Part shown: piece after piece, positions 1 to 52,596 of the stretch
How the letters are laid out: every line of letters begins with the position of its first letter
Position numbering within the stretch: the stretch's first letter is position 1
DNA from: an uncultured archaeon
Lineage (GTDB): Archaea; Asgardarchaeota; Lokiarchaeia; Sigyniarchaeales; SOKP01
Length of the DNA: 52,596 nt
Direction: 5' to 3'
Assembly: GCA_964583985.1 (NCBI GenBank)
Contig: CAZOYD010000007.1
Coordinates: 33,788-86,383, forward strand
The notes under the pieces: model-generated
The model's database searches: none
Seen by the model: the letters and a program-made list of their open reading frames with translations, nothing else
Told to the model about the DNA's origin: nothing
Translations under genes and position numbers: made by a program

Positions 1-80
1 CATATACTAAATTTTTTAAAATACAAAAAATTTAAAATCTTAATTTTAGATTGTAATTTTACAGTAAAAATGCTCATATT

Positions 81-500
81 ATGACAGAAAGTGAATTCAA
101 GCCATATATTCTAGGTATATGTTGTAATTGGTGCACTTATGCGGGCGCGGATCAAGCGGGGACTTCTCGAATGCAACGTCCAGCAAATCTCCGGATCATG
201 AGAGTAATGTGTGGCGGGAGAATTGATCCTCAATTTATTCTGGATGCATTAATGAATGGAGCTGATGGAGTATTAGTAAGTCATTGCCATAAAGGTGATT
301 GTCATTATGTTACTGGAAATCTCAAGACATTTGGAAAAATGGCACTATTGGATCGGTACCTGACTCAATATGGCATCAATCCTAAACGAGTATTTTACAC
401 TCAGATATCCGCTTCAGAAGGAGCGGAATTAACTGAAGTAGTAAACGAGTTCGTGCACGTTTTAAAGGAATTAGGACCAAACCCAATTAAAAAAAAGTGA
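81..500 (+). CDS. mvhD: F420-non-reducing hydrogenase [2Fe-2S] subunit D (MvhD/FlpD family), Cys form
   Basis: CCNWCTYAGAD, RVMCGGRID, CHKGDCHY..GN, ISASEG and C-terminal LGPNP motifs. Confidence 0.95.
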   Translation: MTESEFKPYILGICCNWCTYAGADQAGTSRMQRPANLRIMRVMCGGRIDPQFILDALMNGADGVLVSHCHKGDCHYVTGNLKTFGKMALLDRYLTQYGINPKRVFYTQISASEGAELTEVVNEFVHVLKELGPNPIKKK

Positions 501-507
501 TAAAATT

Positions 508-765
508 ATGCAAATTTATGAAATTAAGATTAATAGAAACACATGCACTGGTTGCAATGTGTGTGTTGTGTCATGTCCAATAAACTTCAATCAATTAAGG
601 CAAAAGAGTCATTTGAACGAAAGTAATGCAGTTATCCTTGTAAGAAATGGAATGGCACACCCCATTTATAAAGAAGATAGAGAAATAAATTGCGATGGAT
701 GTGGTGTATGCGTGAAAATGTGCCCTCAAGTTGCAATTAGAATTGAAATCATGGAGGGAAGGTAA
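508..765 (+). CDS. fwdG: 2x[4Fe-4S] ferredoxin, formylmethanofuran dehydrogenase subunit G-like
   Basis: CTGCNVCVVSCPIN and CDGCGVCVKMCP; 85 aa; position in fwd cluster. Confidence 0.75.
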   Translation: MQIYEIKINRNTCTGCNVCVVSCPINFNQLRQKSHLNESNAVILVRNGMAHPIYKEDREINCDGCGVCVKMCPQVAIRIEIMEGR

Positions 766-769
766 AAAA

Positions 770-1480
770 ATGTCATTTCCTAAAATATCGAGAGTATTAA
801 ATCAAGAAGAGGAACATGTAAAAGTTCAATTTTTAACAGAAAGCTTGGAACTTATTTTAAATAGAATTAAATGCGTGGGATGCGGGACTTGTGCTCGAGT
901 TTGTCCAAAAGAAGCAATTTCTCGAGGACCAGTTGGAGCATCTCGACGATTTCCTGCGACTGGAGATATAATTCCTGAAGTATACAATCCTCGAAAGTGC
1001 GTGTTTTGCGGAACTTGCGTGGTAATGTGTCCTTTTGGAGCATTAACTTTAAAAAAGGATGGAAACATCATTAATTTAGAAGACATCCCGATTGTTTCTC
1101 AAAAAGTTGTTCCAAAATTAGAGTTTAAAGCAAAAAAACTCAAAAATGATAGGGTCGCAAAACAATATGCTAAAGCAACCGTGAGTATCAATGACGAAGT
1201 ATGCGCGAAGGGATGCGGATCATGTGCAGAAGTGTGTCCCTCTGGTACGATTGAAATAGCAAAAAGACCCGAGCATGGCTGGGAAATGTCTAAGAATGTC
1301 GAGGTTGTTGATCCAGATGCTTGCGTGGCATGTGGTGCTTGCGATAATGTATGTCCGACTGGCGCACTTCAACTTCAAATCACTGAAATAAATACATCGG
1401 GAGAATTTAGCGAATTATTTTGGCCACCATTAGTTAAAAGGCTTAAAAATCTTCGATGGTCTAAAAAGGAGGGAGCTTAA
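770..1480 (+). CDS. fwdF: Polyferredoxin with four [4Fe-4S] motifs, short FwdF-like subunit
   Basis: CVGCGTCARVCP, CVFCGTCVVMCP, CAKGCGSCAEVCP, CVACGACDNVCP; ATG at 770 just after the fwdG stop is preferred over TTG 731. Confidence 0.7.
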   Translation: MSFPKISRVLNQEEEHVKVQFLTESLELILNRIKCVGCGTCARVCPKEAISRGPVGASRRFPATGDIIPEVYNPRKCVFCGTCVVMCPFGALTLKKDGNIINLEDIPIVSQKVVPKLEFKAKKLKNDRVAKQYAKATVSINDEVCAKGCGSCAEVCPSGTIEIAKRPEHGWEMSKNVEVVDPDACVACGACDNVCPTGALQLQITEINTSGEFSELFWPPLVKRLKNLRWSKKEGA

Positions 1481-1481
1481 A

Positions 1482-1877
1482 ATGAGTTTAAATAATTTAA
1501 TCTTGTTAACTGGACGCACGATTAATCAAGGAGTCGCTCTTGAAGGAGGAAAAAACACGAAAGAAAATGTTCGCGCAGCAGGAATTTGCACGTTTGACAA
1601 AGAGGATTTTAAAAAGTTAGATTGCATAGCAGGCACACCTGTAAAAGTCACAACCGATTATGGTGAAGTATTAGTATATTCGACAATTACCGAAGAAGGG
1701 CCACATCCTGGTATTATTTTCATTCCAATGGGTCCCTGGGGCAATCAAGTCGTCAATCCCGACACGCAAGGATGTGGAACTCCAACGTTTAAAGGCATGA
1801 AAGCCAAAGTTGAAGTCGTGAAAGATGGAAGAGTATTAGATGCAATTGAATTAATAGGAAAATTAAAGGAGGCGTAA
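1482..1877 (+). CDS. fwdD: Formylmethanofuran dehydrogenase subunit D (molybdopterin dinucleotide-binding)
   Basis: LLTGRTINQG, IFIPMGPWGN, GTPTFKG motifs. Confidence 0.93.
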   Translation: MSLNNLILLTGRTINQGVALEGGKNTKENVRAAGICTFDKEDFKKLDCIAGTPVKVTTDYGEVLVYSTITEEGPHPGIIFIPMGPWGNQVVNPDTQGCGTPTFKGMKAKVEVVKDGRVLDAIELIGKLKEA

Positions 1878-1879
1878 AA

Positions 1880-3202
1880 ATGTCTCAAAAGAAAATTATT
1901 ACTCATCATGACGTCTTGTGTCCGTTCTGCGGAACATTATGTGATGATTTGGAAGTAGATGTAGCGGATAATGAAGTTGTAGAGATGAGAAATTCGTGCC
2001 AAATAGGAACTAAGAAATTTTTTTCATCTAATCCAAGTGGGCATCGGTACTTAAAACCCCAAATTAAAGAAAAGGGTTCTTTTAGAGATGCAACTTGGGA
2101 TGAAGCGCTTGATAAAGCAGCCGATATTTTACTCAAAGCAAAAAGACCATTACTATATGGGTTTTCAAGTACTGAATGTGAAGCACAAAATGTGGGTGTA
2201 GAATTAGCAGAATATTTAAGAGCTATTTTAGATAATACCGCATCAGTATGTCATGGACCCTCTTTATTGGCAATTCAAGATGTTGGTGCTCCATTATCAA
2301 CTCTAGGAGAATACAAGAATAGAGCTGATTTAGTAATATTCTGGGGTAGTAATCCAGTCCATGCACATCCAAGACATTTGAGTCGATATAGTGATTATGT
2401 AAGAGGTTATTTTAGAAAAGATGGGAGAAATGATCGTTTTATCGTCGTTGTTGATCCCCGTAAGACTCACACGGCTCAAATAGCTGATTTATACATACAA
2501 GTTAAACCTAATGAAGACTATGAACTTCTCAATGCTATTAGAGCGGTACTCAGAGGCGTAGAATTAGATGCTAAAGAAGTGTCAGGTGTCCCAATGGAAG
2601 AGATTAAAAAATTAGTCGAAATACTAAAAAAATGCCATTTTGGCGTCATCTTTTTCGGTATGGGTCTCACGCAATCAGTATCACATCATAGGAACGTCGA
2701 TACCGCAATTTGTTTGACACGAGAATTGAATGATCACACCAAATTCCTCTTAACTCCAATGAGGGGCCATTATAACGTTGCGGGTGCCAATCAAGTCTTC
2801 ACTTGGACTACGGGATATGCATATTCCATCGATTTTTCTAGAGGGTATGGGAGATATAATCCTGGAGAATTTTCTTCGGTAGATCTCCTAATGAAAGATG
2901 AGGTTGATGCTACGTTAATTGTGGCATCAGATCCCGCAAGCAATTTTCCCGCAGGTGCTGTAAGGAACATGTTCAAACACCCTATAATTGCAATTGAGCC
3001 ACACCATACTCCTACCTCCGTATATGCAGACGTGATATTACCTCCAGCATTCGCGGGAATCGAATGTGAAGGGACAGCTTACCGAATGGATAAAGTTCCT
3101 CTTAGATTAAGAAAAGTAAAGGAAGCTCCTGAGGAATGCTTGCCAGATAGAGAGATTTTAGAACGATTGTTAGAAAAAGTGAAAGAAAAGGAGGGTAAAT
3201 GA
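1880..3202 (+). CDS. fwdB: Formylmethanofuran dehydrogenase subunit B (Mo/W-pterin catalytic), Cys form
   Basis: CPFCGTLCDD Fe-S motif, DNTASVCHGP metal ligand, HAHPRH, PMRGHYNVAG, GTAYRMD. Confidence 0.96.
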   Translation: MSQKKIITHHDVLCPFCGTLCDDLEVDVADNEVVEMRNSCQIGTKKFFSSNPSGHRYLKPQIKEKGSFRDATWDEALDKAADILLKAKRPLLYGFSSTECEAQNVGVELAEYLRAILDNTASVCHGPSLLAIQDVGAPLSTLGEYKNRADLVIFWGSNPVHAHPRHLSRYSDYVRGYFRKDGRNDRFIVVVDPRKTHTAQIADLYIQVKPNEDYELLNAIRAVLRGVELDAKEVSGVPMEEIKKLVEILKKCHFGVIFFGMGLTQSVSHHRNVDTAICLTRELNDHTKFLLTPMRGHYNVAGANQVFTWTTGYAYSIDFSRGYGRYNPGEFSSVDLLMKDEVDATLIVASDPASNFPAGAVRNMFKHPIIAIEPHHTPTSVYADVILPPAFAGIECEGTAYRMDKVPLRLRKVKEAPEECLPDREILERLLEKVKEKEGK

Positions 3203-4017
3203 TTATGGCGGAAGTCAAATTAAAACTGAAAAAGAAACCAAAATTTCCGTTAGAAGCAGATAGTATCACTCCTGATAATTTTGCTGGAAAAACTTTGAAT
3301 GAGATTAAAAAACTTCCTCTATATCATGCCAGAGATTTGGTAACTATCGGAGATTTCTTCGATGTTTCCGGAAAAGCGGAAGATGTGGCCAATACGAAGA
3401 TTATTATCGATGGTGATGTTTCCAACGTTAAAAGAGTTGGAGAAAAAATGACGGGAGGAGAGATAATCATCAATAGCGATGTTGGCATGCATGTTGGTAA
3501 TACAATGTCTGGGGGAAAAATTTTAGTAAAAGGAAATGCTGATGATTGGGCAGGAGCAATGCTTCAAGGTGGAGAATTGGAAATTGAAGGAAATGCAGGA
3601 CATTATGTTGGGTCAGCTTATCGTGGTTTTTGGCAGGGGATGCAAAATGGTGTAATACGTGTGAAAGGCAGCGTGGGTAATGAATCAATGTTATGGGCCA
3701 AAAGCTCTAAACCATCAAATAAGTGGCCAACTCTTTATTGTGGTAGCGCTAGTTCATTTTTAGGCTTACACAATCACGGAGGTACGATGGTAGTTGAGGG
3801 CGATGCTGATCGTTGTATTGGAGCTGATCAATCTCGGGGAACTATTGTTATAAAAGGAAAAATTTCAAGATTACTCCCATCATTCAAAAAGTTGGATGAC
3901 GTAAACGAAATCACGCTTCCGAATGGAGAGATAATTACAGGGAAATTTGCACAATACAGTGGAGACCATTCAATTAGTAAAGAAACAGCTGGAAGGCTTT
4001 ACATCGCAATTAAATGA
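3199..4017 (+). CDS. fwdC: Formylmethanofuran dehydrogenase subunit C
   Basis: PLEADSITPD N-terminus, GxxMxGG beta-helix repeats, GSAYRG; ATGA overlap with fwdB (alternative start 3205). Confidence 0.95.
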   Translation: MIMAEVKLKLKKKPKFPLEADSITPDNFAGKTLNEIKKLPLYHARDLVTIGDFFDVSGKAEDVANTKIIIDGDVSNVKRVGEKMTGGEIIINSDVGMHVGNTMSGGKILVKGNADDWAGAMLQGGELEIEGNAGHYVGSAYRGFWQGMQNGVIRVKGSVGNESMLWAKSSKPSNKWPTLYCGSASSFLGLHNHGGTMVVEGDADRCIGADQSRGTIVIKGKISRLLPSFKKLDDVNEITLPNGEIITGKFAQYSGDHSISKETAGRLYIAIK

Positions 4018-4080
4018 TCTTTTTTTATCTTATTTTAGATACGTAAAATTAAATTGAAAAAAGTTTTTTATCTTTTTCTG
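4018..4080 (+). terminator. T-rich archaeal-type terminator region after the fwd operon
   Basis: Several T5-T7 runs immediately after the fwdC stop, between convergent genes. Confidence 0.4.
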
Positions 4081-4173
4081 TAATGAAAATTTTTCTTTCA
4101 ACTAAAAGGCTTAAAAAATAACTGACAAATATCTGCGTAAATTTCAATTAAAAAAAGAAAAATAATTAAAGCT

Positions 4174-4656
4174 TTACTTGCCCCCAACGACTAAAACATC
4201 ACAAGATACATGGGTTAGAAGTTTTCCAGCAATGGAACCAGTCAATATTTCTTCAAGACGAGAATGAGTGCCTTTTCTGCCAATAATAACAAGATCAACT
4301 TGCTCTTTCTTAACCATCTTCTGAATATAAGATAAGGGACCTTGATCGTAAATCAAATGACCTTCAATTTCAATTCCTTCTTCCCTAAAAACTTCCTTCG
4401 CTGAATCTATAAGCCCTTGAGCGTTTTTTTCGTATACATCTTTCATTCTTTGTATATCGATGCTTTCATTGCTATATATTTGAGGAACAGTAAAAAATGG
4501 TTGAGCAATAAACATGCCACTCGGCTCGATATGATGTTCCACGGAATGAAACACGATTATTTTGCATTTATATAACGAGTGAAGTTCTACTCCTTTCATC
4601 AATGCCTGATATGAATGCTCCGATCCATCAATGCCAATTAATATTTTCTTATAAAT
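4174..4656 (-). CDS. Universal stress protein (UspA family), probable ATT start
   Basis: Frame extends upstream of the track ORF to (I)YKKILIGIDGSEHS, the canonical USP N-terminus; C-terminal DLVIIGRKG..LTGSIA..CDVLVV. Confidence 0.9.
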   Translation of the reverse strand: MYKKILIGIDGSEHSYQALMKGVELHSLYKCKIIVFHSVEHHIEPSGMFIAQPFFTVPQIYSNESIDIQRMKDVYEKNAQGLIDSAKEVFREEGIEIEGHLIYDQGPLSYIQKMVKKEQVDLVIIGRKGTHSRLEEILTGSIAGKLLTHVSCDVLVVGGK

Positions 4657-4800
4657 AATGCATCACTTTTTTGAATTTTAAATTAAAAAAAATAACTCTC
4701 TATTAAAACATTTGCTCTATAAATTTTAAAGAAAAAAATTTTTTGTATTTGGATTAGTAGTATTGAAATTAATTTACTATTAGTAGAGATAATCTATTCC

Positions 4801-4870
4801 TTACTCCTATCTATCTTGAGTAGTTTTTGACTATACGTGAGTAATTTGATCTATAAAGAGAGTAAAATAC
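4801..4870. repeat. Degenerate ~20-21 bp tandem repeats (CTAT-N3-5-GAGTA) in a divergent intergenic region
   Basis: CTAT at 4811/4831/4851, GAGTA at 4818/4839/4860, inverted TTACTC at 4801. Confidence 0.4.
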
Positions 4871-5133
4871 CATATTTCTTCATAGCGTCTAAAAATTCCT
4901 CATTTTCTAATAATTTAAAAATTTTAAGGATTAGATTATTTAAGGATAAATCAATTAACTACATATTGAAGAAACAAACAGAAATAATCTAAATCCGTGA
5001 AGAACTTCAAAATGTTATTATTTTAAATGAGATATGATTATTAAATCATGGAAAAATTTATATACCTCTTAAATTTGCTAGTTCGGAAGGAAAGATTATT
5101 ACAAATAATTAATAAGCATAAGGCAGATGTCGT

Positions 5134-5754
5134 ATGGAAAAAGTCTCTATTCTTAATTTAAAAGCAAAAGAAAACTTAATTATTGCTGCAAAAGAAAAGC
5201 TTGTTGCATTAGAATTAAAAAAATTGGCTAAATACCTCTTGAAAAAGGCAAGAAGTAGAGAGAAATTTGTCGAAAGAGAAATAAAATTGGCTCAAATAAG
5301 GCAGAATCTAGTTGAGAATAATAAAGTATTATTAGAAAATAGGGTTAGATCTAAAGAATTACTCAAATTTTCTGATGACGTTATAAATAGTGAGAAGAAT
5401 TTTACAAATTACCACGAAAATGTCGCAGAAAATCAATTAGAGCTAGCAAAACATCATAAAGAACTTGCAAAACTTGAAGAAAATTTAGCTAAGAGTAAAA
5501 TCGTGTTGTCAAACTCTAAAATTCAGGTTGCAAACATTCGAATGAAATTAGCCAAGTTACAACTCAAATATGCAAAAGCAATTCAAGAAAATTCGTCTGA
5601 AAAAATCATGAAGATAAAATCAGTTTATAAACAAAAACAAAACGAGTTAAGTCATCTCTTGCGAGAATTAATGGAGAAAGAAAGCGAAGTTCATATAATT
5701 CAAAAGGACATGGCAAGGTCAAATGCTAATCTTTCCCAAACATTAACAAAGTGA
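5134..5754 (+). CDS. Hypothetical long coiled-coil protein
   Basis: 206 aa, K/E/L/A/Q-rich heptads, no Pro, Gly or Trp. Confidence 0.75.
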   Translation: MEKVSILNLKAKENLIIAAKEKLVALELKKLAKYLLKKARSREKFVEREIKLAQIRQNLVENNKVLLENRVRSKELLKFSDDVINSEKNFTNYHENVAENQLELAKHHKELAKLEENLAKSKIVLSNSKIQVANIRMKLAKLQLKYAKAIQENSSEKIMKIKSVYKQKQNELSHLLRELMEKESEVHIIQKDMARSNANLSQTLTK

Positions 5755-5778
5755 AAAAATTAAGAAATCATCCTAAAA

Positions 5779-6588
5779 ATGTTTAAGAGAAAAGTGAATA
5801 TTACTCGAATTAAGAAAGCACAAAAGGTTGATGAAATTGATGTTGTTCTTTTTGAGAGTGCGATTAATGTAATAGTAAATTCAAAATCTCTCGTAAATAT
5901 AATTTGCCTTCCTAAAGATTTGAAAGAACTCGTTGTTGGATTTTTATTCTCCATTGGGGTTATCAATTCTTATATGGATATTAAGGAATTAGCCATTAAC
6001 GAATTAGAGGGAAAAATAGTGATTACCTTGCAAGATGATAAAAATTTTAATCTTATTGACTTTGAAAAGAATGTGTTCAATAGAGTAATAGATACAACAT
6101 GTGGGATACCTTCTCCCTGGAGAAATCTCATCAAAAACAAAATACAGGAGGCAAAAAAATCTAAGATATCAGATATGGATAACAAAATAGAATCAAAAAT
6201 TATTTTCTCTTCAATTGTCAAAATGCAGAAAAATACAATTTTATTTCGTGAAACTGGAGGGTGTCACGGTGCAGCTATTTTTGATTCTAATGGAAATCTA
6301 GTATCTATAAAAGAAGATATTGGAAGACACAATGCGATAGATAAAGTGATAGGAGAATTATTAATCAAGGGAGGTTCATTTACTGATAAAATTTTAACAA
6401 CAACGGGAAGGCTTACGGGAGATTCTGTTTTGAAAGCAGCAAGGGCAAGTATACCTATTGTTACTTCGCTATCTGCTGCTGTTGAATCAGGTATCCGTAT
6501 TGCATTTGCATATGGAATAACACTAATTGGATTTGTACGGGGTAACTCCATGAACATTTATTCTCGTGCTGATCGAATTGTTACATGA
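5779..6588 (+). CDS. fdhD: Formate dehydrogenase accessory sulfurtransferase FdhD
   Basis: ELVVGFLFS, TTCG, FRETGGCHGAA, EDIGRHNAIDKVIG, ITLIGFVR. Confidence 0.95.
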   Translation: MFKRKVNITRIKKAQKVDEIDVVLFESAINVIVNSKSLVNIICLPKDLKELVVGFLFSIGVINSYMDIKELAINELEGKIVITLQDDKNFNLIDFEKNVFNRVIDTTCGIPSPWRNLIKNKIQEAKKSKISDMDNKIESKIIFSSIVKMQKNTILFRETGGCHGAAIFDSNGNLVSIKEDIGRHNAIDKVIGELLIKGGSFTDKILTTTGRLTGDSVLKAARASIPIVTSLSAAVESGIRIAFAYGITLIGFVRGNSMNIYSRADRIVT

Positions 6589-6703
6589 ATTTTGTAAATA
6601 TCAACACAACTCACTTTTCATACCAAATATAAATAAATTGAATTTTTTATTACCATATTATAAACTGTATAATGCGTAATTAAAAGAGTGGGAAAGTGAA
6701 TAC

Positions 6704-7279
6704 ATGAAGCATAAAGTAGGAATTATTTTGCTCCTTATTGGTGGAACCTTAATGATTATTGGTAACGCAATTGGAACCATAGGTGTTTTTGAATTTCTTC
6801 AGGGATATGTGGTTGCTAGCGTTCCACCAGAATGGGTTTCTTTAGTGAATGACATAATGGGACTTTTAACATGGATAGCTCAACAAGGAGGTTGGGCAAT
6901 TATAGCTGGAGCAGTTTTCATATTATTAGGTGCACTGAAACTTGGTAAATTTATCGTATGGATTGGATTAACCTTTGGTGCCATTGCATTGATCGTTTGG
7001 GTAATAACTCAATTCGTAAATTTTACTGGAATATCTTTAGGACCTCAAGGTGACGCATTGATAAATCAAATTTATGGATTATTTACCTACAATACAGGAT
7101 TTGCATTTACAGGGGTTACCTTAGCAATAATCGGAAAAGTAAGTATCAAAAAAGTTCCAAAATCCAAAACTGATGTAAAAGATAGTTCTTCCGAAGAGTT
7201 TAAATTCTGCCCCGAATGCAGCAAGAAATTGCCAATGACTGCAAATTTTTGTAGTGAATGTGGAAAAACATTTGATTAA
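6704..7279 (+). CDS. Membrane protein (~4 TM) with C-terminal zinc ribbon
   Basis: Hydrophobic helices followed by FCPECS..ANFCSECG. Confidence 0.8.
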   Translation: MKHKVGIILLLIGGTLMIIGNAIGTIGVFEFLQGYVVASVPPEWVSLVNDIMGLLTWIAQQGGWAIIAGAVFILLGALKLGKFIVWIGLTFGAIALIVWVITQFVNFTGISLGPQGDALINQIYGLFTYNTGFAFTGVTLAIIGKVSIKKVPKSKTDVKDSSSEEFKFCPECSKKLPMTANFCSECGKTFD

Positions 7280-7436
7280 TCTTTTTTTATTCTATTTTTT
7301 TAATAATTCTTTTAATTAATAAATCAAGAAAGATGAAGTAAAGAATAATACCTAATCAACAAATTTTTAATAAATTTCACATTACACCAAATATCATAAT
7401 TATAATTAATATTTAGTTAGATATGGTGATATAATA

Positions 7437-8837
7437 ATTCCAATCCCAGTCGCGTTCATGCAACTTAGCAGCTGTTGGGGATGCCATCAATCTCTCTTGA
7501 ATGCACATTTAAATTTACTTCCCATTCTTCCTGCTTTAGAAATCGTTTATTGGCCTGCAGTCGTCGATTTTAAGCATGATTCATTAGTAGAAAGAGAAGA
7601 TGGGAGTATAGTCGTAGGTTTTCTTGAAGGTGTTGCACGAACAAAACAAGACACAGAAAATGTTAAATTAATGAGGAAGAAATGTAAAATTATCGTTGCT
7701 TTTGGGGCTTGTGCTTGTTATGGAAGTGTGAAAGGCTTAGCAAATCTTTTCGATAAAGAGGATTTAATAAAGAGAAAATTCATGGAAACAGAATCCATTA
7801 CTGATGAAAATCCTAAGGAACCCACTCAACACGTTCCTGGTATTGAGGATTTTATCGTAAATGTAAAAAATATAATAGATGTTGACATGTTTATTCCGGG
7901 ATGTCCCCCCACTTCCGATAATATTGTCGCTGCAATATCTTACCTTCTCACGCTTGTAAGTGAAGATCCAAAATTACTTGATAAAAATAAATCCATGTGC
8001 GAAAAATGTGATTTATTCAAGGAAGGATGCTTTTTAGATAAGGGAAAACTATGTTTTGGACCAATTACTGCAGGAGGATGTGAATTATTGTGTCCTAATC
8101 ATGGGGATTATTGTTATGGTTGTTTTAAAGCAACAAACAAACCAAGTGAAAAAATCAGTAAATTAAAAAGCATGCTTTATGACATTGAGGAATTAACTAA
8201 CGAAATTGGAGCAAGCTTGCAGCATTTTCTTGATGTTTACTTGGGCTCTTCAAATATTACTAACTTTTACTTTAAGGGTGATTTAGTTCAGAGATTAGCA
8301 TATGAACCGGATAGTTTTAAAGTAAAAGAAGTAGAGACAAAGAATGGTCCTAAGCTTATTTTGGATGTTACTTCTACTGGAAGTGAATTAACAGATGAAA
8401 TAGTAGGGCTTGCACTGTATCTTCTAAAAAATGATCCTAAATTTAAATTCAGTTCAAAAACGGTATGCAGTACCTGTGATAGAGATATTGTCGATAAAGT
8501 ACCAACGGATCTTAAACGTGATTATGTCGGTTTACCTAACACTGAAACTTGTTTTTTAGAACAAGGATACATTTGTTTGGGACCAGTAACTCAGGCGGGA
8601 TGTGGGACAATTTGTCCAAATAAAGCCAATGCTCCATGTCTTGGATGTTATGGTCCTTCAATGGGAGTAAAAGATCAAGGAGCAAAATTTATTAGCACTT
8701 TAGGCGCATTATGCGCTGATAAAGATCCAAGTGAAATTTTAAAAGCTATAAAAGATCCAGCAGGATTATTCAATAGATTCACCTTAGCAGATAGTACCTT
8801 AGGACACAGATATCACGATAAAATGGAGGAAGATTGA
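7437..8837 (+). CDS. mvhG: Group 3 [NiFe]-hydrogenase small subunit (MvhG-like) with duplicated C-terminal Fe-S domain; probable ATT start
   Basis: SSCWGCH, FLEG, AFGACACYG, IPGCPP, then two CxxC..CF....LC.GP.T..GC...CP....C.GC units; GGTGAT at 7425 precedes in-frame ATT 7437. Confidence 0.8.
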   Translation: MPIPVAFMQLSSCWGCHQSLLNAHLNLLPILPALEIVYWPAVVDFKHDSLVEREDGSIVVGFLEGVARTKQDTENVKLMRKKCKIIVAFGACACYGSVKGLANLFDKEDLIKRKFMETESITDENPKEPTQHVPGIEDFIVNVKNIIDVDMFIPGCPPTSDNIVAAISYLLTLVSEDPKLLDKNKSMCEKCDLFKEGCFLDKGKLCFGPITAGGCELLCPNHGDYCYGCFKATNKPSEKISKLKSMLYDIEELTNEIGASLQHFLDVYLGSSNITNFYFKGDLVQRLAYEPDSFKVKEVETKNGPKLILDVTSTGSELTDEIVGLALYLLKNDPKFKFSSKTVCSTCDRDIVDKVPTDLKRDYVGLPNTETCFLEQGYICLGPVTQAGCGTICPNKANAPCLGCYGPSMGVKDQGAKFISTLGALCADKDPSEILKAIKDPAGLFNRFTLADSTLGHRYHDKMEED

Positions 8838-8911
8838 ACCCCATTTAGTTTTAGTTTTATATTAACCATAATTATATACAATAATAAGAATAAAATAAAT
8901 AGTTGAAAAGC

Positions 8912-9799
8912 ATGGCTAAAACAGAAGAGTTTAAGATTTTTCCCGGATGTACCATCGGGAATAGAATTCCTTTCATCGAAGCCAGTGCCCGCAAAGTATT
9001 CGATACTTTAGGCATTAAAACATCCGATGCCGATTTTGCATGTTGCCCGGACCCTGTTGGATTCAATTCAGTTGATCACGAAAGTTGGTTAGCAATGGGT
9101 GCTCGAAACCTTACCATCGCTGAAGGAGAATCAAAGGACATCGTCTCCTTATGTAATGGATGCTTTCAAACACTTAAAGCCGTGAACCACGAATTAAAAC
9201 ATGATAGCCAAGTACGCGAGAAGGTAAATTCTAAATTAAAACTCATAAAACGCGAATTCAAGGGATCTATAAATGTAAAGCATTTTGTAGAGGTTTTACA
9301 CGAATATGGCACGCAAAATATTAAAGAACACGTCACTCACGATTTTTCAAGCTTAAAAGTGGCGTGTCATACTGGTTGTCATTACAACAGGCCGTCAGAA
9401 ATAATGAAAACTGATGATCCAATGGAACCCGTTAAGCTAAGAGAACTTGTTGAGGCAATAGGTGCCACAGCGGTTGATTATGATGAAGAGATGCTTTGTT
9501 GTGGCGCAGGGGTTGGGAATACTGAAGAAGAACCCTCAATGCAGTTATTAGCAAATAAATTTAAGAGCGCTTTAGGTGCTGGAGCTGAAGCTTTTATCGT
9601 TATTTGTCCCGCGTGTTTCCAACAAATGGACACGAACCAGAAAAAAGCAGGAACACAATCAAATTCCGATTTTAACATTCCAATTCTATACTTGACTGAA
9701 TTGATGGCATTATCGTTTGGTATTGCTCCGGATGATATTGGGTTAAAATTCCATAGAGCACGTCCAACGCAACTATTAGAAAAATTTGGTTTTAAATAA
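8912..9799 (+). CDS. hdrB: Heterodisulfide reductase subunit B
   Basis: Two CCG domains (FPGC..CCPDP..CNGC; HTGCH..CCGAG..CPAC); ARNLTIAE; ATG 8912 (TTG 8903 possible). Confidence 0.9.
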   Translation: MAKTEEFKIFPGCTIGNRIPFIEASARKVFDTLGIKTSDADFACCPDPVGFNSVDHESWLAMGARNLTIAEGESKDIVSLCNGCFQTLKAVNHELKHDSQVREKVNSKLKLIKREFKGSINVKHFVEVLHEYGTQNIKEHVTHDFSSLKVACHTGCHYNRPSEIMKTDDPMEPVKLRELVEAIGATAVDYDEEMLCCGAGVGNTEEEPSMQLLANKFKSALGAGAEAFIVICPACFQQMDTNQKKAGTQSNSDFNIPILYLTELMALSFGIAPDDIGLKFHRARPTQLLEKFGFK

Positions 9800-9870
9800 C
9801 CTATTTTATTACTTTCATTAATTATTAATCAAGGTAATTATCAAGATTAAAAGCCAGTAAAAATAATATA

Positions 9871-10431
9871 ATGTCATTTAATTTTGAAAATCCATCAAAA
9901 ATCTTCGCGTGGTTCTATTCCATATTTTGTCCTTTTTATGGGAGAAAATTCTACAAGATGTTACTGAAAGAACTAACTTTAAATGGAAATGAATCAATTT
10001 TGGATTTTGGAAGTGGAAGTGGAGTTTTAGCGAAAAAAATATCTAAAAAATTATCACATGATGGTCATTTAACTTGTTTGGATGTATCAGAAGCTTTTTT
10101 GAATAAGGTTCGGAGAAAATTGCGAAAAAGTACAAATATAAACTATATTTTGGGCGACATGCGAGAGAAAAACATTCCAATTGATTCATTTGACATAATT
10201 CTAATTACCTGGGTGATTCATCATTTAGAGAATGATCACCGGTTTGAATTAATACAACAAGTAGTTAATACTTTAAAAGCAGGCGGTAAAATTTATGTAA
10301 TAGAATATATATCTACCCCTCACGGTATACGTGAGGAAATCTTAATTGAGCTTTTTCATAAAATGAGTTTTTCTGAAAGGTTGGTAAATAAAAGGAAAAA
10401 TACCTGTTTATATGAATTCAAAAGAGAGTGA
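9871..10431 (+). CDS. Class I SAM-dependent methyltransferase
   Basis: ILDFGSGSG motif I, CLDVS, FDII...VIHH, LKAGG. Confidence 0.9.
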   Translation: MSFNFENPSKIFAWFYSIFCPFYGRKFYKMLLKELTLNGNESILDFGSGSGVLAKKISKKLSHDGHLTCLDVSEAFLNKVRRKLRKSTNINYILGDMREKNIPIDSFDIILITWVIHHLENDHRFELIQQVVNTLKAGGKIYVIEYISTPHGIREEILIELFHKMSFSERLVNKRKNTCLYEFKRE

Positions 10432-10432
10432 G

Positions 10433-11749
10433 TTATTCTATTATCTGAGCATGCAAGTTAAACCCATCAACAGCATTGATCCTAATCTTGACAAAAGTGC
10501 CATATTCTCCTCTAAAATTATCGATAAAGATATTTTTGTATGCAAAATTCCTCCCAAACGTTTGGTTTTCTTCTGTACCTGCGTGGAGTGTTAAAAAAAA
10601 TCCTTGCCAATTCTTCCATTTATCATTTATATTTGATAAGGAATCTCTAAAAATGTTTGAAAGTTCTATCGAACGTGCTTTTATTTCCTTACTACTCACT
10701 TGTTTCATTCTTTTTGCTTTCGTTCCAGGTCTTGGTGTGAATTTCGATATATTCAAAATTTCTGGTTTCAAGAAATCAATTAAATTGATAGATTTTTGAA
10801 AATCATCTCTCGTTTCACCAGGGAATCCACATATTATATCTGTCGATATGGTGAGATATGAAAATTTTTCTCTTAAGCTTTTCAGCTTTTCTCTTACATC
10901 TTCAATGGTATAGGGGCGATTCATCAATTTAAGAACTTTATTGCTTCCAGATTGTATAGGCACGTGGAGGAATTGGTACACCTTTTTTAATCCAAAAATG
11001 GATACTAATTGATCATAATGATCAATTAAGAATTTCGGATTTAACATCCCCACTCGTAAATAGAACTGGAAGGGTAAATTGTTAATTGAATGAACTAAAT
11101 CGAATAGTGTCATAGTATCATGAGTGTAAGTACTACAATCTTGAGAAGTAAGATAAATCTGTTTAATGCCTTGTTTTAGTTGATGTTCTACATTTTTAAC
11201 AATATTTTTTGGATTATAACAATTCAATCTTCCTCGTGCATTTTTCACGCAACAATAGGTACACGCTCCCAAACAGCCTTCTGAGATGGGAACAATGCCA
11301 GTCAATTTGCCTTCTTGATAATCAATGAGAAACTCAGATTTATCAATTGATTTTTTCGATGGAATAAAAAGATTTCTCTTTCCCTTCTTGATTTGCTCAA
11401 AAATAGCTGGAAGTTCTTCAAAGTTATCCAAATCAAGGATAGCTGAATAATTTGGCACTATTCGTTCAATAATATTAAAATAATTATCTCCGGCATGCGG
11501 TAAACATCCCGCAATTATTATAAATTTGTTCTTATTCCCTTGATAAATAAGATATAATTCTTTTAGTCGTTCTTTGATTTTATTTTCCGTTTGTTGTTTT
11601 ACAGCGCAAGTGTTAATAATAACAAATTGAGCTTCTGAGAAAGTTGTGGGAATATAGCTATTTTCTTTTAATATTTTGGATATAATCTGCGAATCCGCTT
11701 TATTAGAAGCACATCCATACGTTTCGATATAAAAAGAATTTGGAGTCAT
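10433..11749 (-). CDS. tRNA t6A37 methylthiotransferase (archaeal MiaB-like, e-MtaB/CDKAL1 type radical SAM)
   Basis: ETYGCASN, INTCAVK, AGC UPF0004 domain; CLGACTYC; FLHVPIQSGS; TDIICGFPGET; RPGT; C-terminal TRAM-like region. Confidence 0.9.
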   Translation of the reverse strand: MTPNSFYIETYGCASNKADSQIISKILKENSYIPTTFSEAQFVIINTCAVKQQTENKIKERLKELYLIYQGNKNKFIIIAGCLPHAGDNYFNIIERIVPNYSAILDLDNFEELPAIFEQIKKGKRNLFIPSKKSIDKSEFLIDYQEGKLTGIVPISEGCLGACTYCCVKNARGRLNCYNPKNIVKNVEHQLKQGIKQIYLTSQDCSTYTHDTMTLFDLVHSINNLPFQFYLRVGMLNPKFLIDHYDQLVSIFGLKKVYQFLHVPIQSGSNKVLKLMNRPYTIEDVREKLKSLREKFSYLTISTDIICGFPGETRDDFQKSINLIDFLKPEILNISKFTPRPGTKAKRMKQVSSKEIKARSIELSNIFRDSLSNINDKWKNWQGFFLTLHAGTEENQTFGRNFAYKNIFIDNFRGEYGTFVKIRINAVDGFNLHAQIIE

Positions 11750-11908
11750 TTTTGCGTTCGAAGTTATAAAATCCTACTATTATAAAAACTACAAAAAGTA
11801 AAAAATTTGGGAATTCATAACAATAGAAAACTTGAGATACGTAAATTTAATAATATAATAAATAATAAGCTAGTATTAACAATTATTAAGTTAAATTAAT
11901 GTGAAATT

Positions 11909-12349
11909 ATGCCTAAGTATGCTTACTGTGATATATGTAAAAAAGAAATAATTAATCCGACACGTAAACCCATGGAAACTTTTACAAAAGTGATTTGGGT
12001 TCTTCTAATTATTGCCTCTGTGGGGATACTTGCTATTGTCTTTATAATCGTTTATGCCAACAAACCGAAACATTATTGTTCGACTTGTTTTTCTAAATTA
12101 AGATTTACAAGTGAACCGATCAAATCTGAAAAGGAAGAAGAGAAAGAACTTATGGCAAATTTATCATCTAAAGAAAAAGTCATGAGAAAATCAGAGAAAG
12201 CACAAATCAAAAAAAGACCGAGAGAAAAAGTAACATTACAACTAGATGATGAGGATAAAGACAGAAAAACGGATACAATTTGTGAATTTTGTGGAGAGGA
12301 AATATCTTCTTCAGACAAAAGATGTCCATATTGTTTTTCAAAATTATAA
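11909..12349 (+). CDS. LITAF-like zinc-ribbon membrane protein with second C-terminal zinc ribbon
   Basis: CDIC, ~25 aa hydrophobic stretch, HYCSTC; charged linker; CEFCG..CPYC. Confidence 0.65.
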   Translation: MPKYAYCDICKKEIINPTRKPMETFTKVIWVLLIIASVGILAIVFIIVYANKPKHYCSTCFSKLRFTSEPIKSEKEEEKELMANLSSKEKVMRKSEKAQIKKRPREKVTLQLDDEDKDRKTDTICEFCGEEISSSDKRCPYCFSKL

Positions 12350-12494
12350 CACTCTTTTTATTAACTCCAATTTTATTAATACATCAACTACATAAATATT
12401 TAAATAGCAAAAACATTCAAATAATCTAAAATAAATAGAATTATTATATTCCAATTCTTATCTTATTTTAATTTCAAATTCAAGAGGAACTATT

Positions 12495-13265
12495 ATGGCA
12501 AGAAAAGCTAGGCAAGCACCAAAAAGACCAGTTGATCCATTAGCAGAATATAGTACTTGGGATATTAGAATTGCTAAATCGATATATTATGGAGTTATAC
12601 TTGCATCAATCATTACAGTCTTGGGAATCTGGCTTACTATTATTGGTTGGTTAGTAGAAACAGGTAAAATCGATGAAGTATTAAGTTTAGGACCGGGAAT
12701 CATAGCTTTGATTATAATAGGTATCATAGCAGGTCACATGTTCTTACTTGTCCTTTTTTATACCTTATTCCGAGGAGGAATACTCAAATTATGCAAGAGA
12801 ATCTTTAAGGATAGATTAATTGCAAAAAAATATGAAGATTATACTACGCTCAGGTTACTTCTGGCAGTGACTTTAATTGTTGTCTACATGTTCGTGATCA
12901 CCTTGATCGTTTATATTTTACCATCAATTTTCTGGAGTATCGTAGCAGATTTCTGGCTTTATGTAATCACACACTTTAATCCAGGTGAATGGGTGCTATT
13001 TGTAGGCGTAGTGATGTTTATCATCATACTATTAATTTACATAGGATTTGTCCTATGGAACCATGGAGTTTATGCCGTTCTCAAACGTGTAAAAAGAATT
13101 GAAGAAGAACAAGAGATTGACGAAGTTATTAAAATTGAAGGCTTAAAAGATGCTGATGAAGCAACAATCATGGAAACTTATGAAAAACAAACGGGAAAGA
13201 AAGCACTTTATCGTGGTAAAGAAACTAACGGGTATTTAGCTTGGAAAAAGAAAGTATTAGGATAA
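12495..13265 (+). CDS. Hypothetical multi-pass membrane protein
   Basis: At least four long hydrophobic segments in two similar halves; charged tail YEKQTGKKALYRGKET; GAGGA SD. Confidence 0.8.
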   Translation: MARKARQAPKRPVDPLAEYSTWDIRIAKSIYYGVILASIITVLGIWLTIIGWLVETGKIDEVLSLGPGIIALIIIGIIAGHMFLLVLFYTLFRGGILKLCKRIFKDRLIAKKYEDYTTLRLLLAVTLIVVYMFVITLIVYILPSIFWSIVADFWLYVITHFNPGEWVLFVGVVMFIIILLIYIGFVLWNHGVYAVLKRVKRIEEEQEIDEVIKIEGLKDADEATIMETYEKQTGKKALYRGKETNGYLAWKKKVLG

Positions 13266-13308
13266 AAATTAAAAATAAAAAGATATTTCATTATTTTTTT
13301 TTATTATA

Positions 13309-14247
13309 TTACCGACGCATCATTCGGGGGTTTCTAAAAAGCATGAGTTCAGTTCTTGGAATTACGTAATCACTAGTTCCACTGGATTTCATCTTCTTAT
13401 ACAAACGCTTGATCAATTTTTGGCTATCGTCCATAAAATTACATGCTAATCCAAAAAGGATCATGTAATTCTTAAAAGTTTTGTCTTTCGCATAATCCTT
13501 GTCGTAAATCTCAATCGCATATTCCTTTTGTATTGGATGACCGTCTATACGAGCAATCAAGACATTACCGATGTAGATCTTATAATTTCGCCCTGGACCG
13601 ACTACTCCTTTTGCCATTACCATTTGAAGTTTATCATCTTTATCTTCAGGTATTAGGGGAAATGTCCATCGAGAACCTATGAGTCTCCATCCCCTACAAC
13701 AACGTATCAAATTAATGATACCTGGTACTTGGAAAAAAAATACTGGAGCAGCATGCTTTATTTCATAACTTTGAATTAAACTATGAGCTATGCTTAATTC
13801 TACTCCTCCCTTAAAAGCTCCACCTTTAGGTAAAGAATCCATTGATTCCTCCATAATGGTAAAAAAACGACAGACAAACCTTTTTTCTTCAAGAGGTTTT
13901 TCTTCCCAGTCTTCTTTATTGAATGCAATAACGTATTTCTTCTGGCCATCGACCTCAATAAGACCCTCCATGTCGAAATTCTTGGAATACCATCTTGTCT
14001 TCGCTTGGTACTTAAGCTGTTGATGGATACCTAATTCCTCGTCATGGAGTCTCGTGCGCCAAAAATTAACCAGAATTTTAAGATGTACTATTTTAGAAGT
14101 ATCTTCTGTATCTGCCTCTGCAGTTGTTTTTTTAGGTGTTTTTTTTTTTGTAGGTTTTGCGCGAGCTTTTTCTTTAGGCTTTTTTGGTTTTTTTTCCGCT
14201 AACTCTTCAATTTCGTCTAATGGATCTTCTTCAGTCATATTCTTCAC
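13309..14247 (-). CDS. Hypothetical protein, C-terminal half resembling the Tubby-C/LURP-one/scramblase fold
   Basis: Low-complexity K/E N-terminus; NYKIY..LIARID....EYAIEIYD followed by hydrophobic helix MILFGLAC. Confidence 0.55.
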   Translation of the reverse strand: MKNMTEEDPLDEIEELAEKKPKKPKEKARAKPTKKKTPKKTTAEADTEDTSKIVHLKILVNFWRTRLHDEELGIHQQLKYQAKTRWYSKNFDMEGLIEVDGQKKYVIAFNKEDWEEKPLEEKRFVCRFFTIMEESMDSLPKGGAFKGGVELSIAHSLIQSYEIKHAAPVFFFQVPGIINLIRCCRGWRLIGSRWTFPLIPEDKDDKLQMVMAKGVVGPGRNYKIYIGNVLIARIDGHPIQKEYAIEIYDKDYAKDKTFKNYMILFGLACNFMDDSQKLIKRLYKKMKSSGTSDYVIPRTELMLFRNPRMMRR

Positions 14248-14427
14248 TAATTTTTATTTTAATTCATATTTTAAGTAATCTTAAAATTAAATTCTCCAGA
14301 TTGTTTTTAATTTTTTCTTAAAATATTGTTTAACTATAAACAAATAATTACGATTTTAAATTTATAACGTTTTATCTTTGATATTATAATTAATGAAATT
14401 TAGATTTCTGTTAATCTCGAGTTACAA

Positions 14428-16662
14428 TTAATATTCAACTTCGCACTTATCACTATCACAATATCTTTCTCCAATTGCACGATCTTTTGTATCTCCAAGA
14501 AATAAGGGTTGAATTTTTGAAATTAATTCTTCATATCGTTCTTTTGAGATTTCTTCATAAGGCGCTTGTTTATATCCGTGGGTTTTAATGGGCAAAAAGC
14601 TAACACTTTTTAATTTATCTTCAAAACATTCTAAAACGTGAACAATTTGATCAGCTTCATTTGGTTGGAATGTTATCGTGATTGAAACTTGATTATCACT
14701 CCAAAACTTTTGATAATCGACTGCATTTTGCGCTTGTTCCCAAATAGAAACGTCATTTTTAGATCTGTTGAAAAATTTTTCAAAGACAGGAAATTCAGCT
14801 ACTACTGTATTTGGAGAATAAGCATCTGCTTCTACGATATAACCTGCTTTTTTAATTGGTTCTATCAGATCTGAATTCTTAGAAAGGCGAATTCTACGAA
14901 TATAGTATTTAGAATGAGGATAATGGATTCCTGGGGTAACTCCAGGTAATAAGCTTACACTACCACTTGGCTTAACAGTTGTTAGTTTAATTGAATGAGG
15001 AATGCAAAGCCAATTAGAATATTCTTCATCCAGTCCCTTTAAAAAATCATAAGCTTTATCACACCAATCAATCATTGTTCTTCTTCCATGTTTGACGAAT
15101 GCTTCAATAATACCCGTTTGAGAGATGCCCATTCTTCGATTTTTTAACATTACGGCGTTAGTTTCTTTCCAATGGGTGTTTACTAAAGTAACGCTTTTCG
15201 CATACAAATAAGCATACTTCAAAGTCTCTTCAAATTCTTCATATGAATCATGTCTCGATGGAAACGTTTCTACAAGACAACAAAGTTCGAAGGATTCTAG
15301 CGTTTGTTCTCCACATGGATTTACTCCTGCTGCTTTCTTATCTTTATAATCTGGTTTATCTTTCATTCTAGAATAAGCCCGTGCGTTTTCTAACCAAAAA
15401 ATACCTGGTTCTCCATTGACTTCAATCTGTTTACTTATAAATGAGTAATCCAATCCTTTTACAGCAAATACAGAATTATTACTGGCCCAGCGATGTGAGT
15501 ATAATTTATCTTGATCTTGCTTGCATGTGACAAATTCTAAATCTGTTGGATCGCCTAATGCGATTTCAGCAGAGCGCCGGACATTTCCTGCCACAACGCA
15601 TTTACCTATTAAATTCATTAGATCAACAATGTCAACGGAAGTAATTGGTTCATTGACTCGAGCTGCTAGAATACTTTTTATTTCGTTTAACATATCTTTA
15701 AGTGGTTCGGGTCCACTTGCTATTCCTCCAAAGCCTCTTATTGGTTTACCTGCCGGTCTGATAAGGGAAAAATCATAATTAGGTATCTGTTTACCAAGAA
15801 AATAAGCTTCTAAGGTCAGTCTGAGGGCTTCTACCCATCCTTCTCGACTATCAGGAATTTGAAAATCGAAATCACCAGCTGCAGGTTTTTTAATCGTGAT
15901 TTTTCCCGCTCCTCTCGTGTCAAATCCTACGCCCACGCCCAACATGAGGGCATCCATAACGAATTCAAAAGATTTTGATAATTTTAGATTAATATCTTCG
16001 GTCGATGCAAACCCACAATTATTCAGTGACATGGAACCGTTCTTTAGGACGAATTCGGTGCCCATCATCCATAAACCTCGTCCAGGTGGGAGAAATTTGA
16101 AATTCCAAATTTTTGAGAACATAATCTTGGCAGATTTTTGAGCCTTTTCATCGCTCCAAGGCAAGCTCAATTTGATGCAATGTTCTTTTTGAATGGAATA
16201 GCAACCTTCCACAACTCGTCTGACGGTTTCCCAAAATTTTTCTTTTCGATTTTCTCCTTCAATCATCCGAGCATAAGTTCGTTTATAAGTAACATAACCT
16301 AACGGACCCCAATCTGGTTGAATATCTTTATAATTATTTAAGAATACTTCATCTAATTTGAAAGAGATATTCTCTAAATTAATTGCACGTGCGAAGAGGT
16401 TACGATATTTATTCAATCGTCTTTGCGTGAGTTCAAGACAAACGAGCTCTCTAATATAGTTCGTCGTGATCTCATCTACTCCCAAACCGATTATTTTTCT
16501 AATGACATCTTCAGAAACTTCGGTTGCGATTCTCATGTCAAGTCCTGTTTCTTTATTCAAGATCTTGGATATGTTCATCTCATCAAACTTTTTTTTCTCT
16601 CCCTTTGAATTTATCACGAATTTTGGGAATAAATCGGATAAAGAAAACGAGTTATCTGTCAT
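14428..16662 (-). CDS. nrdJ: Class II (B12-dependent) ribonucleotide reductase, RTPR/monomeric type, with N-terminal ATP-cone
   Basis: YKRTYAR, PPGRGLW, LNNC, GNVRRSA, NPCGEQ thiyl motif, TVKPSG, C-terminal CDSDKC; N-terminal VINSKGEKKKFD..IRELVCLEL. Confidence 0.93.
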   Translation of the reverse strand: MTDNSFSLSDLFPKFVINSKGEKKKFDEMNISKILNKETGLDMRIATEVSEDVIRKIIGLGVDEITTNYIRELVCLELTQRRLNKYRNLFARAINLENISFKLDEVFLNNYKDIQPDWGPLGYVTYKRTYARMIEGENRKEKFWETVRRVVEGCYSIQKEHCIKLSLPWSDEKAQKSAKIMFSKIWNFKFLPPGRGLWMMGTEFVLKNGSMSLNNCGFASTEDINLKLSKSFEFVMDALMLGVGVGFDTRGAGKITIKKPAAGDFDFQIPDSREGWVEALRLTLEAYFLGKQIPNYDFSLIRPAGKPIRGFGGIASGPEPLKDMLNEIKSILAARVNEPITSVDIVDLMNLIGKCVVAGNVRRSAEIALGDPTDLEFVTCKQDQDKLYSHRWASNNSVFAVKGLDYSFISKQIEVNGEPGIFWLENARAYSRMKDKPDYKDKKAAGVNPCGEQTLESFELCCLVETFPSRHDSYEEFEETLKYAYLYAKSVTLVNTHWKETNAVMLKNRRMGISQTGIIEAFVKHGRRTMIDWCDKAYDFLKGLDEEYSNWLCIPHSIKLTTVKPSGSVSLLPGVTPGIHYPHSKYYIRRIRLSKNSDLIEPIKKAGYIVEADAYSPNTVVAEFPVFEKFFNRSKNDVSIWEQAQNAVDYQKFWSDNQVSITITFQPNEADQIVHVLECFEDKLKSVSFLPIKTHGYKQAPYEEISKERYEELISKIQPLFLGDTKDRAIGERYCDSDKCEVEY

Positions 16663-17060
16663 GTTTTTTTCTCCAGACTCAATTTATGATTTTTTAGTTA
16701 TGCTTTTTTTAAAATTTTAAATTACTAAATTAAAATGCCTTAACCTACCTAATATTTAATATTCAGTTGTAATATAAATTTATGCTTCACTTTTATTAGC
16801 ACGTTGATGAATCTCTGAAACTCTTGCTTGCTTTTGATCAATATAATCCATAATTCATATGAAAATTCTGATTTTAAAATTTAACGATTTTGTTTTATTG
16901 ATTGCTCATAATTTAATGTCGTAATAATGTCGAAATGATAACGTGTATTAAATTAAGTATATAGTTGAATTATTTAAAGAACAAACGGGGTGGAGATTTC
17001 TGAAGTGAAAAATACGACGATATAAACTATATATATAATTCAATTAATTCTAAAATATCT

Positions 17061-17591
17061 TTAAATATACTTGCGATCTATTTCAATCTCTTTCTTATTG
17101 CTATTCGCAGAATAATATAATAATTCTATAACGCGCAGGGCTTTCTTTCGATTGTATATCCTAAATTTAATTGTCCGGTTCTCAGCGTGATTTGATTCTT
17201 TAACGAAGGTAATTTTGAATTTGGTATAGTCTCGACCCCAGGAATTACTCAGGTTATCTAACGCAGATTTGTGAGGTCCACGGGCGTTCAATCGTAAAAT
17301 ATCGAATTGATTCCACCCAAATGCATGTTTTGAATGCAATGGAGTATTTATTTCAATACTCGTATCTAATATGACAATTCTTTTCCGAGCATGATTTAAA
17401 TAAAAATATATAATACCAGGAGCTACGATAAAGATAAAAGGAATATTTAAGATAAAAACGATAATCCATCCATCCTCAAAAACAAGCAATCCAGAGAAAA
17501 ATATATTAAAAAATATCGCTAAGATTGAAAATACTATCACAAATAGATATACTTGCCACATGTTAGACTCATAAACTTCGAATTTACTCAT
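17061..17591 (-). CDS. Hypothetical membrane protein (2 TM plus soluble domain)
   Basis: Two N-terminal hydrophobic helices then a beta-rich soluble region. Confidence 0.7.
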   Translation of the reverse strand: MSKFEVYESNMWQVYLFVIVFSILAIFFNIFFSGLLVFEDGWIIVFILNIPFIFIVAPGIIYFYLNHARKRIVILDTSIEINTPLHSKHAFGWNQFDILRLNARGPHKSALDNLSNSWGRDYTKFKITFVKESNHAENRTIKFRIYNRKKALRVIELLYYSANSNKKEIEIDRKYI

Positions 17592-17817
17592 ATCTCATCA
17601 AATTTCATACATTATTTTTTGAAGATATTGAACTATAGGTTAAGACCTTTAAATACCTAATAATTGCTATAATTTATAAAATTATAAGGACTAAATCTTT
17701 ACGATTTAAATAAAAAAATAGGGTATTTAAATAATAGAGAATTGTGTTATGAATTTATACATAATAAAAATAATTTTAAATAAATTCATTAAATAAAGTT
17801 CAAAAAGTTGGAGAGTA

Positions 17818-18837
17818 ATGAGAAAAATTATGAAAGCTGCCATCTTCGACGGTAAATATCTTAGAATTGAAGAAATTGAGAAGCCAATCATATCCGAAAC
17901 CCAAGTGTTAGTAAAAGTAAAAGCAGTGGGTATATGTGGAACAGATCTTGCTATATACAAAGGTCATTTACCAACTCCCACGCCTTTAATACTCGGTCAT
18001 GAATTTTCTGGAGAAATCATCAAGATTGGTAAAAAAATTGATTCATCTTGGCTTAATAAGCGAGTCACGGCAGAAATCAATGCTAATCTTGATTTTGATT
18101 GTTATTATTGCCAACGAGCCATGTACACCCAATGTATCTCTCGGAAAGCATTAGGTATTGATGTTAATGGTGCTTTAGCTGAATATATCGCATTGGATTC
18201 TTATTTACTTCACGAAATTCCTGATAAATTATCTTTTGAAGAAGCAACATTCATAGAACCTTTAGCAGCGGCTTATCAAACTTTTGTAATGATGCCAATA
18301 GAAAAGGATGATAAATTAATTGCGATATTCGGACTAGGCAAGCTAGGCCTCTTATTAGTCCAAGTTGCATTGCTTAAAGGTTTAGAAGTAATCGTAATTG
18401 ATGGCTCTGATAAAAAACTTGATATTGCCACAAAATGGGGGGCGCATCATGCAATCAATCGCTTAAAATGTCAACATATCCCCGAAGAAATTAAAAAAAT
18501 AACTAATAATTTAGGAGCAGATATAGTAGTGGATGCGTCAGGTAATCCCGATTCCTTGAATAATGTCGTAAAATCTTGTAGAACCAGAGGAAAAATTCAC
18601 ATAAAAAGCACTCACGGTCTCGACGTGCCCATAAACTTGACCGATATTGTGGTCAGGGAAATAACAATATACAGTAGTCGATGCGGCCCATTTGAATTAG
18701 CAATCCAAGGACTTGAATCCGGAAAGGTTCAAGTTAAAGGTTTAATCTCTAGTACTTTTACACTTTCTGAAATTGAAGAAGCATTTAATTCCTACGAATC
18801 AAATAAAGATCAAATAAAAGTAGTAATTAAAATTTAA
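17818..18837 (+). CDS. Zn-dependent medium-chain alcohol dehydrogenase (threonine/sorbitol DH-like)
   Basis: GICGTD, LGHEFSG, DxxCxxCx7C structural Zn, IEPLA, GLGKLG. Confidence 0.92.
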   Translation: MRKIMKAAIFDGKYLRIEEIEKPIISETQVLVKVKAVGICGTDLAIYKGHLPTPTPLILGHEFSGEIIKIGKKIDSSWLNKRVTAEINANLDFDCYYCQRAMYTQCISRKALGIDVNGALAEYIALDSYLLHEIPDKLSFEEATFIEPLAAAYQTFVMMPIEKDDKLIAIFGLGKLGLLLVQVALLKGLEVIVIDGSDKKLDIATKWGAHHAINRLKCQHIPEEIKKITNNLGADIVVDASGNPDSLNNVVKSCRTRGKIHIKSTHGLDVPINLTDIVVREITIYSSRCGPFELAIQGLESGKVQVKGLISSTFTLSEIEEAFNSYESNKDQIKVVIKI

Positions 18838-18864
18838 GTTTAAAATAAAAAAAACTAATTTGCA

Positions 18865-19617
18865 TCATTCTGATGGTGGAATTTTCTGTTCAAAATTCTT
18901 CCAAAGAATATTAAATGTATATCTACCAACAATATAAGCTAAGACGGTTCCAGAAATTTCATCAAGGATGTAATGTTGCTTTACAAATAAGGTTGACAAG
19001 ATTACACCAACCGCAATGATAAAAGTTAATATTGCAACAATCTTTTTCTTTAAGTCAGGTTTTAATTTATAATACCTGTACCATGCATAAAATATTATAA
19101 CTGAAACGGCCGCATGAAGACTTGGAAAACAATTAAATGAAGTGTCGGTCCTGTAATAATCAAATATCGCTTCAGCAAGAAAATTTCCTTGGTAGGAGCT
19201 TTCGATTGGGAATAATTGTTGTCTCCACCAATAAGTTGAAACGGGAAAGACAATATAGATAATTATTGCAATTGCGTTTATAATGACTAAAGCCCATCCA
19301 AGTGCATATCCTTTTTCAGGAACAACAAAAGCGAAATATAGCATTGAGATAATTACCATAGAATAGAATATATAAATGTAAAAAATCGACATTTCCGGGA
19401 CAAAAGGAATGTAATCATCCCAGAGATAATCTAGGCGAAAACCAGTTCCTTCTGGATACAAAGAACCCGTCCATTTATAAGCAATGGTATTTAACAAGAC
19501 ATAGAACACAACAATCATTAAAACTACGTTAATTATCGTGTATGCAAGCCATTTACTCCACTTGCTCGATTTTCCCTTAAAAAAAAGTTTTTCAATCCAT
19601 TTTTCGAATTTTTTAAT
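18865..19617 (-). CDS. PAP2-superfamily membrane phosphatase/phosphotransferase (AUR1/IPC-synthase-like), probable ATT start
   Basis: NCFPSLHAA and STLFVKQHYILD motifs; frame open to ATT 19617, 5 nt after GGTGAT (first ATG is 19518). Confidence 0.8.
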   Translation of the reverse strand: MKKFEKWIEKLFFKGKSSKWSKWLAYTIINVVLMIVVFYVLLNTIAYKWTGSLYPEGTGFRLDYLWDDYIPFVPEMSIFYIYIFYSMVIISMLYFAFVVPEKGYALGWALVIINAIAIIIYIVFPVSTYWWRQQLFPIESSYQGNFLAEAIFDYYRTDTSFNCFPSLHAAVSVIIFYAWYRYYKLKPDLKKKIVAILTFIIAVGVILSTLFVKQHYILDEISGTVLAYIVGRYTFNILWKNFEQKIPPSE

Positions 19618-19788
19618 TTCATATCACCAAATTTAATGGGAACAAAATAAAGATCTAATAAAGGTGGTAATCATATTTAATTTTAAATTTTTCATCTTTA
19701 TAAGCATGAATGATAAATATTTTATTAACAAAATAATTATAGATAAGTTTTGATTTTAATTCATAATACTTATTTGATGAGATAAAAA

Positions 19789-20724
19789 TTGACGCTCGAA
19801 GAGGATAATAACAATGTAATATTTGATACAAATATTCCTGACGATAGCCCCATAAAAAAGGAACACATTAATTTACAATACCATTGGTATCTCTCCATAT
19901 TTATTATTATTTACTACATATCATACGTGATCCCGGGAATTATATTCATGTATTACATCTTACTGTTTTTTATTCCCAATTTCTTAAGAATAGACAGTCT
20001 AATCACGGTGTTCACGAATATGGAGTACTTATTTTCTTTTTTCATGCTTCCTGTTGTACTTGTATTTAGTTATTTTATCCACTTACTACTTGTGGCTCTG
20101 ATCACGCGTATTTTTTGGAGAATTACTGAAAAAATCAGCCCCTCAAAGGATGGAATTATTCCACGCAATATTGCTTCAAAAACTGCCAATTTATACCATA
20201 TTCGATCCTTCATGATTAAGTATGGAAAGAATGCATTCGTGAAGGGAATCTTACCATGGTTATCTAATTGGTTCTTTAATTTTGTGGGTGCAAGTGTTAT
20301 AGGAAAAGGCTCTACACTTGAAGAATCTGTTGTTAACGATAGAAATTCGATCGTTGGAAAGAATTGTTATGTTGGAGTCAATTCTGCATTATCAAGTCAT
20401 TTCGTTGAAGGAATCTTTGGTAATATTGTTTATTTTAAAATAAAATTAGGAGATAATGTAACACTTGGAGGGTTTAATAATATTGCCCCAGGATGTGAAA
20501 TCAGCGATAATTCATACTTGTTGCCCATGGCAGCTGCTACTAAACACAATACAACAAAAGGAGATAATTATTACTTCGGGATGCCATTACGCAGAATTTT
20601 CAAAAAAAAAATCATGGAATATTTACAAGTGACTGAGGAAGATTTAGATCGTGCAGAAGAACTTCGAAACAAACAAAAAACCCTAAATATTGAAAAAATT
20701 AGTGAGGAGAACCTAAAGGAGTGA
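19789..20724 (+). CDS. Membrane-anchored left-handed beta-helix (hexapeptide repeat) acyltransferase-like protein, subunit A, copy 1
   Basis: 2 TM, PSKDGIIPR, VGASVIGKGS, VGKNCYVG, SSHFVEG, LGDNVTLG, YFGMP. Confidence 0.8.
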   Translation: MTLEEDNNNVIFDTNIPDDSPIKKEHINLQYHWYLSIFIIIYYISYVIPGIIFMYYILLFFIPNFLRIDSLITVFTNMEYLFSFFMLPVVLVFSYFIHLLLVALITRIFWRITEKISPSKDGIIPRNIASKTANLYHIRSFMIKYGKNAFVKGILPWLSNWFFNFVGASVIGKGSTLEESVVNDRNSIVGKNCYVGVNSALSSHFVEGIFGNIVYFKIKLGDNVTLGGFNNIAPGCEISDNSYLLPMAAATKHNTTKGDNYYFGMPLRRIFKKKIMEYLQVTEEDLDRAEELRNKQKTLNIEKISEENLKE

Positions 20725-20730
20725 TGAGTT

Positions 20731-21642
20731 ATGGAAAATGATGACATAGATAGTAATATAAACACTGAAGAAAGTAGTAATGAAAGTAGCGATGATGATT
20801 TTTCTATTGATTTTACAACAAGTTCTGCTATAAGTAGTGTCGGACTCAAATTTCTTGTCCTATATATACCAATTTTTTGGTTCAGTGGACTTGTTGTTGC
20901 GACTTTTTGGTATGGATATGCTGCTGGTTCAACGTTTTGGATAATAAAACTATTATATTTACCGTTATTTCTGTTATCTCTGATGTTTCTTTTCATTTTC
21001 ACGAGTTTTTTCTTTTGCAAACTGTTATTAATTCTAATAAATTTGATGTGTGTTCCAAAAGAAGGTATTTTTCGAATTGATACTAAAGATCCAAATTTCG
21101 AATTCTGGAAATTGAGAATCGAACTGAAAAAAATTGTGTTATGGTTCTTACGAAATTGGCCATTACCTTGGCTAGATGTGCTAGCTTTTCGCTTTTTCGG
21201 GGTAAAAATAGACTTTTCAAGCCATCTTAATGATGCATGGGTAGATTGCGAATTCATCGAATTCGGCAACAATATAACAGTCGGCCAAGGGGCTGTTTTG
21301 ATGAGTTCCATGATTGTTGGCAACTTTTTAATTATAAAAAAGATAACCTTGGATGATTTTTCCTTAATTGGAGGCCAAAGCACAATAGCTCCAGGAACTC
21401 ATTTTGGAAAAGATACCGTTTTAGGAGCAGTATCGGTCACCACGCTAAACCAGCGTTTAGAAGATGGATGGATTTATGGAGGAATTCCGGCCCGTAAGTT
21501 TAAACCTAATAAATATGCGGAAGAACGCACTTCAACTATCCATAAAGTCGATGTAGATGAAGAAGAAAAAGTTGAAGTTGAATATGACATTAATATTGAT
21601 GAAAATAAAAGAAAATTTTTAAAAAGGGGTTCTAAAGAATGA
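20731..21642 (+). CDS. Membrane-anchored LbH acyltransferase-like protein, subunit B, copy 1
   Basis: 2 TM, PKEGIF, FFGVKID, FGNNITVGQG, IAPGTHFG, WIYGGIPA. Confidence 0.8.
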   Translation: MENDDIDSNINTEESSNESSDDDFSIDFTTSSAISSVGLKFLVLYIPIFWFSGLVVATFWYGYAAGSTFWIIKLLYLPLFLLSLMFLFIFTSFFFCKLLLILINLMCVPKEGIFRIDTKDPNFEFWKLRIELKKIVLWFLRNWPLPWLDVLAFRFFGVKIDFSSHLNDAWVDCEFIEFGNNITVGQGAVLMSSMIVGNFLIIKKITLDDFSLIGGQSTIAPGTHFGKDTVLGAVSVTTLNQRLEDGWIYGGIPARKFKPNKYAEERTSTIHKVDVDEEEKVEVEYDINIDENKRKFLKRGSKE

Positions 21643-22571
21643 GCGTACCTAATTCGATGCGCGTGGGTCCATTTTGTGCTTCTGTGTTGGTCAAGAAGAG
21701 ATATTTATTCTTGTACATATTTTTGATTTGGATAAGTATACTCCCAGGATTATTGGAACTATGGGCATATTGGCAAGCACTATGGAATGATGTACGACCG
21801 CTTTTTTTTTACGTGTATTTACCTCTTTTATTACTTGCAATTTATATTACTACGGTAATTGCCGCAATAATTTTCACGAAAATGGTGTTAATTGTTATAA
21901 ATATCTTGCATAAACCAAAAGAAGGTGTATTTTTACGTCACCCCTCTGATAAGGATTATAGATATTGGTCATTAAGGAATACTATTAAAAAATGGCCAAC
22001 TTGGCTTTCTCATAAATTTCCTTTCCCATTTCTCGATAATCTCTGTTTTAAAGTTTTTAATGTAAAAACAACTTTTTCTAATAGCTTGTTTGAAGGATGG
22101 GTGGACACGGAATTCATTTCGTTTGGAAAAAACGTGGTTTGTGGTCAAGGTGCAATCATTCAATCCAGTGTTATAATTGGTAATTTTTTAATAATAAGAA
22201 AAACCATAATTGAGGATAATGTTAGGATAGGAGCTCATGTAATAGTAATGCCTGGTACTCACATTGGGAGAAACTCTATCTTAAATACATGGTCCTCTAC
22301 AATGATAGGACAGGAATTGGAAGAAGGGTGGATATATAATGGCGGTCCAGCTAAAAAATTCAAAAAAAACAGGTTTTTCGAAGACATTCCGATCGAAAAG
22401 CTTTCTCAAAAAGTAGGAGATTATGAAGGATTGCTGAAAAAGTATGATGAACAATATGTTAAGCGGGAAGTGAAAAAACGTCGTTTGTTAGAAAAAAATA
22501 TTAAACCATCCTTCCACTTAAAAGATAGATTACATCTGAGAAAAGATAAAGATAATGATGACGAAAATTAA
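21639..22571 (+). CDS. Membrane-anchored LbH acyltransferase-like protein, subunit C, copy 1
   Basis: 2 TM, PKEGVF, FGKNVVCGQG, VMPGTHIG, WIYNGGPA; ATGA overlap with subunit B. Confidence 0.8.
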   Translation: MSVPNSMRVGPFCASVLVKKRYLFLYIFLIWISILPGLLELWAYWQALWNDVRPLFFYVYLPLLLLAIYITTVIAAIIFTKMVLIVINILHKPKEGVFLRHPSDKDYRYWSLRNTIKKWPTWLSHKFPFPFLDNLCFKVFNVKTTFSNSLFEGWVDTEFISFGKNVVCGQGAIIQSSVIIGNFLIIRKTIIEDNVRIGAHVIVMPGTHIGRNSILNTWSSTMIGQELEEGWIYNGGPAKKFKKNRFFEDIPIEKLSQKVGDYEGLLKKYDEQYVKREVKKRRLLEKNIKPSFHLKDRLHLRKDKDNDDEN

Positions 22572-22590
22572 AAGGCATTCCCTTTAATAT

Positions 22591-22983
22591 TCAAATTTCT
22601 ATTTTCAATTGATTTTTTAAATATTTTATAATATCTAAGCATGTTTTTTTCCTTTTTTTTTTATCTGGGTATAATAGAGAGGATTTTGGACAATCATCGT
22701 CGAGCGTGCATTTATGATTATCAATATCGTAAATTAAAGGATAAAATCTGCATCCTTGTGGTCTAATGTCATAAATATGACACTTTTTTGAAATGAGGTC
22801 ATAGAAATAGCAGTGATGATCTTGATTTCTTAATTGTAACCATCCATCTCTACCAACAAAACAAAAATCATCTTGCTTCATTTCTCCCTTGAAACTTCTC
22901 ATTATTCGTGTCACATCTTCTTGAGAAAGGATCATTTCAGTTTCCAAACAACATTTTCCGCAATCGAAACAGATGTTAGTCAT
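22591..22983 (-). CDS. YkgJ-family CxxCxxCC cysteine-cluster protein
   Basis: CFDCGKCC ... CYFYD...CHIYDIRPQGCRFYP. Confidence 0.88.
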   Translation of the reverse strand: MTNICFDCGKCCLETEMILSQEDVTRIMRSFKGEMKQDDFCFVGRDGWLQLRNQDHHCYFYDLISKKCHIYDIRPQGCRFYPLIYDIDNHKCTLDDDCPKSSLLYPDKKKRKKTCLDIIKYLKNQLKIEI

Positions 22984-23133
22984 ATTGATAGATAAATTAA
23001 TTTATTACTTACATAATTCATTTCATTCTTTTTGTATTTTTTTTATTTTAAAGATATTTTTATCCATTAGGTAAATTTTAAAATCTTAAAACATTAAGTC
23101 AGTTATATAAAAATTATTGGTGAAATTGTAAAA

Positions 23134-25047
23134 ATGTTGGAGGATTCTTTAGAAAGAGGTTCAAAAATAGAGGAGATTCCTAAAGCAGAAGTTATAAAAG
23201 AGGAAATAAATATGCAATTTGGATGGTATATCTTCATTTTTATCACAATATACTATCTTTCTTGGTTATTAGCTGGTTTCGTATTTTTCTTATATTTCCT
23301 CATTGAATTCATGCCAAACGTCCTCCAAGTTAGCTCTTTTATTACCATATTTACAGAACCAAAATCTATAATCTCGTTATTGTTAATGCCATTGATAGTA
23401 ATCGCTTGCTACGTTATTAGATTGATATCTGTTGCTATAACAACGCGTATTTTTTGGCGAATTACGGAGAGAATTTCTCCTAGCAAAGATGGAGTAATTC
23501 CAAGAAATATTAGATCTAAGGCAGCTGATTATTACCATCTTCGATCTTTCATGTTGAAATATGGTAAGAATCTTTTTACGAAGGGAATGTTTCCATGGTT
23601 ATCTAACTGGTTCTTTAATTTTGTAGGATCATCAAAAATAGGTAAAGGGACAACTTTAGAAGAGTCTGTTGCTTCAGATAAATTTATTACAGTTGGAAAT
23701 AATACCTACATGGGCGTGAACGCAACACTGGCGAGCCACCTCGTTCAAGGTATATTTGGGAACATTCAATATTTTCGAATGCATATCGGAAATAATGTAA
23801 CAATTGGTGCAATGGATCAGATTGGACCGGGTAGCGATATTATGGATGGCTCATATCTCTTACCCCTTGCATCAACGAATAGACATAGTGTTTTAAAAGG
23901 GGGAAACAATTACTATTTTGGCATTCCTCTCAGAAAAATATTCATGAAAAAGACAATGAACTACTTGGGATTAACTGAGGAAGATTTAGAAAAAAATGAG
24001 AACCTTGAAGCCTACCTAGAAAGAAATAAGGAAAAAGTTACCCGTAAAGAGAAAAAAAGAAAGAAAAATAATGAGATGAAAAGTGTATCATCAGAAGCTA
24101 ACACCACAGAAATAAAAGAAGTACAAAAAGAAAAAATAGATGTAGAAAGTCTTACTAAAGAAGATCTCTCCATAGATTTCACAACGTCGAGTGCAATTAG
24201 TAGGATTAATATTAAATTCCTTTTAGTCTATGTTCCGATTTTATGGCTTGCAGGATTAATTATTTCCATATTCTGGTATGAATATACAAAAGGAGCTTGG
24301 AATTTTTCAAATCAAACTAATCTAATTTATTCAATTTTCAAAAATATCAGCACAATTCTCTTTCTTCCTCTCGCGATTTTAATCATGATTTATCTCTTCA
24401 TTTTAGGTGTATTGATCTTTAGCAAATTATTATTAATATTCATCAACTTGATACATCAGCCAAAGGAAGGCATTTTTTTGGCAGAAGTAAGAAATCCTGA
24501 TTATGATTTTTGGATGTTTCGTACAGAACTAAAGAAAATTACTTTATGGCTTTTAAGAAATAGTCCCGTACCCTGGGCCGATTTTATAGCATTGAAGTGG
24601 TTTGGAGTAAATATGGATAGTTCAAGTCATTTATATGATGCGTGGTGTGATGTAGATTTCATCTCGATTGGAAGAAAAGTTCTTATTGGTCAAGGGGCTA
24701 CGATCATGTCATCCATGGTAATTGGAAAATATTTGATTATTAAGCGCGTGGTGTTTGATGACTATGTCATGGTGGGTGGTCATACTACTATAGCACCAGG
24801 TACAATCATGGGGCACGATTCTGTTATAGGGGCAATCAGCTCCACGACTTATAAACGTATTCTCAATCCAAATTATATTTACTTTGGAATTCCCGCCATT
24901 CCCTTGAAAGAAAATAAATATGCTGAAGAACGAAGGGATCTTGTAGTAAAAAGACACGTAGATGAATCAAAAAAAACTGAAGAAACTCATGAAGTCAATA
25001 TCGATGAAGATAAAAAGAAATTTATTAAAATCGGAGACGGTAAGTAA
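23134..25047 (+). CDS. Fused A+B membrane-anchored LbH acyltransferase-like protein, copy 2
   Basis: N-half aligns to 19789-20724 (PSKDGVIPRNI, PWLSNWFFNFVG); C-half aligns to 20731-21642 (SIDFTTSSAIS, NKYAEER); charged linker. Confidence 0.85.
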   Translation: MLEDSLERGSKIEEIPKAEVIKEEINMQFGWYIFIFITIYYLSWLLAGFVFFLYFLIEFMPNVLQVSSFITIFTEPKSIISLLLMPLIVIACYVIRLISVAITTRIFWRITERISPSKDGVIPRNIRSKAADYYHLRSFMLKYGKNLFTKGMFPWLSNWFFNFVGSSKIGKGTTLEESVASDKFITVGNNTYMGVNATLASHLVQGIFGNIQYFRMHIGNNVTIGAMDQIGPGSDIMDGSYLLPLASTNRHSVLKGGNNYYFGIPLRKIFMKKTMNYLGLTEEDLEKNENLEAYLERNKEKVTRKEKKRKKNNEMKSVSSEANTTEIKEVQKEKIDVESLTKEDLSIDFTTSSAISRINIKFLLVYVPILWLAGLIISIFWYEYTKGAWNFSNQTNLIYSIFKNISTILFLPLAILIMIYLFILGVLIFSKLLLIFINLIHQPKEGIFLAEVRNPDYDFWMFRTELKKITLWLLRNSPVPWADFIALKWFGVNMDSSSHLYDAWCDVDFISIGRKVLIGQGATIMSSMVIGKYLIIKRVVFDDYVMVGGHTTIAPGTIMGHDSVIGAISSTTYKRILNPNYIYFGIPAIPLKENKYAEERRDLVVKRHVDESKKTEETHEVNIDEDKKKFIKIGDGK

Positions 25048-25053
25048 ATTATC

Positions 25054-26004
25054 ATGTCAATTCCAAATTCCATGCGGGTGGGTCCTTTTCTGCCTACTAT
25101 TTTAGTAAAGAAAAGATATTTAATTTTTTACATATTAATAGTCTGGTTGAGCGCAATTCCCCTTTTTATTGAATTTTGGGTTTACTATCGTTTTGTTTGG
25201 AGCTCTATTCGACCAATTTTCTTCTTTATATATCTACCCTTGTTATTATTGCCGATGTATTTAACCTTAGCATTTTCTGCGATGATTTGGGCTAAATTAA
25301 TCTTGATTTTTGTTAATTGGTCCCATTCTCCTCGTGAAGGCGTGTTTTTACGTCACCCTTCTGATAAGGATTATAGATATTGGTCATTAAGGAATACGAT
25401 TAAAAGATGGCCTTTTTGGGTCTGTCATAGATTTCCGTTTCCTTTTTTGGATAATGTTTGCTTTAAAGTCTTTAATGTGAAGACTAAATTTTCTAATTCC
25501 TTGTTTGAGGGATGGGTGGACACTGAATTCATTTCGTTTGGAAAAGACGTTGTTTGTGGTCAAGGTGCGATCATTCAATCCAGTGTAATAATTGGAAATC
25601 TCCTGATTATTAAAAAAACAATTATAGAGGATGATGTCAGGATTGGATCACACGCCATTGTCATGCCAGGAACCCACATTGGAAATAAAAGCGTGTTAGC
25701 AGCAAATTCGGTGACCACGGTAGGACAAGTTTTAAAAGATAATTGGATTTATGTTGGTATTCCATGCAAGGAATTTAAACGAAATTGGTTTTTTGAAGAT
25801 GGATTAGAAGATAAGTTAGGCGTGGCTGAAGATATTAATGCATTACTGGGAAAATATGAAAAAATCATTACTAAGGTAAGATGGACTGAAGGTCTCACCT
25901 TAAAAGAACGTAAGGCGATAAAACGGCAACAAAAGGAAGCTGAGGAACGCCGTTGGGAGCTCAGTAAAGAGAGGGATGAGGAAAACCACGAAGACGTGTT
26001 CTAA
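25054..26004 (+). CDS. Membrane-anchored LbH acyltransferase-like protein, subunit C, copy 2
   Basis: Paralog of 21639-22571 (MSIPNSMRVGPF, FLRHPSDKDYRYWSLRNTIK, NSLFEGWVDTEFISFG). Confidence 0.85.
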   Translation: MSIPNSMRVGPFLPTILVKKRYLIFYILIVWLSAIPLFIEFWVYYRFVWSSIRPIFFFIYLPLLLLPMYLTLAFSAMIWAKLILIFVNWSHSPREGVFLRHPSDKDYRYWSLRNTIKRWPFWVCHRFPFPFLDNVCFKVFNVKTKFSNSLFEGWVDTEFISFGKDVVCGQGAIIQSSVIIGNLLIIKKTIIEDDVRIGSHAIVMPGTHIGNKSVLAANSVTTVGQVLKDNWIYVGIPCKEFKRNWFFEDGLEDKLGVAEDINALLGKYEKIITKVRWTEGLTLKERKAIKRQQKEAEERRWELSKERDEENHEDVF

Positions 26005-26841
26005 TTATTGATTAATTGTTCCATATCGTCGTAGAAAGTTAGAGATAAGAGCATAATAAAGCTCTGAATTATTAGTCGGAAGCATGTGATCTGAATTAGG
26101 TGCAATCGCAAGCTCTGAATATGGTATGAGTCGATAAATTTCCACGGCTTCTTCAACAGGGATATCATCATGATCAGCATGAACGATAAGTACAGGTAAG
26201 GTGATGTTTTTTATTTTTTCTCCAAGAAATTCTTCGTGGCTTAACCAAACTTTTGATATTTCTACCATAAATTTCTTCCAATAATCAAGTCCATAGACTG
26301 GTGAATAAGCTTCTTGTAAAACGGGAATATATTCCTTAAAAAAATTCTCGAATATCTCAAAATTTACAACTCCTGGGTTCAAAAAACCAATTTCGTTAAG
26401 ACTTTTAATATATGATTCTGAAATTTTTATTAATACTCCTGAAACGACAATAGCTTTAATTAATTCGGGATAATTCAAAGCTAATTCTAACGCAATTTGT
26501 CCGCCATCACTCTGTCCACAAATCAATGGTTTTTCCAGATTTAAAACGGTAATCAATTCAGCAATATCATCTGCAATTAGTTTATAACTCAATTTACCAG
26601 TTGGATTATCAGTTTTTCCGTGACCTCGATAATCAGGTGCAATAATATGAAAATTTTTCGAAAGTTTAGGAATTAGATTTCCCCAATTTATCTTCGCAGT
26701 TGATAACCCACCATGGAGTAAAATTATAGGATATCCTTCTCCTTGTTCTAAATAAAAGGTATTAATTCCATTTGCTATGATATGTTTTTCCTTTATCTGA
26801 TTTTTCAATTTTACATCACAATTTATTGTTTGAAAATTCAT
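26005..26841 (-). CDS. Alpha/beta-fold hydrolase
   Basis: LLHGG, DYRGHGKTD, GQSDGG nucleophile elbow, C-terminal D and H. Confidence 0.9.
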   Translation of the reverse strand: MNFQTINCDVKLKNQIKEKHIIANGINTFYLEQGEGYPIILLHGGLSTAKINWGNLIPKLSKNFHIIAPDYRGHGKTDNPTGKLSYKLIADDIAELITVLNLEKPLICGQSDGGQIALELALNYPELIKAIVVSGVLIKISESYIKSLNEIGFLNPGVVNFEIFENFFKEYIPVLQEAYSPVYGLDYWKKFMVEISKVWLSHEEFLGEKIKNITLPVLIVHADHDDIPVEEAVEIYRLIPYSELAIAPNSDHMLPTNNSELYYALISNFLRRYGTINQ

Positions 26842-26857
26842 TTAATGAGAATGGAAG

Positions 26858-27565
26858 TTATTTAATGATGAAATACATTCTTCGGTTTTTAGCACCTTTA
26901 TTGACTGTTTTAATCAATTTAATAGTACCTATTTCTTTCAAATGCTGAATATGAGTTCCACCATCAACTTGTTCATCAATGTCACCTATTCTTACGATGC
27001 GAAATTCTTTAAGCCCTTTAGGTAATCCCAAGGCTAAACGAGCAAGTTCTGGTTTCTTCATGACTTCCTCACGATTCATGTAATCGACAGTTACCGGCAG
27101 ATCTTGTTGAATAATATCGTTAGCTTCATCTACAAAAGCTTGAAGCTTCTCGGGAGAATAATCTTCCATTGAAAAATCCATTCGACATTTATCCATTTCA
27201 ATCTGATTGCCCGTAATTTTAGCGTTCGCTTTTCTATATAATAAATTACTGATCAAATGACAAGCTGTATGGGACCTCATAAAAGTGTATCGCCGCTCCC
27301 AATCGATCTTACATGATACAAGATCTCCCTCTATCAAACCTGGTTTATCAACTTCATGACTGATTTCTCCTGAAAATTTACCCACATACACGACGCTAAA
27401 CTTTTCTCCATTTTTAGTAATTATTCCCTCGTCATGAGGCTGACCGCCAGATTTTGGATAATAAGCAGTTCTGTCGAGAATAACAAATTTCCCTTCAGTG
27501 ACTTTCAGTACTTTTGCATCCCATACTTTCAAGTAAGAATCATTCATATATAACGCATTGGCCAT
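26858..27565 (-). CDS. alaXM: Free-standing alanyl-tRNA editing protein (AlaX-M)
   Basis: LYMNDSYLK, RTAYYPKSGGQPHDEG, MRSHTACH, DGGTH, KGAKNRR. Confidence 0.9.
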   Translation of the reverse strand: MANALYMNDSYLKVWDAKVLKVTEGKFVILDRTAYYPKSGGQPHDEGIITKNGEKFSVVYVGKFSGEISHEVDKPGLIEGDLVSCKIDWERRYTFMRSHTACHLISNLLYRKANAKITGNQIEMDKCRMDFSMEDYSPEKLQAFVDEANDIIQQDLPVTVDYMNREEVMKKPELARLALGLPKGLKEFRIVRIGDIDEQVDGGTHIQHLKEIGTIKLIKTVNKGAKNRRMYFIIK

Positions 27566-27782
27566 AGTTTAAACAAAGAATGATTTTTTTAAATTGTTAT
27601 TATATCATACATATTTTTCATTTAATAGGGATCTACCTACGGTAATGATGCTCTAACATTTGAATCGATATATTCAATTTAAATTTAGTTTAGACAAAAT
27701 TGTAATTTTGATTAATCAAATTTGATACATTTTCTATCTATATATCTCATTATATTATATAAAACAATGAAATTTGATTATC

Positions 27783-29258
27783 ATGAATCTAAAAACAAAA
27801 TTTAGCTTTATTTTCTCAATAGTTTTACTCCTATTACCACTTATATCGAATTTTATTATTCATCCTAATATTGCTACTAAAATCGCTCAGTTTAATGCAA
27901 ATGATAATCCAAAGTCATCTAATTATTGGATTATGGGACCAATTTATATCAATGGATCAGCTCTAGGAGTTGATGCTCATAATTGGACCTGGGCAGAAAA
28001 CCAACCTTGGTGCAGTGGTAACGGTACATTAATAAATCCTTATCTTCTTGAAAATATTACAATCGATTGTGGAGGTGTAGGAAGTGGAATTTTCATAGAG
28101 AATTCAGTAAATGAGTATTTTATTGTAAAAAACTGTACAATAATGAGTGCTGGAACAAGTGGAGGCATTAGACTTATAGAGGTTCAAAATGGTACTATTA
28201 TTAATAATAATATTAGTAATAATTATGCGGGAATGTATCTTGGTCATTGCGAAGGTATCAACATAACAGGAAATATTGTGTTTAATAATATTGGACAAGG
28301 CATTATTTTGCTCCTTAGTATGTATAATCTCATTATTAATAATACACAAAAAGGTAGTCGATACTACGGTTTGTTCTTACAAAGTCAAAGTAATAATAAC
28401 ACAATAATTGGTAATAATTTTACAGAAAACACTCATTCAGTCTATGATGGAGATGGGATTAAAATTAAAAATAGTAACGGAAATATAGTAATAGAGAATA
28501 TATTGAAAGATAATGACAGAGGAATAGAAATTTTAGATAATTCGAACGAAAATGAAATTTTTGATAATACAATACACGATAATGCAGAATATGGCGTATT
28601 AATTCAAAGAGAATCTCGAGAATGTTTGGATAATATCATTTATGATAATAATATTGCTAACCCGTTAGGAATGAATGCTTATGATAATGGCACAAATACG
28701 CAATGGGATTATCAAAATCAAGGTAACTATTGGGCAGATTATTTAGGTGCTGATAATAACGATGATGAAATAGGAGATACACCTTATATTATTCTTGGAA
28801 CGGACTTAAGTCAAGATAACTTCCCCATATGGGACGATGGTCCAAATCCAGTCCCAATAATAATTCTTAACTCACCACTTGAAGTATCAGAGAGAATATT
28901 TGGGATTTCCGCTCCAACAATTAATATAACCATTACGGATAATGATTTAGCTGAAGCTTGGTATACTATCAATTCTGGAACAATCAGATACTATTTCTCA
29001 CCAATTAATGGAATCAACATTATTTCTATTAATCAAACCGTCTGGAGTGCTTTAGATGAAGGAAGCATAACAATCACCATTTTTACGAATGATACTCAAG
29101 GACAAGAGGTTAATCTTCCCATCTTATTCACTAAAGATATTTCTTCACCCTCACAACCAGCGATTCCATATGGAAATTACTATATCATGTTTATGGTAAT
29201 TAGCATTCTCTCTCTACTCATGATCGCATCAAGAAAGAGCAAAATAATATATTCTTAA
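27783..29258 (+). CDS. Secreted/surface right-handed parallel beta-helix (NosD/CASH-like) protein with C-terminal membrane anchor
   Basis: N-terminal signal, N/I-rich PbH repeats, GNYWADY, C-terminal IPYG + TM + RKSK; ATG 27783 (TTG 27774 possible). Confidence 0.85.
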   Translation: MNLKTKFSFIFSIVLLLLPLISNFIIHPNIATKIAQFNANDNPKSSNYWIMGPIYINGSALGVDAHNWTWAENQPWCSGNGTLINPYLLENITIDCGGVGSGIFIENSVNEYFIVKNCTIMSAGTSGGIRLIEVQNGTIINNNISNNYAGMYLGHCEGINITGNIVFNNIGQGIILLLSMYNLIINNTQKGSRYYGLFLQSQSNNNTIIGNNFTENTHSVYDGDGIKIKNSNGNIVIENILKDNDRGIEILDNSNENEIFDNTIHDNAEYGVLIQRESRECLDNIIYDNNIANPLGMNAYDNGTNTQWDYQNQGNYWADYLGADNNDDEIGDTPYIILGTDLSQDNFPIWDDGPNPVPIIILNSPLEVSERIFGISAPTINITITDNDLAEAWYTINSGTIRYYFSPINGINIISINQTVWSALDEGSITITIFTNDTQGQEVNLPILFTKDISSPSQPAIPYGNYYIMFMVISILSLLMIASRKSKIIYS

Positions 29259-29274
29259 CATTTTATTTTATTTT

Positions 29275-29433
29275 TTATTCATCCAAATCATATAAATCTC
29301 CAGGTTTTGAACCATCAAATAGCTCTAATTTATAAAAACGAACCTTTTTATCACATTGAGGGCAATAATATATTCCCGGTTCGGCGTTTTCTATTGAATA
29401 GCCGCAAATCTTACAAATTATATAGTATTGCAT
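29275..29433 (-). CDS. Zinc-ribbon microprotein (52 aa), not in ORF track
   Basis: MQYYIICKICGYSIENAEPGIYYCPQCDKKVRFYKLELFDGSKPGDLYDLDE; CxxC-x13-CxxC. Confidence 0.75.
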   Translation of the reverse strand: MQYYIICKICGYSIENAEPGIYYCPQCDKKVRFYKLELFDGSKPGDLYDLDE

Positions 29434-29738
29434 CTTGATTATAGTATTAAAACACTTTTTTATTAGAAATAATCGTCTAGAAATTTAATATTATTCATTA
29501 TCATATTAACGAAACTCGATTGATGTAACTCCATAAAATCGTTCGCTTTCAATGAATTTCATCTATTTTGCCAAATTCTCGTAACAATGAGTCCCCTGGT
29601 ATTAATTTTTTACTGTAAGAAATAAGATATATTTAAATAGCCAAAACCCTAACAAGGCTGTCAACGTTGTATCGATTATTTTTATACAAGTTTCACTCAA
29701 TTACGGCTATTTAAAAATCCTTTTTGATTAAACATTTA

Positions 29739-29849
29739 TCATTTAAATCTCAAGGTCATGAAGTAAGCTATTTTTTTACATTTAGAACAAAAATAATAGC
29801 CCTCTTCATTACCACTTACTTGTTCTTTACATTTCGTGCAAAAAATCAT
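29739..29849 (-). CDS. Zinc-ribbon microprotein (36 aa), paralog of 29275-29433, not in ORF track
   Basis: MIFCTKCKEQVSGNEEGYYFCSKCKKIAYFMTLRFK; CxxC-x13-CxxC. Confidence 0.7.
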   Translation of the reverse strand: MIFCTKCKEQVSGNEEGYYFCSKCKKIAYFMTLRFK

Positions 29850-30015
29850 TATACTTCAATTATGATATTGGAAGGTTTTTAATTTTTTGTTGATAAAAAA
29901 TAATGTGAAAAGCCAAGGAGAGTTTATAACGAAAAATTATAAATTAAAAGCAATCAATTATATCCCTAAGATCTACTATTTTTACCGAATCTACTTTTAT
30001 TATTAGGCGCTATGG

Positions 30016-31050
30016 ATGAATCAAGTGGAATATAAAGGTGATACTTATGAAGTCCAAAAAGGATTTCTGGATTTAGGATTGTTAGAAATATCAGACATAG
30101 AAAACATCCATGGATTAGATACTCTTGATATTAAACATCTGGAATTGAGTTCGAATGAAATCACGGAGATTAAAGGATTAGAATCGATTAAAACCTTGGA
30201 AATTTTAAATTGCAGCAATAATCAAATAAGACATATATCAGGGCTATCCGAACTGCAAAACCTAAAAATCTTACATTTGGCATCAAATCAATTTTTAAAA
30301 ATTGAAGGTTTAGAAAATCTTTCATCTTTAGAAGAATTATATTTGCGAGGTAATCAAATTTCATCTCTATCCGGACTGGATGGATTGAAATCTCTGCAAA
30401 AGTTGGATTTGTCTTGGAATGCGATTACAAAAATTCAAGGATTGGAAACATTAAGCGAATTAGAAGTACTATGGATTGCGGGAAACCAAATAAAAAAAAT
30501 TGAAGGATTAGATAAATTGGAAAACCTACAGATTTTAAATCTTGCGGGAAATGAGATATCTCAACTTGAAAACGTAGATCACTTATTAAATTTGAGGGAA
30601 CTATATCTTAATGATAATAAATTGAAGAAGATTGAAAATTTGGCAAATCTTACAAATTTAGAAACTTTTTGGGCTACATCTAATAAAATTAAAGAAATTG
30701 AAGGGTTTGAAAATTGTAGCAATCTCCAGGTTCTAAACTTGAAAGATAATGAGGTAGATGAAATAAAAGGACTATATCCCTTGATAAATTTAAATAAATT
30801 ATTCCTCTCAGGAAATAAAATAGAACATATTAAAGGGCTTGAAACACTTCAAAATTTGGAAACTTTAGATTTAGGGGATAATCATATATCTCTTATAAAG
30901 GGTTTAGAATCATTAATCAATTTAAAAGATTTATGGCTTTATGGAAACAATGTAGATCCGAGTTTAATTAATAAAATGGGAGGATTAGATTCGGGTGGGT
31001 GTGCATTTGATGCATCAAAATTTGTAGAATACTGTCTTGTAAATCTCTAA
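30016..31050 (+). CDS. Leucine-rich repeat protein (SDS22-like 22-aa repeats)
   Basis: About 13 repeats of LxxLxLxxNxIxxIxGLxxLxx. Confidence 0.93.
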   Translation: MNQVEYKGDTYEVQKGFLDLGLLEISDIENIHGLDTLDIKHLELSSNEITEIKGLESIKTLEILNCSNNQIRHISGLSELQNLKILHLASNQFLKIEGLENLSSLEELYLRGNQISSLSGLDGLKSLQKLDLSWNAITKIQGLETLSELEVLWIAGNQIKKIEGLDKLENLQILNLAGNEISQLENVDHLLNLRELYLNDNKLKKIENLANLTNLETFWATSNKIKEIEGFENCSNLQVLNLKDNEVDEIKGLYPLINLNKLFLSGNKIEHIKGLETLQNLETLDLGDNHISLIKGLESLINLKDLWLYGNNVDPSLINKMGGLDSGGCAFDASKFVEYCLVNL

Positions 31051-31098
31051 TAGTATCAATAAAAAATTGAATTATTTTAAAATATATGGAAAAAGAGC

Positions 31099-32355
31099 AT
31101 GATCTCAAAACCAAATCCGTACGAAACTCGAAAGAAACAGTTAGAAATTGCTGCTAAGTTAATTAACTTATCATCAAATACTATCGAATACCTAAAAGAT
31201 GTCGATAGATCATTGATAGTTACCATACCTATTAACATGGATGATGGGTCATTAAAAATTTTTGAGGGTTATAGAATTCATCATTCTACACTTCGAGGTC
31301 CAGCAATAGGAGGTGTAAGGTATGCTGCTGATCTAACATTGGATGACGTGAAAGCACTCGCTTTTTTAATGACTTTTAAAACAGCTTTATTGGGAATTCC
31401 TCTAGGAGGATCGAAAGGAGGAATAAAGGTAGATGTAAAAACTCTATCTAAAAAAGAGTTAGAGAAACTCACAAGACGTTATACGGCAGAAATAATAAAT
31501 CTTATTGGTCCAGATATTGATATACTTGCTCCTGATTTAAATACTGATGAACAAACCATTGCTTGGATGATGGATGTATATTCAATGCAAAAGGGAAGGT
31601 CAGTTCCTTCTGTTGGGGTTGGTAAGCCACTAGAAATTGGAGGGACTGTTGGAAGGAAAGAAGCATCTGGCACGGGAATGTTTTATATTTTGCAAGCATT
31701 ATGCGATAAATTGAATTTCGATAAAACTTCATTAGACATCGTAATTCAAGGTTTTGGCAACGTGGGAATGGTAATCGCGCAAACTCTATACCAAAATAAA
31801 TGTAAAATAATCGCAGTTTCGGATACAAATGGAGGAATTTACTCTCCTCAAGGTTTAGATATACAAAAATTAATATCTTGGAAATTAGCAGGTAATTCTG
31901 TAAGAGATTATGAAGATAATGACACGAAAGCAATTACTAATCAAGAATTATTGGAATTAGAATGCAATGTCTTGATTCCAGCCGCGATCGAGAACCAAAT
32001 TACATCTACAAATGCCGATAATATTAAGTGTCAAATAATCTTAGAAGGGGCAGATGGACCGGTAACAAGTAAAGCAGATGCTATATTAAATGAAAAAGGA
32101 ATTTTAGTTGTTCCAGATATTTTAGCTAATGGTGGAGCGTTATGTGTTTCATATTTTGAATATATTCAGGACGTTCATTCTTATTTCTGGAAAATAGATC
32201 GCGTCAATCGCGAAATGAAGAATATTTTATTAGATGCATTTGAAAAAGTTTGGAAAATCTCAAAAGAAAGAAATGTATCTCTTCGAAATGCAGCATACAT
32301 GATTGCGATTGAACAAGTAGCAAAAACTCATGAGTTAAGGGGTTTGTTTCCTTGA
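31099..32355 (+). CDS. Glu/Leu/Phe/Val dehydrogenase, GDH-type scaffold with atypical substrate-site residues
   Basis: MTFK, GGSKGG, LTRRY, APD, QGFGNVG, PAAIEN, VPDILAN..VSYFE; GPAIGG in place of GPxKGG. Confidence 0.88.
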   Translation: MISKPNPYETRKKQLEIAAKLINLSSNTIEYLKDVDRSLIVTIPINMDDGSLKIFEGYRIHHSTLRGPAIGGVRYAADLTLDDVKALAFLMTFKTALLGIPLGGSKGGIKVDVKTLSKKELEKLTRRYTAEIINLIGPDIDILAPDLNTDEQTIAWMMDVYSMQKGRSVPSVGVGKPLEIGGTVGRKEASGTGMFYILQALCDKLNFDKTSLDIVIQGFGNVGMVIAQTLYQNKCKIIAVSDTNGGIYSPQGLDIQKLISWKLAGNSVRDYEDNDTKAITNQELLELECNVLIPAAIENQITSTNADNIKCQIILEGADGPVTSKADAILNEKGILVVPDILANGGALCVSYFEYIQDVHSYFWKIDRVNREMKNILLDAFEKVWKISKERNVSLRNAAYMIAIEQVAKTHELRGLFP

Positions 32356-33122
32356 AGAATTAATTCCATTAACTTTTCCGTTATTTTTTTCATTGCTATG
32401 AAACTAACATTATCGTTACTAACATCAATGATTGGTAATCCTTGCAATTCCATTTGAATGATTTCTTCATCTCTTGGAATATTTCCTATAATTGGAAGAT
32501 TATAACTTGCCAATTTTTCAATAATCTTGGAGATATTTCCTTCTACTTTGTTGATTATAACTCCGCGATCTCTATAATGAGTAAATTTATCTGCACTCTT
32601 CCTTATTGAATCTGCGGTATCAACACTTCGAAGAGAGATATCGGTGATAATTAAGAGATAATCAACATTCTCAATTACTTTTCTATTGATTTGTTCTAAA
32701 CCCGCTTCACAATCAATTAAAATAATTTCAAAATCTCTTGAAATGGATCGTATAACTCTCTTAAGTAAGGCATTTGAAGGACAGAAACATCCAGGATCCT
32801 CGGGTTGACCTATTGAAAGTAAACTAAAAAATTTATTCTCAGCAATGGCATTATACACTTCAAAATCGATATTTTCAGCAATTTCTTTTATTTCTTTTTT
32901 CTTGAGTAGTGTTTTTTCGATGACCTCTGAACGAATGCTTTCTACACTTTTAGAAGGAACTAGTTTTACCATCTTGCTTAGATGTGGATGGGTGGGATCA
33001 GCATCAATGAGAAGAAGTTTATAATTATAATTCTCAGAAACGATTTTAGCTAATAATGCAGTTACTAAGGTTTTACCAACACCTCCCTTCCCCACGATTG
33101 CTATTGTTTGCGGCCTCTCCAT
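32328..33122 (-). CDS. cooC: CooC/AcsF-type nickel-insertion ATPase
   Basis: GKGGVGKT, IDADP, GCFC (CxC), IDCEAGLEQ. Confidence 0.85.
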   Translation of the reverse strand: MERPQTIAIVGKGGVGKTLVTALLAKIVSENYNYKLLLIDADPTHPHLSKMVKLVPSKSVESIRSEVIEKTLLKKKEIKEIAENIDFEVYNAIAENKFFSLLSIGQPEDPGCFCPSNALLKRVIRSISRDFEIILIDCEAGLEQINRKVIENVDYLLIITDISLRSVDTADSIRKSADKFTHYRDRGVIINKVEGNISKIIEKLASYNLPIIGNIPRDEEIIQMELQGLPIIDVSNDNVSFIAMKKITEKLMELILQGNKPLNS

Positions 33123-33145
33123 TATTATGATATTTTTATCCGATT

Positions 33146-33913
33146 TTAATTTTCAAGTTGATTTCTAGTGTTTAATAAGTCCTTTATATCTCTACAATCT
33201 TCCATATATGGACATATTTCACATCCCCAATCATAATCACAATCGATTTTCTTTTTCCATACATCAATCTTCTTTATCCATCTTTCTAAGTGAAGATTCG
33301 TAATATTAGAAGTAATGCGGATGAATTCATTTATAGATTGTGGATCATTATTTATAAAAAAGATCTCTAAAGATTGTATTAAATCTTTGAATTTTTTTCT
33401 GTAAAGGTGAAATATAGCATTTCCAAAAATTTCCATTGAGAATCCTTTTTGTAATAGAGAGGAATTTATCCGACACCAAAATTTTCTGGGAATTGTTCTA
33501 ACAGAAAATCCTTCAATTCCATTTGATATTAAATTCAATCCACGAAGATCTTGTTCTGTCAGTTCAGATAAAGAATCAACACCTATCACAATGAACATGC
33601 CAAAATGTACCCTTGATTGAGAGAGATCTTGGAATTCTGGACCTAATGCCGTGATTTTTCCATTTTGAATTTGATCATTATTGATGATTGGATGGATTAA
33701 CGAAAAGGATTGAAGACCAAATCCTCCTAATTCTAAGGCAGTCTCCTCTTGCAAAATTATCTCTTTGTATTTATTTACCCCTACTTTAATTTTAAATTGC
33801 TCCAAGAATGATTTAATCTCTTTCGGGGATTGGTAATATCTGATTTCCTTACCACTTTCTTTTTCGTGTATTAAATATTGTCTGATTGATTTGAGGATGT
33901 TTTCACTTGTCAA
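33146..33913 (-). CDS. Truncated acetyl-CoA synthase beta (CdhC/AcsB)-like protein with Cys-rich tail
   Basis: LELGG, NGKITALGPE, IEGF..R....FWCRIN...KGFS...FG; tail CDYDWGCEICPYMEDC; directly upstream of cooC. Confidence 0.6.
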   Translation of the reverse strand: MTSENILKSIRQYLIHEKESGKEIRYYQSPKEIKSFLEQFKIKVGVNKYKEIILQEETALELGGFGLQSFSLIHPIINNDQIQNGKITALGPEFQDLSQSRVHFGMFIVIGVDSLSELTEQDLRGLNLISNGIEGFSVRTIPRKFWCRINSSLLQKGFSMEIFGNAIFHLYRKKFKDLIQSLEIFFINNDPQSINEFIRITSNITNLHLERWIKKIDVWKKKIDCDYDWGCEICPYMEDCRDIKDLLNTRNQLEN

Positions 33914-34010
33914 TTTACATAGAATATATCTTTTGAAAAATAATTAAATATATATGATCTAAAGTAAAAATTACTCTAATAAAAATCAAATCGGGATTCG
34001 ATTTAAAAAA

Positions 34011-34433
34011 ATGATAAATATAGAAAAAGCGGATGATTTGTTGGGAATATCATTGAACAATATCTTGAGTTATCGGAAAAAAGATAAAGATTACATAAAA
34101 TTAGTAACCAATTGGAATAAGAAAATCATCATTGAAATTGAAAAGTTTTATGCTGTTGAAGTAATATTTGATGGAAATGAGATAAAATTTAAGATTGATA
34201 ACCTTGATAGGAAGGTGGATTTAAAAGTAAAAATGAGTTTGGATACGCTTTTAGACATTGCCTATGAAAGATTAAATCCAATTAACGCAGTATTGAAGGG
34301 TAAAGTTAAAATGAAAGGCGTATTTAAAATTGGAATCGTGTTAAAATTTCTGAAAATCTTTGTCACCTCCATGAAATTGGTAGCCTCACAATCTAATCTG
34401 AAATATTATGAATTAAATAAGGAGACCAGATAA
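34011..34433 (+). CDS. SCP2 sterol/lipid-binding domain protein
   Basis: VDLKVKMSLDTLLDI...LNPINAVLKGKVKMKG signature. Confidence 0.8.
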   Translation: MINIEKADDLLGISLNNILSYRKKDKDYIKLVTNWNKKIIIEIEKFYAVEVIFDGNEIKFKIDNLDRKVDLKVKMSLDTLLDIAYERLNPINAVLKGKVKMKGVFKIGIVLKFLKIFVTSMKLVASQSNLKYYELNKETR

Positions 34434-34435
34434 AA

Positions 34436-35917
34436 ATGACATCAATTAAAGAGAGAAAGATCTATGAAAATATTACCATAGAGGAAGTGGGAGCAAGGTT
34501 AGAAGAAATTTTTGGAGCGAGTAACGTTAGCAAAAAGCAAGTGGATTTATACCCTTATTCTTATGATATGACAGAAAGTCCAGCGGGCATGCCAGATTTT
34601 ATAGTCATCCCGGAAAATAAAGAACAATTGGTAGAATTAGTGAAATTTTGTAATGATCACGTTATTCCTATCGTTCCTTATATCTCTGGAAATAATGTGG
34701 GTGGACTGACCATACCAGAGAGGGGTGGAATAATCGTAGATTTTGGAAAGAAAATGAACAAGATCCTATATATAGACGATAATATGATGTATGCCTTATT
34801 GGAACCAGGAGTCACGTTTGGTCAATTAGAAAAATATTTAGAGGAAAACCATCCAAATTTACGATATAGTTACCCATTTGCGCCACCATATGCAGGGGTG
34901 GTAGGAAATGTTATACTAAGTGGCATGAACAATATGTCGTGCAAGCTAGGCTCTATGGGGGATTCTATTAATGGAATCGAAGTAATAACTGCTGATGGCG
35001 AGATTGCACGCATAGGATCTTGTTTTTATGGAAAAGAGGAAGCAGATATAAAATCATGGTGGTCTCGATATCCAATGCCAGATTTAATGGGAATATTCAT
35101 AAATTGGCAAGGAATGACGGGATTAGTGACGAAATGTGCAGTCCAATTATGGCCAAAGCCAAAATATAAGAAAATCTATCTTGCAGTAACCTTTGGTTTG
35201 ACAGATGTTGCTTCAATTATAAGGGAAGTCGGTCGAACAGAAGTTGTTGATGATATATCAGCAGTAAGTGTTGAAGTGGTAAAAATGTCAGTTGAGGTCC
35301 CTGAACCAACTAAATTTCCCGGCGAACCCGATTTTGCGGCACTTTTGGTCATATCAGCAAAAACGCAAAAAGAATTCCAAGCAAAGAAAGAAATTGTTGA
35401 GGAAACAATAGATAACTTGAATAAAGATGGTAAAAATATCATTATCGCAGATGTTGATGAGTTTAGTAAGCTTTTTAGTTTAAGAGTCAGGTGTTATTTA
35501 GATCTGCCCGCAGCTCTATTATCTTTGGTCGAATATTCTGGTTTAACATGGTTTGGCTCCTATACTCCCTCGCATAAATTGGAAGAACTGATTGAAAAAG
35601 TAGATAAAGTCTTTCACAAACACAAAATTCCCTCGTTTATTTACATGAAATCCATGAAAAGTAGCCATTACTCGATTTTTAGACCAATCATGCGATATAA
35701 AAAATTTACAGAAGGAGAGGAAGAGCGTTATCATGCCTGTCTGGAGGAGATTGCAGACATTTGTATTGATTTGGGATGTATTCCTTATAAAACTCCGATC
35801 TGGATGACGAAAAAATTAAGAGAAAGAATTAATCCGGGATGGCTCAATCTGTTTGAAAAGATAAAAAATTGCCTTGATCCTAACAACATTTTCAACCCTG
35901 GAAGGTGGAATACGTAA
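34436..35917 (+). CDS. FAD-linked oxidoreductase (VAO/PCMH family: GlcD, D-LDH, alkyl-DHAP synthase-like)
   Basis: YSYD, PDFIVIP, GGIIVD, EPGVTFGQL, GIEVITADGEI, GMTGLVTK, LDPNNIFNPG. Confidence 0.88.
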   Translation: MTSIKERKIYENITIEEVGARLEEIFGASNVSKKQVDLYPYSYDMTESPAGMPDFIVIPENKEQLVELVKFCNDHVIPIVPYISGNNVGGLTIPERGGIIVDFGKKMNKILYIDDNMMYALLEPGVTFGQLEKYLEENHPNLRYSYPFAPPYAGVVGNVILSGMNNMSCKLGSMGDSINGIEVITADGEIARIGSCFYGKEEADIKSWWSRYPMPDLMGIFINWQGMTGLVTKCAVQLWPKPKYKKIYLAVTFGLTDVASIIREVGRTEVVDDISAVSVEVVKMSVEVPEPTKFPGEPDFAALLVISAKTQKEFQAKKEIVEETIDNLNKDGKNIIIADVDEFSKLFSLRVRCYLDLPAALLSLVEYSGLTWFGSYTPSHKLEELIEKVDKVFHKHKIPSFIYMKSMKSSHYSIFRPIMRYKKFTEGEEERYHACLEEIADICIDLGCIPYKTPIWMTKKLRERINPGWLNLFEKIKNCLDPNNIFNPGRWNT

Positions 35918-37095
35918 TGGTCACAGCTGATAGAGAAGTAGTAGGTAAAGAGTTTCTTGATATGACCCTTGAGAGATGCATTAAATGTAGTACATGCAAA
36001 TATGGTTATAAGAATTACGAGAAATCTTGTCCATCTGGAGAACACTTTTTATTCGAATCATATTGGGCATCCGGGAGGATACGAACCATACGAGGTTTAT
36101 TGTTGGGTGATTTAGAATGGTCTAAAGAATTAATTGATCCTATATTTGCCTGCACCACTTGTGGTGCTTGTAGCGATTCGTGTCAAGCCCCTCACGCGGA
36201 TTATATCGTTGATATGATAGAGGCGCTTCGAGAATTAGCAGTTCAACATATTGGTCCTGCGAAAAATCAAGAACTACTCGTATCGCGTTGCATTGAACAT
36301 TGTAATCCGTATGGAGAAGAAAATTCCACGAATGAAGATTTAAAGGCAAAATATGATCTTCCAGACAAGGCAGAATGGGTTTATTTCATTGGTTGTACCT
36401 CAAATTACCGACAAAAATCATTAAGAGATGCTACTCTAAGATTTTTAAAAACAGCTGAGATAGATTTTACTTTAATTGATGAACATTGTTGTACGAGCCC
36501 ACTTATTAGAACAGGTCAGTTATCAATTGTAAATGAATACATGAATTATAATATTGCGGAAATTAAAAAAACGGGGGCAACTAAGATCATTACGAGTTGT
36601 GCTGGATGTTATAGAACTCTAAAAAAGGACTTTAATAAATATGGCGTACCACATGATTTTGAAGTCTATCATTCACTTGAGTTAGTAGAAAAATTACTAG
36701 AGGAGGAAAAAATAGAGTTCAAATCAGAATTTAATCATGCAGTGACCTATCATGACCCATGTCATTTAGGAAGACATATGGGAATATATGAGCTCCCGCG
36801 AAAAATTTATAATCAAATTCCTGGTTTAAAATTAGTTGAGATGAAACGAAATAGAAATTTTGCATGGTGTTGCGGGGCAGGAGGCGGTGTAAAAATTGGA
36901 TATCCCGACTGGGCAGTTGATATTTCAAAAGAGAGATTGGAAGAAGCAAAACAGACAGGTGCTTCAATTGTGACGTCAACGTGCCCATTTTGTAAAACTA
37001 ATTTGCAAGATGCATCAGATAAATATAATTTAGAATTCCAAGTATTAGATTTAATGGAAATTTTAGATCAACTTGAAGTAAATCTTAAACAGTGA
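35917..37095 (+). CDS. Fe-S oxidoreductase, HdrD/GlcF-like (2x[4Fe-4S] plus two CCG domains)
   Basis: CIKCSTC..CP, CTTCGAC, YFIGC, CC, CAGC, HDPCHLGR, CCGAGGG, CPFC; TAATG coupling at 35915-35919. Confidence 0.9.
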   Translation: MVTADREVVGKEFLDMTLERCIKCSTCKYGYKNYEKSCPSGEHFLFESYWASGRIRTIRGLLLGDLEWSKELIDPIFACTTCGACSDSCQAPHADYIVDMIEALRELAVQHIGPAKNQELLVSRCIEHCNPYGEENSTNEDLKAKYDLPDKAEWVYFIGCTSNYRQKSLRDATLRFLKTAEIDFTLIDEHCCTSPLIRTGQLSIVNEYMNYNIAEIKKTGATKIITSCAGCYRTLKKDFNKYGVPHDFEVYHSLELVEKLLEEEKIEFKSEFNHAVTYHDPCHLGRHMGIYELPRKIYNQIPGLKLVEMKRNRNFAWCCGAGGGVKIGYPDWAVDISKERLEEAKQTGASIVTSTCPFCKTNLQDASDKYNLEFQVLDLMEILDQLEVNLKQ

Positions 37096-37102
37096 ATTGA
37101 AC

Positions 37103-39259
37103 ATGAATGGAATTTCCAAGGGATATTTAAAAAAGTTAAGAAATAAAAAGTGGAATCGATACTGGCGCATCCCAAGGTTATGCCTTTATCTTTTTGGGAT
37201 TGTCACGTTTTTTTGGTATTTTTGGTGCTTTATTGGTTTATTAATTGGAATTTTCTTATTTGTTTTATCAGAAGATCTTGCTTGGAAAAGGAATGGACTC
37301 CTACTATCTTACTCCATCGCGTTTATAACTGTTTTGATTTTTTATTATAAGGCATTTTCGCCTCTAAATTTAGCAATATGGTCTGGCTTAGGTATTTTTT
37401 TCTCATTTTTTGTGTTATTATTAATCACTGCTTTAATAAAGAAAAAATATAGGTTTATAGAAAGGTATAAACAGACGATAATCAAGTTTTATGAACAATT
37501 TTCAAGAAGAACGAAATTTGTTGCTCGAATTATGACAATCATGATCCCCTTGATCTTATGGTCAATTATAAGTATTGATGTTGAAGTAATATTTGACAAC
37601 AGCCCTCGTTTACTCTGGATACATGCTCCTTCAACTGCAACTGCAAATCAAACATTTGAAGCTACCATAGAAGCTTGGGATCAATTTGAAAGGTTAAGTG
37701 CAACATACGATGGATTTGTGACTTTTTCATTACTTTCATATAATCTAACAACATATGCAAAACTAGGTAGTCCAAAAGCTACTCTTCCGAATGAATATAG
37801 ATTTACAGGGCAAGTTTTTGGTTCTGATATTGCTTATGAAATACAAGATGGGAGAGATAATGGTATTCATGTATTTGAAATGAGTATTGAGACGTCTGGC
37901 ATCCATTATCTCTTAGTTAATGATAGTTGTACAAATAGTGTATATTTTAGCAATCCAATTTTAGTAAAAAATGATACATTTACATATCAAAGTATTGTTT
38001 GGGGTGATTTTCATACTCACACTGGACTTTCAGATGGAACTGGTACTCCTGAACACTCTTATTATTATGCTCGTTATATAGCACGTTTGGATTTTAATGC
38101 GGTTACCGATCATGGTGAAATCTTGATGTGGAACCCATTTGCCATGGATTATGTAAAATTAGTAACCAATGAAGCTTATGCTCCTAATAAGTTTGTGACA
38201 TTTCATGGGATTGAATGGACTCAAGTAAAAACGGGTCATTACACTTGTATTTTTAGTGGAAATCAGTTATTGAAGGATCCCATACTGTCCTATATATTAC
38301 TTCCAACAACTCAAGATTTATGGAATGCCCTAGATTCCTTCACAGAAAAGACGGGAGCAAGAGCGCTAGCCTTACCCCATCACACCACAAAAAAGGCGTA
38401 TCCGCAAGATTGGACCTATATAAATCCCAAGTATGTAAAAATCGCCGAAGTCTCTTCTGTTCACGGAGATTTCCTATTTGAACACGGGAATGAATTGAAT
38501 TATCGGGGAGCTATCGATCCACCTCTCGTGCATACTCGCGGTTCTTCAATAATGGATGCATTCACGATGGGATATCGAATGACATTATATAGTTCAAGTG
38601 ATGAACATGATGGACATCCAGGTCATAGTTTAAGCCATACGAGGGCATACATTGGTCATCAACGCCCTTTTAGCACCTGGCACACGAGAGATGAACATCC
38701 TTATCCAGGAGGCTTAACAGCGGTCGTTGTTGACAATCTTACTAGGGAAGGTGTATTTACAGGATTGGAAAATCAGAGAATTTATGCAAATTCAGACCAT
38801 GGAAGACCAATACTTCTATTTAATATCAATGGAACCAAAATAGGAGATAACTCTACACTTGTTGTGAGCAATCAAAATTCTCATAGATTAATAAATGTTT
38901 TCCTAGCACAAGATGGAGCTCCAGTTGCTAAATTATTTGAAGCAGCGTCTGTTACTTCTAATTGGGTACCCAATTGGGATGGATCTATTGAAATAATGAA
39001 AAATGGAAAATTATGGCAATCAATAGATGTATCAAGCCCTATATCCAATATATCTATTGTAGATACTACTCCAATCACTGGAACGACTTATGAACCTTAT
39101 TGCGTTGAAATTGATGGTCAGTTTTATGTTAATCAAGATAGCGATAATCCAATAGATCCCAGCAGTTTGAACACTCAAGGATTTGATTATTATTTAGTTC
39201 GATTTGTTGGAGATAATGGTAGAATGACTTGGGCTGGCCCCATTTGGGTTGAATATTAA
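37103..39259 (+). CDS. Membrane-anchored PHP-domain metallohydrolase (DUF3604/CehA-McbA-like)
   Basis: ~4 N-terminal TM; WGDFHTHT..SDG, VTDH, GIEWT..GH, PHH, SSDEHDGHPG. Confidence 0.8.
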   Translation: MNGISKGYLKKLRNKKWNRYWRIPRLCLYLFGIVTFFWYFWCFIGLLIGIFLFVLSEDLAWKRNGLLLSYSIAFITVLIFYYKAFSPLNLAIWSGLGIFFSFFVLLLITALIKKKYRFIERYKQTIIKFYEQFSRRTKFVARIMTIMIPLILWSIISIDVEVIFDNSPRLLWIHAPSTATANQTFEATIEAWDQFERLSATYDGFVTFSLLSYNLTTYAKLGSPKATLPNEYRFTGQVFGSDIAYEIQDGRDNGIHVFEMSIETSGIHYLLVNDSCTNSVYFSNPILVKNDTFTYQSIVWGDFHTHTGLSDGTGTPEHSYYYARYIARLDFNAVTDHGEILMWNPFAMDYVKLVTNEAYAPNKFVTFHGIEWTQVKTGHYTCIFSGNQLLKDPILSYILLPTTQDLWNALDSFTEKTGARALALPHHTTKKAYPQDWTYINPKYVKIAEVSSVHGDFLFEHGNELNYRGAIDPPLVHTRGSSIMDAFTMGYRMTLYSSSDEHDGHPGHSLSHTRAYIGHQRPFSTWHTRDEHPYPGGLTAVVVDNLTREGVFTGLENQRIYANSDHGRPILLFNINGTKIGDNSTLVVSNQNSHRLINVFLAQDGAPVAKLFEAASVTSNWVPNWDGSIEIMKNGKLWQSIDVSSPISNISIVDTTPITGTTYEPYCVEIDGQFYVNQDSDNPIDPSSLNTQGFDYYLVRFVGDNGRMTWAGPIWVEY

Positions 39260-39266
39260 TATATGC

Positions 39267-40202
39267 TTATATTATAAGAATTTTCTTTAAGTCTTCTGGT
39301 TCTACTTGTAATAGATCTACTTCTGGCAATCTTTCGGTAAGAATTCTCCAATTATCATCTTTCTGAAACACATCCTTGAATAAAACTAATGATTCATCAA
39401 TTTTTTTGCTATTTGCGAGAGATACCGCAGTCCAATACTTCAATTCAAGATTATCTGGAACCATTTCCATTCCTCTTTTATAAAATTCAAGAGCATCATT
39501 AATCTTTCCCTTTTCCATTGCTTGATCTCCTTTATCACATTGTTCATATGCTCTATAAAGTGTTAAAAGCCTTCGAATTTCTTTTAGTGGTTCTTCATGA
39601 TCATCTACCCTCAAGTCCATTAATGGTTCTTCCCATTTTTCGGTAATTGGGTTTCCACCAAATATCACTATATTCGCAGATTGTTTTCCCCTAATATCTC
39701 CACCAACTGTTTCAGCAGCTTCTAAAGCGTTAATAATGCGTTCAGGTAGTGGTAATCCTTTACTCTTTTCAAATGCTTCAGCCATTAATGGCCAAACTTG
39801 TTCAGAAAGCATCATGTTGGCTTGCACCGAATAATTTTCTCCTATTTTGTGTCCAGCATGCTTAATGCATTTTACACCAGTATGAGTAGCAACTCTTCCT
39901 TTAGCGTCTAAAATTGATACTTGTCTAACATCTCTTCCTTCATCTTCTGAAATAAGCTCATTTAAAGTATCTTGGGGGGATTTTCCTTTTTTTAATAACT
40001 CAAGACCTCGTATGCCAAATGATTTGTTTACAAATGCTTGCGTTGCAACAACTCCTATTCCAGATTCACCCCATGTGACAATGGAAACATTAAAATAATG
40101 GCTTTGCACACCCACTCCCAATTGTCCCGTTTTTTCATCTCTCGCTACAATTGAATAAGTATGCGCGAATGGATAATCTTTATAGTTATTTTGAATTTTC
40201 AT
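39267..40202 (-). CDS. DUF1028 Ntn-hydrolase family protein with C-terminal TPR-like helices
   Basis: HTYSIVARD..TGQLGVGVQS, VATQA, QANMM, GGDIRGKQSA, DLRVDDH. Confidence 0.88.
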   Translation of the reverse strand: MKIQNNYKDYPFAHTYSIVARDEKTGQLGVGVQSHYFNVSIVTWGESGIGVVATQAFVNKSFGIRGLELLKKGKSPQDTLNELISEDEGRDVRQVSILDAKGRVATHTGVKCIKHAGHKIGENYSVQANMMLSEQVWPLMAEAFEKSKGLPLPERIINALEAAETVGGDIRGKQSANIVIFGGNPITEKWEEPLMDLRVDDHEEPLKEIRRLLTLYRAYEQCDKGDQAMEKGKINDALEFYKRGMEMVPDNLELKYWTAVSLANSKKIDESLVLFKDVFQKDDNWRILTERLPEVDLLQVEPEDLKKILII

Positions 40203-40280
40203 AATATTATCTTTGAATTAAGATAATAAAAAGTTTCTATTTGTAAAAATCAAAGAAATATTAAAATTCAAAGCTCAAGT

Positions 40281-40868
40281 TTAGACCCTTAGCGAGCCAC
40301 GAAACGCCCTAGCACCATAGAAAGAGGGTGCACTGTTATGATACACGAAGACATGATCATAGCGGCAATCAGCGAAGATTGCACCACCAAGTTTTCTAAT
40401 ATCAGAAGGTGTTTTCACCCAACTCGACGTCTTCGTATCAAATTTTCCAAATTTCTGCAACTCTCGATATTCTTCTTCCGTTAAAATTTCAATGCCCATT
40501 GTTGCTGCCATATCAATAGCGTTACCTTCTGGATGCACCCCCTTCTTTTCCTTTGTTTCCTGCCCTTCATGGTCATAACAAACATTTCTACGGCCTTTAG
40601 GACTTTCCGTTGAACAATCATAAAAAATATATTCCCCCGTCTTTTTATCATGACCAATAATATCCGGTTCACCGCCAGTTCTTTCCATTTCATTGAGTGA
40701 CCACAGTTTTTCAGTATTAGCTTCCAGCTTTGCTTGTACTTTAGCCCATTCAAGACCTTTATGGCGGTTCATGTTTTTCTCAAAACGGGCTTTCAATGCT
40801 CTGAGTAGTTCTTCACGTTGTTCTGGTGACAACTCTTTTTTGAGCTTGCGCATAATCATAGTATTCAT
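40281..40868 (-). CDS. DUF4256 domain protein
   Basis: LKARFEKNMNRH, MERTGGEPD, ESPKGRR, FDTKTSSW, IRKLGGA, FRGSLRV. Confidence 0.88.
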   Translation of the reverse strand: MNTMIMRKLKKELSPEQREELLRALKARFEKNMNRHKGLEWAKVQAKLEANTEKLWSLNEMERTGGEPDIIGHDKKTGEYIFYDCSTESPKGRRNVCYDHEGQETKEKKGVHPEGNAIDMAATMGIEILTEEEYRELQKFGKFDTKTSSWVKTPSDIRKLGGAIFADCRYDHVFVYHNSAPSFYGARAFRGSLRV

Positions 40869-40984
40869 CCCGAGTTTATAAAATCATCTATATAATGCGA
40901 GTTTTACTCTACTCCTCAATTAAAACTTTCTAAAAAGGATGATTATTATGAAACATGAGAAAAATCAATAGAACTTTGCTCCTA

Positions 40985-41021
40985 TTGTGGTATACGACCA
41001 CAAATTAAGGATCCTTAATTT
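40985..41021. repeat. Abutting inverted repeats: 7-bp stem-loop plus perfect 20-bp palindrome
   Basis: TTGTGGT-atacg-ACCACAA (40985-41003) and AAATTAAGGATCCTTAATTT (41002-41021). Confidence 0.8.
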
Positions 41022-41026
41022 TTATG

Positions 41027-41422
41027 CTATAATTGTAATAATTCTTCTTTTGATATCTCTTGTCGATGCTTTTGATCATCCCAAAGTTTACGATATATAT
41101 AGAAGTATTCGTACAAATCGAATTTATTGGAAGAATAAATTAAAAGTCCTTTTTGAATAACTTGAATCTTGATATATAGTGGTAATTCATTAAAAACACG
41201 AATATCATATTTTTTTGCATTAACGTTGATATTTTGCAAAATAAATGAAATTAATTCATAAATATCTTCATTGGGAGCAACAACACATATGTCGATATCA
41301 CTTCTATTTGAATTTCCTTCTTTAATGGAAGATCCATATAATAATATGCCTAAAATCTTTTTATTCTTGATTATTTCAGAAAAGTCATCAGCAATTTGAT
41401 TTAATAATTTGTCTTTAACCAT
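41027..41422 (-). CDS. Minimal nucleotidyltransferase antitoxin (MNT/MntA)
   Basis: LYGS-x10-DID (GSX10DXD), LPLYIKIQVIQKG. Confidence 0.9.
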   Translation of the reverse strand: MVKDKLLNQIADDFSEIIKNKKILGILLYGSSIKEGNSNRSDIDICVVAPNEDIYELISFILQNINVNAKKYDIRVFNELPLYIKIQVIQKGLLIYSSNKFDLYEYFYIYRKLWDDQKHRQEISKEELLQL

Positions 41423-41838
41423 TCTTTAACACTCACCTTGAACTCCTTTAAAGGATTTAAAAGATCTTTAATTCTATTGTATGCAATACAATTATCCAAA
41501 CCATTATAATCATGCACTATGCGATTTCTCAGACCATTAGCTTCTTTTAATTTTGCAGCTAAATTTGAGGATATGATTTTTTTGTTTTCTAAAATTTTGA
41601 TATTAGAATAATCATCTTTTGGAATCGTTCTAAGATCTTTCACCATCATCGCTACTAAATCAGTAATGATCTCGATTCCAATTTGGAAAGCGTGATAAAT
41701 TCCATATTGTTTTTGTAAGTTTATGCTTTCAACAAACTCTCTTGAATCAATATCGCCTATCCAATCACATAAATTTTCCGCCGTTTGATTTAAATACTCT
41801 ATTTTATCAGAATATCGCTTTATTCTTTCTTCTTCCAT
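41401..41838 (-). CDS. HEPN (DUF86/HepT) RNase toxin
   Basis: GLRNRIVHDY Rx4H motif with following Tyr; overlaps the MNT gene. Confidence 0.9.
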   Translation of the reverse strand: MEEERIKRYSDKIEYLNQTAENLCDWIGDIDSREFVESINLQKQYGIYHAFQIGIEIITDLVAMMVKDLRTIPKDDYSNIKILENKKIISSNLAAKLKEANGLRNRIVHDYNGLDNCIAYNRIKDLLNPLKEFKVSVKEWLKTNY

Positions 41839-41921
41839 CCTATTAATATTATTTCTTTCTATTTATTTGAATCTATGCAATTCTAAATTAAAATTAAGAA
41901 CTTTATTCAAAATAATTAGCT

Positions 41922-43304
41922 TTATTCTAAGGTATATTTCATCTTTTCAACAGGTTGCCATAATATCTGAGCTTTTTCAACCCAATCTTCAAAGTTACTG
42001 GGATCTTCAGGATATTCTTCATAATGCTTGCGAATTTTTCCAGAAATTCCCATGTATCTGAGCATTGTCGAGAGTGCTTTTCGTGAGAACTGTCGTGTTA
42101 TTAACCCCCATAAAAATAAGCCTACAATTTTTACAAGCCTTCCAAAAGGTAGATCAATCTCGAGGTTTTCCCACATTGATGTAAAATCCCTTCCGCTGAA
42201 AATGAAACTCTTTTTAAATAAGTATGTTACATCTTTTTTGGTAGTATTAGCTGCTCCAGGTATTTGAGCTAGTAATGCAGCGAGTTTCGCCCCTTGACCT
42301 CTAAAAAACCTAACATTTATAGACCATAAATTCTCTTGGTTTAATTCTATATTCTGATTTAAACATTTATCAATTACATCTATAGCAATCAAACTTGCGT
42401 TCCATGAGGATTCAATTGCTTCTCCACTAAAACTTTTTGACATGCATGCACTATCACCGACACAAAAAAATCCGTTTCCAACTAATGAAAAGGGGGATCT
42501 CCTATAAGCCGTTGTTGCTTTATGGACCTCAAGAACATCATATGGAGGTAAAGGGACATCTTGCAGGAAAATTTGCATGGCTTTTTCTTGGTTTTCATAA
42601 CTACCCGGTTGTCCACCTCCAAAAATGTTTGCATTTGGTAAAAAGTGAGGGGCTAACCATGTTTTATAATAAAGCCAAGATATAGATTCCTCATACTGCC
42701 CCAAACCAGGATGAGGCTCGTCAGGATTTTTCCATTGAATGACCCGTTGAATCACATACATTTTTTCATCATCTTCGATTTTGAAGGTTTCTACTCCTAA
42801 ATCAGGCGGAAGGGATCTCCGTACAATCGCTGAAGAACCTGTTGTATCTACAACCAGTTTCCCAAATGCTTCAATTATCTTACCATCTTTCTCATATTTA
42901 ATTCCGCTTAATTTATTTTCCTTTATAATTGGTGCCTTGTATTCAGACGAGTACTCAAAAATAACCCCATCAGCTTCTGCTAATTTCACTAATCGTTGTA
43001 TAAAGAATTGAAATCGCATGGCGGTCACAGGATATTTCATGACTTGTTGATATTTACCATACGGTCCATAATATGACGTCCATACAAAATTAGTAATGAA
43101 TTCGTCTGTTCCTTCTGAGGGTGGAGCAATACCATATTTTTCAAAAACCATCGTTTCCAAATGAAATTGATCCATTTTTGACCCACAATGCTCTCTTGAA
43201 TCGCGCTCAACAATCAATACAGAATGAGCTTTTCGAGCTAGCTGCCACCCAAAATATATGCCTACAGGTCCTGCTCCTACGATAATGATATCTTTGTAGT
43301 TCAT
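41922..43304 (-). CDS. FAD-dependent oxidoreductase, geranylgeranyl reductase-like
   Basis: IIIVGAGPVG, VVDTTG, CVGDSAC.SKSFSGEAI. Confidence 0.75.
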   Translation of the reverse strand: MNYKDIIIVGAGPVGIYFGWQLARKAHSVLIVERDSREHCGSKMDQFHLETMVFEKYGIAPPSEGTDEFITNFVWTSYYGPYGKYQQVMKYPVTAMRFQFFIQRLVKLAEADGVIFEYSSEYKAPIIKENKLSGIKYEKDGKIIEAFGKLVVDTTGSSAIVRRSLPPDLGVETFKIEDDEKMYVIQRVIQWKNPDEPHPGLGQYEESISWLYYKTWLAPHFLPNANIFGGGQPGSYENQEKAMQIFLQDVPLPPYDVLEVHKATTAYRRSPFSLVGNGFFCVGDSACMSKSFSGEAIESSWNASLIAIDVIDKCLNQNIELNQENLWSINVRFFRGQGAKLAALLAQIPGAANTTKKDVTYLFKKSFIFSGRDFTSMWENLEIDLPFGRLVKIVGLFLWGLITRQFSRKALSTMLRYMGISGKIRKHYEEYPEDPSNFEDWVEKAQILWQPVEKMKYTLE

Positions 43305-43384
43305 GTATAGGAAAAATAAGAGAAATATAAAAACGTTTTTAAGATAAGTTCATTATATAAATTTTTATTATTTCATCTAAATCA

Positions 43385-43609
43385 CTAATAGAAATTTCTA
43401 TACATTATAAATATGAGATATAATGCACCTAAGGGTGCAATAAGCAGATCATATTTTTTAAAACGAAATAAAAATTCTCTTTTTTTTAAAAAAGAAAAAA
43501 TATCCGTATCATGAGTAGCATTACAAGTAGAACAAATATATTTGTTTAATTCTTCATTGTGATTAAGTTTACTGTCACAGATGTTACATTTAATATTTTT
43601 ACTTTTCAT
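43385..43609 (-). CDS. Small zinc-ribbon protein with C-terminal hydrophobic helix
   Basis: CNIC-x14-CSTC then LLIAPLGALYLIFIMY. Confidence 0.6.
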   Translation of the reverse strand: MKSKNIKCNICDSKLNHNEELNKYICSTCNATHDTDIFSFLKKREFLFRFKKYDLLIAPLGALYLIFIMYRNFY

Positions 43610-43719
43610 ATATAATCAAATTGACTACTTCTTTAATACTTGCGGTTTAGACTTTTTGCTATATGAGAAAAAATTATATTTAAAAATGCTGCTGTTTTTT
43701 AAATCTAAAGGTGATTTTA

Positions 43720-44751
43720 TTGATTGAAACTAACATAACAAAAATGTTTGGTATTAAATATCCAATTTTTAGTGCCCCAATGGGTCCATTTTTTACACGA
43801 GATTTAGCTTTAGCAGTTAGTGAGGCTGGAGGATTGGGTGTTCTATCAAATGTAAATATTATTGGAACTGATCCTGTAGAGGAACATAAAAAAAGCATAG
43901 AATACATGATAGAGCATACAGACAAGCCTTTTGGTATTAATTTTCTTACTTCCCGGAATAACCCAGGAGTTAAGGCGATGGTTAGAAACATTCCGAAAAT
44001 CGTCATGGGCAATGTTAGAATGCGAGATCAATGCAAGTACTGGTTGACTTCTGCGGGATCTTCAAAAATATTGCCCGCATCAAAATCATTTCAAGAATTA
44101 AGAGCAAATTCGGAAGTGAAACATTTTCACGTAGCACCCGCAGTATGGTTGGCACAGAAATGCATAGAAGCTAATGTGGATGGAATAGTCGTTACTGGTA
44201 CTGAAGGGGGAGGTCATCAATCATATGAACGAGTGTCAACTCTGGTATTATTACAACAAATAAACAAAACTTTCCCTGATTTACCTAAAATCGCCTGTGG
44301 GGGATTTGCTACTGGAGAGTCTTTAGCTGCAGCACTTTCATTAGGAGCAGGTGCAATAGCAATGGGTTCACGCTTTATCGCATCAAAAGAAAGCGAATTT
44401 CATAAAGATTACAAGGCATTGATTCCACCCGGAAAGCCTCAAGATACTGGGCTTTATACTGGAGCATTTGGTCCAATTCGCTTGTATAAAAATAAATATG
44501 CACTCTCACACCCAGCTCCTAGTAGTAAAGAAGAAATGATTGCTTATGAAGAATCAATAACTCCAGAACAGAGAGTGAAAGACTTAGGCGCCTATGATAG
44601 GGTTTATTCAGGAGATATGGAAACAGGTGCCGTGCTACTAGGACAATCAATTGGAATAATTGATAGCATTGATGGAGTAAATGAAATCATAGAAAGAGTA
44701 ATGAGGGACGCTGAAAGTGCAATAAGGAAAAACATGTCAATGTTAAAATAG
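43720..44751 (+). CDS. Nitronate monooxygenase / FabK-like FMN oxidoreductase
   Basis: GIKYPIFSAPMG, AVSEAGGLG, GTEGGGH, ACGG, MGSRFIASKES, GQSIG; TTG start after GGTGAT. Confidence 0.88.
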   Translation: MIETNITKMFGIKYPIFSAPMGPFFTRDLALAVSEAGGLGVLSNVNIIGTDPVEEHKKSIEYMIEHTDKPFGINFLTSRNNPGVKAMVRNIPKIVMGNVRMRDQCKYWLTSAGSSKILPASKSFQELRANSEVKHFHVAPAVWLAQKCIEANVDGIVVTGTEGGGHQSYERVSTLVLLQQINKTFPDLPKIACGGFATGESLAAALSLGAGAIAMGSRFIASKESEFHKDYKALIPPGKPQDTGLYTGAFGPIRLYKNKYALSHPAPSSKEEMIAYEESITPEQRVKDLGAYDRVYSGDMETGAVLLGQSIGIIDSIDGVNEIIERVMRDAESAIRKNMSMLK

Positions 44752-44822
44752 TCTCACTTTTTTTTTATAAATTCTTTTATTCAGATATATCTAAATTATT
44801 ATAAATTAGGAAATTAAATATA

Positions 44823-45428
44823 ATGGAGACATATTTAAATTCTACCTATTTCATTGATTCAGATTCCAAAGTTGTTCGAAAAAAAGCTAATGAAATTCTT
44901 AAAGAGGTAATGGATCAGAAAGAAAAGGCAATTAGATTATTTTATTGGACGAGGGATGAAATAAAATACGATGCCTACAGTCTTTCTTCCATGAGAAGGC
45001 GATATAAAGCTTCAAATATCATTCAACAAGGAAAGGGATGGTGCGTTCAAAAAGCTGTTTTATTAACCGCTCTTGCTCGAGCTGTTGGTATTCCCGCTAG
45101 ACTCCATTTTGCAGATATTAGAAATCATCAAACACCTGATAAATTGAAAGATATGATTGGTACGGATATTTTTCTGTATCACGGATACACTGACTTTTAC
45201 TTGAATGATAAATGGGTTAAAGCGACTCCAGCATTTAACAAGGAATTATGTGCTAAATTTGGATATAAAACGGTAGAATTTGATGGAATTCATGATGCCA
45301 TCCTTCCAAGCACTACTTTAAATGGTGATAAATACGTGGAATATTTAAATGATAGAGGAACAAGTCATGAACTACCTTTTAAAGAAATAATTCGTACCTT
45401 TTTTGACTATTACCCTTTTAATAAATAA
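44823..45428 (+). CDS. Transglutaminase-like domain protein
   Basis: GWCVQKAVLLTALARAVGIPAR, YHGY, WVKATPAF. Confidence 0.88.
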   Translation: METYLNSTYFIDSDSKVVRKKANEILKEVMDQKEKAIRLFYWTRDEIKYDAYSLSSMRRRYKASNIIQQGKGWCVQKAVLLTALARAVGIPARLHFADIRNHQTPDKLKDMIGTDIFLYHGYTDFYLNDKWVKATPAFNKELCAKFGYKTVEFDGIHDAILPSTTLNGDKYVEYLNDRGTSHELPFKEIIRTFFDYYPFNK

Positions 45429-45454
45429 GAAAAGTAAAAAAGAAAAATTTTATT

Positions 45455-46615
45455 TTAGACAGTAGATCTGGCATCTACATTTACGCTACCAGTGGTTGTG
45501 CTACATGCGAATGTATACGTATTCACAAACGAGTCACCATAATTCATGCTTGTAATCACATCGCTTGCGCGTGAAAACTCTGTAGGTAAATATATATAAT
45601 TTATACTTCCTAGACCCGTTGAGCTTGCAAATTCGACACCAACATCTGCAGATTCATCTCTGTATATAACATCAATACTTCCCGTAGTTGTTTGGATCGT
45701 ACTAGTGATATTTGCACCCATATCATTAGCTTGATTAATATCCACAGTAATACTACCTGTTGTAGTCATTAAATTTAATGTACTATCCGTAGTGTAAAGA
45801 GTATTATTCATGCTTAGTTCGATACTTCCTGTAGTCACAGTTCCGATTAAATTATCACCTAACCTGCAAGATGTTAAACTTATATCCATTGAACCAGTGA
45901 CAGTTTCTAAATTTATTCCGTGATTAAAATTAGTAATATCTGAGGATAGATCTAAACTTCCAGTAACAGTACTTAAATCACACCCACTCTCAAAAGTTGA
46001 ATTTTCTAAAGTTACGATTTTTAAAGAACCAGTAGTCGTTGCTAAATTAACATCGCCGAGAAATTTAGTATTTTCTTTAGAAACAAAATCAATAGACCCT
46101 GTAGAAGCTTGCATGTTGATGTCATTTAATTCCACGCCATCTGCAGTAATCATTTCGATGGATCCCACACTCGCGATTGCGGTTATATCATAAACGATAT
46201 CGGTTCTCAACGTCACATCAATAGTAATATCATAAGATTTAAACCAATAGGAGGGATCAAACCAGACATCAGGAAGAATTTTCAGATAAAATTCATTTTC
46301 TAATGGCCACCACTCAGTATCGGGAGTAAAAAATGCTGTATAATCTTTCCCTTGCATGAATAATCCAAAAATCTGAATATCAACATCTACAACAGCATAA
46401 TGGGCAGTGTTAGAACTATTATATTTGAAATTTATTTTGCCTATATCAGTTTGAATTTGTAATGACTCAACTGAGGAAGGAACACTAGGATTATAGTTAA
46501 AAGTAGCTCCTTTTTCTATACTTCCAGAGGTTGCAACTCCTGTAATAAAGAATCCAATAGTACCACCTACCAATAAGGCTGCAATAAATATTATAAGAGT
46601 TTTATACAATTTCAT
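45455..46615 (-). CDS. Membrane-anchored DUF4097/adhesin-like beta-strand repeat protein
   Basis: N-terminal TM; about 10 repeats of xTxTGS[IL]x[LV]. Confidence 0.75.
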   Translation of the reverse strand: MKLYKTLIIFIAALLVGGTIGFFITGVATSGSIEKGATFNYNPSVPSSVESLQIQTDIGKINFKYNSSNTAHYAVVDVDIQIFGLFMQGKDYTAFFTPDTEWWPLENEFYLKILPDVWFDPSYWFKSYDITIDVTLRTDIVYDITAIASVGSIEMITADGVELNDINMQASTGSIDFVSKENTKFLGDVNLATTTGSLKIVTLENSTFESGCDLSTVTGSLDLSSDITNFNHGINLETVTGSMDISLTSCRLGDNLIGTVTTGSIELSMNNTLYTTDSTLNLMTTTGSITVDINQANDMGANITSTIQTTTGSIDVIYRDESADVGVEFASSTGLGSINYIYLPTEFSRASDVITSMNYGDSFVNTYTFACSTTTGSVNVDARSTV

Positions 46616-46709
46616 ATTATTTTCCTTGAATTTGAATATTTTATGATTAAGAATAATTTAGTTTGGTGATATTTAAATTAAATTTAATCCAATATTTGAT
46701 ACCCTAATT

Positions 46710-47618
46710 TTAATTAAAAAGGTGTAAATCAAAAAAATTTAAGGCATTTTGAACCGTGATTTCGCTTACTTCCTTTTGAGAGGTATTATGAGAATAAGCA
46801 ATAGCAGCAATAGAGTATTTAACATTTGAAGGCACATTCAAAGGACCTCTTAAAAAAGGATGCTGATAATAGCTATCTGTTTCAGTTAATAAAGATTCAA
46901 GAGGGGCGTTCGTAGTTGCTCTTCGCCATTTATTTGTACTAAATGCTGAACTTGGAACAGAAAGCATGAATCCTTGTTGAGGTAGTATGGAACCATATAT
47001 ATCTGGACCTGAAAAACAATGCCATATTACTCTTTTTGGGCTAATATTATAATTTTCGAGTATACGAAGCATTTCTATTGTTGCTCCATCATCCGTGTTA
47101 AAATGATGAGTAGGATTTCTTTCATCCTTTTCATTTTCCGTCGCATTTCTAACATGTAATACATAAGGCTTATTAAAATCTTTAGTAATCTCAAAAATTT
47201 TTTCTAATTCTCTGATTTGTTTATTTCTTTTCTCTAAAGTTTTTGCGTGATGAAAATCTAAACCAATTTCACCAATTGCCAAATAATCGGATTGGCGAGT
47301 TTCAACATATTCTTTCCATTTCAACCATTCTTTATCATATTTCGGGGGTGGAGTATACGTAACTGTTTGCGGAGCCCATCCACAGGAAAATCCAATGTTG
47401 TTTTTCCCTTTAATGAATTTTAAAGTCATATTAAGTGTAATAATATCGATAGTACTCGTGATTAAATAGAGCCCTCCGGAATCGAAATAATTTTTTAATT
47501 GTTGTTCATCGGAGGGTAGACGATCATCGCTTTTTGGACGGGGAAAAGGGAGGTGGCAATGGACATCAATAAATTTAAGTCCATCTTCTGGTTCTGGAAC
47601 AATTATTTTCTTTGGCAT
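46710..47618 (-). CDS. tatD: TatD family metal-dependent DNase
   Basis: IDVHCHL, IGEIGLDF, LHVR, WHCFSG, TETDS. Confidence 0.9.
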   Translation of the reverse strand: MPKKIIVPEPEDGLKFIDVHCHLPFPRPKSDDRLPSDEQQLKNYFDSGGLYLITSTIDIITLNMTLKFIKGKNNIGFSCGWAPQTVTYTPPPKYDKEWLKWKEYVETRQSDYLAIGEIGLDFHHAKTLEKRNKQIRELEKIFEITKDFNKPYVLHVRNATENEKDERNPTHHFNTDDGATIEMLRILENYNISPKRVIWHCFSGPDIYGSILPQQGFMLSVPSSAFSTNKWRRATTNAPLESLLTETDSYYQHPFLRGPLNVPSNVKYSIAAIAYSHNTSQKEVSEITVQNALNFFDLHLFN

Positions 47619-47750
47619 TCTTATTTAGTATTGAAAGTATCAAAAGCATTTAATAGGAAAGTTATAAAAGAAATAAATAATTTCGCATGTATTAAATGAA
47701 ATCTCTTTATGCTAAAATTTTTATATAATTTCTCTTGTTAGGGTGTTATA

Positions 47751-48158
47751 ATGATTCAATCAATTTTAGAAAAGCTAAAGCTATTAGAGATTAGAAAATC
47801 TGACGCGTCTCCAAGGATTAAAGAACTAGAAGAAAAACGTGCAGAAGAGATAGCAGAAGTCAATAAGAAATATGACCACATGATAGATGATGTATCTACC
47901 GAAGTAAATGAATTTGAGAGAAGTATTTTAAAAGAATTAATTAGTTCGTTTATCAAAGTCATTATGGATGAATTTGATGCAAAGCGAAGCACTAGTGAAT
48001 ATATTCTCACGGATCAGTTTAGGGCGTTTAGAGAAGAAATGTCTGAAATTTCAATATTCCCTAAAGATTTCATATCCAGAATGGATAAAGTTATTGATGG
48101 AGATCCTATTGAAAACTTAGCTTATGATATTGAAAAAATTGAAGGAAAATATCAATAA
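47751..48158 (+). CDS. Hypothetical helical protein
   Basis: 135 aa ORF, charged helical composition, GGGTG upstream. Confidence 0.7.
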   Translation: MIQSILEKLKLLEIRKSDASPRIKELEEKRAEEIAEVNKKYDHMIDDVSTEVNEFERSILKELISSFIKVIMDEFDAKRSTSEYILTDQFRAFREEMSEISIFPKDFISRMDKVIDGDPIENLAYDIEKIEGKYQ

Positions 48159-48365
48159 ATATTCTTTTAAGGAGCAATTAAAGTGATTTAATAATGGAAA
48201 AACCATCATCATTCTCTAATTTATTAGTATCACATCTATTAGTCCATTGAACTTAATTCCTTTTTTCAATGAATTAAGAATAACAGAAATAATACCGGGA
48301 TATTAGACTAAAACTTATGGATATTTATTATTTTTTTATTTCAACAAGAAAAATAATTAAGAATC

Positions 48366-48548
48366 TTGCTCATGAATAAGGATACAATTGAAAAATTCAT
48401 TGATTTAGAAATTTTCCAAGAGGAAATCGAAATCTATAATGCTAAATTACGTCTATTAAATTGGCTTTATGACGAAATAAAGATTCAAAAAAATTACTCC
48501 AAAAATTTAATAAACGAATTAGGTCAAAAACTCCCTCTTAATGTTTGA
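48366..48548 (+). CDS. Small hypothetical protein
   Basis: 60 aa ORF with helical composition; no motif. Confidence 0.4.
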   Translation: MLMNKDTIEKFIDLEIFQEEIEIYNAKLRLLNWLYDEIKIQKNYSKNLINELGQKLPLNV

Positions 48549-49099
48549 GATTTAACATCAAGAATTTCTACAATTATTTCGATTAAAGAGTCATAAAAGC
48601 GATTAGATACATTTTTGTTTGGTAGATGAATAAAAATAACGGGATATTCCATTTTCGATATTCTGAAAGCTTGAAAATATACATAATTACATAAGTAATA
48701 ACCAGGGAAATTAGAAATTTTGATGTCTTTTAGTTGTGATTTAGCTAATTTTATTTTTTTCAAATCAACTATGGATTTAATTCTTAATTTATAGCCAAAA
48801 TCAATAAATCCGCATTTAAATGCATTATCCACATCAATACCAAACATAATATTCCATGAATATCGTTCAATATGAATCTTTGAGCCAGTATAACTTCCTA
48901 AAAGGAGTATTAAATGTGGAGGTTCATGTAATTTATCAAGATAATCCATATACTCACTAATACTCCTTTTCCAACTAACAGGTAAGATTACTTTTTCGAT
49001 TCTCTCTCCATTAATATATTTTGGCAACGTTGAAATTAAGATTTCACTAATATTTTCCTTAAATCTCCCAAATTTCTTAAAACCTGAGATTAAAATCAT
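48524..49099 (-). CDS. pcp: Pyroglutamyl-peptidase I (peptidase C15)
   Basis: ILISGFKKFG...NIS, LPVSW, IER, GYYLCNYVY, FIHLP (Glu-Cys-His triad). Confidence 0.8.
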   Translation of the reverse strand: MILISGFKKFGRFKENISEILISTLPKYINGERIEKVILPVSWKRSISEYMDYLDKLHEPPHLILLLGSYTGSKIHIERYSWNIMFGIDVDNAFKCGFIDFGYKLRIKSIVDLKKIKLAKSQLKDIKISNFPGYYLCNYVYFQAFRISKMEYPVIFIHLPNKNVSNRFYDSLIEIIVEILDVKSQTLRGSF

Positions 49100-49156
49100 A
49101 GTTCTTTATGATGTAATATTTAAAATAAAAAATAGAAATAAAAAAGCCTTAAATCT

Positions 49157-49573
49157 TTAAGGTTCTTGCTGTTTCAGTTTTTCTTCTGCTAATTTTTCAA
49201 GTTTTTTCTCAAGAGACTTGATTTGTTTTTCTTTTTCCTTTATTTGAGATTTCTTAACTCCATCAATATCATTCAATAACGTTTTTAATGCTTTTTCCTT
49301 TCCCTTGAGATATTTCTCATATTGAGTCTTCAAGGATTTTTCTTCTACAGTGAGTTTATCCCTTTTTTTAACCCAATTGCTTGCCTCTTCCTTGGCTTCC
49401 TTCAACTCTATTACTGTGTTATCGTACTTTTCTTTAGTGTCAATTATTTTGGCATCCCAATCTCCTTCAATCTTCTTTTCTGCTCCCGCTTCTTTCTTGG
49501 TGGCATCTTCTTCGATTCGGGTGATATCATCCTTTAAATTGCTAATTTGCGTCCTATATTCTTCTTCTGACAT
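49157..49573 (-). CDS. Hypothetical coiled-coil protein
   Basis: 138 aa, very K/E-rich heptads. Confidence 0.75.
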   Translation of the reverse strand: MSEEEYRTQISNLKDDITRIEEDATKKEAGAEKKIEGDWDAKIIDTKEKYDNTVIELKEAKEEASNWVKKRDKLTVEEKSLKTQYEKYLKGKEKALKTLLNDIDGVKKSQIKEKEKQIKSLEKKLEKLAEEKLKQQEP

Positions 49574-49844
49574 TTTAATTATCTTCTATTTAATTTCAAT
49601 TTCATTTAGGTTTTGATATCTTTATTAAGTTAAAAAATTTTTTTTTATTAGTTTTCTGTAGTATCCTATAGAAAAATTCAATAAAAAATTTTGATTAGAA
49701 GCATTTATTTTAATAATTATTGCTGTTACTTCACGTGTTACTTGGAGATTAGTTATTTTGATAAAACTTAAGATAATTAATTATAAATAATTTCATATAT
49801 TTCTACAATTAATTAAAATTCATTACAATAAGAGATATAGTAAT

Positions 49845-50459
49845 TTGGATTTAATCTCGATCATAAATTTTATTTCATTAATGTGCTCTTTTTTTATAAT
49901 GGCTTATTTTTATACATTAAGCATCCAACCAATGAAAAGATCAGCTAAATATGGTGATAAAGCTTGGCAAGATTGTAAAAATTTTCGTTCAATTGGTGGT
50001 TTTGGAGAATTACTTTCCGTAATTAACTTGGTTTTATGGATTTGGTTTCCCCTCCCGATCGTGAGCAGGTGGATAATCAGTTCGAATATATGGATTGGAA
50101 TTATCATCGGGATTTGTATAATGATCCCGTGTGTTATAATAATGATAAAGGGTATGAAGGACGCGGGTTCTGAAACACTCTCACCCTCGAAAGATACCAA
50201 AATGTATGGTGGAATTTATAATTATATTAGACATCCACAAACTCTCGGAGAGTTCCCCACATTCGTTGCAATTAGTTTTTTCTTCAATTCATGGTTTTTA
50301 GTTATCCTATCTTCAGTGTACATCATAATTTATACACCCATTATGATTCACTATGAAGAAATAGATCTTACTAAGCGATTTGGTGAAAAATATAAGGAAT
50401 ATCAAAAAAGAACTGGAGCTTTATTTCCGAAAATAGTAAAATCCTCAAAAAAAAATTAA
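49845..50459 (+). CDS. Isoprenylcysteine carboxyl methyltransferase / PEMT family membrane protein
   Basis: GIYNYIRHP, EE..L..RFGEKYKEYQKRT..LFP; multiple TM. Confidence 0.85.
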   Translation: MDLISIINFISLMCSFFIMAYFYTLSIQPMKRSAKYGDKAWQDCKNFRSIGGFGELLSVINLVLWIWFPLPIVSRWIISSNIWIGIIIGICIMIPCVIIMIKGMKDAGSETLSPSKDTKMYGGIYNYIRHPQTLGEFPTFVAISFFFNSWFLVILSSVYIIIYTPIMIHYEEIDLTKRFGEKYKEYQKRTGALFPKIVKSSKKN

Positions 50460-50478
50460 AAAATAATGTGAGATATAC

Positions 50479-50901
50479 ATGGAACAACATAAAAACACTA
50501 GAAAAATTAAAGAAAATAAGTATTTATATATAGCGTCAATTTCAATGTTAGTCTACTCATTGTTAGAAATAACAGATAGTATAGCAATTTTATTAATAGC
50601 AATTAATATCATCCCTAATATTTATATAGATTGGGGGATCCCTGTAATCCAACAACTAATGGAAACCCAACCTTTATCTCTCGCACCCCTTTTCTGGGCT
50701 TTTACGATGATGAGAGTTGTGTCCGCAATTGGGCTAATGAAAAATTTATTATGGGGATTTTGGATTGGAATGGGAAGTATAATCCTTACCATGATCCTAA
50801 CTATTTTATTTCTGCCAATTGGCACCTTAGAGCTTCTTGGGTGTGCAATAATCTTCATATTATTAGTTGTGGGGTATTGTAAAGATAAACCAATAATATA
50901 A
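50479..50901 (+). CDS. Hypothetical 4-TM membrane protein
   Basis: Four hydrophobic helices, 140 aa. Confidence 0.75.
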   Translation: MEQHKNTRKIKENKYLYIASISMLVYSLLEITDSIAILLIAINIIPNIYIDWGIPVIQQLMETQPLSLAPLFWAFTMMRVVSAIGLMKNLLWGFWIGMGSIILTMILTILFLPIGTLELLGCAIIFILLVVGYCKDKPII

Positions 50902-50963
50902 ACCAAAAATGGAGCGTTTTGATAAATATTAAATATGCTCAAAACACTTTTTTAGTGTAAAAA

Positions 50964-51611
50964 CTAAATTTTTCTTAGTCCAAGGATATATTCAAATCCA
51001 AAATGACAATCCTTATAATATTCAATTTTGAATGACTTAGTTTTAATGTATCTAATAATTGGGCGATGTATATTAATGCCCCATTTTAAATAATAATTAT
51101 CTATAAATGGATTTAATAATTTAAAAGGTTTTTTAGAGCTAAGTTTCATACCAACTATTGTAAATCTTCCTTTGGGTTTAAGCAAATTATAAACGATATC
51201 AATTGTATTAATATAGTTAGGAATTATAGAGATTGCGAAAGTACAAAGAGCTGCATCAAATTGTATAGTGGGATTATAATCATCGATATTCGCACATATT
51301 AACCTAATATTTGTCCATTTATTTTTAACTACTCTTCCTTTTGCATATTCTAGAGATTTCGGAGAAATATCAAGTCCAACAAGCGTTCCGTTATTTTTTA
51401 AATAATTTTCTATGATCTTGAAATTAAATCCTGTTCCACATGCAATATCAATAATATTCGAATCTGGTGTTAGTTCTAAGGATTTAATAGCAATTTTTCT
51501 ATATCGAGAATTTACAGTAGCTCAGCTAAATAATGAATCTAAATACCAAAATGCAAGATTATCTGAATATTCGTCAAATAAATCCTTGACTTTTTTATTA
51601 TCAAATGACAT
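50964..51611 (-). pseudogene. Class I SAM methyltransferase (UbiE-like) interrupted by one in-frame TGA at codon 30
   Basis: ATG 51611: MSFDNKKVKDLFDEYSDNLAFWYLDSLFS*ATVNSRYRKIAIKSLELTPDSNIIDIACGTGFNF..VGLDIS..FDAALCTF..LLKPKGRF; TGA at 51524-51522. Confidence 0.75.
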
Positions 51612-51708
51612 CTGATAACTTGAATTTCTTTTTTATTTTATCTTGTTAAATAGGTTAAACTGTTATATCTAAAATCTTTAATGATCTATAATGACATTGA
51701 TAGAGAAG

Positions 51709-52596
51709 TTAATTTAGCGACTCTCCTAAAGCTAAACGACATAAATCACTTAGAATGTAATTCTTAATACCCTTTCGAGAAACTTTAGAGCCCAGACTTT
51801 CTAAACACATCTGACAATTATATACACATACTTCAGCACCGTGATCGAGCATGTCATTAATGTTTTTATTTTGGGTTTCTCTCTGGAGCTTCGTTTTTCC
51901 AAAAACACCAAGAATTCCCGCACAACACAACGCATTTTGTCTATCATACTTGCGATCTACGCGTTCCACTCCAATTAATTCGCATATTTTATCAACCCAG
52001 TCATCCACTTCAGGAATAAAACGGTTTGAACAAGATCTTTGATAAGCCATCTTTAATTCTAACTTCTGGATCTCATTTTGATGCTCCTTTAGGAAATTGT
52101 AGAGATATTCATAAATATGAATGGCTTTGAAACTTTCGGGAAGTTCGATATTGTTTCTTGGACAATATGAAGCGTAAAAACCATAACATTCATCATGAAA
52201 ACAAATCATTTCCTTAATTCCTTGCCTTTTAATATTTTCAATTATGATTGGCGCTCTTTCCTTAATTACAGAATCTCTTGCATAATGATGATAAACCAAA
52301 TTGCAGAAAAAAGACCGACCACTAACGAATTGTAAATCATCAAAAAGCTTACCTTTCATTCGCTCCGCATTAATGTGTGCTAAACCACATTTATTGAGGA
52401 CAGGTTTTAAGGGATCTATATCCTTTACTCTCAAGTCTGGATGTGGTTTGAACCTCATGATAGTATTTTGTAGTACTTGAGGATTAATGTCTAAAGCATC
52501 ATATTTCTCTTGAAGTTCCGTTATCAAATCAAATGGATGAGAATTATAGGGACAATACTCATCACAAGCGAAACATGTCACGCACTCAGATAATAC
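51709..52596 (-). CDS. Fe-S oxidoreductase (HdrD/GlcF-like CCG domain), 5' end outside the window
   Basis: Frame open to window edge (..SECVTCFACDEYCP); HDECY, YQRSCSNR, LCCAG, NCQMC. Confidence 0.8.
   Translation of the reverse strand, partial: VLSECVTCFACDEYCPYNSHPFDLITELQEKYDALDINPQVLQNTIMRFKPHPDLRVKDIDPLKPVLNKCGLAHINAERMKGKLFDDLQFVSGRSFFCNLVYHHYARDSVIKERAPIIIENIKRQGIKEMICFHDECYGFYASYCPRNNIELPESFKAIHIYEYLYNFLKEHQNEIQKLELKMAYQRSCSNRFIPEVDDWVDKICELIGVERVDRKYDRQNALCCAGILGVFGKTKLQRETQNKNINDMLDHGAEVCVYNCQMCLESLGSKVSRKGIKNYILSDLCRLALGESLN

Follow-up and report, generated by a model that had tools for sequence, protein, structure and literature searches.

Two paralogous gene cassettes for a putative membrane-anchored heteromeric LbH acyltransferase in an Asgard archaeon

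Two neighbouring clusters of genes for membrane proteins with LbH domains lie in the window, the whole 52,596-nucleotide stretch of Asgard archaeal DNA analysed here. They raise the question of whether their products form one heteromeric enzyme, work as separate enzymes, or act as the free-standing polymerase part of a poly-amino-acid synthetase of the Pls type, as a preliminary description had proposed. Our answer, which we consider probable though well short of certain, is that two paralogous operons in the window encode an LbH acyltransferase that is membrane-anchored, heteromeric and of an ABC type, with one active site.

Gene content and module layout of the two cassettes

All five open reading frames of the cassettes are present on the plus strand. 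The first cassette consists of A (19789..20724, 311 aa), B (20731..21642, 303 aa) and C (21639..22571, 310 aa), which share one module layout of two TM stretches, a helical linker and an LbH. The second consists of A'B' (23134..25047, 637 aa), a natural fusion of an A-type and a B-type module, and its partner C' (25054..26004, 316 aa), a C-type module. A and B have a common reading frame with TGA TGA GTT in between, B and C overlap by 4 nt, and a gap of 6 nt separates A'B' from C'; this tight spacing suggests that the cassette genes are co-translated. BLASTP gave identities of 57% between A and A', 50% between B and B', and 58% between C and C', and two hydrophobic stretches were found ahead of the LbH in every module, hence four TM stretches in A'B'. 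B and C are 37-46% identical to each other, and A is 20-26% identical to B or C. The reading frames, BLASTP and TM stretches thus agree with the preliminary description, in which A, B and C were three distinct paralogs and the set recurred at 23134-26004 with A and B fused.

The hexapeptide repeats (PF00132) scored above the Pfam threshold in every cassette protein except B, whose score was below it (12 bits), yet B matches LbH families in NCBIfam. An alignment of 38 modules contains the motifs named in the preliminary description, with P-K-E-G-x-F after TM2, then a W...R helix, and Y-x-G-x-P-A at the end of the LbH; no variation is seen at G235 and almost none at P237. The density of lysine and arginine is 1.31 per 10 aa in the N-terminal flank, 0.48 in the loop between TM1 and TM2, and 2.23 after TM2, and this distribution shows each module as a predicted cytoplasmic LbH on a helical membrane hairpin of N-in/C-in topology. 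Hundreds of Asgard assemblies conserve the family at 60-88% identity, which is far beyond chance and marks it, judged by sequence, as real; the C homologs in this range carry the names Lokiarchaeota or Promethearchaeota. The host genome has 13 modules, an A-type gene stands by itself on contig C10, and several paralogous sets per genome are found.

The conserved histidine and the predicted trimer

The candidate catalytic residue is His204 of A, in the motif S-S-H-F-V-E-G, which aligned by both HMMER and hhalign with His115 of E. coli LacA, the general-base histidine of that galactoside acetyltransferase. The A-type half of the fusion keeps the histidine (A-S-H-L-V-Q-G), and at the same place B reads S-S-M and C reads S-S-V, so that the general base of MAT/GAT-like LbH acyltransferases is present in A and A' only. 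In the wider family, the histidine occupies this column in 42 of 51 A-type sequences (nine lack it), 0 of 13 B-type and 3 of 27 C-type sequences; the counts for x1 and x2 are 7/7 and 0/8. No histidine was invariant or nearly so across the 38-module alignment, and the one conserved histidine belongs to the A type. These comparisons of sequence show that, among A, B and C, His-x-x-Glu is retained by A alone.

Relatives outside the Asgard archaea carry the same histidine. It is found in module 3 of Pls proteins (4/4; none in modules 1 and 2), in module 2 of bacterial triple-module proteins (6/6), and in 75 of 76 single-gene relatives, of which 64 have glutamate at +3. The single-gene forms, with one gene per locus and the histidine nearly always in place, presumably assemble into homotrimers, each with three active sites. 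Since such probably homotrimeric forms are frequent among bacteria and other archaea, A, B and C could likewise each form a homotrimeric membrane acetyltransferase of its own, with differing substrates and with clustering due to tandem duplication; the lone A-type gene on contig C10 and the existence of arrays with three A copies would fit this arrangement. However, the histidine of the single-gene forms is missing in B and C, and thus a B3 or C3 trimer would have no general base. A plain paralog array also does not account for the strict order and translational coupling of the genes, for repeated fusions that always follow the cyclic order and never unite two modules of one type, or for the prediction of a triple fusion as one body. 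We consider it improbable.

That prediction comes from AlphaFold2 modelling of P0126, a natural C-A-B fusion of 805 aa, which gave one compact body (pLDDT 84.3, pTM 0.85) in which every module has two long helices, a strand, two helices and an LbH. The alignment used for this model contained fusions only, and a MAFFT alignment that matched the B half of AB proteins to the C module was dropped. When A'B' was modelled alone, the predicted fold was poor (pLDDT 66.9, pTM 0.57, with the LbH of the A module below 50), which may be an effect of the alignment rather than of the absent partner. The published AlphaFold model of the Pls/PosA C-terminal domain is a beta-helix pseudo-trimer on a six-helix bundle and, for PosA, has the same elements as the P0126 model (PMC10522769). 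From the pTM of P0126 and this literature model we infer a pseudo-trimer packing for the Asgard proteins. Foldseek against the PDB returned MAT, GAT and CysE, all of the LbH fold, as best matches (E ~1e-5); no PDB chain spanned more than one module, and no solved Pls-like architecture was found.

A non-enzymatic role was also considered. A gamma-carbonic-anhydrase-like heterotrimer sits on plant complex I, and the top PDB sequence matches of C are CAL/CA subunits of mitochondrial complex I, a heterotrimer on the membrane arm; by analogy, A, B and C might form a heterotrimeric LbH cap that serves as a scaffold or transporter part. These matches are weak, however (E ~1e-5), and cover generic LbH turns only; A-type modules, for their part, strongly conserve a His-x-x-Glu that corresponds in alignment to the general base of an acetyltransferase. 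On both counts such a scaffold is very unlikely. The three conserved zinc-binding histidines were not found in the 38-module alignment, and identity with gamma-carbonic anhydrase was rejected.

In the acyltransferase reading that we favour, a single copy each of A, B and C would assemble into a pseudo-threefold beta-helix trimer over a six-helix membrane bundle, and the only active site would lie at one of the interfaces of A. B and C would be degenerate structural subunits born by duplication, B being a family-specific copy of C. Additional A or AB paralogs that share a common B and/or C may yield isoenzymes of differing specificity.

Gene order, fusions and neighbours among Asgard archaea

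In the archaeal family of the host, the order A-B-C is kept in 8/8 loci retrieved, with array variants AAABC, AABC, AB-AB-AB-C and ABC+AB. A was detected in 129, B in 122 and C in 119 of 133 genomes of this family, and with the host genome included all three types occur together in 119/134. Coordinates show A, B and C to be adjacent in over 10 additional genomes. A "1 TAA inside" flag on one B match (G209/L014) proved by coordinates to be the terminal stop codon and no break in the gene. A search of the ESM Atlas returned Asgard clusters and one Bdellovibrionota cluster only.

The only types of fusion seen were A-B, C-A and C-A-B, and like was never joined with like, which means that the cyclic order is kept in the fusions too. 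At the level of sequence, these data show that A, B and C stay in the fixed cyclic order A>B>C. In other genomes, C2-type genes likewise stand behind AB fusions (L014, L015). Split and fused cassettes stand side by side in many genera; both forms are old, and a tree hints that the split A of the host genus may itself descend from a fused form. It is therefore misleading to see the cassettes, as the preliminary description did, as two stages of a fusion in progress.

A sister archaeal family has two-gene A+C sets, which are also present in its single-contig genomes, and this limits an obligate ABC set to the host's archaeal family. Together with the lone A gene on contig C10, the A+C pairs indicate that the stoichiometry is not 1:1:1 everywhere. 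The obligate heterotrimer proposed in the preliminary description is thus favoured by gene order, co-occurrence, cyclic fusions, the single histidine-bearing type and the predicted fold of the triple fusion, but does not extend to the sister family.

The neighbouring genes were compared as well, and no conserved gene pointing to a substrate was found beside the Asgard cassettes. Between the two cassettes of the window, on the minus strand, lies a gene with a Pfam match to the small Zn/Fe-chelating CxxCxxCC protein (PF03692; 22591..22983), and a homolog adjoins or splits the cassettes in 7/8 loci of the host's family. It is the sole recurring neighbour, and any functional link to the cassettes is hypothetical. 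An AlaX-like tRNA-editing gene is located at 26858-27565; the RNR, Zn-ADH, AlaX and LRR neighbours reflect synteny at genus level only, and the PAP2 gene (18865-19518) is not conserved beside cassettes. In the sister family, an Elf1-like protein and a small ORF are encoded upstream of the A+C set.

Donor, and relation to known LbH systems

None of the five proteins matched AMP-binding or PP-binding domains. The preliminary description noted that adenylation and carrier domains are absent from the window; the whole host genome (rated 100% complete) has 0 matches to PF00550, no adenylation domain above the NRPS cut-off, and none near the cassettes. A thiotemplate polymerase is unlikely for this reason, and acetyl-CoA, acyl-CoA or another soluble thioester would most likely be the donor. 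As acceptor, a membrane-associated molecule (a lipid head group or lipid-linked glycan) would be most likely, or else a product may pass through the helix bundle. Our best guess pairs an acyl-CoA-type donor with an acceptor associated with the membrane.

The relation to Pls was assessed with profiles. The best NCBIfam match of B (35.9 bits) and of C (42.6 bits) is TIGR02353, and that of A and A'B' is NF058585 (YvoF-type). The five proteins scored 15.4-47.6 bits against TIGR02353 and the triple fusion P0126 scored 67 bits, and all six fall below the curated cut-off of 423.1 bits; the real members P0268, P0254 and P0272 reach 471-612 bits. Conversely, the module profile found genuine Pls-type NRPSs at E ~1e-35 over three stretches; for P0268 (an A domain plus TIGR02353 at 471 bits) the E value was 1.7e-34. 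When the whole module was compared with Pls modules by hhalign, the alignment covered 183 columns, from TM2 onward to the module end, with a probability of 99.7. The triplicate LbH supplies the larger part of the score against Pls. Profiles of the linker only, or of TM2 plus linker, gave nothing above 5 bits against real Pls in HMMER, and hhalign aligned only 18 linker columns (the R-x-x-G-x-K-I-G motif, probability 53), so we do not claim direct homology of the linker with Pls. TM2 plus linker matched an intermediate group of bacterial triple-module proteins with a probability of 92 over 87 columns, including P-x-E-G-x-F. The likeness to Pls suggested earlier holds for the top matches of B and C and is significant for the LbH and the whole module, and not for the linker and TM part.

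These comparisons bear on whether A, B and C form a free-standing Pls-like polymerase, which would make an amide-linked polymer such as a poly-amino acid from a monomer activated in trans (as aminoacyl-tRNA, aminoacyl-CoA or on an unrecognised carrier) and export it via the six-helix bundle. The module architecture and the design of one histidine in three are common to both systems, the A-type HMM prefers the histidine-bearing module 3 of Pls, and an AlaX-like gene is close by. Nevertheless, the synteny of that gene is confined to the genus, a true TIGR02353 protein (E<=1e-40) was found in 0/399 Asgard genomes, the genome lacks the PP-binding and NRPS-grade adenylation domains, and the closest solved folds and the histidine alignment favour CoA-dependent acetyltransferases. 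We regard such a polymerase as unlikely, and with it, given a genome without a carrier domain, the poly-amino-acid product proposed earlier.

A rather speculative variant, to which we give only slightly more credence, is that ABC is a carrier-independent polymer- or surface-modifying synthase, in which a single site on a six-helix conduit would draw on a soluble activated donor and either assemble or decorate a polymer or lipid for export, specific to this Asgard order. If this were true, the A paralogs would provide a combinatorial set of products, and the system would be a living intermediate for the origin of the Pls polymerase, from homotrimer to heterotrimer to fused pseudo-trimer.

In our preferred acyltransferase reading, the cassettes present a Pls-like design in subunits, one catalytic and two degenerate, of which split, pairwise-fused and fully fused forms coexist. 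They offer a natural series for the passage from a symmetric homotrimer to an asymmetric single-site machine, and for asking which interface does the chemistry. The cassette genes are nearly universal in one Asgard order, and an order-specific modification of the membrane or surface likely awaits discovery. The literature searched contained no solved structure of a poly-lysine-type polymerising domain and no free-standing relative of it, and nothing was found on the Asgard A/B/C family, with searches for Asgard hexapeptide acyltransferases and for TIGR02353 each returning nothing.

Among known systems, the LacA, Maa and YvoF-type (NF058585) acetyltransferases share the LbH fold, with LacA His115 corresponding to the A-type histidine, but these enzymes are soluble, have three equivalent sites per homotrimer, and possess neither a TM hairpin nor degenerate partner subunits. 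The single-gene 2TM-LbH proteins of Betaproteobacteria, Myxococcota, Bdellovibrionota, Poseidoniales and others, whose top NCBIfam match is TIGR02353, have the single-module layout and the H-x-x-E-G motif seen in Asgard archaea; they differ in standing as one gene per locus and in nearly always keeping the histidine. The betaproteobacterial forms adjoin a GT1/EryCIII-like glycosyltransferase, TPR proteins and a MacB-type permease, none of which was found beside Asgard cassettes. A further group is formed by the bacterial stand-alone triple-module proteins of 650-685 aa (e.g., MBK8576353.1 from Elusimicrobiota and the Propionivibrio locus L028), which likewise have no NRPS part and carry the histidine in the middle module only, in the order of the Asgard C-A-B fusions; unlike the Asgard system, they are always a single polypeptide and are bacterial. 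Pls/PosA synthetases end in three modules, each with two TM stretches, a strand plus two helices and a five-turn LbH, and one of these, module 3, bears His-x-x-Glu, as A does in Asgard archaea. The three modules are spread over three or two genes in the window, as separate or pairwise-fused genes, and are joined in the fusions P0126 and P0129. The Asgard proteins differ from Pls/PosA in having no adenylation or thiolation domain, in the place of the histidine-bearing module in the chain order, and probably in donor and product. Taken together, the Asgard system is homologous to the terminal modules of Pls/PosA in architecture and catalytic design and stands outside that NRPS family.

Two cassettes of three paralogous membrane modules

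The preliminary description of a duplicated three-paralog cassette was confirmed. Five ORFs lie on the + strand, namely A (19789-20724, 311 aa), B (20731-21642, 303 aa) and C (21639-22571, 310 aa), followed by A'B' (23134-25047, 637 aa) and C' (25054-26004, 316 aa). BLASTP among the six modules gave identities of 57% for A and A', 50% for B and B' and 58% for C and C', 37-46% between B and C, and 20-26% between A and either B or C; the six modules therefore fall into three paralog types, and the second set carries A and B as one fused protein. From the N- to the C-terminus, each module has two hydrophobic stretches, P-K-E-G-x-F, a W...R helix, the hexapeptide turns of a left-handed beta-helix (LbH) and Y-x-G-x-P-A at the end. 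A and B are in the same frame, two stops and one codon apart (TGA TGA GTT ATG, 20722-20733), and the paralog A'B' has an open linker where the split A and B have stop codons. The B and C genes overlap by 4 nt. An antisense ORF of 270 aa (20571-21383, - strand) overlaps A and B; it has weak matches, all of them at places that the sense genes also match, and most likely does not represent a real gene.

Between the two cassettes lies a gene for a 130-aa CxxCxxCC (PF03692) protein (22591-22983, - strand). Its homologs are found beside or between cassettes in 7 related loci, and the recurrence of this sole recurrent Asgard neighbour suggests a possible functional link. A PAP2-family lipid phosphatase gene (18865-19518, - strand) is divergent and upstream of A; no PAP2 gene was found beside the cassette in eight related loci. 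An alpha/beta hydrolase gene (26005-26841, - strand) lies directly downstream of C', followed by that of an AlaX-like tRNA-editing domain protein (26858-27565, - strand), which is kept in three genus-level loci only. Also in the window are genes for a B12-type (class II) ribonucleotide reductase with an ATP cone (14428-16662, - strand), a NosD-like right-handed beta-helix protein (27774-29258, + strand) and a 344-aa leucine-rich-repeat protein (30016-31050, + strand).

Distribution and history of the module types

Close homologs (60-88% identity) come from organisms named Lokiarchaeota, Promethearchaeota, Thor- or Hodarchaeota and bear only generic names, such as 'DapH/DapD/GlmU-related'; a literature search found no publications on this protein family. 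Among 399 genomes of the phylum (E<=1e-20), the A type was present in 129 of the 133 genomes of the window's own family, at 2-5 copies per genome, and in 13 of 14 genomes of a sister family. Only 2 of the roughly 250 remaining genomes had it: the one genome that represents a third family of this order, and G057, whose match (best 86% identical to A) may be a binning artefact. Within the window's family, the B type was found in 122/133 genomes (E<=1e-70) and the C type in 119/133 (E<=1e-85). The window's genome carries three further sets: a C-A fusion with B on contig C18, a two-gene pair on C84 with and without the His discussed below (His+/His-), and a lone A-type gene on C10. The C84 pair (locus L024) is followed 9 nt on by a metallophosphoesterase gene (4702-6297 of L024, - strand, 531 aa) with two calcineurin-like phosphoesterase stretches.

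In the sister family the sets consist of two genes, A+C, and the type nearest to B is C; therefore, B is read as a later copy of C. Upstream of these pairs at three loci (L017-L019; genomes G138, G135 and G143) are a small ORF of 134-162 aa with no Pfam match and a protein of 205-206 aa that carries an Elf1-like zinc ribbon, an arrangement kept in three genera. In the A-module tree, the split A of the window and its relatives from the genus make up one clade (100/99), nested within a weakly supported group (92/93) that holds all AB-fused A modules. Together with the in-frame TGA TGA, this position gives a hint, though no decisive support, that the separate A|B genes of this genus arose from a fused one. 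The two arrangements had been taken as a snapshot of two stages of fusion; both kinds of cassette are old and coexist in several genera, so this reading was abandoned.

Evidence for a proposed heteromeric A+B+C enzyme

The three genes are conserved together in other genomes, as all types co-occur in 119 of 134 family genomes (window's own counted) and the order A-B-C was constant in 8/8 loci examined, one from each of eight genomes. These loci include A-A-A-B-C, A-A-B-C, AB-AB-AB-C, and AB-AB-C plus A-B-C; thus, there are several A or AB paralogs to a single B and/or C. Among the longer proteins of two large protein collections, the only fusions were A-B, C-A or C-A-B (P0126, P0129 and P0130), with no B-A, A-C or like-with-like fusions. 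All of them respect the cyclic order A>B>C>A, as expected if the chain ends of ring neighbours become joined.

His204 of A aligned to His115 of E. coli LacA both by HMMER and by hhalign (probability 96.9); His115 is the general base of that enzyme. In the Asgard three-gene types, this His was present in 42/51 A, 0/13 B and 3/27 C modules, and in the two-gene type in 7/7 His+ and 0/8 His- partners. Single-gene relatives (Betaproteobacteria, Myxococcota, Bdellovibrionota, Planctomycetota, Poseidoniales and others) kept the His in 75/76 cases and a Glu at +3 in 64/76. Therefore, forms that are necessarily homo-oligomeric are all complete, whereas multi-gene forms have the His in one type only. 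Taken together, order, co-occurrence, cyclic fusions and the single His-bearing type provide good comparative support for what remains a proposed heteromeric A+B+C enzyme.

AlphaFold2 prediction of a natural 805-aa C-A-B fusion (24-row alignment of fusions) gave a mean pLDDT of 84.3 and a pTM of 0.85, with low confidence only in the two inter-module linkers; such a pTM despite disordered linkers indicates a confident mutual arrangement, in which the three modules would pack like a trimer. Within every module the model shows a pair of long helices, of about 30 and 37 residues, then a short strand and two more helices ahead of the beta-helix. A'B' alone was predicted poorly (pTM 0.57; A-module beta-helix pLDDT below 50), which fits a missing partner but could also be an effect of the alignment. 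The best Foldseek matches were maltose, galactoside and serine acetyltransferases, and no solved structure spanned more than one module.

Positive-inside counts (K+R per 10 aa) in 31 modules were 1.31 for the N flank, 0.48 for the loop and 2.23 for the stretch behind TM2. By this measure both hairpin ends are cytoplasmic, and so is the beta-helix, on the side that offers acyl-CoA. The model with most support is a membrane-anchored pseudo-trimeric acyltransferase in which A would contribute the single active site and B and C would complete the trimer and a six-helix bundle. The donor would probably be an acyl-CoA, and the acceptor probably a molecule that either associates with the membrane or moves through the bundle. 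The sole outside hint of a substrate comes from Betaproteobacterial single-gene relatives of the 2TM-LbH layout (loci L033, L053, L032 and L058), which adjoin a GT1/EryCIII-like glycosyltransferase, large TPR proteins of about 940 aa and a permease of the MacB/FtsX type; these neighbours suggest an exported glycoconjugate or glycolipid as the molecule that is acylated. The Asgard cassettes have no neighbours of this kind. The four loci look like an undescribed envelope gene cluster.

Comparison with the Pls and PosA terminal domains

The cassette had been proposed as the free-standing equivalent of the Pls-type polymerase region (TIGR02353). None of the five cassette proteins has an adenylation or carrier domain, and a PP-binding domain, present in 11/14 control genomes, is absent from the whole genome, whose completeness is rated at 100%. 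Its adenylate-forming enzymes resemble acyl-CoA ligases, with none above the NRPS A-domain cut-off and none near the cassettes on the cassette contigs. TIGR02353 matched 0/399 Asgard genomes at E<=1e-40, with a positive Corynebacterium control. Therefore, a split thiotemplate poly-amino-acid synthetase is unlikely.

TIGR02353 is the top NCBIfam match of B and C, at 36-43 bits in the LbH only; with a cut-off of 423 bits and the adenylation and carrier domains absent, membership of the Pls NRPS family was rejected. A search of 1.84 billion representatives with a profile built on 38 single modules found 176 proteins at E<=1e-30. These include P0268 (1713 aa; E 1.7e-34 over three stretches), a genuine Pls-type NRPS with an adenylation domain and TIGR02353 (471 bits); P0261, an NRPS-like protein of 1696 aa with the TIGR02353 region ahead of the adenylation domain; P0254, a fragment of a 1342-aa Desulfobulbaceae peptide synthetase; and stand-alone bacterial triple-module proteins of 650-685 aa, the named ones from Elusimicrobiota. 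The score against Pls-type proteins is mostly the LbH counted three times. Another relative, P0215 (960 aa, metagenome), has a short-chain dehydrogenase fused ahead of the triple module.

In hhalign, the whole Asgard module matched Pls modules with a probability of 99.7 (E 8e-27) over 183 columns, collinear from TM2 to the end, but TM2 and linker alone reached only 53 over 18 columns against real Pls, compared to 92 (E 6e-7) over 87 columns, including P-x-E-G-x-F, against the bacterial triple-module group. That group scores 157-184 bits with TIGR02353 across TM, linker and LbH. The kinship to the Pls terminal domain is real in module architecture, LbH sequence and single-His design; for TM2 and linker taken alone, the similarity to real Pls was not significant.

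The single-His catalytic design is common to Pls and the Asgard ABC set. In Pls the His is in module 3 only (Q-T-H-L-F-E, 4/4), which is also the module with the best A-type HMM score of the three; the bacterial triple proteins carry it in module 2 only (6/6), the middle module, as in the Asgard C-A-B fusions. In the published AlphaFold description, the PosA terminal domain consists of three five-turn beta-helices, packed in the manner of sugar-nucleotide acyltransferases, and six bent helices in the membrane; each hairpin is separated from its beta-helix by one strand and two helices (PMC10522769). The Asgard C-A-B model contains these same elements.
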